Shown here one piece after another: positions 1 through 64,000 of a DNA stretch of 64,000 nt. The position numbers and the translations under genes are program-made. Position 1 is the first letter of the stretch, and the number at the start of each line of letters is the position of its first letter. The notes beneath the pieces were generated by a model. The model was not told the origin of the DNA, ran no database searches, and worked only from the letters and a program-made list of their open reading frames with translations. Location of the stretch: positions 226,699 through 290,698 of the forward strand of contig NW_003314381.1 of NCBI RefSeq assembly GCF_000143415.4, written 5' to 3'. Origin of the DNA: Selaginella moellendorffii (Eukaryota > Plantae > Lycopodiophyta).

Positions 1-1156
1 CTCGATCACGCAGCAGCGAGCCCAGAATGGTGATGAAACTGATCTTGTCAGGCCGAATTCCTTCCAGCAGCATCTTCTGGAACAGCCGAAAGGCCGCATC
101 GGAGAATGCACACTGGCCATAAGCAGCAACCATCGACGTCCACATGATCACGTCCCGAGTCCCACTTCGCACGCCTGCAAAAACCTTTGCAGCTTCTTCG
201 ACACCTCCACACCTGCTGTACATGCTCACGAGAGCATTTGCCACCACCGGATTGGATTCCATGTCTCCCTCACTGATCCAACCATGAAGAGTTCTTCCTC
301 GAGCTAGATCGTCACCGCAGCCGCAAGACCCGAGAGCGTTCACGAACGTAAACTCGTTCGGCGAAATGCCTTCCAGCTGCATTCTCCGAAGGCAACAAAA
401 CGCTTCCTTGTGATGCCCCGCTTGGACATAAGCCGCCACCATGACTGTCCAAGTCACCACGTTTCTCGCCTCCTCGATCTCGTCGAAAACCGCGATGGCG
501 TTGTCAAGCTCCCGGCATTTCCCATAGAAGTTGACGATGGCGGTTGCCACGGCGGTGGCAGCTGAAAGGCCACACTCGTCACTGTAACCACGAACTCGTC
601 TACCTTCTTCCAAAGCCACGGCCTTGGTGCAAGCGTTGAAGACCGTGAGAAGAGTGATCTTGTCGATCGAAACCCCCGACTGGAGCATGGATTGGAAAGT
701 CCGGAAGGATTCGTCAAACTGGCCGTGATGAGAGAATGCCGCCACCATCGCCGTCCATAGAGCAACGTCGTCGCTGGAAGAACAAAGCTCTTGGAAAGCC
801 GACCGTGCTTCGATCAAGCTCCCACACTTGATATACATCTCGACGATGTCACGCCCGAGCCGTCGAGAATCCACACTGCTGTGCGCTGCCGCTATAAGAG
901 CATGGATTTTCCTGCCTTCCACCAGAGCCCTGTCGTTGCCGCATCGCCGGAGCAGGCGAGAGTAGTCGAAAGAGACCGCCTCTAGAGATTTCCCTCCATC
1001 CGGCCAAGGATTGATGTTCTTGGCATCCGATACCGCCAGCATGTCTCATCGGCGCCTCGATTCCAGCCAGAACGGCACCGGTTTCTAGAAAATCTCTGAT
1101 TCCATACCTTGCCGGCAGGGAATCCTTGCGAAATATCGTAGCGCCAAGGCCGCCAT
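1..1156 (-). CDS. PLS-class pentatricopeptide repeat protein, 5' part (continues past left edge)
   Basis: Minus frame from ATG 1042 reads ...YSRLLRRCGNDRALVEGRKIH...VTWTVMVAAYVQAGHHKEAFCCLRRMQLEGISPNEFTFVNALGSC...VVANALVSMYSRCG, typical P-L-S motifs. The start may instead be ATG 1156 (MAALALRYFARIPCRQ) via a ~60-nt intron. Confidence 0.88.
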
Positions 1157-1307
1157 GCGCCGCGGAGGCAAGGCGCCAAATCCCTAAAACCCTAAACACA
1201 CTGTTCTTGTTCTAGTTCTTTTCACGGCTCTGCGCAAGATAGATCAAACAAAAACTGGCATTGATCTATCATCTATCTACACAGCTCCACTCCACGATCT
1301 CGCGCTC

Positions 1308-2369
1308 TCACTGCTCGTGGCTATTGATCTCCTCCATCTGGACGGCGGGAGCGCCGGATTTCTGCGATCCAGTGAGCCGCGCGAGCGCCACAAACGTGTA
1401 TCCTCCGAGGAGATTATTCACCGTCCTGGTCGCGAGCACAGATGCCTTGAACAGCGCCGGGGGTAGCATCCCCGCGAGGCCGAATTCCAATCCATTCACG
1501 GCCTGGTACCTGAGATTGCTGCTCAATCCCATGTGTGCCGCCCACGTCGCGGCGTTGAGCACCGTCGGCGGCGCCTTGTTCTGGGGCTGGAAGCTCGGAT
1601 CCATCCTCTTCCTCGCGGCGAGCAGCAGCGACGACAGCGCGGTTCCAACCAGCCCCGCCGCGAATCCCACCGCGGCAAACACCGCGCCTTTGTAGAGGAA
1701 CGTCCCAGCCCTGGCGGCGAGCGAGAAATTACCCGACTCGAACATATGCCCGGGAGGGCACGAGGAGAAGATCCCAGGCAGAGCGCCGCCGCCGCTGCTC
1801 GATCCAGTCGGCGCGAGGAGATACATGAGCGTGAAATTCAGCAGCGATCCCACCACCATGGTCGAGAACACGAAATCCAGCTCGTTGAGCCCGAAATTCG
1901 GCCTGGAAGCCATGTCCCCGAGCACATTCGCGCCCACGCCGACGATCTCCTCCATCGCCACCTTGAACGGGAACTGAGGATCGGCCCTCACGCGATCCTC
2001 CCACCCCTGCAAGAACGCGCCGAATATTCCACCGCGACGGCGCCCCGGCGGCGATGGTCCGCCACCGCCGCCGCCTCCGCCGCCACCTCGCCGCCCATTC
2101 TGGCCGGCGCCGCCGCCTCCTCCGCTCTCCACGTAGGGCTCCTCCCGGAACGTGAAGAGCGACACGGGGCCCCGGAATCGCGAGCCTGATCGCGCGCCAT
2201 CGCTGGAGGAGGAGTTGGATCCCGCGTCGCTCGTCGATCGGCAGTGGATGTGCTGGCGCTGGATCAAAGCGGGGAATCTTGGGCCGCATCCGAAATGCGG
2301 GTGGCGATCGCGGCGATTCTCGCGGCCAGTGGCAGCGGCGGCGACGGCGGCAGTGGCAGCAGCCGCCAT
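1308..2369 (-). CDS. RER3: RETICULATA-RELATED (DUF3411) plastid envelope protein, RER2/RER3 clade
   Basis: Single-exon 353-aa ORF: transit-peptide-like N-terminus, poly-Gly tract, then ADPQFPFKV.MEEIVG...GDMASRPNFGLNELDFVFST and HMGLSSNLRYQ. Confidence 0.9.
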   Translation of the reverse strand: MAAAATAAVAAAATGRENRRDRHPHFGCGPRFPALIQRQHIHCRSTSDAGSNSSSSDGARSGSRFRGPVSLFTFREEPYVESGGGGGAGQNGRRGGGGGGGGGGPSPPGRRRGGIFGAFLQGWEDRVRADPQFPFKVAMEEIVGVGANVLGDMASRPNFGLNELDFVFSTMVVGSLLNFTLMYLLAPTGSSSGGGALPGIFSSCPPGHMFESGNFSLAARAGTFLYKGAVFAAVGFAAGLVGTALSSLLLAARKRMDPSFQPQNKAPPTVLNAATWAAHMGLSSNLRYQAVNGLEFGLAGMLPPALFKASVLATRTVNNLLGGYTFVALARLTGSQKSGAPAVQMEEINSHEQ

Positions 2370-2694
2370 TTGGATTGGATCTTCGCTAAGAAATGTGAGA
2401 CAAAGAAGAGAGAAATCCCTGCGATGATCTAATCGCGCTACCTCCTATAGAGACCCTTCTCTCCCTTTTAGGGTTTTAAGAGTATAGCATTTTGGTAGTG
2501 GGGCATCCATTTGCTCCTTGTCGCTATCTCTTCAACACTACTATTCCACACGCAAAGCTTTATAGAAGAAGGAAGACGAAGAGGATTTGGAGTTCTCGGC
2601 CAAGGTTTGTTCTAGCACGATTTTTTAGTTCTGGTCAAGCTTGTGTTCTTTGATCGTAGATTCGTGAGATTTTTTATTCCAAGATCCACACACA

Positions 2695-3711
2695 ATGCAG
2701 TCGCTCCAAGACCGAGCGTCGGAGTTGAGTGGAGTGAGTCAGGACGATGCATTCGAGATTGATGAGATCAACCTCTACAAGAAGCTGGGACACGAGACCT
2801 TCGTCAAGCTCTCCACGAATTTTTACAACAGGTGAGTGTCCTAAAATCTTCCTAGAGGTTAAGTTCTTTCAAGACGAGAGATAGAGTGATAGTGTGCGAT
2901 GAGCTCACGACTAGTTTTCTTCTCGTGAGATCAATTGCTTTTAGGATGGAAAGTTCCTGCTAGTGGATTAAAGAGTTTTACTTTGGACACACAATGTTCT
3001 TGGGGAGTCCTAGCGAAAAGTCATAGTTATAGAGCTTTTAGAGCACACCAAGTTCTTAGCTAAGAGCTCTTAGATGATTGATGACAAGAGAAAGTTCCTC
3101 TTTGACAATTTTGGTGGTGGATCCACAGGGTCTACGCCGATGACGAAGAGTGGTTCCGCTCGATCTTTGCGAATTCCTCCAAGGACGCCGCCATCCAGAA
3201 CCAGTACGAGTTTTTCATCCAGAGAATGGGAGGCCCTCCATTATATTCTCGTCGCAAAGGTATGCAATGCGTTCTTTTTCCTCCTTTTTTCTCGTTTATT
3301 TCTTCTTCTCTTGAGTCGTTCTCTTGTTCTTTCCTTCTCCGCTTCCTCTCTTTCTTTCGTCTTCCTTGACTTTTCCATCGTTCTCATTTTGTTTTAGCAT
3401 TTCTCATTTGAGTTTTTAAAATTTTCTCACGACCAAACTTACAGGACATCCTGCTTTGATCGGCCGCCATGGACCGTATCCAGTGACCGAGCGAGCAGCG
3501 GAAAGATGGATCGAGCATATGACCGCAGCTCTCGACAGCGTGGAAGAAATCGATGCGGATTCAAAGAAACGAATGCTCAAGTTTTTCCGGTAAAACAATC
3601 TTCGTAGGTAGACCAAAGTATGTGATCCGTATGTGTTTTTTTTTTAATTCCAGGCACACCGCATTTTTTCTCGTGGCTGGCAAAGAGATGATGGCTAATC
3701 GCCGAGGATAA
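2695..3711 (+). CDS. GLB3: Truncated (2-on-2) haemoglobin GLB3; exons 2695-2831, 3129-3259, 3445-3589, 3654-3711
   Basis: Spliced product [14 protein letters not shown]...[21 protein letters not shown]...[32 protein letters not shown]...AAERWIEHM...[13 protein letters not shown] matches plant GLB3. All introns are GT-AG and in phase. Not in the ORF track. Confidence 0.96.
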
Positions 3712-3927
3712 AGAACAGGTTTTCTTTATAAACTCTGGACTAACGAGCTATTGTTTTACACCTGATCTTCTCTACAGTAGAACACCGGGAATCAATGAAG
3801 TAGTTATTTACTCGACAAACGACAGGGAAGGTCGTGCCACCCGCGGATTCAACTTCAGAGGAACTTGCGTTGAGGACAGAGAAAGAGGGGCTCGCAGCAA
3901 CAGTGTTTTCGCGATCGTTCAACCAGC

Positions 3928-5547
3928 ATGGCGATCGACGAGCTCAAAGTTTCTTGCAGGAGGCCTCATATTGTAGCGGTGGCTTACCTCACGCAGGGTC
4001 ACATTAATCCTCTCATTCACTTCTGCCTCAAGCTCGCTCACCACGGGATCCTGGTAACGTTCGTGACGATCCACGTGGACGGGCTTCTGGGAGTGGGGCA
4101 AAGGAAAGATCCAGAGGTCCCAGAGCACTGGAAGAACAACTTTAACTTCGAGCGCCTCGAGCTGGAGCTCCCGAAAGAGGGTGTGATGTCCCCGGGTGGA
4201 TTTGCTAAGATCTTCGCGATGATCGAAGAGCTCGGAGGCCCTTTCGAGGAGCTGCTGTCAAAGCTCCACTCTCGAGAAGAGATACCAAAGGTAAGTTGTA
4301 TCGTCTCCGACTGTATGCTCGTGTTCACTCAGGTAGTCGCCAAAAAACTCGGCATTCCGAGAGCTGGATTTTGGACGACTTCGCTGGCTTCTCTCACGGT
4401 CGATTATCATGTTCCACTTCTCCTGGAGAATGGTGATATTCCAGTCACTGGTAAGAACATCAGTGGACTTGCTCAACACTCTCCTAACTTCGTCTTCTTC
4501 CAGGAGAGAACTGGGAGAAGATCATAACTTATGTCCCGGGACTGGCTCCTCTTCCGGCTTGGTCACTTCCGATCATGTACCACGAAGGGAATATCATGAC
4601 CACCACGGATCCTGGATACAAGCGGAAGATCGCAAGGTGCGTGATCTTGCGAGACGATGCTTGGATCATAGCAAATTCTTTCGAGAAACTCGAGCCGGCA
4701 GGATTCCAGGCACTCCGGAAGGCCATGAACCAGCGGTGCGTCGGCGTGGGGCCATTGCTCCCCGACGAGTTCTTCGGCGAAAGAGGAGATTATGACGAGC
4801 ATCGCAAGGTGGTGGCTCCAGGTGTCGCAAGTTTCTGGAAACAAGACACCACTTGCCTTGAGTGGCTCGCTGGGAAAGCTCCAAACTCGGTACTGTACAT
4901 CTCGTTTGGAAGTGTCATCAAGCTCACACTTCCAGAGTTTGAGGAACTCTCGAGAGGCCTGGAATCGTCCAAGCAGGTACTCCTGTCACATCTCCATGTT
5001 GTCCAGAAAAAACGCAATTTTGCATCGATTTTGTGCAGGCTTTTCTATGGGCTTTTCGTCCAGGATGTGTGGAAGGACTCGAGATCGAGGACTTGGAATC
5101 GTTCAAGGAGAGAACGAGCTCGACTGGACTGGTCATAAGCTGGGCTCCTCAAGTGGAAGTTTTGTCGCACGAATCCACGGGTGGATTCTTGACGCACTGT
5201 GGATNNNNNNNNNNNNNNNNNNNNNNNNNNNNNNNNNNNNNNNNNNNNNNNNNNNNNNNNNNNNNNNNNNNNNNNNNNNNNNNNNNNNNNNNNNNNNNNN
5301 NNNNATAAACTGCGAGCTCTTCGTGGGGATGGGAATCGGGTTGAGGCTAGTGGAAGCAAACCAGAGTGGCTTCTATCAGGCTTGTCCAACGAGCGACGTG
5401 ATTGCTTCCAAGGTCTCGAGAGTTCTTGGTGATGAAGGACTGAGGAAAAGAGCAGGGGAGCTTCGAGATTCTGCCAGGAGAGCCGTGAAAGACCAAAGTG
5501 GTTCTACTAGCTTCGTGAGATATTTGTACGGAGAGTCTCTTTCGTAA
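3928..5547 (+). CDS. Family-1 UDP-glycosyltransferase; exons 3928-4450, 4504-4976, 5039-5547 (gap inside last exon)
   Basis: [16 protein letters not shown] (catalytic His), [14 protein letters not shown] and PSPG box [21 protein letters not shown], which is interrupted by an N-run. Confidence 0.92.
5205..5304. other. Assembly gap (100 N)
   Basis: N-run inside the UGT PSPG box. Confidence 0.99.
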
Positions 5548-7622
5548 TGTCTTTCTACACCGACATTATTCTTCCAATAACTAAGTTAATAAAACTTGGA
5601 TTATATTTATTTAGCATTTGGCATATTGTTCCAAGATGACAATTGTCCCCAAGACAACATCTGTTGTATTCACATGCTTCTTTGGCTCTAAGAAATAGTC
5701 TATATTATAAAAATTAATATATCTAATTAGCTTTTATTAAAAATCTAGAATAATATCTTTTATGGTTGAATTAGGATTTAGAAACAATAGTAGTCAAATA
5801 GCCTATTGGAAATGGTTGCTAAACAGAAAATTTTAATATACATTACTAAGTGATTTAAATATATATAAAAAAGTTTTTAACCTTCTTCAATTGTTTTTTT
5901 CCAAAAGCTTTTGCACTTTTTAAATTTTTTATAACTTTGAATCTAATTTTCTAGTTATGAGAGTATATTTTCTTAGTCTAAATTCTTATTATGTAAAAAA
6001 GTTAACATTAAAACTAAAATATGAAGTGTAATACATAACAACTTCTAGGGGAAATATTACATGTTTAGTATTTAGTATTATTAACACTATATTGTGGAGA
6101 AGTAAAATTATTATTATATGTGTTATATGAATATGTATTCAATTATTTAAACTTTCTCATAGCATATTTAGTGCAGTTTGAGATAAAAATTAAATATTAT
6201 ATATATTTAATAAATTTAATAAAACTTTAATAAAAAATAGTTTTCACCCTTTACCCTATGATGTCTTACCATAACCATAGAATGCAACCTTAACCCTTTG
6301 ATATGTGGGTTAAAAGTAATGGAGTGGATTAATTTTAAAGCCTTAAACCACTTAATAAAGTTAAATTTCTAAGTATAAAACTAAAAAGTGAAGGAATTAG
6401 AGCATGGAAAAACTTTTAAATATACAAGTCTAGAGCGAAAGAGTGGGAGCACAAAGTAACATTAAAATAGTCATAGAATATTCAACATTCTAATGTTACA
6501 AAATAAAGCCAAATGGAGTTTAGTGTTATTTCAACGTACTAATGGTCTAATGTGATGATATAAGTACTCCATTAGCTAATATGGTATAACGCTAAATTGC
6601 AAAACTAGATGCAAGAATAACACTATCGTATTCAAAACAATCTTGACATTCCGTAAATATAGTTCATTCACAAATCTAAAACTATTAGGAAAGGATTTGC
6701 AAATCTAAATTTGCAAGATCAAAACTATATAACCACAAGTGCAACTCCACTCTATAGATCTACAAATCTTAAAACAAAGAAGAAATTATATCACTAGGGT
6801 TTACAATTATAAAGTTTGAAACCTTTCACCTTAATTTAAAAGGGTTTAAATGTACAAGTTAAACCTAAGAGTAGATTATCTAATCTGGGATCATATCCAA
6901 AGATGACCTAAAGTGAACCATTACACAAATTTATTTATATTCATTTTCAAATTTATTTCTACTATTGTAGTCATGGCAGAATAGAAGCTAACAATAGTGT
7001 CCTTAGTGTATGGAGCTAATGTAGCTCAACTTTAAATATCTTTATATATTATATTTAGCTCAACTTAGTATTCACTAACTTTCCATTGTGCCATTGTGAC
7101 AATGGCATGCTTCCTGTGGTGGAGGGTAATTGAATTGTGGAGATGATGTGTACATGAGACTAGTTAAGCTATAAGAAATGAAAAATGCAAGATGACTAAT
7201 AAATATATTTGCACATGCAATCCTCACCAATGAAAAAATGACCTCTTCCCTTATCAACTACATCATGCTTATGGAGCTGGTCATACATGCAATTGGGGAA
7301 ATAATCATTAAATATCTTAAATGTTGTATCATCTAAATTGCATTATTATTATCTAAAATTGATTGAACTCCTCCACAAAAAATGTCTTCCTCAAAACATG
7401 GTCATCCATCCTAATACTATTTAAATTTAAGAACACCTAGCTTTTATTATCTCAAAACATTTAATTGATTGGAAAGAAGGTGCATTATATCTTTGAAAAC
7501 TATTACCAAGCTATTCTTTTTTGGTATTTATAATAATATTATAAAATAAAACTATCTTTATGTATTGTATTTGCATATGCTATATATAAAGAACATCATT
7601 TTGCATAGTAGCCACATTTACT

Positions 7623-8550
7623 GTACATTTAGTTTATCGGCAAGTAAAAATCCAAAGAATGGACATGTATAAAATCATAGCTACCCCATTTTCTTATATG
7701 GCATATTATAGAATGATTTTTTATATTGTATTAATCTTTTTTATTAGAAAGCTTCTATCAGTAAGAGTTCAAAGGAGTAATTTTAAAACTTTCCCTTTGC
7801 ATTATAGACATACTATTTTACAAGCACTACTCATAGCAGTTCATGATCTTGATATAATGAATCCTTGTGCTAAATTGTATGCTAAAAAGTCACTTGAATA
7901 TACATATAATTGAATTCAAGTTTTAATAACTTTTTTTATTAAAGTCCCCACCTTATTATGATGATCTTTGCCTTGTTTTCCTGAGCATGCAGTTTATTAT
8001 TATAGTGGGACAGTAAAACAAATTCTTGAAAATTTATTATTACAGTATGTTAGTAATGATCTTGAGATAATAAATTATGTTGTCAATGAATATATTACAC
8101 AAACTATTAGTTTAGTCTTTAAAAATAGTAATGATGAGAAAATTTACTCTTTTATTATTAATATTCTATATCATACTAAAAGAATTAATAAAAAACTCTC
8201 TGATGATATGGACTGTATATGGAGACATTCATGTATTAGAAGTATTCATGATTCTTCATACGTCTCTAAGATACAAAGTGGAGAGTTTTTAAAATCAAGT
8301 AATCATCAATTCATATTATTACTGCACTTGAATTGTAACCTTGTGCTTTACAAAGGTAATATTATATTTTGGAAAATAATTATAGAAGGTATTGGTTGTT
8401 ATTTAAGAATTCAAACTGATGGCAATGTTGTGTGGAAAGATAAATTTAAAGAAATGGCTTTATGTGTCGAAAATACTGGCCATATTGTTGTATATGACAC
8501 TATTAAAGAAATTTGTATTTTTCTGAACCTAAGAATCTAGCTTAATTATT
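7623..8550 (+). pseudogene. Disrupted copy of the AT-rich unknown-domain/bulb-lectin gene
   Basis: Collinear with 17510-18478, but has a premature TGA at 7911-7913, a frameshift near 7945, and an internal deletion right after QTDGNVV. Confidence 0.85.
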
Positions 8551-8709
8551 ATTTGGTTAATATCTGTTTATTCAGTTATATAAATAAATATTTATTACTA
8601 ATTAAAATATTTTCCTAAGTCATAAATTTCTTTCTGTGCTTGGGTTTTGAGGTTAAGCTTCATTACTAACTACAGTTTTGCCTTTTTGCCTTCTAGTTTG
8701 ATATAAAAC

Positions 8710-8832
8710 TCTACAATATATTTATTATGAGATCATCAAATTTGGCACCGGCAATCTCTACCATGATCGTTTTATGTTTGAGTATGAATGTAGGCATAAC
8801 CTTTATGCCAAGGTCTTTGGCAAGTAGCTAGA
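8710..8832 (-). pseudogene. Thioredoxin f last-exon fragment
   Basis: Reads LAKDLGIKVMPTFILKHKTIMVEIAGAKFDDLIINIL; homologous to 18660-18790. Confidence 0.7.
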
Positions 8833-9514
8833 TAAAGAAAGAAAAAGGCAATTGGGAAAAGCAAGCACAATAGTGCTCACTTAAAATTGGACATTATTTG
8901 ACTGAAGCTGCCAATCTTACTGTTACATTGAGGTACTAGCTCTATAATAAGAGTGCTAAATAAAGCTAGTGATCACATGCTTATGTTAATATCTATAAAA
9001 TCTTAAGATTAGTGTTTGAACTATTGGGCATTTCTTGGTAGTGTTCAAGTTTAAATTCATGAATTCACTTGCATGGATTTCAATACCTAAATCAAGAGCC
9101 CTAACCTTCACTCCACACCATCTGCATACCCTTAAGAGATTAAAAGGGATCCCAATTGAGAATTGAGGATTAAGGCCCTATTTAGTGGGAGTGGAATTAA
9201 GGCCAATTTGATTTTTGCCCATGCATGCATGACACACAAATTTCCCTCTTCTCTCACAATAGCCAATGGACATACAAGTTGTAAGACAAAACCTTATAAG
9301 TAAAGAAATAACTTTTTTGACTACTACCCCTCCATTTGACAGCTACCAAAAAAGATTGGCACTCCTATTATTATAGATTGTTGTTAATAACAAAATTAAG
9401 TCTTGCAAAATTCATCTATCGAGTCATTCCTTTTAATTGTTTACAATAGAAAGAAAAGCCAAAAGCCCCAACCCTTCTAAATTAGAAAAAGATCATAAAT
9501 TATATCCCAAAGAT

Positions 9515-10249
9515 TGGTTCCTCTTCCAGCTTAGTCACTTCTTGTACCATAAAGGGATGACCACTATGGATCCTGGATATAAGTGGAACATTGCAAGGTG
9601 CATGATCTTGCAAGATGATACTTAGATCATAGCAAATTCTTTTGAGGAACTTGAGCTGGTATAATTCCAAGCACTCTAGAAGGCCATGAACCAGCAATGC
9701 ATCAATATGGGGCCATTGCTCCCCAACAAGTTCTTCAGCCAAAGAGGAGAGTGTGATGAGTATTGCAAGGTGGTGGCTCCAGGTGTTGCAAGTTTTTGGA
9801 AACAAGACACCACTTGTCTTAAGTGGCTTGTTGGGAAACCTCCAAACTCAATACTGTAGATCTTGTTTGGAAGTGTCATCAAGTACAAGCTTTTCTAAAG
9901 GCTCTTCATCCAGGATGTGGATGGAATTAGGTCTTGGAGGGGATTTGTGGGGCATTTCAATGCTATGATGGCCAAGACAAGCCAAGAAAAACATAAAATG
10001 CAAGCTTTTGGTGGCAGATGGGAATTGGGTTGAGGCTAGCAGAAGCAAACTAGAGTGGCTTCTACCAAGCTTATCCAGCAAGTGATGAGTGCTTCCAAGG
10101 TCTTGAGAGTTCATGGTGATGAAGAAATGAGGAAAAGAGTAGGGGAGCTTTGAGATTATGCCAAGAGAATCGTGAAAGACCAAAGTGGTTCTTCTGCAAC
10201 ACATGTAGAAGGCTTTGTGAGATACTTGTATGGAGAGTCTCTTTTGTAG
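9515..10249 (+). pseudogene. Decayed 3' copy of the UDP-glycosyltransferase
   Basis: Near-collinear with ~4545-5547 (e.g. ggtggctccaggtgt..aagtt..tggaaacaagacaccacttg) with multiple stops and deletions. The downstream flank 10525-10860 also matches 5820-6165. Confidence 0.88.
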
Positions 10250-12361
10250 TGTCTTTCTACAGTGCAGCATCTAAGCAAATAAAAACTCAGGTTATACATT
10301 TAGTTTGAAAAATGCAGTTTATAATCAGAAAATAATAGATGCTCAAAAAGTTCCCATATAATTCTAAGATGGCACAGACCTACTTCAACACATGGTTTAT
10401 TGTAAAACATGTTCCCATAACAATTACAAAAGCTTATTAAAAATTACAGAATTGAAAACATTTTTGGTTGAATTTCCATAGAATGGATATAAAGACATAG
10501 TAGTTATACAATTTATTAAAATTTCTTGTTAAACAGAAAATTTTAGTGTACATCATTCAGTGATTTCAACCTATTTTAATTGTATTTTTTAAAAAGACTT
10601 TGAAATTTTATATTTTTATAAATTTTGAAACTAATAGATAGATGAATAGTTATTTATAAGAATATATATTTTATCAGTTTAAATATTTATTGTGTGAGAA
10701 GGTTAACATCAAAGCCAAAACATGAGATGCAGTTTTTAATGATTCCAAAAGAAATATTACATTTTTAGCATTGGGATTGTTAACATTGCATTGTGGAAAA
10801 GTAGAATTATTGTTTAATGGTTATGTGAATATGTGTTTAATTCTTCCACTTCTTCATAGCATAATTATTAGGGTTTGAAAACTTCTAAGATAGCTTTATA
10901 TATATAAAATAAATACTATATATAGTTACTAAATTCAATTAACAAAAAATATTTTTTGATAGATATAGGAAAGAAAATTTTAATCTATATTAAATAAAAA
11001 AAATTGCTATGCATTGCATGTAGCAATGCTTGGTTTGCTTAATAGTAATTTTATTATTACTTATTAATCCAAAAGATCAAATAAAGTTTATAATTATAAG
11101 CATGTTTGTAATTTATAAACACAAGATTAATCTAAATGAATAACAACTGTTAGATGGTAGAATATCCTAGAATATTCAAGCATATTCTAGGTATATCCAC
11201 TACCATCTCAGTCCCCTTACAGGTTTGCTTAAGCAAACCAATAATAATTGTAGTTATAATTTCTCTTTATAAGAATTCTCAAAAAATTCTGAATAGAAAG
11301 TTTTACAAATAAATTTTTTTTTGAATATGTTTTTCAGGATAATTACCTTAAATTTAAGTTCATATAACTAACTTGTATTCTACTAAAGCTTATATTATAT
11401 GAAAGTGGTAAGATTTTATATCGTATCAAGCACTGTGGAGCAGAATTACTAATTTACAGGGCTAGATAAACAAACTCCAATTGTTTCAGTGAATTAGCAA
11501 TGAGAAAGATGCACTCTTAGAGAGCAAGTAAGAGCCATAACTTTAGTCCTCTTGTTGCAAAGTTCTAATGGCTATGTAGGGACATTCTCAAGGTTTGGTT
11601 TCATGTACTGCCAATCAAGTTGCCAGTTGTTCCTCCAAATTCTTCCAGGTAACATTTTCTCACATCTAGGACTCATTGTTTGATTCTTATGTCTAGGCTT
11701 AGGATATAAATTATTTTTGCTGAAACAGAAAATGAATTTACTTTAAATGTGATTTGTCAACAGCCACATAGGATAATTGCTCAAGCTCCACACCAGCATT
11801 TGCATCTCTCGAGATTCACATTGCTTTTGCTAGCATTACATCTTTCTTGTGGTTTCTCAACTGTAGTAATTATTAATTGTTTTATGCACTTCTTTTTTCT
11901 TTTTCCTTAACTCTCTAAAGTGAGCTTGCCTGGTTACACCAACATTCGTAATATACTATGGATTACTTTGGAGAGCACTTTTTGTGGCTTCTCTCTCACC
12001 ACCATCACTATATATATATATATATATATGTATAATTCAATATGGTAACTATGCTAATATTATTTTTATTAAAATTTTCTAAACCCATAATTAATATACA
12101 TTTTTATTAAAGTAGTTTTCAATTTATTTTTCAAATAATTAATATCAATAAACAGTAATAATTTTAATTTAAAAATTTTAGGCCTAATTTAGTTATATAA
12201 ACCTAAATTTATAATTAACAACAGAACTGAAGCTATCTTATAATGACGGTTTTAAAAAAAACTGAAACCAGATTTAAACCAGTTTAATAACTTAGAAGAT
12301 AATCTTACCAACACTCTTCAAGAAGTTTGGATTATTTTAATTATTATATAGAATAGTTTTT

Positions 12362-12364
<3 letters not shown>

Positions 12365-12415
<51 letters not shown>

Positions 12416-12495
12416 TATATATATACATATATATATATTTATTTATATGTATGTATATATATATACATACATACATATATATACATACACACATG
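12365..12495. repeat. (TA)n/(CA)n/(TACA)n compound microsatellite
   Basis: Directly visible. Confidence 0.95.
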
Positions 12496-12843
12496 TGTAA
12501 GTGTGCGGTTACGATGCTGTATACTAATATTAGCATAGTGGGATTTTGGTAGCCATTGGATTGGTTTCCATCCGAACCACTCGCTTCTGTATATAGGTTG
12601 GGTTTTTGGGTTAATTGTCTCTCTCTCTTCAGGTTCTTATGATAATTTATAATTCCTCAACAGAAATTTCAGATGTTCTATCAAACTTTTAAATTAAAAT
12701 GGTGTAAAGTCAATATATATTGGTTGACCACCTCCATCATCACTATGTTTCTCTCTCACCCCCTAGACACTGATAGAGACATCAATAAATAAGCCCTCAC
12801 ATCTGTCTATCTATATTTATATATATATATATATATACACACA

Positions 12844-12943
12844 NNNNNNNNNNNNNNNNNNNNNNNNNNNNNNNNNNNNNNNNNNNNNNNNNNNNNNNNN
12901 NNNNNNNNNNNNNNNNNNNNNNNNNNNNNNNNNNNNNNNNNNN
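12844..12943. other. Assembly gap (100 N)
   Basis: N-run preceded by a (TA)n(CA)n tract. Confidence 0.99.
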
Positions 12944-14060
12944 ATCCGTCTGATTCTGGCTAGGTACGATAGTGATGATGGAGGTGGTCAACAATATATA
13001 TTGACTTTACACCATTCTCCCCTCTAAAAAATGAAAAGGTGATAGCAATAAGTTTGATAGAACATTTGAAACTTCTGTTGGGCGATTATAAATTATCATA
13101 AGAATTTGAAGTTCCCATGGAACGACTAATATAATTATTAACAACCATGACAAGAACCAAACTATATCAACCATGACAACCATGACAAGAATTGATATAT
13201 ATCATTCATAGCTTTACAATCATATTCTATATCTATGAAAGATGGCATAACACTAGAAGCAAAAAATACCATATAATTATATCCCATAGAAGTTGAAAAT
13301 GGCAACACACCAAAGATTTGTGTAACATCATGCCCTATAGTGCCAAAATCTCAATCTAAAAAAGTTGCATTAACAACCTTAAGTGATATATTTCTTGATT
13401 GATGATGGCATAACATGGAGGAATAAAGGAATGCAATGAAGATCAAAAGCAAATCTAAACATAGCAATAGCTAGAATTCTAGATCTGATAAAAAATTAAT
13501 ACATATATAAATCTAAAAGAGAATTAACGAATAAAAACAAAAACAAGATCTGAACACTATAAATGGATAAAGTGTAGTGCCTTTTATCTTCACTAGTGTG
13601 AATAAATATATTAATTAAGGTTTAAATCCCTACTTATATACAAGAATGGATGAATCAAATTCAATTTTAAATAAATAGTTTATATATTTAATTAATATAT
13701 TATTTAATACATATATACATGAAATGTGTATGCCTTTTTTTTTTTATGATGGCTAAACTTCTATTTCATCTTTAAACACTTATTTAGGCCTGGATTCCTA
13801 CTCTACTGTTGATACTTGCAAACAACTGGAGCCAAACACAAAAGAGAGGTTGAGATTTGAGAGAAAGGGCTGCAGGTAAAGCCAAAAACCATTGCTGGAG
13901 TTGATGGTGGTCTAACTGTGCTCTGGCTCCACTCTGCTGAATGAGAAAAGTACCGCTGTCATCCTGTAAACTGAATCTGAATAACCGTTGAATCTGATAC
14001 TTTCGGCAGATGAGAGGCTGAAGATTATCCACTTTAGTGTGAAGAGACAAGTTGAGTGTG

Positions 14061-15792
14061 TTATCTGTGATCAAGGGATGCCCAGCCCTGCCAGCACGTA
14101 ATTAGTGAGAGCAAAGACAAAAGAAAACCGTTTGAGATGCGCAAGCAAAGGCTCGTAGAGGTGACCACTGCTTTTTGCCACCAGGCAGGTACTTTTGCCT
14201 GAGTTCGAGAACTCGTCCTCGCTCCCGCTCTCCGCAGCCTTGCTCCACGGCAGCAAATTCTCGTTGAGAATTTCCAGGCAGCAAAAGAGCAAGTCTTTCC
14301 ACTCCCCCACATCCTTGAGTCCTTGACAAGCATCGCTGGCCTGTTTTGCAAGCCTTGAGCCTCCACCATCACCGGAAAAGAACCTGCCTCTCCGAATTGA
14401 GCTCTGAAAAACATATCCCGTTCCGTCTGAAACCATCTCTCCCACATCCAAATGTCTGGAGCGCCTCCGCCCGGCGTTGCACGTCTGGCCCAACCTTCAG
14501 CCACCAGTCCTGGCCTCCCCATGAAACTCTGAAAGCCAGACTAGTCTCTGTGTGTAGTGCAGTTCCTGTCACGGCAACCGTCATCTTCTCATCCATTCTG
14601 CTTTGCACTGGAATTTCTAAAAACTGTCAGCCTATAGAGTAGCCGCTGCTGGCTTTCAGCTCGAGATTGTGACGAGAAAAAGGATCCCTGGAAACGCTGC
14701 CCGNNNNNNNNNNNNNNNNNNNNNNNNNNNNNNNNNNNNNNNNNNNNNNNNNNNNNNNNNNNNNNNNNNNNNNNNNNNNNNNNNNNNNNNNNNNNNNNNN
14801 NNNTGATGGTAAAAAGATCGCCAGGCCGTCCGCCAACGGAAGCAAAGGTCCGTCTACTGTCTGAGGTCTCCTGTCGTACTCGTGTGCTTGATACACACAC
14901 TGCAACCTGAGTCCAGCGTCCCCAGTCCCAACGAAACCGTACATCTCGCTCCTTCCCTCAACTCCGTGATACTTGCTTCGGTCCAGAAACAGGAAATTGC
15001 CTGTGACTACCAACTGCCCTCGAGCCTCTTCTACTTTCAAGAGAGATCGTGAGTTCTCAGTCTTCTGCTCCACGGCGTTCGATCTGGAATCCATCCGGGA
15101 TTCTGTAATACTGACCAAGCGCAATGCTGTTTCGCCTGACAGCGAATTGACCACTCTGATTTGTATGGGCACATTCCGTGCGCGTGCAATTGCCTTGGTG
15201 TAGCTGAGGAGAAAGCGGACCTGTCGCGCGTATGAGTCCTTCTTCAGGTCGTCATCCATCTCGTTGGTTACTCGCTGCATGCACCAATAAATCTCTTACA
15301 AAAGCTTCCTTGTTCTCGGCAAAGAGACGAGAGAAAGGAAGATCAGGAAAGCCCATGTGGTCGAATTCCTCGCTGCGTTCCAGCTGCTTCCTCTCCACCC
15401 TTGTTGAGTTTACCCGGCCGAGGCTAGACTTGTCGTCTATAGGGGGCAAGAGATTCGACAGATCCCAATTGCATGGAGACCATTTGCAACTCCAACTCCA
15501 ACTTCTGGTTCTTGACTGCGACTCTCCTGGCGTTGTACTGGATGAACCGTTTGTCTAAATCCTCCAGGAACTTTGGAATACCTGGATCATCTAGTATATA
15601 GACGTACCACCTGAAGAAATCCAGCAGCTTCTCTGTATCACCACCAGTGATTGTGACAGCTTCTTCAGCCTGTTCCACATCCCCTACGTTCTGCTTGATC
15701 TGGCGCTTCTCTGTCGGAGAGAAAATATGTAGCCCATCCACTACAGCCTTCCAACTTTTATTGTATAAACCTAAGGTGGAAGATAAGAACAT
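14061..15792 (-). pseudogene. Frameshifted GC-rich coding remnant of unknown family
   Basis: A chain of overlapping minus-strand ORFs (15424-15792, 15252-15449, 14627-15280, 14369-14608, 14071-14493) forms a GC-rich island inside AT-rich DNA. No family recognised with confidence. Confidence 0.45.
14704..14803. other. Assembly gap (100 N)
   Basis: N-run. Confidence 0.99.
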
Positions 15793-17509
15793 TACTTCTG
15801 GAGGTGGTATACATCTCTATAGTACATGCAAAGGTGGTTTCTGATTTGATGTTGTCATTTAATATTAAATTAGGCTCCAATCAATATTCATACATCTCAC
15901 CAAAAAAAAAAAAATCAATGATTGTGATGAAAGATATTGGATTTGTATAACAATTTAGATTAACAAGAAAATGAGTTTAAAAATTCAATTTACTATTGAA
16001 GATTCAGGGGGAGGGGTTCCAAATATATAATAGGGGGGGTTTAGCTCCTTGCTAGTTATTTTTGTCATTGTTCTTTATCTAGTTTGGGTTTAAACTTCCA
16101 TGTTATCTTGTGAAGTACTCATGTGCTTTTATTAAGCCACCAATATACTAAAATAGCACTAAATTTTATTTAACTCTATTTCACATATTACTTTTGGCAT
16201 TAAGATACTGAATGCTCTTTGATATTGCTTCATGCTTCTACTCTTTCAATATTTGGTTGTGAGTTGTTCTATGTTTTGATTCTTTCATTTCTTAACTGTA
16301 TGTTCAGGAGTTTAGATTTATCCCTTCTTTTAGTGGATCAAGGCCCTACTCCACTCCATAGTTATCATATAGTAAATTACCATGGGTAAAAGGTGAAAAT
16401 CATATGCATTATATCTATTTCCATTATTGAGAAGATCAAGAGGTTATTGCATATAAATGATTTGATGATACCACATGACCACCAATGCAATTTCATTCTG
16501 GGTTTATAAATCTTAAAGAAAAGAAGAAATTAGGTTAGCAACTAAAGAATCAATGAAAGAATAAGTGTTTTGAATTATCTCTATATTTATAACCTGATGT
16601 ATGGTGGTTAATTGTTGAAATGTCAAAATGTACTTTTAGGTTTATAGTGAATTTTAATATTCCCATTTTTATTTAAGCTCAAAACAGCTCCTTTTAACCA
16701 AAACATTGTGGCAATAGAAAATAGTAATTATATGGGTTTGGATAAATTTCTAATTCAAAAAACTATTCAATAAATATTTTATTGTATGGCTTGCACTAGA
16801 AATTAGAAGTTTTCTCTATGAATAGATTCAAAAAATATAAATTTCTCCAACACTTTAATTCATAAATTTTAAGTTTGTCAAATAATAATGTTTTTGTGAC
16901 ATGACATTTCCTTGTAAATTTATGGTTGACTATGTTGATTTGCATTAATTTGAGCTAAGTTGAGCTCACGAGTTGAGATCAACTCAAGTTTGGACCATCC
17001 CCCTATATCATGTTTATGGAGTTGGCCATACATGTGATTGGGATTAAAGATTTTAAATATTGTGTCATCTAAATTTTATTATTATCTACAATTGTTTGAA
17101 CTCCTCCATGAAAAATGTTTTCCTCAAAACAATATAGATATAATTGTAAATTGGTCATCCTAATACTATTTAAATTTAAAAACATTTAACTTCCACTATC
17201 TTAAATCCTCTAATTGATTGGAAAAACAAAATGGGCTTTATATATTTGAATCTCATAAATTATTCTGAATCTATTTCTTTCTTTTATTTATTGTAGCACA
17301 TGTGATTATAGGATGAGATTTGAATATACTGTCACCATAGTTCTTGGAACTTTAGGGGATAAATGGGTATAAAATAGCCATTAAGAGCTCTCTCATCAAA
17401 TAATACATTTATAATAATATGACAAAATAAAACTATCTTTATGTATCATATTTATATATGTTATATCTGAAGAACATCATTTTGCATAGTAGCCACATTT
17501 ACTATACAT

Positions 17510-18477
17510 TTGGTTGATCGGCAAGCAAGAATCCAAAGAATGGACATATATAAAATCGTAGCTACCCCAGTTTTCTATATGGCATATTATAAAATGATTT
17601 TTTTTCTTGTATTAATATTTTTTATTGGAAAGCATCTATCAGTAAGAGTTGAAAGAAGTAACTTTAAAATTTTCCCTTTGCATTATAGACATACTATTTT
17701 ACAAGCACTACTTATAGCAATTGATAATCTTGATATAATGAATCCTCATGCTAAATTATATGCTGGAAAGTCACTTGAATATACATATAATGGAATTCAA
17801 GTTTTAATAACTTTTTTATTTAAAGAAAAACCCCCACCTTATTATGATGATCTTTGCCTTGTTTTTCCTGAGCATGCAGTTTATTATTATAGTGGGGCAG
17901 TAAAACAAATTCTTGAAAATTTATTATTACAGTATGTTAGTAATGATCTTGAGATAATAAATTATGTTGTCAATGAATATATTACACAAACTATTAGTTT
18001 AGTCTTTAAAAATAGTAATGATGAGAAATTTTACTCTTTAATTAATAATATTACATATCATGCTAAAAGTATTAATATCAAACTCTCTAATGATATGGAT
18101 TGTATATGGAGACATTCATGTATTAGAAGTATTCATGATTCTTCATACTTCTCTAACATACAAAGTGGAGAGTTTTTAGAATCAAGTAATCATCAATTCA
18201 TATTATTATTGCACTTGAATTGCAACCTTGTGCTTTACAAAGGCAATATTATATTTTGGCAAATAAGTATAGAAGGTATGGGTTGTTATTTAAGAATTCA
18301 AACTGATGGCAATGTTGTGATATATGATCAAAATCATGAAGTTAAATGGACATATAATATATATTGGAAAGATAAATTTAAAGCAATGGCTTTATGTGTA
18401 GAAAATACTGGCCATGTTGTAGTATATGACACTATTGAAGAAACTTGTATTTTTTATGAACCTAAGAATCTAGCTTA

Positions 18478-18478
<1 letters not shown>
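17510..18478 (+). CDS. Putative secreted protein: unknown N-terminal domain + C-terminal bulb-type (GNA-like) mannose-binding lectin
   Basis: Intact 322-codon intronless ORF in very AT-rich DNA. Hydrophobic signal-like segment MIFFLVLIFFIG; lectin motifs IQSGEFLESSN, CNLVLY..W, CYLRIQTDGNVVIYD..W, ENTGHVVVYD. True start is probably ATG 17540 or 17579. Confidence 0.8.

Positions 18479-18484
<6 letters not shown>

Positions 18485-18559
<75 letters not shown>
18485..18559. repeat. (TA)n microsatellite
   Basis: Directly visible, immediately after the lectin-ORF stop. Confidence 0.97.
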
Positions 18560-18562
<3 letters not shown>

Positions 18563-18659
18563 TATTCAGTTATATAAATAAATATCTATTACTAATTCAG
18601 ACACACACATAGTTCCCAATACAGTTTTGTCTTTTTGCCTGGTAGTTTGATAGAAAAAT

Positions 18660-19065
18660 CTACAATATATTTATTATGAGATCATTGAATTTGGCACCAG
18701 TAATCTCTGCCACTCTGCCACAATCTTTTTGTGCTTGAGTATCTTGAACGTGGGCACAACTCATATGCCGAGCTTTTTGGCAAGCAGCTAGACAAAGAAA
18801 AAAACAAAAAAAACAAAAAAAGATAAACAAAGAGTCAAAATTCCATTCCACACATAAAGAAATGAGAAAACTTGCCTTGTTCTCCTGGTTGCAATCCAGC
18901 TTGAGAAACATCACGTCCGAGTATCTGGAAGAGAGCTCCACGATCTTTGGAAATATCATTTTGCAAGGGCCACACCTACCGAGCGAAAAAAAGGGTGTTT
19001 TTCTATGTCAAGCTTTCAGAAAAAAAAAAGCGAGAAGTTTACCATTGGGTGTACATGTTGAGCAC
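18660..19065 (-). pseudogene. Thioredoxin f fragment (3 exons, introns retained)
   Basis: MYTQW|CGPCKMIFPKIVELSSRYSDVMFLKLDCNQENK|LLAKKLGI*VVPTFKILK: WCGPC site split by an intron, premature stop, no N-terminus. Confidence 0.85.
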
Positions 19066-19861
19066 ATAAGCTGCTTGGCTGGCAAGTTTTTTTTATCTAC
19101 ATATTATCATTAAGCTCTTGCTAGAACATCTAAATCCATGCAGTTGTTCTTATGTATATAGCAAAGTAGAGGAAATACCTTTCAAACTACAGAACACTTC
19201 ATTGAACTTTGCCCTAATATCCTAGCCCTGTAAGATGAGATGCTAAGTTAAGCCAAGGGTTGAAAAGCAAAAGTATACACATATTTCTTGGGCTCGAGAC
19301 TCTTTCTCCCTCCTTGAAGTGCTGATACAAAGCTTAAAAACCTATGTCATAGCAGCTCCTCTCAAGCAGAAAACACGGTGTGGTTACTCATGGATTTAGC
19401 CAAATGTGAGGCAATTGGGAAAAGCAAGCACAATAGTAGCACACCCTAGCTCGCTTAAGACTGGACATTATTTTGGCTGGAGCTGGCAATCTTACTGTCG
19501 CACTACCAAGCAATAGCCAGTAGTTCAAACATTGATCTTAAGTTTTTATGGAGATTAACAATCACCAGCTTTGTATAGCACTCTCTTCATAGAACTACTA
19601 TGGAGCATTAATGGATCCCAATGCCTAAATCAAGAGCCCTAACCTTCGCTCCACGCCACAAATGGTAGCTCATTACATGTCAATTGAAATTGAGGGAATG
19701 AGCACCAACTATATGCAATAAGATTAATCTTTTTTAATTATAAACATGTTTATAATTATTGATCAAGGATTAATAAATAGCACTAAACACAAGTAATAAC
19801 ACTACTATTAAGCAAGTGTTGCTGCATGCAAACAGCAAATTATTTTTTGTTTGCTTGAGAC

Positions 19862-19975
19862 TGTGTTTGAGAAATTAAATGAAATAATATCCTCAAATAT
19901 ACTTGGATATTCATGAATAATCATGAATATCCAAGTATATTTGAGGATATTATTTCATTTAATTTCTCAAACACA
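19862..19975. repeat. Perfect 55-bp inverted repeat with 4-nt loop
   Basis: 19862-19916 is the exact reverse complement of 19921-19975; loop ATAA. Confidence 0.97.
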
Positions 19976-20794
19976 ACTTTAACTTTCTTCTATGCTTCCA
20001 CACCTTAACAAGCTCACAACTTTCCATAGCAAAAGTTTTATATTTTAAGAGTGGATTGTTTTCCATTTTCTCAAAACATCTCTGATATTATCTTTTTTGG
20101 TTTTACATACACATGTGACATATCTCATTTGCCTATTAAAAACTCCTCAAACTCTTACACTTTACATTCATAAACCAGTAGAAAGCTTGCCACAAAAACA
20201 TATTTACCATTGGTGTTGGCTGCTGCTTGGGAATATAGATTTCACCCTCACTCCAAGGCTTATGCATAAGCTTTCTTCTCAGAGCAAGATCAACCACGAA
20301 ATTTTGGTATTTTCTCTCATTCCAGTGAAAGCTCCCAAATTGATTTATGTTATGCTATTGATTCTCTTCTAGCATACTATTTCTCATGTGCAACACTTGG
20401 TCAATACAATTGTAGTATTTATTACTTTGATGATAGATTTTGCCTTTGGGCTAAGTGTAATTTTAATTAAGTGATACTTAATTTTTATAATAAACTTAAA
20501 GCAAACCAAGCATTGGTTTGCTAGTATATCAAGTACAATCAATTTAACAATTTTCTTGAACTGCCACAGCAGGATTTAGATTACAGATATGGAAGGACTC
20601 GATCCAAAACGGTCTCCGGCAGGTAGCCAAGAACAACATCATCTTAAAACTCTAGGAATCTCTGAGCATAAGTTCTCTAGGCCAGGAAATCCCGGACTCG
20701 TGATGCCGCCATTCTCACCTTACACCACCAGCACACAGCTTTACTCTCGCAAAGTATGAGAACTAAGCTTTGCAAAGGAAGAAGAGAAGTTGTG

Positions 20795-21165
20795 CCGTGG
20801 AGGACGTCCCAGAGGCTTCTATTGTCCATGAAGATGTAGAAGAGGAGGTTCCCAGCCGAGGATCGTGAGTATCCATACAAGCTCACCAAGTTTCAGTGCT
20901 TGATGTGGCCTAGAGTCGCGAGCTCCGTCTCAAATTCGCGGACGTTCTGTAGATAGTGATTGCCGCTTGATCGCAGCTTTCTTGCCATTCTTGCATTTGT
21001 AGACGGAGCTAGAGGCACTGCGGCTGACGAGAAACCTTTCGTGGAGGTTGTCTGTGATGTGCATGATATAATCGTAAGTGTGGCAAGACATGTCACACCA
21101 AAGGTGGAGTGGTTGACAAAAACGATTACTGTTCTGGACGTACGCTCACCATTGTTGTTCTGGTA
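20795..21165 (-). pseudogene. ERECTA-family LRR receptor kinase fragment (juxtamembrane to kinase subdomain V)
   Basis: DMTCHTY..IMHITDNLHERF...ASSSVYKC...QNVREFETELATLGHIKH*NLVSLYGYS.SSAGNLLFY.FMDN.SLWDVLHG, with a stop and frameshifts. Confidence 0.85.
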
Positions 21166-21283
21166 TCAAAAAATTAAATCAGTAACCATTGTTTTCTTTA
21201 AATGTTATCCTTAGGTATTAACGTGAACACAGGATAAAATATACACTCGTAAAGGGAGATGGGAATCACAATCCGTGAAGAGA

Positions 21284-23314
<2,031 letters not shown>

Positions 23315-24051
23315 CTAGGGATTGAATGCGCGCCTTCTCTCTTTGCTCGCGGTCGGTACAATCAAAGAAGAAGAACCACACACACACAAGAAGCCAAACC
23401 TAGTTTAGAAGATAACAATCACTCTCTCCCTCTCTCTTTATCTCCTCTCCACCGCGCGAACAAACAAAGCTCTTTAAATCCTCTCTCTTTCTCTCCTCCT
23501 TTTCTCCTATCTATCTACCTATGTACCGTTATACCTCTCGTTTTTTCTAAAATAGACCCGACCACCATAGCCAAGCACGGCAACGAACTTAGCAAGCTCT
23601 CTCTGACGAGTCAAGCGCTTCCACATGCAACGTATTTAAAACTCCCACGAAAGCACGGCAAAGTCCACGAAGAAAAAATCCATACAAAGCACGAGCTTTG
23701 AGATATATAATAGGGTGGAATTTAAAGTATTGCCAGTTTTCAATCAGGCACATTTGCTCGCGTCGTCTCCTAATAAACACGCGTATCCGTCGTAAGAGAC
23801 CAAAGCGATCAAATTTTGGTGCTAAGAAATCGCTTGCCTGGATCAAATCCCCGATCCCGATAAGAGCATCGTATTAACTTCATATAATGTGCGTGTGTCC
23901 AGCCTCCATCCGACACGCAAAACTTCACGCCAGAGGATATTAAAAATCTCGCCTTTGGAAGATTCCAGGTGCGTTTCCTGTGCGTGTGTTTGTCAAACAC
24001 ATTCGCATGAGCTACCAGAAAAGGAGGAAGAAAAAGCTCACCCTTGGAAGA

Positions 24052-26021
<1,970 letters not shown>

Positions 26022-26108
26022 TGCGCGTCAAAAGCTCTCGAGCTGACTAGTAGCTCAAGAAAAACCCTTTTAAGTTTTGTCAATCGCGGTTTTTGCCATG
26101 GTATCCGG

Positions 26109-27836
26109 ATGATCAAATCTACTGGATCTGGATCCGGGAGCTTTGCCACTGCTTCTGCCCGATCAGACAAGGAGCTCATCTTCGCCAGCAACAATGAGAT
26201 CGCGAGGCTCGCGCGCGCTGGCGAGCTCGCTCAGTGCAAAAGGGCCTTCGATGCAATGCCACAGCGCGACATCGTCTCCTGGAACGCGATCCTGGCGGTC
26301 TACGTCCGGCGAGGGGATTTGAAGCGCTCAGAAGAGATTTTCAATCGGATGCCCGAATGGGATGTTCTCACCTGGAACACGATGCTCGCAGCATTTGCCC
26401 ACAGCGGGCAATTGCTGCGAGCCAAAGAACTGTTCGATCGAATGCCAGAAAAAACCATCGCAACCTGGAACACTATGGTCTCTGCGCACTCACATGCCGG
26501 GAATTTTTCTTCCGCGATGGAGCTCTTCCACGGAATGCCGGAGAGAAACACTGTTTCTTGGACGAGCATACTAACCCTATATGCCCATAATGGGCATTTG
26601 CTTTTGGCAAAGAAGGTGTTTACCCTAATGCCAGAAAAATCACTAGTGTCCTGGACGGCTATGGTGTCTACTTTCGTTTCAAACGCGTGTATTGAGCAAG
26701 CAAAGAGAACGTTTGATTTGATGCCACGGTGGAATGTAATCTCTTGGAACACTCTTCTCGCGGGATTTGCCCAAGAAGGGCAAATTGATCAAGCAAAGCG
26801 GCTCTTTGACCTAATGCCGGAGCACGATCTCGTGTCCTACACCAGCTTGATTGGCGCGTACAGCCAAATCGGCGATCTGCCAAGAGCGAAGCTATGGTTT
26901 GATCGAATGCCACAGAGGGATCTTGTGGCGATGAATGCGCTGCTCGCGCTCTACTCCCAGCTCGGCCGCCTGGGCGAGGCGCAGCGATTCTTCCACGCGA
27001 TGCCGGAGCGCGACATCTCTTCTTGGAATTCGATCTTGCTCGTCTACTCCCAGGCCGGCGCCATCGATCAGGCGGAGGCGCTGTATCGATCGATGCCCGC
27101 TCGAAATATCGCGACGTCCTTGTTGATGATCGCGGCCTATGCGCAAGTCGGGAGGCTGGATCGAGCGGAGGAGACCTTCGATCGAATGCCGATGCGCGAC
27201 GCCCAGGCTTGGAACTCCATGCTGGCGGCGTTTGTCCACAGCGGCGATCTGGACAGGGCCAAGGCGATTTTCGAGGCAATGCCAGAGAAATCCACCTCCG
27301 CCTACACGACGATGATCTCGGCCCTTGCCGCAAGCAAGCAGCTAGAACAGGCCACGGCGATCTTCGACGAAATCCCCGCCCGGGACACCATCGCCTGGAA
27401 TTCGATTCTCTCGGCCTACGCCTGGAACGGCCACATCGATCACGCCAAGCGCTGCTTCGACCGGATCCCAGCACAGGACACCGCCTCCTGGAACGCGATG
27501 ATCACGGCCTGCGGCCATTCCTCGCGCGGCGACGAGGCCATCGCGAATTTCCATCACATGGAGCTCCACGGCGTGATCCCGGACGAGACGACGATGATGA
27601 ACGTCCTGGCGGCTTGCAATCACGTCGGCCTGGTGGAGAAGGCGCTCTCCCTGTTCGTCCTCATGAGGGACGAGCATGGAATCCGTCCAGGGCGCGAGCA
27701 ATTCGCGTCGATGATCGACATCCTCGCGCGATCCGGCCAAGAAGAGCCAGCTCGCGAGATTTCCAAGCGCACGCCACCATTCGCGCCCGAGGTCACAGAG
27801 AGGAGCGCCCTCTTGAAAGCTCTGGCGACGCCATAG
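26109..27836 (+). CDS. PLS-class PPR protein dominated by 31-aa S motifs, truncated E region, no DYW
   Basis: About 14 tandem repeats of A..xFDxMPx(R/K)DxxSWNxxxxxY, then P2-L2-S2 (GVIPDETTMMNVLAACNHVGL...EHGIRPGREQFASMIDILARSG). The ORF-track start at 25722 overlaps ADH-B antisense and is unlikely. Confidence 0.92.
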   Translation: MIKSTGSGSGSFATASARSDKELIFASNNEIARLARAGELAQCKRAFDAMPQRDIVSWNAILAVYVRRGDLKRSEEIFNRMPEWDVLTWNTMLAAFAHSGQLLRAKELFDRMPEKTIATWNTMVSAHSHAGNFSSAMELFHGMPERNTVSWTSILTLYAHNGHLLLAKKVFTLMPEKSLVSWTAMVSTFVSNACIEQAKRTFDLMPRWNVISWNTLLAGFAQEGQIDQAKRLFDLMPEHDLVSYTSLIGAYSQIGDLPRAKLWFDRMPQRDLVAMNALLALYSQLGRLGEAQRFFHAMPERDISSWNSILLVYSQAGAIDQAEALYRSMPARNIATSLLMIAAYAQVGRLDRAEETFDRMPMRDAQAWNSMLAAFVHSGDLDRAKAIFEAMPEKSTSAYTTMISALAASKQLEQATAIFDEIPARDTIAWNSILSAYAWNGHIDHAKRCFDRIPAQDTASWNAMITACGHSSRGDEAIANFHHMELHGVIPDETTMMNVLAACNHVGLVEKALSLFVLMRDEHGIRPGREQFASMIDILARSGQEEPAREISKRTPPFAPEVTERSALLKALATP

Positions 27837-28092
27837 CCAGGAAGAACAGGTATATTCCAGATTCGGGAATCTTGATTTTGGGCCCTTACATGTAACCCTA
27901 GTTATTTTATTGGTGGAGGCAGGACAACGCAACACCGCATTGGTTCTTCGCGGAGGTGGAGGAGGCACAGCGCAAAACCCCCAGAGCTCTTCCAGGTAAG
28001 TCCTTCGATCTCAATGCGCCATGCAAGAGCATTGAATTCCTGGCAGAGATTTTAATTCGTGGGCCTTACTCTTTCTCTCCTGTGGGTTTTAG

Positions 28093-29967
28093 ATGGGAAT
28101 CCAGCGAACAGGTGTCAAGGTCAGTAACCAGCTGAGGGATTCATCGCTCTTCCGGCCATCTCAGTCGGAAGTGGACCTCTACCAGCACGACATGGAAGAT
28201 TTCTTGCTCGATTCTGCCGCGGAGCCAGCTGCGCCGCATCAGAACAAGCTCCTCTTGTAGGTACCCTCGTACATTTCTATCTAGCGATTTTTTTTCCATC
28301 TCATCTCTTTTTTGCTTTCCAGATGCGATCTTCTAGACATCTCTGGTGTTTTGAGTGAGGCTGCTAGCGCGATCGTCGATGTATGCCAGCTCTTGTGATT
28401 TTTTCGTCACTCATCACGCACATTCGTATGGTTTTCTCAGGATTCTTTCACCAGGTGCTTCAAGTCCAACATTCCAGAGCCGTGGAATTGGAATATATAC
28501 CTATTGCCCTTGTGGTGCCTTGGCGTGATCGTGAGATACTGCATTCTCTTTCCAGTCAGGTATGCGCCTATCTGTGAGAGACGATCCTGCTCAAAGTTAT
28601 TGCAATGTATAGGGTGTTGCTACTTACGGTGGGCTGGATCATCTTCCTGGGTGCTTTTATCCCGGTTCACTTCATCCTGAGGAAGCACGACCATATGAGA
28701 AGGAAGATCGAGGTATAGCATTCATTCGTTTTTTCCACAGAACAGGACATAAGACAAAGATTTTCTTTTCTTTGAAAACGCAGCGAGGGCTGGTAGAATT
28801 CATTTGCAGTGTCTTTGTGGCTTCCTGGACAGGGGTTGTCAAGTATCATGGACCACGGCCAAGCAGGCGTCCTAGACAGGTCTGTGACAGTTCCTCTGGC
28901 AACTGAGTTCGTTAACTTTCTTTCAGAGCAGGTCTTTGTGGCAAACCACACTTCGATGATCGACTTTATCATCCTTGAGCAGATGACCGCCTTCGCTGTG
29001 ATTATGCAAAAGCATCCGGGATGGGTTGGTGAGCTTATCATCTTTTCTGTTCTTTTCCATTTTTTTCCAAAACATCCGTGGTTGATGCTCAATCTTTCTG
29101 CGTGACTGCGTTTTCCAGGTTTACTACAAAACACTGTTCTTGAAAGTCTTGGCTGCATCTGGTTTAATCGAACCGAGTCTAAGGACCGCCATGTTGTCGG
29201 GGAAAAGTAAGTGAAAGTCCGACGAAAGATTGTATCAGCTGGTAAATCCATCTTGCTCGTCACCAGGCTTCGAAAGCACGTCATTGATCCGGAAAGCAAT
29301 CTTCTACTTATTTTCCCAGAGGGGACTTGCGTAAACAACGAGTATATTGTGATGTTTAAGAAGGTTCGTGGTCTCATGGTTCGCTCCAAGTGGTTCTTAT
29401 TTCCTGTGCTCGACTTACAGGGAGCGTTTGAACTGGATTGCACAGTGTGCCCGGTTGCTATCAAGTATAACAAGATCTTTGTCGACGCTTTCTGGAACAG
29501 TCGCAAGTAAGTGAGTCTTCTCATCTCGATTGACTTTAAGGTTTTTCTTTTTCCGACAGACAATCGTTTACAATGCACTTGCTGAGGCTGATGACGTCCT
29601 GGGCGGTCGTCTGCGATGTCTGGTATTTAGAACCACAAACAATCCGGCCCAACGAGACACCAATAGAGTTCGCGGAGAGGTATGTAAAAAGTAACTCTTC
29701 TTTGATCCTTATATTTCCTTTCAGAGTTCGCGATATGATAGCGAAACGAGCTGGAATTAAGAAAGTCGCTTGGGATGGATATCTGAAATACTACCGTCCA
29801 AGCTCGAAACTCACGGAGAAAATGTAAGCTTGTTCTCTTCTAGTTTTCCTGTGGAAAAGCTGTAGCTTACGCGTTTCCTTCGCAGGCAACAGAAGTTCGC
29901 TGAGAGCATGCTAAGAAGATTAAGAACGAAGACAAGTGACGAGGATCTCAGCACTTCTATGGAATGA
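28093..29967 (+). CDS. GPAT9: ER glycerol-3-phosphate acyltransferase 9 (about 12 exons)
   Basis: DLLDISGVLSEAASAIVD|DSFTRCFKSN.PEPWNWNIYL..VANHTSMIDF..QKHPGWVG..LLIFPEGTCVNN..AIKYNKIFVDAFWNSRK..MTSWAVVCDVWYLEPQ..WDGYLKY, the hallmark GPAT9 motifs. Confidence 0.96.
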
Positions 29968-30084
29968 TAGTACGGTACTCTTTTCTTAAGAAAAATTTCT
30001 CGTTCGTAGTAATGGCCTGCCTTGGGACATTGACAGGAGAAATGTTTTCAAATGGAGGGGATGCTATTGATAAAACTCCACTAG

Positions 30085-30665
30085 TTTACATGTTCAAGCT
30101 TTTAAGAGACTCGATGTGCGAGCGGTGCCAGAGGATCAAGGATCGCATCCCAGCAACGAGGCCCGGAAGAACATGGTCGAGAAGCTAGGCCGCCGCCCTT
30201 CCTGACGCAGCCTCATCAGGTAAAACGTCGGGCAAGTGCCTCGCATCACAATCCCAGGCAAAAGGAGCTCCTCGGGAGGAGATTCACAGAGAAAGTTCTC
30301 ATACTTGTCCAGGAGCTCTTGCAGCAATCCCCGAGGCGATCATCTCCGCCTCTGGATCGCGATCCCTGTCCTTGAAGCTCCAATGCGCAACGAGGCGAAT
30401 GAAACCATCCATCTCCATCTCGACTGCGACACCGAGGAACAGTGCTGCCAGACGCCGTGTGACGATGCGCATGCCAAGAACATCGAGGCAGAAGAGCTCC
30501 AGGAGTGGGTAGTCTTGGACAAGTTCTCGACGTCGGACACTTCCTCTAGCCTATGAGTTTTGGTGACGCAGGCGATGGACTTGACGAGGATCTCCACGGC
30601 CCTGGAGCTGCATGCTATCCTGCTCGGCCGGCTACATCAGGTCCAGACCTAAAAATTCGAGCATG
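30085..30665 (-). pseudogene. Deleted copy of the REase-fold-like family (copy 1)
   Basis: Collinear with 36280-36960 (LLLPGIVMRGTCPTFYLMRL; AVEILVKSIACVTKTHR) with many small deletions and frameshifts. Confidence 0.85.
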
Positions 30666-31588
30666 AGTAGTGAGGGTGAGAGAGAAGCAGTATACTACAT
30701 CATGGGCAGAAAGAATGAGGTGAAGTCTTTCCAGGATTTTCTTGGAGAGATGTGTTTAAGAAGTTGAATTTAACTGTGTATGTGACTTCTACCAGGCAGG
30801 TTTCTTTCCAACCTCATGCAGTGAACTCTAGTGAAAGACATAGTCTCAGCCACAAAAGGGCACAAGCGACAGGAATTATGCGTTGACGATTTGAGAAAGA
30901 CGCTCATCAGAGAAGCAGCAGCAGCAAATCGGTCACAAGCTTGTGGAACTGGAGTCATCATTTGAGTTGCATTGGCCAGGTCAGTCGAAACATAGGATTA
31001 TTCTCAAGAATATCATTTCTTCTTGCCGTGACCCATGATTGTAATGTTGAAGAATCTGCCGCACCTTTGCAGGAGTTAGAGAGTTCTTATCCTCCATTTA
31101 GACTTGCTCTATCAACATTGCTTTTGCCAAGTTGTTGTTCTGCTGGCCAAAATCTGTTTGTGTCGAAATCTTCTTTAGGTTTTGCCAGACTTTAATTTTG
31201 AGAGGATTGTGAGAAGCATCAAGCAGAAGTTAGGTGTGTTATACAACGGCCATTTTGATCCCTTGATCTGATTGTTTTGCCTGGAAATTTACTACATTCT
31301 AAGAAGCTCATCAAAGTGTCCACTATGGCAGCATGGAAGTTTGCTATCTCAAACTTCTTGTGGTGTGCCCAATTTACATGTTTGCTCCTCTCTTGCAACA
31401 AACCCATGGCTGCTGTTGGAGCCGAGAAAGCTCCCTGGATTTCCCCACCCCTGTGAAGAGTTGTGAAAAGTTATCAAAAAAAAAAAAAAAAAGAACAAAT
31501 GCTTCATGAACCCTTAACTTTGGCTTTCGCTAGTCTTAGTTTATGACTTAGGAAAATAATAAATAATTATTTCTATAGCTGAATAAAA

Positions 31589-31615
31589 ACACACACACAC
31601 ACACACACACACACA
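31589..31615. repeat. (CA)n microsatellite
   Basis: Directly visible, just downstream of the minus-strand lectin ORF stop. Confidence 0.95.
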
Positions 31616-31622
31616 ATTATAA

Positions 31623-32597
31623 TTAAGCTAGATTCTTAGGTTCATAGAAAATACAAGTTTCTTCAATAGTGTCATATACTACAATATGACCAGTATTTTC
31701 TACACATAAAGCCATTGCTTTAAATTTATCTTTCCAATATATATTATATGTCCATTTAATTTCATGATTTTTATCATATATCACAACATTGCCATCAGTT
31801 TGAATTCTTAAATAACAACCAATACCTTCTATAATTATTTGCCAAAATATAATCTTACCTTTGTAAAGTACAAGGTTGCAATTTAGGTGTAATAATAGTA
31901 TAAATTGATGATTACTTGATTCTAAAAACTCTCCACTTTGTATATTAGAGAAGTATGAAGAATCATGGATACTTCTAATACACGAATGTCTCCATGTACA
32001 GTCCATATCATCAGATAGTTTTTGATTAATAATTTTAGTATGATATATAATATTATTACTAAAAGAGTAAATTTGCTCATCATTGTTATTTTTAAAGGCT
32101 AAACTAATAGTTTCCATAATATATTCATTGACAACATAATTTATTATCTCAAGATCATTACTGACATACTGTAATAATAAATTTTCAAGAATTTGTTTTA
32201 CTGTCCCACTATAATAATAAACTGCATGCTCAGGAAAAACAAGGCAAAGATCATCATAATAAGGTGGGGGTTTTTCTTTAAATAAAAAAGTTATTAAAAC
32301 TTGAATTCCATTATATGTATATTCAAGTGACTTTCCAGCATATAATTTAGCATGAGGATTCATTATATCAAGATTATCAATTGCTATAAGTAGTGCTTCT
32401 AAAATAGTATGTCTATAATGCAAAGGGAAAATTTTAAAGTTACTTCTTTCAACTCTTACTGATAGATGCTTTCCAATAAAAAATATTAATACAAGAAAAA
32501 AAATCATTTTATAATATGCCATATAGAATACTGAGGTAGTTGCGGCTTTATATATGTCCATTCTTTGGATTCTTTCTTGTCGATCAACCAAATGCAT
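31623..32597 (-). CDS. Putative secreted unknown-domain/bulb-lectin protein, second intact copy
   Basis: Intact ATG-initiated 324-aa ORF, gap-free and highly similar to 17510-18478, retaining QTDGNVVIY. Confidence 0.82.
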   Translation of the reverse strand: MHLVDRQERIQRMDIYKAATTSVFYMAYYKMIFFLVLIFFIGKHLSVRVERSNFKIFPLHYRHTILEALLIAIDNLDIMNPHAKLYAGKSLEYTYNGIQVLITFLFKEKPPPYYDDLCLVFPEHAVYYYSGTVKQILENLLLQYVSNDLEIINYVVNEYIMETISLAFKNNNDEQIYSFSNNIIYHTKIINQKLSDDMDCTWRHSCIRSIHDSSYFSNIQSGEFLESSNHQFILLLHLNCNLVLYKGKIIFWQIIIEGIGCYLRIQTDGNVVIYDKNHEIKWTYNIYWKDKFKAMALCVENTGHIVVYDTIEETCIFYEPKNLA

Positions 32598-32949
32598 AAC
32601 AAATATGGTTACTATTTAAAATGATGTTCTTTACATATGGCATTTGTAAATGTGGTACAAAGATAGTAAATAACTAAAGTGAACAGCTTAAGAATAGTTT
32701 ATAGGGTTTAAAAATATAGAGCCAATAATTCACCCTCTTAAATAGTGGAAATTAACTGTCCTTGGTTATACTATTCAAACTTTAGTTGAGAAATTAGTCT
32801 TTGCATGTTCACTTGGCCAAATGAGTATGAAGATAAAATTTTTAAGTGCAATTAATCAATATTGTAGGGGTTCCCAACATTAGCAAATGCAATCTAATGA
32901 ATAAGTTTTTTTAACCAAATCAAGTATACTTAACTAATATAAATTCCCT

Positions 32950-34490
32950 TCAACTTAGAATAGACAATGTACTCATTGTTGAAGAGTTCCCAAAAATTCA
33001 TCTAGAAGTTAAGGATACTTAGCCACAAAAGAGGATGACTCCCACGTTACATCCTCCATAGGCATATCTTTCCATTGCACTAGATACTCAACAAGTGTAG
33101 TGCATCATGTAACAACTTTTTGACATGCATCAGGAATCTTAAAAGGTTCAATTGTGACCTTGTAACCATCCATGAAACTAGGTGGTGGTACATCATTGGG
33201 TTCAATGTGTGTGGCATGATTATCCCCAAACAGTTTAAGCAATGATACATGGAAGATAGGATGAATCTTCTTCCATGTGTCAAAGAGCTTCAACTCATGA
33301 TCATGAGAATTTTATAAGACTTCAAAGGGACCAAAATAGCATGGCCACAACTTAGGATACTTATGATCAGTAGATGCATAATGATGCAAAGCTATATACA
33401 CCAACACTTTATCACCAACATCAAACTCAAGATAGCAGCGACATCGGTCAACATATTTCTTTTATTGTTCTTGAGCATGATCAACTTATCCCTCACAGTC
33501 GTAAGGATACCAGTCATTTCATCAACCACCTCATTGATAGTCTCCAAGCGAGACTTAGCCAACCAATTGGCTGGACTTCGAGGAATAAAGCCATAAGCAG
33601 CATAAAAAGGAGCTATGCCAATTGAAGCATAGATGGAACTGTTATAAGAAAATTCCATCAAAGGCAGATAGTCCTCCCATGCACTATGGCTTTTATCTGT
33701 ATAGCTTCGTAACATATCCTCCATAGTACGATTCGTTCGTTCAGTTTGGCCATCACTTTCTGGATGAGAGGAGGAACTGAACTTCAATTTCATTCCTAAA
33801 ATCTCAAATGATGATAGGAGGAACTGAACTTTAATTTCATTCTTAAAATCTCAAATAGACTAGTCCAAAAATGGCTAGTAAATCGATCAGATACAATTGA
33901 ACGAGGGAGACCATGATACTTGAACACATCCTTGATGAATGCCACTTGACTGCCACTGATAGCCTTCTTGCAGGGAAAGAAATGAGCAAGTTTGGTCAAG
34001 ACCAAAACTGCATCATTCTTTCGCTGAGTACATGGTAACTCGGTGTTAAAATCCATCAAAATGGATTCCCATCGTCCTTGTGGAATTCCTAGAGGATGTA
34101 ACAATCCAGCAGGGCGCTGTGTATCAAGCTTCGTGCGTTGACACTTCAAGCATCCTTGTACATGCATTGTACATCACTCCAGGGCCAAAAATATAATGCT
34201 GCCACTCGCTCATAAGTCTTAATATGGTGCATCATGAGCTTCCTGCAAGATTAGAGTGCACGTCTCCTTGCAATAAGGTACACACATTCGGTCATGAAAA
34301 TATAAATCATCATGGAGAGAATAGTTTTGACAAAGCGAAATCTCAACAGGAGTTCTTTTATCCTTCTTCAAGCTTTCATAAATCACCTTAAAATTCCTGT
34401 CTGAGCATACTTCACTGGAAAGGAAGCTGGAAAATTCGTGATAACCACTGAAATGGGATTCACGCCCTCTCCAAATCAACAAAGTTTAAG
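32950..34490 (-). mobile_element. Ty3/gypsy remnant: integrase + chromodomain
   Basis: HDAPY..CLKCQ zinc finger, WESILMDF, GLPRSIVSDR, HPESDGQTERTNR, GPF, IHPIFHVSLLK and a chromodomain-like tail; frameshifted. Confidence 0.9.
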
Positions 34491-35039
34491 CTGGATGATC
34501 AATCCGAAGTTTTTAAGTTGAATTATCTTGTATGGAGAACAAAGTAAGAAACACCACCACATCTCACACCGGGTCACTTAGAAATTCTTCATCCATCACT
34601 TCTGTACTTTCAGCAAGGGATCGCTCAGGACAGCATAACTTTCAAGCACTCTCTTTGGGAGAGTAGTAGTGGCAGTAGTACCTAGAACAATACTAACATG
34701 ATTGAGTAAAGGGTCTAAACAAGTATAAGGTGAAACTCTCAAACAAAACTCCCTCAAGTACAAAAAGCCCTGCCTCCTAAAACTAGAGCCACCCGTTACT
34801 AGGGAAGCAAGACTCATCCTAGAGTACTCTTCCACTGGATCATAAAGGCTCGAAACTGTGTTTTAGCTGACACAGGTAGGAAATAGTTTTCAACCAAATA
34901 AATTCCCCAAAACCAAAACCCTAGCCAAGCCTTTCACTGGATCGAGCAAAAGATCTCTGTAATCAAATGATCTTGTGTCATGCAAATGCAATGCAATGCA
35001 TTTGCCGAGCACAGGCAGGGAGAAATCTGATCTCCTGGT

Positions 35040-35135
35040 TGACGCTGCTATGCTGCCTGGCGCGATCCCAGAGCACTGCCGATGCCAAGCGCATCTTTGA
35101 TTCCATACCGGAGCACTGCCTCGTCTTGATGCTGT
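35040..35135 (+). pseudogene. PPR fragment
   Basis: LARSQSTADAKRIFDSIPEHCLV resembles an S-type PPR motif. Confidence 0.5.
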
Positions 35136-35242
35136 AGCGCTCTGAAGAAACAGAGAATACTCCCTCTGGGATGCCTCTCAGGAAACGGCTAAGAAAAACT
35201 AAGAACCTTAAACTGGAGGGCCTGTACACCACGTGGCTCCAA

Positions 35243-35965
35243 CACCGTGAATGGATTGGAATTCGGCCTCGCGGGGATGCTCCCCCCGGCGCTGTTCAAG
35301 GCATCGGTGCTCGAGACCAGGACTGTGACTAATCTGACTCGCGCGGCTCACTGGATCACAGAAATCCGGCACTGCCGTTCAGATGGAGGAGATCAAGAGC
35401 CATGAGCAGTGAGAGAGATGGTGAATTTAAGCAGTGTAGATAGATGATAGATCAATGCCAGTTTTTGTTTGATCTATCTTGCAAAGCACAAGAACAATCT
35501 GACGCCTTGCCGCTGCGGCGCATGGCGCTACGATATTTAGTAAGGATTCTGCAAGGCGCCAATACTTGGCCGGATGGAGGGAAATCTCTAGAGGCTGCGT
35601 CTTTCAACTACTCTCGGCTGCTCCGGCGATGCGGCAACGATAAGGCTCTGATGGAAGGCAGGAAACTCCACGCACACCCGGCAGCTCGGCCGTGACATGT
35701 ATCTCAAGTGCAGGAACTTGATAGAGCTTTGTTCTTCCGACGACGTTGCTCCGTGGACACAACTGGTGGCGGCGGCCAATCCTTACGAACTTCCCAATCC
35801 ATGCTCCAGTCGGGATCTCGATCGACAAGATCACACTGCTCACGGTCTTCAACTCTTGTACCAAGGCCGGGGCTTTGAGAAGGGAGAAGTGTTCGTGGTT
35901 ACAGTGACGAGTGTGGCCTTTCAGCTGAAACTGCCGTGGCAACCGCCATCGTCCACTTCTATGCG
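35243..35965 (+). pseudogene. Inverted, deletion-riddled copy of RER 3' end + intergenic + PPR 5' end (source ~520-1500)
   Basis: Exact reverse-complement stretches, e.g. gtgaatggattggaattcggcctcgcggggatgct, agatgatagatcaatgccagtttttgtttgatctatcttgc and ttggccggatggagggaaatctctagaggc. Confidence 0.92.
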
Positions 35966-36279
35966 ATACTAGCACGTTACATTTTCCCATGTTCTTCTTT
36001 TTCGCTATCATATCACGAATTTGGTGTCTCGTTGATCGCAGACGACTGCCCAGGACGTCATCAGCCTCAGCAATTGCAAACGATTGTATGTCCAAAAAAA
36101 AATCTTGAAGTCAATCGGGATGATAAGTAAAGTCTTGACTTGCGACTAGCGTCGACAATTATCTTGTTTTGCAGACAGTGTCTTAGCACTCCTACGGTTT
36201 TTATTTGCTTGGTAATTGAGCAAAAAGGAGAAATGTTTTTAAGTAGCTGTGATTTGATGGATAAAACTCCACCTTCACC

Positions 36280-37068
36280 TTACATAAAGCTTTTGAGGGA
36301 CTCGAGGCACTGTGCGATGTGTGCGCGGTGCTCCGGCACTATGATCGCGTCCCAGGAGCTGGGCGGAACAAGGCCTGGAAGCACATACTGGTCGACTCTC
36401 GTCAAGAAGCCAGGCCGCCGCCCTTGCTTGACGCACTCCACCATCTCCCTGCTCAGCCTCATCAGGTAAAATGTTGGGCAAGTGCCTCGCATCACAATCC
36501 CTGGTAAAAGAAGCTCCTCTGGAGGAGATTCCCAAACATGGTTCTTATATTTATCCAGAAGCTCCTGATACGTAGCAATCCCTGAGGCGATCATCTCCGC
36601 CTCTGGATCGTGATCCCTGTCCTTGAAGCTCCTATCAATTTGGACAACGAGGCGAATGAAACCATCCACCTCCGTCTCGACTACAACACCAGGGCTCGCA
36701 TCCACTTTAGTGTTGCCAATTTTGAGCTCCAGCTTACGCCGTGTTATGCGCATGCCAGGGAGATCGAGGCGGAAGAGCTCCAGGAGCGACTTGGACAAGT
36801 TTTCAATGTCGGACACTTCCTCAAACCTGTGAGTTTTGGTGACGCAGGTGATGGACTTGACAAGGATCTCCACGGCCCTGGAGCTGCATGCTATCCTACT
36901 CGGCCGCAAAGACGCCTGCATGATGGGAGCCAGGTCCAAACCTAAAAGCTCGAGCACATCGCCACCATTGCCACTGCTGCCCTCGTGCGGCTCCTTCCCA
37001 AAGAAATCCTTGAAATTTCTTACCCTGGCCAGGTTGATGCCATAGAAGCCTATATCGCCCCGCCTCAT
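36280..37068 (-). CDS. REase-fold-like hypothetical protein (copy 2, 262 aa, N-terminus probably rearranged)
   Basis: Open intronless ORF, close paralog of 40922-41881; motifs LVVQIDR, DPEAEMIASGIA.YQ, LPGIVMRGTCPTFY, IAQCLESLKSFM. Confidence 0.7.
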   Translation of the reverse strand: MRRGDIGFYGINLARVRNFKDFFGKEPHEGSSGNGGDVLELLGLDLAPIMQASLRPSRIACSSRAVEILVKSITCVTKTHRFEEVSDIENLSKSLLELFRLDLPGMRITRRKLELKIGNTKVDASPGVVVETEVDGFIRLVVQIDRSFKDRDHDPEAEMIASGIATYQELLDKYKNHVWESPPEELLLPGIVMRGTCPTFYLMRLSREMVECVKQGRRPGFLTRVDQYVLPGLVPPSSWDAIIVPEHRAHIAQCLESLKSFM

Positions 37069-38924
37069 GTCAACCCTGAATGAAACCTTAAGAGAGCATT
37101 TATATATATAAGAATGAAGGGCCCAGACCCCCGCAGCCGTCCGATCTCAGGCCTGGGGCAGCCTCAGAAGCCATGGTTTCTCAGGGAGGGGAGGCCACCC
37201 CAGGCCCGGGCCAGGGCCAGTGGCCATGGTTTGGGTGTGGTGACAGAAGGGTTTCTGCCTGTGGCTGCGTGAGCAGCTGGTGAGGGAGTGTGCCAGCAAT
37301 GCAATCCAGCTTTGGCACTCTCTGAATTGCAGTTCAATTGTGCACATTGGCACTAATGGATTGAGTTAGGCAGTGAATCAATTCCTGATGTAAGATATTC
37401 CTGTTCTTGACGCAGTAAAAGAGTTGGCGTGGATTTGTAGATTCGCTGTCTATGAGGTGGTGGAGAGAAGCTATGGAGAACACAAAATGACTTTGAGCTT
37501 TTGATTTCTCAGAGTCTTCCTTGTGTCCCAGTAATAGTCAGTGAAGAACTCACCTGTGTCTGCTCACAAATGTCTGGAAAGAAATTTTTTTTGTTTCTTT
37601 CTGTAACCAAAATTATTTTGAAAGCCTAATGGCATGTGCACTAACAAAATGGTGTTGGGTCAGGAGCAGATGAATTGAAGGTATTAGACTTTTCTTTTGC
37701 AAATAAGCTGAACGTTTCATTAATTACAGTGCCAGATAGAAGTGTGAGGACATGTGTTAGAACCAGTCACGCTACGCACGCACATTTATGGTGAAACGTT
37801 TTCACCCCGTAGCTTCTCTCTGCCACCACCTGCCTATGGCTCTCCAGCTCCTTCAATTTTATCACTTCAAGAATTGGGAAGTTTTACCTCACAAATCGAT
37901 TCCTCCACCTAGCACACCTACATCCCTACTGCAACACTGGTGACTCTCCTCTGCAGCCAAGGGGTCCAGCAGCAGTGGATGACTTTGAGCTCTTGGTTTC
38001 ATGAACGTCTCAGGGTCAGCTTAGAGATCTCAGATATAGTCAGCCAAGGTACAAGGGTGATATGGGACCGAGTTACATGGTTTCTTGGGTGTATGCCAAA
38101 GCTTGGGTCGATTTGGTGGCTGCGTTGGGGGATGACAGAAGAGAGCTTCAATTCAGCAGGGTGAGCAGCTTTTGCAAGCTGGATGCTGTGGAGTATGGTG
38201 TGCCATGTAGACCTGGTGATTTTCAAATGTTCTAAGCTGTGGAGAGGAGGCATTTTGAGAGAGAACCAGATTGCTCCCAAGAAAAACTTGCTGTGAGCCC
38301 AAACTTCCATGCTAGAATGTTCCCAAAATTTGAGTTCTTTGTACTTTTATGTTCCACTGTGAGATGAAGATCTGTTTTAAAATCCTTTTTTGAGCAAATC
38401 CCAGCGAAACTTAGGGGTGAAAGAGACTTTTGCTAGCATGGAATTTACAAGATATTACAAGGCTTTAGAGTTGGAATGAATCAAAATTATGAAGTACATT
38501 TTTCCTAGTTCCCAAGTCCTAACATACTTCATCTCTTCTCTCACAGAAATGATAGAGAAAAACTATTGGTTGGTTTGTTAAGCATAGTAAATAGCAGAGT
38601 GGGAACGTGTGGTCATATGAAGTGCTTGCCAACTAACCAGCATTTGCTGGGTAATTTCTAGTCTATAATAATGAGTTGGCAAACTTTTTAGGCTGTTCGA
38701 TCCAGCCAATCATCTGATAGAAGTGGGTAAAGGTTATTTTTTTAACCATGTAACACTGAAATATTTTGATAAATAGCTGTTTTGTGTGCTTATTGGCTAT
38801 TGTGAGAGAAAAAGGAAATTTGTCACATGTGACATCATGGGTAAAAATCAAACTTGCTCCCTCCTTCTAAGCAGGGCTGCTCCCTCAATCTAGATTGCAT
38901 GCAGCTCTTGATTGAGGCATGGGG

Positions 38925-39725
38925 ATCCATGCAAGATTGATGGTGCTCCATAAATGGATTTATAGGTTGAAAGTTTACTTTCATGTATGCATTGAGGCAT
39001 TGGCTTTGTGAAGAGAGTGTTGGTGATCAGATTCCAAGTGCATGTGTCAATCTCCATAAAAACTTAAGATCAATGTTTGAACTTGGAATTTCTTGGTAGT
39101 AGGACAGTAAACAAGATTGCTAGCTCTAGCCAAAATAATGTCCAATCTTAAGTGAGCTGGGGCATGCTGCTATTGCATTTGTTTTTGCCAATTGCCTCTG
39201 CGAATAACCACACTGTGTTTTCTGCCTACTGCCTCAAGTTGAGCTGCTACAACACAGGTTCTTAAAATTTGTATCAGCACTTCATGGCATGAAAAAGAGT
39301 CCTAAGCAATGTTTGTATACTTGTGCTTTCCAACTCTTTGCTAAACTCCTAATCTTTAGTTAACTTGCTCTAGCTCAAACTCAGTGTTCAATTTGCAGTC
39401 TATCATGATGTGAACATACAATTGATTGTATACAATTGCATTTTACAGATTTGATCTATAAGGATATTTGGCAGAGTTCACCCCTTATATGCAAGCCACT
39501 TGGTATGGACAATAGCAATGTGCTGGGAATGGTGAGGATCTAGGTTGTGAGGATATTGTGAAGTGTTTTATAGTTTCAAAGGCATTTCCTTCAGGTTTAA
39601 TACTTGCTATATGCAGATCATGAATGTCACAATTGGTGGTAGAACAGCTGCATGGCCCTAGAGATCAGGAAGAGATTATTGATAATATGTAGATCAAAAA
39701 ATCTTTGCCCACCGAGCAGCTTAGT
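38925..39725. repeat. Inverted diverged copy of the 19065-19625 flank of the lectin/Trx module
   Basis: e.g. ctccataaaaacttaagatcaatgtttgaact is the reverse complement of ~19521-19552; ccaaaataatgtcca matches ~19463-19477. Confidence 0.8.
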
Positions 39726-39884
39726 ATTAGATATGAAACTATTTTGATTATTGTGATTTATTGTTGGTAAACATTTGGTTTGCTTTAGTCTTTTTTATGT
39801 AAATGGATATAGAAAGTAATTCTTTTGATATATTTCATTTGTATAAGCTCATTGGAAACCAAAAGCTTAAAGTATTCTGCAAAC

Positions 39885-40057
39885 TGATGACTTGGAGATT
39901 TCTCTCTCTTTCTCCACAGGTGGAGGTTTTCCCACGAATCTTTGGCCACTAAGGAGGCGCTAAAACCTAAATGCCTTCTCTTTGCTCTGTGTGTCCAGGA
40001 GCGTTTGCGAGGGCGTGTTGGATCTCAAGCCCAGCAATCACGTCATTCCAGTGTTCT
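39885..40057 (+). pseudogene. Inverted fragment of ADH copy A (introns retained)
   Basis: caggtggaggttttcccacgaatctttggccac...ggatctcaagccc...cacgtcattcc matches the reverse complement of ~22563-22740. Confidence 0.88.
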
Positions 40058-40921
40058 CAAACTGTTTTACATCCTAGTTTTTTGTTATCATGTTTACTAG
40101 AAATGGTTTTTACCAGTGCTGGGTTTTTATCATGCAATTGAAACCTCCTTCGAGTGTGAGCATGGACAGGCTGTTAATTACCCCTATTGAAGCACTGCCA
40201 ATGTTTTGCCTGGTTTTTCTCTTAAGTTATACACTTCAGTTATGCAGTCTTGGTTTTTCTCTTGAGTTATACAACATGCTAGTATAGCTCTATAGTCTAG
40301 TGATAATAGGAAGAAAACTTGAAGGCCAACTGTGAAAAATGCTACTAATACCAACGATTCCATTCCTCCGAGGATAAAGAGCAAGCTTCAACAACCTTAC
40401 CAGCTTCTCTGGATTTGATAATGAAGCATGAACAGTTTTTTTCAGCTGAGACACAATAACAAAGTAGTGAAGCCATCCCATCCACTCATCTGCATATGTG
40501 GTGCCACTTTCATTGACAGAGTAAGACGTCTTAGTGTATTGCCAACTATGAGGAATCACCACCTCCACCGTGCTCCACTTCTCCCATCAGACCATCTCAA
40601 AGACCCAGTTCTGAGCAGGAAATAGAGAGGAAAACAGTATGTCTCCCACATCCAGCGATCCAGCGCCTCCATAAATGCTTTCCCGCCTCCCTACCTCCCA
40701 CAAAATGCCACCTCAACTTACAAGTGTTGCGATCTCTTATTTGCTTGCATTGATTTAAGCTGTGCCAAACTCCCATTGCTTCCACGCGACGTAAATTGAT
40801 TCCACGCGACGTAACCCATGTCCCGCTGCAGCATTGGATCGAAGGCAGCTTGCCAGCACGCCGTCGCATCGTTTCCAGCGAAGACGAGCTCAGATCCAGT
40901 CCATTTGATCATCTCTTCACT

Positions 40922-41881
40922 TTACATAAAGCTTTTGAGGGACTCGAGGCACTGCGCGATGTGCGCGCGGTGCTCCGGCACTATGATCGCATCCCAGGAG
41001 CTGGGCGGAACAAGGCCTGGAAGCACATACTGGTCGACTCTCGTCGAGAAGCCAGGCTGCCGCCCTTGCCCGACGCACTCCACCATCTTCCTGCTCAGCC
41101 TCATCAGGTAAAACGTCGGGCAAGTGCCTCGCATCACAATCCCAGGCAAAAGGAGCACCTCGGGAGGAGATTCACAGAGAAAGTTCTCATACTTGCCCAG
41201 GAGCTCCTGATACGCAGCAATCCCTGAGGCGATCATCTCCGCCTCTGGATCGTGATCCCTGTCCTTGAAGCTCCTATCAATTTGGACAACGAGGCGAATG
41301 AAACCATCCACCTCCGTCTCAACTGCAACCACCTCCGTCTCGACTGCAACACCAGGTCTCGCATCCACTTCAGTGTTGTCAATTTGGAGCTCCAGCTTAC
41401 GCCGTGTGACGACGCACATTCCAGGGACATCGAGGCGGAAGAGCTCCAGGAGCGACTTGGACAAGTTTTCAATGTCGGACACTTCCTCGAACCTGTGAGT
41501 TTTGGTGACGCAGGTGATGGACTTGACGAGGATCTCCACAGCCCTGAAGCTGCATGCTATCCTGCTCGGCCGCAAAGACGCCTGCATGATAGGAGCCAGG
41601 TCCAGACCTAAAAATTCGAGCACATCGCCATCGCCACTGCTCCTTCCTTCCTGCGGCTCCTTCCCAAAGAAATCCTTGAAATTTCTTACCCTGACCACAT
41701 TGATGCCATAGAAGCCCATCTCGCCCCACAGAAAAGTCCTATGAACCCTAATGAAATATACACTCCTTTTCCTCTTTATGTCTTTCACCAGCAATTCTAT
41801 CTGAACGAGATCTCTTTGGTAGAGGAGGCCGTTGCTAGATCCAGATCGAGGAATTCCTACTTCGTCATTGGACCTCTTCAA
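40922..41881 (-). CDS. REase-fold-like hypothetical protein (copy 3, longest, ~319 aa; start uncertain)
   Basis: Open ORF (TTG start in track; may have an upstream exon). Same motifs as copy 2, plus a 21-nt in-frame duplication (VAVETEV twice). Confidence 0.75.
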   Translation of the reverse strand: MKRSNDEVGIPRSGSSNGLLYQRDLVQIELLVKDIKRKRSVYFIRVHRTFLWGEMGFYGINVVRVRNFKDFFGKEPQEGRSSGDGDVLEFLGLDLAPIMQASLRPSRIACSFRAVEILVKSITCVTKTHRFEEVSDIENLSKSLLELFRLDVPGMCVVTRRKLELQIDNTEVDARPGVAVETEVVAVETEVDGFIRLVVQIDRSFKDRDHDPEAEMIASGIAAYQELLGKYENFLCESPPEVLLLPGIVMRGTCPTFYLMRLSRKMVECVGQGRQPGFSTRVDQYVLPGLVPPSSWDAIIVPEHRAHIAQCLESLKSFM

Positions 41882-42139
41882 CGACTCGGCGAAAGGCTTC
41901 CAGAATCCGATTTCTTCATGGACAATCTAATTTAGAAGCTGTTGGAGTACTTACGGCAGGCTCCGTAAGGAGCAGAATCACCATTCCGTTCATCACCAGA
42001 CAGAAGCAAATCCGGATCACACTGTGGAGGATGAAGCAACCGCGATTAGAGATGCTGGTTGCCGAGCTCGGAGGCCACCGGCATCTACGCCACCCACAGG
42101 ACATCATGAGCTTCATGACTGGCGAGTTCGAGCGCCATC

Positions 42140-42675
42140 TGTCAGGCCGTGCAGGGCACGTCTGGTGGTGGCACAGATTACAGCTTTGAATGCGTTCCCT
42201 CCCCCATTGAAAGCTACGTATGTTTAAACTTATTTTTTATTCATCTCAAGAACTTGTAAGCTTTTTCTTTGATCCAGGGTGGTGGTGTTTGCGTGATCGG
42301 ATGAATTATCCCCGGCCACCCAATCCACTCGAGAAACTTTCTCGCATGACGCGTTCTCAAAGGTTTGAAGGTTTCAAGGGAGTAACGCAGCTTCCAGTGC
42401 TCGTGGAGAGATTCGTGACAAAGGCAAGCGATTTACTCGACTCTACGAGAATTTCGTGCGTCTCCATGTATTTCTTCGGATTTTCTGGAAATGTTTACCA
42501 CTCACTGCCTCCCGCTAGCGCAAATCAACGAGGCCTTTGATCTGATACTCGAGGGAAAGAGCCTGCGATACGTTATTTGTGGTGGGCTGACCATGGAGGG
42601 GATTGTCCGAGCGGCTCTGGACACACGAAAAGTTAATACGATTCTTATCTCTCGGGATCGGGGATTTGATCCAGC
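42140..42675 (+). pseudogene. Inverted 3' fragment of ADH copy B with introns and 3' flank
   Basis: [10 protein letters not shown], tttgcgtgatcgg, FKGVTQLPVLVERFVTK, INEAFDLILEGKSLR and tcgggatcggggatttgatccag match the reverse complement of ~23838-24615, with deletions. Confidence 0.9.
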
Positions 42676-44465
42676 ATCTCTTTGATCTCTTACCTACGAA
42701 TTTGCTGATGATAGACTGAAGAGTTGTTGTAGCAGTCTTAAAATGGGCGTAAGCCCAGACGAGGCATGTTCAGTGATTGAACACTCGGCTCCTTTATCCC
42801 GCTTCTTCTCCCGCCAAGAAGCTCTCCTTTTTTCCTCTAACCGCACGTCACCTTCCTACGGATCAATTTGGGCCGGTACATCGTCGTTGTAGCAGCCCGC
42901 TCCGATCCGTAGGCAGATTGGGCTGGGGCTGGCACATCCCAGGGGAGTTCTCGAAAAGATGGGCGGGAAGCCCCGGGGGGGGGGGGGGGGGGGGTCAATC
43001 TGCGATCCTTTGAATATAGATAAGATGGAGGTGCAAAACACCTACTGCAACCGATCTCACGCATTCCACTTTCAACGATTGTCCATGCATCGATTCTCTC
43101 TTTTCTACTTGCAAATGCTGGTTCTCTGCTGATATTTGGCAGTGATTGCACTTCCAATTTTCTGCTTTGCTGTTCTCTTCCTCAATTCTCCATTCTGTTT
43201 TGTTTCTTTGATCTTCTCTACAGTGTGTCATGTGCTGCTTATCTCTTCAGAAATTGGGCCCTTCACATGTCTCTCGCTTTTGATCACTGTAGATATGTAT
43301 GTTGTGCTGGATACATGCCTTGCAATGGCAGCTGCGGTGAGCAAAGCTGTTCGGAACTTTGTCTCTGTGCTAAGATAGTCAAGAATTTCATTTCCAAACT
43401 CGTTTTTAAAAACCAAAACCCAAAAATTGCATTAGGAACTTTTATTTTTTCTTTGAATCAGCCTTCCTTTTACAGAGCCAGCGAGCCAGCTAGAGTAACC
43501 TTTTCATCCTGGTAAGAGTTCCTACTTCTTATTGCTTTTTTTAAAAGCTACTTTTGTTCTCACTGATCTCTAAGAGCAGCACATTCAACAAGCAGCAGAC
43601 TAACCAGACTGGAGCAGCATTGAGCACCACTCAAGCAGCCCAACCACAACCATTGTAGTAAGTACTTTGGAGTAACATTTGGGATATCTATGTTAAGAGC
43701 ACAAGCTTTAGCAATTGTTTTTGGCATAACAACAACCATTGAGGAGAGGCTCTACAAAAAGAATGATCATTGCTGGAATGATAGAGGCTAAAGAAAAAGG
43801 TTGACGTACTTGGGGTTTGGCCAATATGCGACAGTAAGGAGTGCACTATTATAATAGATGAGGAAGATGGTTGTAGATGGGTTGCAAGAGAGATGTGAAA
43901 TCATGGCTAAACGCCCAATGCACTGGTGGAGTGGTGAAATTATCTTGTATCAAAAAGCCAAAAAAAAGTGAGAAGCAGCCACTACCAAAAGAGTATACTT
44001 ACTATTGCTCTATACTTCTCTCAATCAAACGAGGAAAGAGTCTGGTTGCCACTTTGAGCTTGAGCTAGAGGGTGTTCCATACGTGCTTGTGGAATCAGAA
44101 TCAAGGATCATCTGTCCAACAAAAATATTGTTCCTAGGACTCTATATGGAGTCCTAGATGTAGTAGATGCAAAGGACTGCCACTATTTGGCTTCTTGTAG
44201 CACTAGCAATAGGTTAAGTAGATAGAGTGCTTTCTTGACCAAATGGAGGCCTAGCTTGTGACAAGATGGTGTGGGTACTCTCAACAACTAGTATGTGGCT
44301 GCTCTCAACAAGAGAGGGCAAGGAAAATAAAACATGCTAGAGGTTCCTTATGTGCTCCATAACATACCGCTCCATTTGCGAGGAAGAACTATAGGTAGTT
44401 GGTTCGCTTTGTTCATTGCTTTGCAACCAGGCTATGTCATTCAATCTTGCCTCTGTAAAGGAAGA

Positions 44466-44848
44466 TGTTAGAATCCTATCCAACTGGTTAAAGGGGTGAT
44501 CACTTTATTGTAGGGCTTTTTCCTTATCTTATTATCCTGACCTAGTGCCTAACAATCCTTCGCCTCATTAGGGAATGATCATCCGCGATTATACATACTT
44601 AAGCCACCATTTGGTCACTATGGTCCTTCTCTTAGGGTCTACCAAACTTTAGTTCTCCCTCTAGATCCACCATGTTGAATATTCCTTTAGAATATTCTTG
44701 CCCCACTTGTTAGCCATGAGAATCGAACTAAGCTCCGATACTAGTGTTAGGATCCTATCCCTTACACCCTAAGCTAACTGAATAAAGGGGTGATCACTTT
44801 ATTGCAAGGCCCTTTTCTTATCCTATTATTCTGACTTGGTGCCTAATA
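44466..44848 (-). mobile_element. TRIM-like miniature LTR retroelement
   Basis: Direct repeats 44466-44554 (TGTTAG...CTAACA) and 44745-44848 (TGTTAG...CTAATA). PBS-like agctccgatactag adjoins the right repeat; a pyrimidine tract (minus-strand PPT) follows the left repeat. Flanks gaaga/taaga. Confidence 0.75.
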
Positions 44849-47800
44849 TAAGAGGAAAACAAGAGTTTGACATGGAAATTAAGGGACCATAGTAATGGAT
44901 GAGATGATTAACTCCATATGATTGATTTGTCACTCAATGTTTGTTGTTCTTAACTGATCAAATAGCTTGGTAGGGAGAACTTGACGAGGAAGACAATCTA
45001 TACATATAAAGTGATAGTGGGGAGGCTCGCCGGCCATTGGATCCCAGGCTCGGGCTAGGGTCAGTAGCCATGGTTGTGCGAGAAATTTTTCTGATGTTTG
45101 CTCTCGGCCAACGGGAGGTGGCCAAGCTGCGTGGGGTGGGAGAAGAAGGCACAGTGACATGTGTCACATGCAAGTGTCTTTCCTACCATCATCCAAACGG
45201 CCGGCGAGGTGTAAATGCAAATCATTTGCATTAAGTCTTGGATGGTGTATTGGACGAAATTCAAGAATTGGATGGACAATAAACCCTAAGATTTATTTTG
45301 TCCCAAAATCCAAAACAACAAAATTGAACAAACTTTTTTAGATTAATTTCTAGTTTATATGAAGGGAAGCTAAATGTAAATTTTTCTTTCACAGGAGTGG
45401 CCGTAAGGCTTGATGCTTCTTGTGCTCCTCTAAAAATTAAAGCATGGCAGAACATTAATAAGATTTATATGTAGACAATACTTACCTCCATATAAAAAAT
45501 AAATGAATTTTTGTTAAAGTTTATAGAGACTCTGCAAATACATTTGAAAAAATTAATTAAAGGTAAAGTGACTTTGGAGATATAGTGATCTTATTTTTCC
45601 CCTACCAGTTTGTTGTTCTTCCTATAGCAAGACAAGTATGTTGACAATAGTAGAGAAAAACTGAATTTCACATTTAATGAAATTGAAATGAAACACTTTT
45701 GAATTTTAAAAAAATTATAAGAGATTTCACATTATTTTACTGCTGATATGGATAATGAAATGCCATATCATTAATTGAATTTAACTCTCTCAATTGTTAG
45801 CATTGGGATCATGCTGGGATTGCACTTCTCACAACTAAAGCTGGTTCAGCCATGGCCGTAGCTGGAGCTAGATCACTACTTGCTCATGGCTAAACTACTA
45901 CATTGCTGGATGGAGTTGGATTGTTGCTTGCTTGTGGCTGCATTGTTGAGTTTCTTGCTAAAGTTGGATTGCTGCACTGTTGCATTGGAGCTCGGCTGTG
46001 GTATCAAATGTGCCATAATTGGTTTCCACGGCTAAAATTATCAAATATATAGCCTTTCCACAATCTTGGGAGTGGCATTACTATAGATAGAATTGGGAGC
46101 CTACCATCAAAATCACCAAACTACTAGATATGGCTATTGAGTTGCTAGAAGGGCTTTTATGGGGTGGTATCTATAGTGGATTACCTTTCCAACCGGGAAT
46201 TACTTAGTTTGCCATCAAAGCACTTCTGGAAGTACAGCCTTTTAGCATAACCCTAATATTGATTATGGACTATGGTGTTTTTATGTGTAGTGTAAAGCCT
46301 AAAAATTTGGGGAGATCTCTTATAGGCCTTGCTATTGGTCAGCACAGACAATATAGCTAGGTGTTTACAATAGAGGTATTGGTGCTGGTGATCTACTTAT
46401 ATAGTGTAGTTGATCATTTAATTGATATGCATTCACTCTTATATTAAAAGAGTGCATAAGTAGAGATGGATAAAGGTTTCCATGATAGTAAACTCCTTTT
46501 CCTTGCATTGAATCCTAAGTAGCTGATTATTTTCTTTGTTTTGTCTAATTATAATATCAAGTATTAGTGATAAAAATCTACTCATAGATCCTTTTGCCAA
46601 ACTAGAAAAACAACTCCTTGTTGAAGAGCATGTCCCCAATAGGGATTATATATTCATTCCCAACAAACTTTTGGTGGAAGACTTTAAGGATGACTATGAA
46701 GTGGATGATGACATTGATAAAGAGAAATTACCTCTAATGAATAATTTGTAGCAACAATGTGAAGATTCTTTGTCATTGGAGATACCAATAGGAGGCATTG
46801 TAGGTACTATATTTGTGAATGGTTGTTTGCATACTCATAATTGACCTTTTTAGATTGGCCAGTAGTGATGGAGGCCTTCAAGGTATCCATAAAAGAAAAT
46901 CATAAAATCCCTTTGTCACCATTTTATCTAGAAACAAAATTGGAGTCACTACCCTTGGACTACCAGATGCTAGATGACAACACACTATCTAAATATATTT
47001 CCCATTGAATAGTTTGGCTTTAGATGTGAAATATTAATTGTCTTTTACATAGCTTAGTGTAAGACATAAATCCTTAAGTCCCAAAGTGGAGCTAAAGGTG
47101 ACCCAAGTGGCAGTGGCTAAGAAAGAATCCAATGACTGTAACATATTTGGACCAAAATCTCTAACTTAAAAAGTTGAGAGTGGGAGTGGAGCTCCCAAAG
47201 AAGTGCTTGAGGAATGAGTATAAAGTGATCGATAAAATGAGTCTTCAAAAAAGGACAAAAGAAGGATTGACATATAGCAAGTGTCATAACACAAGTGTTA
47301 AGACCGAGTCAAGGATTGAGTGTAAATCACAAATTTTTCCTTTCCATTTTGTTAATTTACTTTGTTTATCCAACCACCATAGCCTTGGTCTTCATTAAAT
47401 TCCCTTGCCAACCTATTGTACCAACTTTTATTTGGTCCTACTTGGTTTCAACAACTTATTACATGAGTAACAAAGCATTAGCCATCCATCCATAGATTTC
47501 TAAATTCTCTCCCAATCCCCCTCCCTAGGTTAGACTATACTTAAGGTTCAGCTACACTCCCCACAAACAACACACTAAGTTTCTAAATTCTTAACATCCC
47601 TTAGTACAACAAGACTTGATCATAGGACTATTTAAATCCCAAGCCTTGGATGTAACATTTGCTTTGGGACACTGGGGGGAAACACTGTGGTCTAACAACC
47701 CAGTATGGGTACCCTACTTCCCCACTTCCATCCCGAAGGGAAGGCCCAAGCCCCTAAGAAGGGTGAGGACTAATGAGCCACAAGGTATTCAAATGGGGCA

Positions 47801-49959
47801 CCATTGCACATGAGTTGGGAGCACTGTAGTCGATTTCCCTTTCGGGAGTGAGAGTTGCTCTTGAGCACTTCCTTGGGTGGCCCTTCCGACACCACCCAAG
47901 TCTATGCTCACTCCCATCCAAGGCCCTTAAGCCCTAGTCTCAACCTCAAGTCAGTTTAGAAGCACCATTGGAGAGTTCTTTCAAGATCGATTCTTAGATC
48001 TCACTATCATTACTATTCTTTTAGAACCCCTTACACTTGCCCCCTTTTTCGGGAGTGAGAGCTGCTCTTGGGCACTTCTTTGGGTGGCCCTTCTGACACC
48101 ACCTAAGTCTATGCTCACTCCCATCCAAGGTCCCTAAGCCCTAGTCTCAACCTCAAGTTAGTTTAGAAGCACAACTGGAGAGTTCTTTCAAGACTAATTC
48201 CTAAACCTCACTATCTTTACTATACTTTTGGAACCCCCTACACCCGCCCCCCACCCCCCCTTGCCCCCCTTAGGAGACACACACTTTTGGCTTTTACCCC
48301 ATGACCTGTATTAGTATTCAAATTTGGTCTCAGACTCAGACCTCAGATTTGGTCTCGGACTCAATCTCGGACTTGATCTCAAACTCTATCTCGGACACAA
48401 TCTCGGACTCCATCTCAGACCCGATCTTAGATCTTATACTCGGTCTTGAACTCGATCTTGGACTCGGTCTGGAACTCGGTCTCAAAGTTGGTCTCGAAGT
48501 CGATCTCGAACTCGGTCTCGAATTTAGTCTTAGAGTCGGTCTCAAACTCAATTTTGGACCTAGTCTCATTCAATGAACTCTTTATCATTTCAATCGTGTT
48601 TTTGGGGATCCTTTAGTCTACGATACCTTAGGGAGTTCGTTTCTTACAACTCCACCACCCATAAAAGAAGTTCAATGCCCTCATCAAATGTCTCTTTTAA
48701 CCTATAACTTGTTAACTATGTCTCTAGGGGCATCCCCCCACTTAGCGGTGTGCATAAGTTAGCCTCCCTGGCCAAGAGCCCATGACAACAAAGTATAGTT
48801 GTCCTTATACCCCATACCTCACCTTGCCCTAGTATAGGGTTGGGACTTGAACCCAACCTTGCTTTACTAGAGAGTTGGGACTCTAACCCAATCTCCATAG
48901 AATATGTCTACAGGTTCAACATCCCCCTCAAGGAGTTAGGCGTAACACCCTACTGTAAGCGACTAATTTTTCCATTCTACTTTAGTCACTTAACCACACC
49001 TCCGACCACTTGGAGGAGTCTCATTCACAACCTCCATAAGTCCAATTCAGGACTTAGGACTTGCTAGCCCCAAGAATGGCATCCATGCCACTCAACCCTT
49101 GCACCTGGTCCAAGTGCTCCACGTGTCAGATCCCATGACCGACACTCAAAGGTACCACCGATATAGCAGCCTGTTACGCTAAGGCCATGCCCAATCACCT
49201 TTGCCGCATCGGTAGTCCAATACCACTTGCAACACAGTCTTGTCTCTCCAAGACTGGGCCAACCATCCATGAGGGGTCATCCCAGATCCACTCCTTAGCA
49301 TCCTTAGGATTCCCACCGACAAGGGGAATAGCCTTCCCCAATATCCCTTTTCTGGTCCCCACCAAGTCCCTTTCTGCCCACGGCCGTGTTCACCAACACT
49401 ACCACTGAATCGAAGCCCACCAGCCCAACCACTAAGTCCCACGGTCCTTTGGGACTTCCTCACCACACGACTGTGTCCTTGGTCACTACCCCAGAGGACT
49501 GCTCCTCTTCCTTTCCACAGTCTGGGCCTTTGGGACAACATTTCGGAACATTGTGGCCTTACGCGAGCCACCTGGGTACTCTCCCCGCCTTTCGCGTTTA
49601 GGTGCTCTAGCCATGGGCTTAGAGCGAGGTTCTGTTGAGCCACGCCTGGTATCCAAGTAGGTAGTGCCACCCACACTTGGACTGGGAGCATCGGCCAGTC
49701 GATCTCCCGGGGGAACTAGAGCCGGCTCTTGAACACTTCACCAAGCTACCCCGCTTGTCAGTCCGTGTTCACTCTAGTCTTGGACTTCCCAGTGGTCAGT
49801 TCATCACCCAACACTGGGTCTGGCCTTCCTGGGCCAAACTGGCCTTTCCTGGCCAAACTGGCTCCACTGCAGTCCTCCCCCTTACTATACTTTTGGAGCT
49901 CACCAAACCCCCTAGGGTCTGGGAGACGAACGCTTTGGGCTTTCACCCTCTCAGACTTG

Positions 49960-50550
49960 AACTCGGACTCGGACTCGGACTCGGTCTCGGACTCGGACTC
50001 GGACTCGGGCTCGGGCTCGGTCTCAGCCTTGGCCTCGGTCTCGGTCTCGGTCCCGGTCTCGGTCCCGGTCTCGGTCTCGATCTCAGTCCCGGTCTCGGTC
50101 CCGGTCTTGGTCTCGACCTCGGACTCCATCTCGGGTCCTTCTCGGACTCCATCTCGGGCTCCATCTCGGTCCATCTCGGTCCATCTCGGACTCCGTCTCG
50201 GTCCATCTCGGACTCCATCTCGGCGGACTCCGTCTTGGTCCACCTCGGACTCCATCTTGGACTCCATCTCGGGTCCATCTCGGACTCCATCTCGGACTCC
50301 ATCTCAGGTCCATCTCGGACTCCGTCTCGGTCCACCTCGGACTCCATCTTGGACTCCATCTCGGGTCCATCTCGGACTCCATCTCGGGTCCATCTCGGAC
50401 TCCGTCTTGGTCCACCTCGGACTCCACTTCGGGTCCATCTCGGACTCCATATCGGACTCCATCTCGGACTCCACTTCGGACTCCATATCGGACTCCACTT
50501 CGGGTCCATCCCGGACTCCAACTAGGGTCCGTCTCGGACTCCATCTCGGA
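49960..50550. repeat. GGACTC/GGTCTC/CCATCT hexamer-based minisatellite in LTR
   Basis: Directly visible. Confidence 0.95.
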
Positions 50551-53500
50551 CACTTCCACGTGTCATGTGTTGGTCCTTTTTGGGTCCCTTTTTAGAGCCT
50601 TGCTTATTGCTCGCTTCGTGCTCGCTCCTTGAGCACTTTGTTGGGAGTTCCACTCCCGCTCTCGACCTTCCAAGTCAGAGGTTTTAGTCCAAATGTGTTA
50701 CACTCGTTTGGCTTTCACTTCGGCCACTACCACGTGGCACCCTTTCCAGCTCCACTTTGGGGCCTAGGGATTTTGTGTCTCACAACTCCACCACCCATAG
50801 ACGAAGTTCGATGTCCTCATCGAACGGTAAACCATTTTATAAAGTAACACTCGCATGTGTTACCATTTCCATCCTTGGCACCTAGCCAATATTTGTCAAT
50901 GGTTTGACATTGAAGGCTCACCATGCCTTCTCCATATTCGTCAATGGTTTGACACCAAAGGCTCACCATGCCTTGCCCATCCTCTAAGGAGGATAGTCTC
51001 TCCAACTTAGAGACTCACTTGACCACCTGGGGTGGTTTGCTCCTTTTTATTGGTTCAGTTCTCGCTAAACCCGTTAGAGACACCGTCTCTATCTCAATCC
51101 CATTACTCCATCATGAGTAATCTCAATTTTCATCGATATAACCTTTGCACTTTGGAACGTTTACTTTTGACTTCTTGAAGTCAATTTTCCTAGGTGTCTC
51201 CAACACCTTGCATTACACATATTGTGCAACTCCACTTCCCATCCTAGGAAGTTCTTTACTTGAGGGCACCATCATCCTCTCTTCTATTTCATGCCACCTT
51301 GGGCACTAAGTTCCATTTATCATACTTTGTGCTAGGGCTATCCATGGCCCCATCATTTGGCTACCTTACCGCTCCCTCCCTTGGAGCTTCCACTTTCGCC
51401 AAATCGGAGCAATTCGGAATCCATCCTTGGAAACACACTTCCTTTCCCGCAATTTATTAGCGTCCAACACATTATTGTTTCTCGCCTAACTTTGTCACTT
51501 GGATTCCTTCCAAGGGATTCCACGGCTCTATCTTGGCCACTCATTTTTTGCTCCTATCTGTTGATTGTTGCACCAAGCAACACTAAATCTCTACCTCCCT
51601 CCTTGAGGTATTCTTTTGATTCCATAGCAAAGGCTCTGCTTTGCCAAGACTAGGGTGTTCACCCCTAGTAAGTCTCTTTAGCATCTTCTACTGTGGGCTC
51701 TATCCACGGCCCAACTTTGTGACCCTCCTATGGGTCTCTTTAGAGACTACTTTCCTTGGACACACTATGCCATCACAATGATATAGCTCATTTCCCTAAT
51801 GTGTTTTTCCCACTTGGTCACCTTGACCAAGCCACACCATCATCAATAGTTCAAATCAACACTTTGAACTAGGAACCTTATTCCTTAGCCCAAACAAGGA
51901 CCTTGTCCTTATTTAGCCACAAGATCACCTAGTGATCTCACCTCGGCACCTTAACAGGTTTGCCAATAGGTACTAGGTCTTCCAGATCTTTAACTTGTTA
52001 ACTACGACCCCGGGGGCATCCCCCACACTTGGCGGTGCGCCCAAGCCAGCCCTTCCGGCCAAGGGTCCATAGCAACTGAGACTGGGTGTCCCCATCTCAT
52101 TCACCATGTCCTTGGTGCCACTGGCACCAAAGTGTTCAAGTTAGATATGCTGAGCCACACTAAGCAATCTAACCGTGCATCACGACTCCGAGGCATCCCT
52201 CGCTTGGCGGTGTGCCCAAACCAGTCTCCACATTAAGAGTCCATGACCACCGAAAAATGAGTGTCCTCATATTCCAAACCATCACCATGCCCTAGTGAGT
52301 TGGGACTTGAACCCAAGCACTAGAGGGTCGGGATTCGAACCCAACCTCCGTATATGCATCTACGGACGGCATCACCTAGGATGCCTGGCGTGACTCCCCA
52401 CGCCGGTGCACCAACTTATACTCAAAGCGCGCTATAGATCACAGCTTAGGAACCTAGTTCCTCCACACTGCCAAGTCCTCTCACTTGACAAGTCTGTGAT
52501 CATGCATGGACTCCTCCATGCTTGGCCCCATGGCCCACCCTTTTTGAAGTTATCACCTTCAACTAGGGTATTTATTCCCCTAACTTGCCAATCTCGCTTG
52601 GCAAGTCCTCCGACCACTATAACATGGTTCCTGGATCATCAATTTTTGTTCAAAGCCCTCTCTTTGAACACTCGGGAACTACTTCCCTAACCTTGATAGC
52701 CTTGCCTCATGGCAAGCTTCAAGACCACACTTCTGCTACGCCACTCTGATTTTGCGCGTTCCTTGAACCATTTACGCTTGGCCTTTCTAGGTACTAAGCT
52801 ACCTAGAATCGTCTTTGGGAACCTTGAAGGAACTCTGTCCCTTAGCTTGCTAAGGCCTCCCTTTTTGCAAGCTTTCCAATTACCATATAGTCTAACATGG
52901 ACAATTCCATATTTTAGACTCTCCATGATATCACGGTTGCTAGTGACAACACCCTCGAGCCCCCACTTGATTCTCCACTCCCAGCTGGCATAACCAACCT
53001 TAGTTATGCCCTTCAATTCCTATAGTTCGGTTCTATCCCCTTACTTCTTGTTTTTGGCTTCACACCTTTCCTTCAGTCATTCTCCTCCAGACCAGGAGGA
53101 TAGCTTTGCACTTTTTATCATGCATTAGCAAGTATTCTTAGGGTTGAACCTACCTGATAGCCTAGGGAGTGGTTCCTCAATCCAAGTATGCTCACCCTAT
53201 AATCCCACACACCGGGATTACGTTGTTGCTTATGGGCCTTTACATGCCCATCACTAGCCTTGCCAAAATTCCATTTTTGGCTTTGTCCAATTCAAGTAGA
53301 TAGTCTTCTCCTGTCTCCGCCACCTTAGACATTTGGATAGCACCTTCTATCCATCATTCGCTCCTTGGGCCTTATCTATTGCCCTCTCGACATCAAACAC
53401 CACCTCCTGGTGTTCTAGAGTGTTCAGGTGTCCCAATGATGGCTTCCTTGACAATGAATATTTCCTTTTATGACATTGACTTATTATATTGCAACATAAG

Positions 53501-55849
53501 CAACTTATCCCCTGTAAGGGTATATCCAACTTCCCTATGCCATTAAGAAGGCTTGGGTAGCTACCTTCTACCCGTTTAACCAATTATCTTGCACCTCTCA
53601 CTTAGTTGCTTCATAGTTGTCAAGTCCTACAACTCATTGCTAGTGCTTCCACACTTCCATCATTATCTGGGTCACCACACTCCAACTGCATGCTCTGCAG
53701 CTTAGGCTATGCCATTCCCATTTCCATTGGGATTCCTTTGGCAAGGAGTTCTCATGAACCCACCAACATAGCCTCAAGGTATCACACCTTGGCACATTTG
53801 GTGTCTCCACACCATCAGCTCCACGAGCCTACCTCTATGACACTTCTTCTTTGTGTCTAAGTCTTTGCCAAGATGAATACCATTCTTTCTCATGCCAACC
53901 ATCCGTTAGAACTGCACTATAGAGGTCACACACAACTTTGTGTCAAAGTTGTTTTCTTTTGGGAGCACCTTTCCCACGACTTTAGCATGGCACATTTTGC
54001 CATCGATGAGATATCCTCTGTTCTCATCCTTGGATCCTATGATCCCCCCTATCCTTCGTGGAGTACCACACACCTCAGTCCAAATGCTTCCATCAGTCCT
54101 TTAGGACCATTCCTTGACTCTACTTGAGTCATCCAACAGTTTTGAACTTAGTTAATCCATAGACCCGTAAGGTCCTATTTATGGGGCACTAGCTCACTGG
54201 AATACACTTCTTGCATTCATGTCTTACTCACAAGGACCATTTTCACAAGTGTTACTCTGGCACTTGATTTTGTTCTCTGGGGCAACCTTTGCCCCTTAGG
54301 ACTATTTGTCCATGTGATGAGAATACCAACTCATCTCTAAGTACACCCCTCAATTCCTTGGGTTGTTCCAGCATCTATTAGAAGTAGCCCCGGCTACCAT
54401 TTCAAGGACTTGGGTCCTCCTCCGTATTTGACCTCCCACGGTCATTACTTCTGGTCTCATATTCATGAGCACCAACCTCAATTATGTGAGGATAATCTTG
54501 TGACTCCTTTATTGTTTTGGAGTCTTTATCTTTCCCGTGATCCCAACTATAGTTGTTTACCACAACTACATTGGCCAGTTTGCTAAGTCAAACGCTCATT
54601 TGGATCACATCCTCAACTTTCTGAGGAAAACCACATACTATTCCCAAGATCCCAAAGTCGTTCCATTACTGGCCCCTTTTCTATTCACCACATCGCGCCC
54701 AAGTTCATGCATGAACTCAAGTGGAGAGCCATGTCCTCTCGACGTGCTACTCCTCAAGGATAGGCCCACTCCTAAGACCTTCCGATGCCAATATCAATGG
54801 TGATATACTTGAGCACCAATAAAAGTCGGACTAAGGAACAGCTCTGATACCAAGTTGTAAGCGACTAATTTTTCCATTCTACTTTAGTCACTTAACCACA
54901 CCTCCGACCACTGGAGGAGTCTCATTCACAACCTCCATAAGTCCAATTAAGGACTTGGGACTTGCTAGCCCCAACAATGGCATCCATGCCACTCAACCCT
55001 TGCATCTGGTCCAAGTGCTCCACGTGTCCGATCCCATGATCGACACTCAAACGTACCACTGACATAGCAGCCTGTTACGCTAAGGCCATGCCCAATCACC
55101 TTTGCCACATCGGTAGTCCAATACCACTTGCAACACAGTCTTGTCTCTCCAAGACTGGGCCAACCATCCATGAGGGGTCATCCCAGATCCACTCCTTAGC
55201 ATCCTTAGGATGCCCACCGACAAGGGGAATAGCCTTCCCCAATATCCCTTTTTTGGTCCCCACCAAGTCCCTTTCTGCCCATGGCCGTGTTCACCAACAC
55301 TACCACTGAATCGAAGCCCACCGGCCCGACCACTAAGTCCCACTGTCCTCTGGGACTTCCTCACCACACGACTGTGTCCTTGGTCACTACCCCAGAGGAC
55401 TGCTCCTCTTCCTTTCCACAGTCTGGGCCTTTGGGACAACATTTCGGAACACCGTGGCCTTACGCGAGCCACCTGGGTACTCTCCCCGCCTTTCGCCTTT
55501 AGGTGCTCTAGCCATGGGCTTAGAGTGAGGTTCCGTTGAGCCACACCTGGTATCCAAGTAGGTAGTGCCACCCACACTTGGACTGGGAGCATCGGCCAGT
55601 CAATCTCCCGGGGGAACTAGAGCCGGCTCTTGAATACTTTACCAAGCTACCCTGCTTGTTGGTCCGTATTCACTCTAGTCTTGGACTTCCCAGTGGTCAG
55701 TTCATCACCCAGGTCTGGCCTTCCTAGGCCAAACTGGCCTTTCCTGGCCAAACTGGCTCCACTGCAGTCCTCCCCTTTACTATACTTTTGGAGCTCACCA
55801 AACCCCCCAGGGTCTGGGAGACGAACGCTTTGGGCTTTCACCCTCTCAG

Positions 55850-56410
55850 ACTCTAACTCGGACTTGGACTCGGACTCGGACTCGGACTTGGACTCGGACT
55901 CGGGCTTGGTCTCGGCCTCTGCCTCGGTCTCGGTCTCGGTCCCGATCTCGGTCTCGGTCCCGATCTCGGTCTCGGTCCCGGTCTTGGTCCCGGTCTCGGT
56001 CTCAACCTTGGACTCCATCTCAGGTCCTTCTCGGACTCCATCTCAGGTCCTTCTTGGACTCCATCTCGGATTCCATCTCGGGTCCATCTCAGACTCCATC
56101 TCGGACTCCATCTCGGTCCATCTCGGACTCCATCTCGGACTCTGTCTCGGTCCATCTCGGACTCCATCTCGGACTCCGTCTCAGTCCATCTCGGACTCCA
56201 TCTCGGACTCCGTCTTGGTCCATCTCGGACTCCATCTTGGACTCCACTTCGGACTCCATCTCGGACTCCATCTTGGACTCTATCTCAGACTCCACCTCGG
56301 ACTCCACCTCGGACTCCGTCTCGGACTCCACCTCGGACTCCATCTCGGACTCTATCTTGGTCCATCTCGGACTCCAACTCGGGTCCATCTCGGACTCCAC
56401 CTCGGACACT
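55850..56410. repeat. GGACTC/GGTCTC/CCATCT hexamer-based minisatellite in LTR
   Basis: Directly visible; the array differs from the left-LTR copy. Confidence 0.95.
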
Positions 56411-58639
56411 TCCACGTGTCATGTGTTGGTCCTTTTGGGTCCCTTTTTGGAGCCTCGCTTATTGCTCGCTTCATGCTTGTTCCTTGAGCACTTTGTTAGG
56501 AGTTCCACTCCCGCTCTCGACCTTTCAAGTCGGAGCAAACGTGTTACGCTCGTTTGGCTTCGGCCACTACCACTACCAAAAGCAAAACACATATAATAGT
56601 GCATTTGTTCCAATGCATTGCAACACTCATAGCAAAACTCCACTTATATGCACACATTGTCTTACTTCCATTGTTATAGAATGGTAAAAGCTTATTTATA
56701 GCCACTTCCTAGAGTGTGGCTCATCAAAAAACACCTACCACACCATACTTGTGACAACAATTTTGACTGCCTCTAGATAGCAATCCTTGCTAATGTTAAG
56801 GAAGGGCATTGTTGTTTTTTAGTGTGTACTCAATTGTTTTATCTCACTTTGCTGTATTTATGATTTTATTTGCCTTTCATAAGACATCCAATATATTCCA
56901 GAGCTCATGCATGTATGACTCCAAGTCTTTTTAAAACCTCCCCCAATCATCTAGACTTGGAACCTTGCCAACTACTATAACAAAAGTTGAAATCATGAAT
57001 GCTTTGGAAACTTGTATATTGCACTTGAATACAAGAAACAATAGCCACCCAATAAACATATCTTGCAAGCAAATAAATATTATAAAATCATCATGCAAAT
57101 GAGCCAAATATTTTTTTACCATATCCTTATCTCTTTGGTCTTAACTATGGTAGTTTCTTGGGATGCTAGTAGGAATCTATAGTCTCACTTCACTCACTCA
57201 CTCAACTCAAACACACCTAAGCACTAGGTTCATCTCTCTGGAATTTTCATTGATTGAAATAGGGGTATATTTAGGCATCAATCAACTTAACGTCAGCTGG
57301 GCTCAAGAGTTCTTCCAGGATTTCTCCCATCAATCAATACCACACTTGACCGCAAGTGGGGCAGTGAGTCACTACAGTCTGCTTTGACTAAATGCTCAGT
57401 CTCTCTATTGCCCAACACACTCTCAAATTGCGGGTGACACAATTTGCATACAAATCACGTCGAGGGTGTTGCAAATGTGACTTCGGGTATCGAAAGTTAC
57501 CTGTCGGCTAGTCCTTTTAGATATTCTTTCCTTACTGCCAGGATGGCAGAAGGTCGGTATTGTTGGGCCCATTATCAATTCCCACTTGGGCTAGTTGAGA
57601 AACTGGTCAATGACCGTGTACTTAAATCGGATAAACATAAGGTAGGAACCCTATGTGTTTCTTGCTGAGCATACTCAGCCTGGTTTGATAAACTCTTATC
57701 ATTGTCTTGCACTTGCTAGTATCAAAAACCCCCGCATATTGAGACTAGTCCCTCAATACCGCTGAATGATAGCTTACTGTATCTGCCAAACACCCTCCCT
57801 ATCATGCCCTTTGTGTTGGTTTCGTTTCAATTCTAAATGCTATTTATGGAAAGTGTCTAGATTTGCTTATTTGACATATCTATGGAATGTAGGGATTAGC
57901 TTGAACACAATGGTGTTTGTCCCATGTCCAAATTCGCAATCTAGTGCCATTCCATATTTAGTAGGTTTCGAGCTTGTCCCAAAGACTAACTCATGATACT
58001 AAGGGAGACTTGGGGTGAAAGCCCAAAGTATATGTTCCTTAGGGGGGGATATAGGGGGTTCCAAATGTATAGTAGGGATAGTAGGTAGGTCAGGCATGGC
58101 TAACCAACTTGAGGATGCTAGACTATGCCTCAAGTTGGTTAGCCTGAGGCATAGTCTAGCGTCCGGACTCCAACTAGGGTCCGTCTCGGACTCCATTTCG
58201 GACACTTCCACGTGTCATGTATTGGTCCTTTTTGGGTCCCTTTTTAGAGCCTTGCTTATTGCTCGCTTCGTGTTCGCTCCTTGAGCACTTTGTTGGGAGT
58301 TCCACTCCCGCTCTCGACCTTCCAAGTCAGAGGTTTTAGTCCAAACGTGTTACACTCGTTTGGCTTTCACTTCGGCCACTACCACGTGGCACCCTTTCTA
58401 GCTCCACTTTGGGGCCTAGGGATTTTGTGTCTCACACCTACACTTGGTCGACCCAGTTAAACCATGCTAATTAGCTTACTTTTGGCGTGCCTTTGGGTCC
58501 CAACATATGACTTTACTCAATTTCTCAAATAAATTCTTTAATTGAATTTTGCATAAGTATATAGAGTTGTACTTTGTAAGAATTCTTCCACTAGATCTCA
58601 TGCGTTTGCTAAATTCTCTTTCAGTTCCCATGTTGCTTC

Positions 58640-61600
58640 GTAGTGTGGAAATCCTTTCCACTTTATATGGAACTCCCTTACCTCCCGTCCTTGTCGCTTA
58701 CTCTTGCATATATTAAGGATGGCCTAGAGTTCGTATTCCTTTTCCCCTTGGATCACCTTAGATAAAGGTCTTACTTGGTCCTTGTGAAGTAGATTCTCAA
58801 AATACGGCTTGAGTAAGTTCACATGGAACATAGGATGCATCTTCTCCATCTCTTGAGAAAGTCGAAGGTTACCACTTTACCAATTCGAGCCTCAATCTCA
58901 TAAGGCCCCACAAACTTGCTTAAGAAGCTCAAGATCAATTCATTTTTAGGAATACATGCATTTTACCTTTGGGTCAACTTCTGGCTGATCCCACGTGGTA
59001 ACCTTAGGTTCTTGGTGTTCAACCACACCTTATCCCCAGGTTGAAACTCTACATCCCAGCATGTCTAGTTTGTTTATTTAGTTTGCATTTGTTGAGCTTG
59101 TTCCAAAGAATCCCTCACTAGATTCCAAATATTGAATCTTTTTGTTGTGCCATGATATTTGGCTATGGCGATTTCCCCAGGACCTTCAATAACTCGCCCA
59201 TTAATGACGTCCCATAGACTCACCTCGATACTCGAATGTGATGAGTTGTTGTAGCACATTTTTGCAAGTCCTACATGACTTACCCAAACAGTCTTGTCTC
59301 CGAAGACATAGTATCATAAATGATCCTTCAGCTGCTTATTCACCCTTTTTGTTTGTCCATTTGTCAAGAAGTGTTTGTGCCATCAATTTGACTTAATACC
59401 CAATACTTGTCTGTGTGTTATAGGCTATGCTGAACTTCAACTTGGTGCAATACTGTTCCAAGAGAGTTCTCTAAAATCTACTAGTGAAGATCTTGTCTTA
59501 ATCTAAGATAATTTCTTCTAGCCTTCCCCATACTTAAACCATTTGTTTGAAGAATAGTTTTGCCACACCTTCCGCATCCACTTCCATTGTGGTGGGTATT
59601 CAAAAACCAATCCACCACCACAAATATTACATTAAACCCCTCACTTGGGAGGAGTCTCGTGATGAAGTCTATCGTAAGACATTTCTATGGATGATTTAGA
59701 ATTAGGAGGCTTTATAACAAGCCTCCACTAGCCTTATGACATATTGATATGTTGGACATTTTTTCATATAGTCTTGGATGTTCTTATCCATGTCTGGCTA
59801 GTGATACTTCCTCTTGAGTAAGCCTATCATCTTAGGCACTCCACTATGTCCTGCAAAAAGTCCATTATGACACTCTTCTAAAGCCACCTTCCTTATACCC
59901 TTGTCTGTTTATAATAGATGAGTCTATTACATTCCACATAGCCTATCTTCTCTTTCGTAGGTAGCTCCCCTCTTTGGTGACCATCCCATGGTTTCTGGTT
60001 CCTTAGCAACACTTTTTGTGCTAGACTATCGTTCTCATACGCTATCTGCATATCATTCCAAAAGGTTGCTGTCGCATTGAATATCACCAACTTTAAACTT
60101 TCTTTTCGACTTAGAGCATTTGCCATGATGTTGTTCTTCCTAGGTTTATACAGAATCTAGCAATCAAACTTGGCCAAAGCATTAGCTCACCGTCTCTATT
60201 TCCCTTTTAGGTCTGGCTGTGACAAGAAGTGTTTTGTTGCCACATTATCTGTGTAAACTTTGAAGTGTCTCCCAAGGTAGTGTCACCACTCCTTAAGCAT
60301 CTTGACCACCGCAAATAGTTCCTTCTCGTGGGCAAGCCACTTTCGTTGAGCCTTGTTCAACTTCTTCGAAAAGAATGCTATTAAATGGTTGTTTTGCTTC
60401 AAAACTACACCCAACACAAAGTTTCAAGCATTTGTTTTTACCTCAAAGTCTTTACTAAAGTTTAGTAATGCTAACATGGGAGCCTTCCTCAACTTTCCTT
60501 TGAGATGGACAAATATCACCTCACATTCCACTATCTATACCATCTTTCCTTTTCTCATTTGGTCTGTTAAAGGCAAGGTTACTCTTGAATAGTGTTTAAT
60601 AAATTTTCAATAGTAGTTGCATAGCCCCAAAAATGCCCTTAAATCATGTAAATTCAATAGTCATTCTCATTCCTAGATCGCTTGGATCTTTTCAGAGTCC
60701 ATCTTGAGCCCATCCTTGCCCACCACATGCTTGAAAAACTTTACCTCTTGTTAAGCAAAGTCATATTTGCTATCTTTAGTATATAGCTGGTGTTCTTTTA
60801 ATTTTTTAAACACCTTCATCAAGTGTTCAACAAACTCCTCTAGTGTCTTGCTATAGATCAAGATGTTATCAATGTAGATGACCACAAAATGATCTAGATA
60901 GGGTACAAAAATGTGGTTTATTAGCATTGAGAATGTCACTAATGCATTGCACAGCCCAAAGGGCATCAATAGAAACTTAAACCTTCCATACTTTGCTTAA
61001 TAAGTTGTTTTCTCAACATCTTCCTTTGCTACCCAAATCTGGTAGTATCTTGATTTTAGGTCAATCCTCAAAAAATATTTCACCTTTCCCAACCTATTGA
61101 ATAGGTTCTCAATCCTTCGTAAAGGGTATATGTTATTTTTTGTATACTTGTTGAGCAATTGAGCAACTAATAGTCTATGCACATGTGTATAGAGCCATCT
61201 TTCTTTTCATAAATAACACTAATGCCCTATATGGAAATTTGCTCAACCTAACATACCCTTTTTCCACTAACTTCTTAAGTTGGCACTTGAGCTCCTCAAG
61301 TTCTTTTTTGTTCAACTGATAGGGGGGATGAACCTTTGCTTTAGCACCCTCAACCAGCTCAATTTTATGTTCTATCGGTCATGCAAGGGGTAACCTCGCC
61401 AATAACTCTTTTGACATAGTATCTCAAAATTGGTTTAACACCTATTAGATCACTAAAGGTATTTCTTCTGTTCCCACCTTTTTGTTACTCCTCACTGAGA
61501 GTAAGCACAAAAATGTTGCCTTGGTTCCTTTAGTGAGTTATCCTTTTGTGGACACCAGGTTCATTTTGCCTTACCTTTAGATCTTGAGCCTCCACCCTAG

Positions 61601-63203
61601 ATTGTTCTTCTCGAGCATTTACTAGTACCATAAGGTTCCTACTTTGTCCATGCAGAGATACCATAAACCGATTGAATCAATCCATCATGAAGATCACGTC
61701 AAATTCTACCATGTCTAATACGGTGAAATCTATGTCTACTTTCCATGTCCTTACTTCGACTCTTACTTGTCGAAGTACCTCATTCATGGTTTGGCTACCA
61801 AAAACAAAACTCTATAGTCCTTAGTTCACCTAGCTGCTACATCATTAATCCGGCTTGTCGGACTATGTCTGCAACCATAAAATTATCTGAAGCACCTATG
61901 TCAATAAATATCTTAATAAAGCTACTTTTGAGTTTATCTCGGAGGGCTAGTAAATGTCTCAAATGACTCTCTACCAAAGTTGCTCGTGTAATGAGTAATT
62001 TTGAGCTAGGGACTGAATCACATACCTTAGTTTAGATTTCATTTGACTTAATGGCCATATTGACTATGGCCTTCTTCAGGTAAGGACATTCCCTAAAAAA
62101 GTATCCTGCTTCACTGCAGTTAAAGTATATATTGTTTCCCACGCTACTAACAGACTTAACCTTTTTATCAGTGGGTTTGTCCCTTTTCGCTTGACTCCCC
62201 CATGTACTTGTTTATTGGCCATTGGATCTACTTTTCCAAAACTCTGAGGACTCATTCTTAGAGAAACTCTTCTTGAATTTCCCTTTGCCATATACCCCCC
62301 TTGGTTTGGCCCCTTTGCTAAACGAGGACCCTAACCATGTTGTGTTCCCCTTTTGCAAGTTATTATTGAAATGCACCTTAATAGTTATATTTAATGCTTC
62401 CTTATAGTTGGTCGGGTTCCAACACATCACCTCATTTTGAGCCCAAGTCTGTAAGCCTGATATGAAGGCATATCCATGACAAGGATCCTCTTCACCATGA
62501 ATACATTCACATATTCTTGAATGGTTCTCGCCTACTTTCGCCTGCTTAGCTTATCCCTTAGGTGCAAAGTAGCATTTGGCAGAACATAAGTTGCACAAAT
62601 CTTTGCCTTCACCATTTCCAAAGTGACCATTGATCTTTTGTTGGCCTTTATTGTTCTCCACCAAGACTTTGCATTATTTGTCAAGTATGGTTTTGCATAT
62701 GGGACGTTCTCCAAGCTTGGTAACTGCAATTCTCGGAAATAGTCTTTCATATTGTAAAATCAATCCTCCACCACCTTATACTCGTTCACTCCCTTGAAGA
62801 TCAATGGGGGCTTTAGTTTGTATTTGGGAATTGACTAGGGGACTAATTCCACTTTGGTTTGTTCGACTTTGTTTGGTTCCACCTTAGTCCCCACCAAAGG
62901 GTCCACACCTTCTGCACTATTAACCTTTACAATCTTTTGCTTTTTCTTTCGCTTTTTGTCACACTTTAGCTTGTGGATGAGGGTCTCCAGCAAAGTATTG
63001 GTCTATATCAATTATCCTTCTAGAATGTCCAATCAAGCCTTGGATGACTGAACCTCTCCACCAAACTCTTGTTTGGAAGATTCCTCACTACAGTCTTCCT
63101 TGTGCAAGGATTCCTCATCTATAGCTTCTTGTTTGACTAGAGGTTCTAGTTCTGGAAGAGGTTCCATCTTCGCCTTGGTTCTCTTATAGCCTACCTTAGC
63201 CAT
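58640..63203 (-). pseudogene. Decayed gag-pol of outer gypsy element (gag, PR, RT, RNase H, IN, chromodomain)
   Basis: AKSWW (gag), YPLRRIENLF..IDLKSRYYQI, MPFGLCNAL..VVIYIDNILIYSK (YxDD mutated), ANALSRK, VGPYEI, IHPMFHVNLLKPY; many stops. Confidence 0.9.
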
Positions 63204-64000
63204 CTTTCAGCAATCTGCCTCTATCCTTTGCTAGAACTAAGGAAAAGGCTCTAATACCAAATTATAAGCCATAAATTTTCCTTTCCAATTTGCTTGTTTA
63301 GTTTGTTTATCTGACCACCACGGCCTTGGCTTTTGTTAAATTCCCTCACCAAAGTTCCTGCCTATTGTACCAAGTTTTACTTGGTCCTACTTAATTTCAG
63401 CAACTCACTACATGAGCAACAAAACGTTAGCCATCCATCCACAAATTCCTGAATTCTCTCCCAATCCCTCTCCCCAGATTAGATTAGACTTAAGGTTTGG
63501 CTACACTCTCCACAAGCATAAGCAGCCAAGCACACCAATCCTTCAGGTTCCTAACATCCCTTGGTACAACAAGACTTAATCATAAAACCCTTTAAATCCC
63601 AAGCGTTAGATGCAACACTTGCTCCGAGACACTGGGAGGAAACACTATGGCCTAATGGCCTGGTATAGGTACCCCTACTCTCCTGAAGGGAAAGCCCAAG
63701 CCTTTAGGAAGGGTGAGGACCAATGAGCCTCAAGGTACTCAAGTGGGGCACCACTCCACATGAGCTGAGAGCACCATAGTTGGTTTCCCTTATGGGAGTG
63801 GGAGTTGCTCTTGAGCACTTTCTTAGGTTGCCCCTCTGACACCACCCAAGTCCATGCTCACTCCCACCCAAGGCCCCTAAGTCCCAGTCTCAACCTCAAG
63901 TCAGATTGGAAGCACCACTAGAGAGTTCCTTCAAAACTAGTTCCTAGACCTCACTATCCCTACTTATATTTTTGGAACCCCCTGCAGCCCCCCCCCCCCC

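Follow-up and report, generated by a model that had tools for sequence, protein, structure and literature searches.

A nuclease-fold gene family of likely foreign origin in Selaginella moellendorffii, with three local copies altered at the catalytic positions

Three gene copies between plant genes

The window, a stretch of 64,000 nucleotides of Selaginella moellendorffii DNA, carries three related gene copies on the minus strand, two of which are open and one decayed (Table 1), as a sequence-only reading of the same DNA had proposed, and all the motif strings quoted in that reading are present in them. The copy 3 open reading frame (ORF) is 99% identical to SELMODRAFT_429821 and the copy 2 ORF 85% identical to SELMODRAFT_429820. 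Copies 2 and 3 share 86% protein identity and 89.6% DNA identity over 813 nt, and this likeness stops exactly at the ORF ends, with flanks that do not align; confinement of the similarity to the ORF borders is compatible with gene conversion, in which case the duplication would be harder to date. In the blocks that align, copy 1 and copy 3 are 91% identical; about 260 nt at the start of the copy 3 ORF have no counterpart in copy 1. The open pair is also found on the second haplotype scaffold. In a Pfam scan of the window ORFs, the cluster is flanked on both sides by ordinary plant genes (RETICULATA and PPR); these account for the large ORFs with Pfam matches, and no viral hallmark gene was detected among the ORFs scanned. 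The family is thus present here as single genes, not clustered with other virus-type genes.

Table 1. Positions in the window of the gene copies and of the features discussed in the text
Feature	Position	Strand	Description
Copy 1	30085..30663	minus	Pseudogene; ~18 indels, many frame-breaking; without 5' third
Copy 2	36280..37068	minus	ORF, 262 aa from ATG; core of SELMODRAFT_429820
Copy 2, QIDR	36631-36645	minus	
Copy 2, PG	36685-36693	minus	
Copy 3	40922..41881	minus	ORF, 319 codons from TTG, first ATG at residue 55; core exon of SELMODRAFT_429821; nuclease-fold domain ~residues 46-319
Copy 3, VQIDR	41273..41287	minus	For family VQEDK (E201I, K203R)
Copy 3, tandem duplication	41309..41350	minus	21 nt, in frame (VAVETEV twice), between PG and QIDR motifs; copy 3 only
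Copy 3, G177	41351..41353	minus	At family beta-2 catalytic Asp (PD to PG)
Intron, GT..AG	41897-41954		58 nt; joins predicted upstream exon to main exon of 429821
Upstream exon of 429821	41955..42116	minus	Predicted, database model only

The description of the copies as intronless holds for the conserved domain, which is a single exon; in the database model of 429821, a further predicted exon lies upstream, separated from the main exon by a 58-nt intron, and over 41826-42000 RNA depth is just 0.3-1.2 with no splice joint listed. Transcription of copy 3 is supported by raw RNA-seq reads (12% of each run was read), which cover 40856-41825 at a depth of 2-10; expression is low. The first mate of these reads lies on the plus strand, which corresponds to sense RNA in most stranded libraries, and some of the reads are exact matches to the window allele. 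Over copy 2, reads are confined to 36200-36780 and all carry variant letters; they come from another allele or paralog and therefore do not show expression of copy 2, for whose own letters no matching reads were found in the same 12% of each run.

Fold and catalytic positions

A profile search covering 1.84 billion representatives delineates a family of ~260 residues with 2,486 cluster representatives and no Pfam model. SELMODRAFT_429821 matches the family profile at E 2.3e-69, and in a single-sequence search a window protein aligns over its full length with metagenome protein P0005 at E 1.4e-37. The window proteins share full-length similarity, length, motif order and predicted fold with members of this unnamed fungal/virus-like family such as Clydaea vesicula HK099_003891, Entrophospora 1957_t, Armillaria ARMSODRAFT_889451 and the metagenome proteins P0005 and P0017. 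The motif order that the sequence-only reading had given as fungal is the real family consensus in the alignment (ESAVDD, PDVC, LLVQEDK, PEAQLIAEAIAAFQ, IPGI.M.GT.PTFY, CYEAFK.F), and the assignment to an uncharacterised family with many basidiomycete and glomeromycete members is borne out. Outside the catalytic positions, core motifs of the window copies (VTKTHR, DPEAEMIASGIAAYQ, LPGIVMRGTCPTFY) are near the family consensus. The window lineage differs from the family in having PG for PD and QIDR for QEDK; its stem branch is long (1.25 changes per site), and there are additional insertions in copy 3. No Pfam domain was detected in the window proteins at E up to 1, none is common to 53 family members, and, with all PDB chains searched, neither phmmer nor a profile search gave a sequence match at E up to 10.

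Based on AlphaFold models, the family is predicted to adopt the restriction-endonuclease (PD-(D/E)xK) fold with an alpha-beta-beta-beta-alpha-beta core, as had been anticipated. Both Foldseek (E 2.6e-5) and structural comparison of the models of copy 3 (pLDDT 81.6) and of a canonical paralog (pLDDT 93.7) point to this fold, and nearly all top structural matches are proteins of this type, with Z up to 12.7. The two models give the same ranking, headed by the human mitoribosome chains 3j7y_5 and 7a5f_s3 (Z 12.0-12.7), which we take to be mL37 and mL65, as the residue ranges fit the lengths of those proteins; 209-218 residues are aligned, compared with 137-150 for ordinary nuclease domains. Next in rank are the BpuSI nuclease domain (Z 8.3 and 9.4 for the two models) and DrdV (8.0 and 9.2), followed by TT1808, HsdR and NucC. 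The N-terminal nuclease domains of BpuSI, DrdV and HsdR (type IIG/IIL and type I) and the Uma2/DUF820 protein TT1808 have the same core fold (Z 6.7-9.4), and canonical family members have a PD...(E)xK motif matching that of the restriction-enzyme nuclease domains, whereas the window copies are without the catalytic motif. Moreover, the restriction enzymes and TT1808 are represented by bacterial domains of larger enzymes, while the family consists of stand-alone eukaryotic or viral proteins with an extra N-terminal region of ~90 residues.

mL37 and mL65 are described as "repurposed endonucleases" that together make up an rRNA-binding pseudo-dimer (PMC8998825), and they provide a precedent for a dead nuclease fold retained for binding. 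Their likeness to the plant proteins is structural only: sequence identity is just 7-10%, and no homology to MRPL37/MRPS30 was detected at the sequence level among all PDB chains at E up to 10. The plant proteins are likened to this pair by predicted fold, not as mitochondrial or ribosomal proteins.

The family signature E..PD..QEDK reads E..PG..QIDR in the window lineage, so that all three catalytic positions (D, E and K) are changed; the residues concerned are G177/I201/R203 in copy 3 and G127/I144/R146 in copy 2, confirming the change of D to G and of QEDK to QIDR in both open copies. Among 253 family sequences scored, 89% retain D, 86% retain E and 83% retain K. Given that ~27% depart at at least one of the three positions, partial degeneracy is common in the family; the triple change is found beyond the window lineage in just one other of the proteins scored. 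Judged by these replacements, the window copies share the fold but probably are not enzymes and no longer cut nucleic acid.

The canonical paralogs SELMODRAFT_413451/445933/406833 belong to the same clade (support 99/98), have the same fold and are 39-41% identical to the window copies. They keep the full E..DD..PD..QEDK signature, probably encode the active enzyme, and have a 54-nt plant-type spliceosomal intron inside the GIVMLG/TCPTFY motif. At a second locus (406237/403783), E and K are lost. The family is represented in Selaginella by the accessions EFJ07451/2, 19885/6, 33594, 36949, 26042, 14584 and 33210. Amplification in the plant, as the sequence-only reading had put it, is modest, amounting to three diverged loci and a local triplet with one dead copy.

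That reading had also likened the proteins to Crinkler (CRN) effectors and toxins and put forward a putative binding or decoy role. The restriction-endonuclease-type toxin domains of CRN proteins have this fold too and occur in chytrids, in glomeromycetes and in organisms with oomycete-type lifestyles. The present proteins, in contrast, are stand-alone, and neither a Crinkler header nor any other Pfam domain was detected in a comparison made with Pfam models, so that the Crinkler label is an analogy only.

Distribution and nearest relatives

Named members of the family come from Basidiomycota, Glomeromycota, chytrids, Mortierellomycota and Zoopagomycota, and the sole plant is Selaginella; no other named plant was found by word searches or by the profile search of 1.84 billion representatives. 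This non-plant distribution, far from a broad vertical one in land plants, implies horizontal acquisition and agrees with the foreign origin suspected earlier. In a careful maximum-likelihood tree, which is unrooted, all members from Selaginella group together (99/98), within a clade of 22 rows (97/82) that also includes metagenome proteins and a protein of the chytrid Clydaea. The nearest relatives are not fungal, as had been supposed, but metagenome proteins, several of them on giant-virus-like contigs. One such contig, of 86.9 kb, encodes Rpb1, DUF5757, Rpb2, SNF2 and MutS, another, of 97 kb, encodes Rpb1 and dense orphan ORFs, and one further member of the nearest clade lies on an IMG/VR contig. 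Some of these contigs, being dense and intronless with RNA polymerase, MutS and SNF2 genes, look like giant viruses on the basis of their gene content; no capsid gene was seen on them, a search of BFVD with the model gave no match to a cultured-virus protein, and no chlorovirus member is among the family relatives found. These neighbours suggest that the donor may have been a virus.

To our knowledge, gene transfer from giant viruses or fungi into land plants is rarely documented. In Selaginella just two transferred gene families have been reported from these sources (PMC4083422): Maumus et al. (2014) described EFJ10148, a gene of unknown function whose homologues were confined to a few fungi and a single chlorovirus, as well as a virus-derived exoribonuclease family evolving under purifying selection (PMC4083422). 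The present family would represent the same kind of event in the same genome, and in neither case are there further viral genes nearby; EFJ10148 is not among the accessions given above for the present family, of which it may nevertheless be a member.

A possible history and its alternatives

Combining the sequence, structure and distribution data, we favor, as somewhat the most probable account, an old horizontal acquisition that later became non-catalytic, with the two open window copies kept by selection. In this scenario, an ancestor of S. moellendorffii would have taken up one gene from a giant virus or an early-diverging fungus, and this gene would have split inside the plant into three loci: (i) locus 1 (413451/445933/406833), which would have kept the signature and gained a spliceosomal intron, (ii) locus 2 (406237/403783), which would have lost E and K, and (iii) the window branch, fast-evolving and Selaginella-specific, in which D, E and K would have been lost before the local duplication, with two copies remaining open under purifying selection and a third decaying. 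The window proteins would then be non-cutting and retained because the intact fold serves a non-catalytic function, either nucleic-acid binding or pairing with and modulation of an active paralog. Other dead members of the PD-(D/E)xK fold, including mL37/mL65, ERCC1 and EME1, have followed the same route. A long stay in the plant is supported by the host-like third-position GC content of the window copies (GC3 0.66, like the neighbouring PPR gene at 0.67, compared with 0.29-0.47 in the virus-like kin), the plant flanks, the paralog intron and the pair on the second haplotype.

A single genome would thus show the transferred gene at three stages (intact with an acquired intron, partly degenerate, and fully disarmed yet still under selection) and would offer a compact setting in which to study the conversion of a foreign enzyme into a host non-enzyme. 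The analysis also brings out a nuclease-fold family of >2,400 clusters without a Pfam model and its structural link to the mL37/mL65 pseudo-nucleases; in practical terms the importance is modest.

The account most at issue with this history is that the open copies are non-functional relics that decay slowly, their open frames and low dN/dS reflecting past constraint or gene conversion by an allele or paralog that is expressed. The two open copies still look maintained under purifying selection: dN/dS between them is 0.33-0.38, non-synonymous codon differences number 32 compared with 44.7 +/- 3.4 expected under neutrality (P=0.00015, neutral simulation), and they differ by in-frame indels only, whereas the equally diverged copy 1 has ~18 indels in 580 nt, many not multiples of three. 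As dN/dS is an average over the whole time since duplication, a recent loss of constraint would escape notice. A relic would also be in line with the pseudogene state of copy 1, the loss of D, E and K, the low expression and the lack of reads specific to copy 2, the 23% of neutral simulations in which the ORF stays stop-free, and the long stem branch, which fits relaxed constraint. Given the significant deficit of non-synonymous changes, the absence of frame-breaking indels, the presence of the open pair on the other haplotype and the near-consensus core motifs, we regard slow decay as a possible but clearly less probable explanation. In total, the results on fold, distribution, and expression and dN/dS all run with the sequence-only reading, which had named these as the points on which it could fail.

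A more far-reaching variant of the favored history is that a giant-virus-type nuclease was captured and then disarmed into a nucleic-acid-binding factor, or into an inhibitory or guard partner of the active paralog or of incoming viral or fungal nucleases from the same family. The unusually close structural match would then make this virus/fungus family the free-living source of the animal mitoribosomal pair mL37/mL65; we consider this speculative. Alternatively, the window proteins could still be nucleases or other hydrolases with an active site rearranged from the helix Glu, the Asp of QIDR and Arg203. They do keep E132/E133, D202 and, in place of K, the basic residue R203, and PD-(D/E)xK enzymes tolerate migration of catalytic residues. 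Gly and Ile, however, take the place of two acidic metal ligands (beta-2 Asp and beta-3 Glu), seven residues are duplicated between the two motifs in copy 3, and the triple change is nearly unique among the sequences scored, which makes an active rearranged site unlikely.

An old eukaryotic gene inherited vertically in Selaginella and lost in other plants, or a plant gene donated to viruses and fungi, would accord with the depth of the Selaginella clade and its three old sub-branches, and the unrooted tree gives no direction of transfer. Against it are the lack of any other named plant in the word and profile searches, a gap in identity to the canonical copy of Selaginella, with nothing from 51% to 94%, and the diversity of the family in fungi and metagenome/virus-like sequences, within which Selaginella is a single nested clade, and we judge it very improbable. 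Finally, fungal or viral contamination or mis-assembly, to which the otherwise non-plant family and the absence of an intron inside the domain of the window copies might point, is effectively refuted by the RETICULATA and PPR genes on both sides in the same window, the host-like base composition, the pair on both haplotype scaffolds, the plant-type intron of the sister paralog and the RNA reads from Selaginella libraries on copy 3.

Copies, fold and loss of the three catalytic residues

The window, which comes from Selaginella moellendorffii, carries three copies of one gene on the same strand, two open and one decayed, at the positions where the sequence-only reading had placed them. Copies 2 and 3 are 86% identical in protein and 89.6% identical in DNA over 813 nt (40915-41727 versus 36273-37061); their flanks do not align, and the DNA similarity does not reach beyond the ORF borders. 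The match ends a few bases from the stop codon and from the copy 2 start codon, despite a dS of only about 0.18, and these abrupt borders may mean either that the coding part alone was copied or that it was homogenised by gene conversion. The first ATG of the copy 3 ORF is at residue 55.

Positions of the gene copies and of other features in the window
Feature	Position	Strand	Remarks
Copy 3 ORF	40922-41881	-	99% identity to SELMODRAFT_429821
Tandem duplication in copy 3	41309-41350	-	21 nt, in frame; VAVETEV twice
Upstream exon in database model of 429821	41955-42116	-	58-nt GT..AG intron between exon and ORF
Copy 2 ORF	36280-37068	-	Corresponds to SELMODRAFT_429820
Copy 1	30085-30663	-	91% identity to copy 3 in aligned blocks; 5' third of gene absent
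AT-rich ORF	31623-32597	-	Intact, 324 aa
AT-rich ORF	17510-18478	+	Intact, 322 aa
Broken ORFs	33392-34482	-	Between copies 1 and 2
RNA read pile	39919-39953		35 nt, loose ends both sides
Inverted repeat, first arm	42126-42579		77% identity to second arm
Inverted repeat, second arm	24095-24603

The window proteins had no Pfam match, and neither a single-sequence nor a profile search of the PDB gave a sequence match. Structure searches bore out the PD-(D/E)xK fold predicted earlier: AlphaFold models of copy 3 (pLDDT 81.6, pTM 0.81) and of the canonical Selaginella paralog 413451 (pLDDT 93.7) gave an identical ranking in an exhaustive structural comparison, with the human mitoribosome chains 3j7y_5 and 7a5f_s3 on top (Z 12.0-12.7, 209-218 residues aligned), followed by BpuSI (Z 8.3 and 9.4 for the two models), DrdV (Z 8.0 and 9.2) and further restriction-endonuclease-fold proteins, among them TT1808/DUF820, HsdR, NucC, Cas4, Can2 and Hjc. 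We consider the fold assignment well supported. Foldseek again placed the two mitoribosome chains first (E 2.6e-5); among the BFVD viral structures there was no match at E <= 0.001, and the query model had no counterpart there from a cultured virus. We take chains 5 and s of 3j7y and 7a5f to be mL37 and mL65, and the residue ranges agree with the lengths of these proteins. According to a review, mL65 and mL37 form an rRNA-binding pseudo-dimer of repurposed endonucleases (PMC8998825).

In a census of family sequences aligned to the family HMM, with 253 sequences filled at the scored columns, the beta-2 Asp is retained in 224, the beta-3 Glu in 218 and the catalytic Lys in 210. In the window lineage, its haplotype partners among them, the motifs are E-E-N / P-G / Q-I-D-R, so that all three catalytic positions are altered, which confirms the changes from D to G and from QEDK to QIDR that had been noticed by eye; within the set, such a triple change occurs outside this lineage in one protein only. 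About 27% of the scored sequences deviate in at least one of these positions, so that partially degenerate members are not unusual. Elsewhere in Selaginella, the signature is complete at the 413451/445933/406833 locus, and the 406237/403783 locus has the PD together with GKDR or GKVR.

Selection, transcription and possible role

The cluster is surrounded by ordinary plant DNA, including a RETICULATA-related gene, a PPR gene and retrotransposon fragments. Proteins 418716 and 444057, which have consecutive accessions on a 1.7-Mb scaffold, look like the second-haplotype counterpart of the 429821/429820 pair. GC3 of the window copies (0.66) is close to that of the neighbouring PPR gene (0.67), compared with 0.29-0.47 in the virus-like relatives. 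On another scaffold (L005:10001-10900), 413451 has an intron of 54 nt (GT..AG) that includes an in-frame TGA; it is located within the most conserved motif of the family (GIVMLG / TCPTFY) and missing in the window copies and in the aligned viral and fungal relatives. In view of the surroundings, the haplotype pair, the host-like GC3 and the intron of the paralog, contamination was rejected as the source of the copies.

The dN/dS between copies 2 and 3, a comparison proposed with the sequence-only reading, is 0.33-0.38 by four methods and not near 1. In a neutral simulation with random substitutions keeping the observed transition share, 44.7 +/- 3.4 non-synonymous codons were obtained versus 32 observed (P=0.00015), and a stop codon arose in 77% of the runs. 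Copy 1 serves as an internal control: at similar divergence it differs from copy 3 by about 18 indels, of which many break the frame, versus no frame-breaking indel between the two open copies. These data demonstrate purifying selection since the local duplication; that the window copies merely decay slowly without function, as copy 1 has decayed, is conceivable and, in our judgement, unlikely.

Transcription was assessed in two raw RNA-seq runs, about 12% of each being read. Reads at 40856-41825 cover copy 3 at a depth of 2-10; in almost all, mate 1 maps to the plus strand, so that they represent minus-strand, i.e. sense, RNA under most stranded library designs. In this region some reads are identical to the window, and a second set has consistent variants and departs from it at 41727, continuing as 'ATGAGAC...'. 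We rejected a splice site at this position, as these loose ends are the start of the form found in copy 2 or the other haplotype (MRRG...), and the breaking reads therefore derive from an allele or paralog. Copy 2 is covered at 36200-36780 only and solely by variant reads, so that no expression is attributable to copy 2 itself. Low-level sense transcription is shown for copy 3.

We suggest that the window proteins are non-catalytic and that they may have been retained to bind nucleic acid or to pair with an active paralog. For a non-catalytic role mL37 and mL65 provide a precedent, and the inactive partners ERCC1 and EME1 provide further ones. The predicted complex of copy 3 with 413451 scored 0.62, but one control reached 0.52, so that the prediction weighs on neither side of the pairing question. 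The alternative that the altered positions belong to a re-wired active site we regard as improbable.

Distribution and virus-like kin of the family

A word search brought up four additional Selaginella paralogs as well as two metagenome proteins at 34-36% identity; new searches started from one of the latter (P0005) and from the canonical Selaginella paralog (P0027) yielded hundreds of proteins about 260 residues long. When a family profile was run against 1.84 billion cluster representatives, 2,486 members were obtained at E <= 0.001. The consensus of the aligned members, KSGS.W ... ESAVDD ... PDVCIE ... LLVQEDK ... PEAQLIAEAIAAFQ ... IPGI.M.GT.PTFY ... CYEAFK.F, is the motif order given earlier for a fungal family. 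Named members come from Basidiomycota (Mycena, Armillaria, Pleurotus, Amanita, Lentinula and many others), Glomeromycota (Entrophospora, Gigaspora, Racocetra, Scutellospora), chytrids (Clydaea, Phlyctochytrium, Boothiomyces), Mortierellomycota and Zoopagomycota. The proposed membership in a family widespread in fungi is supported, and Selaginella was the only named plant among the matches of the P0005 and P0027 searches; given this distribution, vertical descent of the family in plants is unlikely. A Pfam scan of 53 members was empty, and because the eight longer members showed no added Pfam domain, the UniRef label 'Fungal-type protein kinase' of one Armillaria member gains no support from these eight. 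The ESM Atlas gave nothing but unnamed basidiomycete clusters and a weak HSDR_N lead at 0.80, and our literature searches found no paper on the ~260-residue family. Taken singly, the fold, the existence of pseudo-nucleases and gene transfer from viruses to Selaginella were known before; the window adds a fully disarmed Selaginella sub-lineage in which constraint persists.

In a careful maximum-likelihood tree (58 sequences, LG+C20, unrooted), all seven Selaginella sequences group into a single clade (99/98) that splits deeply into three sub-branches; the stem of the window sub-branch measures 1.25 changes per site. This clade is nested in one of 22 sequences (97/82) that also holds 13 metagenome proteins, the chytrid Clydaea and one long-branch metagenome sequence, and Basidiomycota form a distinct clade (100/100). 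Because the tree is unrooted, we can only infer which way the gene was transferred and whether the donor was a virus or an early fungus. The gene contents around several metagenome members resemble those of giant viruses and of mobile elements related to them: (i) the 86.9-kb contig of P0017 and P0021 carries intronless Rpb1, DUF5757, Rpb2, a SNF2 helicase, a RING protein and MutS, (ii) the 97-kb contig of P0018 carries Rpb1 together with genes for a glycosyltransferase and a Kelch protein amid tightly packed orphan ORFs, (iii) P0033 lies on an IMG/VR contig, the single locus from the whole IMG/VR scan, and (iv) P0013, 50% identical to the Selaginella proteins, adjoins a protein-primed type-B DNA polymerase, DNA_pol_B_2 (Logan contig L003:1054-3798), which suggests that Polinton-, virophage- or linear-plasmid-like elements are further carriers of the family. 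The genes seen on the metagenome contigs did not include one for a capsid. NCLDV-like genes have been described in Selaginella without other viral genes nearby (Maumus et al. 2014, PMC4083422), one of them, with function unassigned, having homologues limited to a few fungi and one chlorovirus (PMC4083422); the accession of that gene, EFJ10148, does not occur among those of the present family, of which it could nonetheless be a member.

Other features of the window

The broken ORFs resemble retrotransposon integrase/pol pieces by eye, and two of them had no Pfam match at E <= 0.01. The short read pile looks like a brief, exon-like match to RNA transcribed from another locus. The inverted repeat contains an alcohol-dehydrogenase-like C-terminal coding fragment. 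The two AT-rich ORFs are paralogous, with a GC content of 0.26 versus 0.43 for the window and a GC3 of 0.16, and both show a weak B_lectin (bulb-type lectin) signal in the last ~50 residues (E 0.02-0.05).
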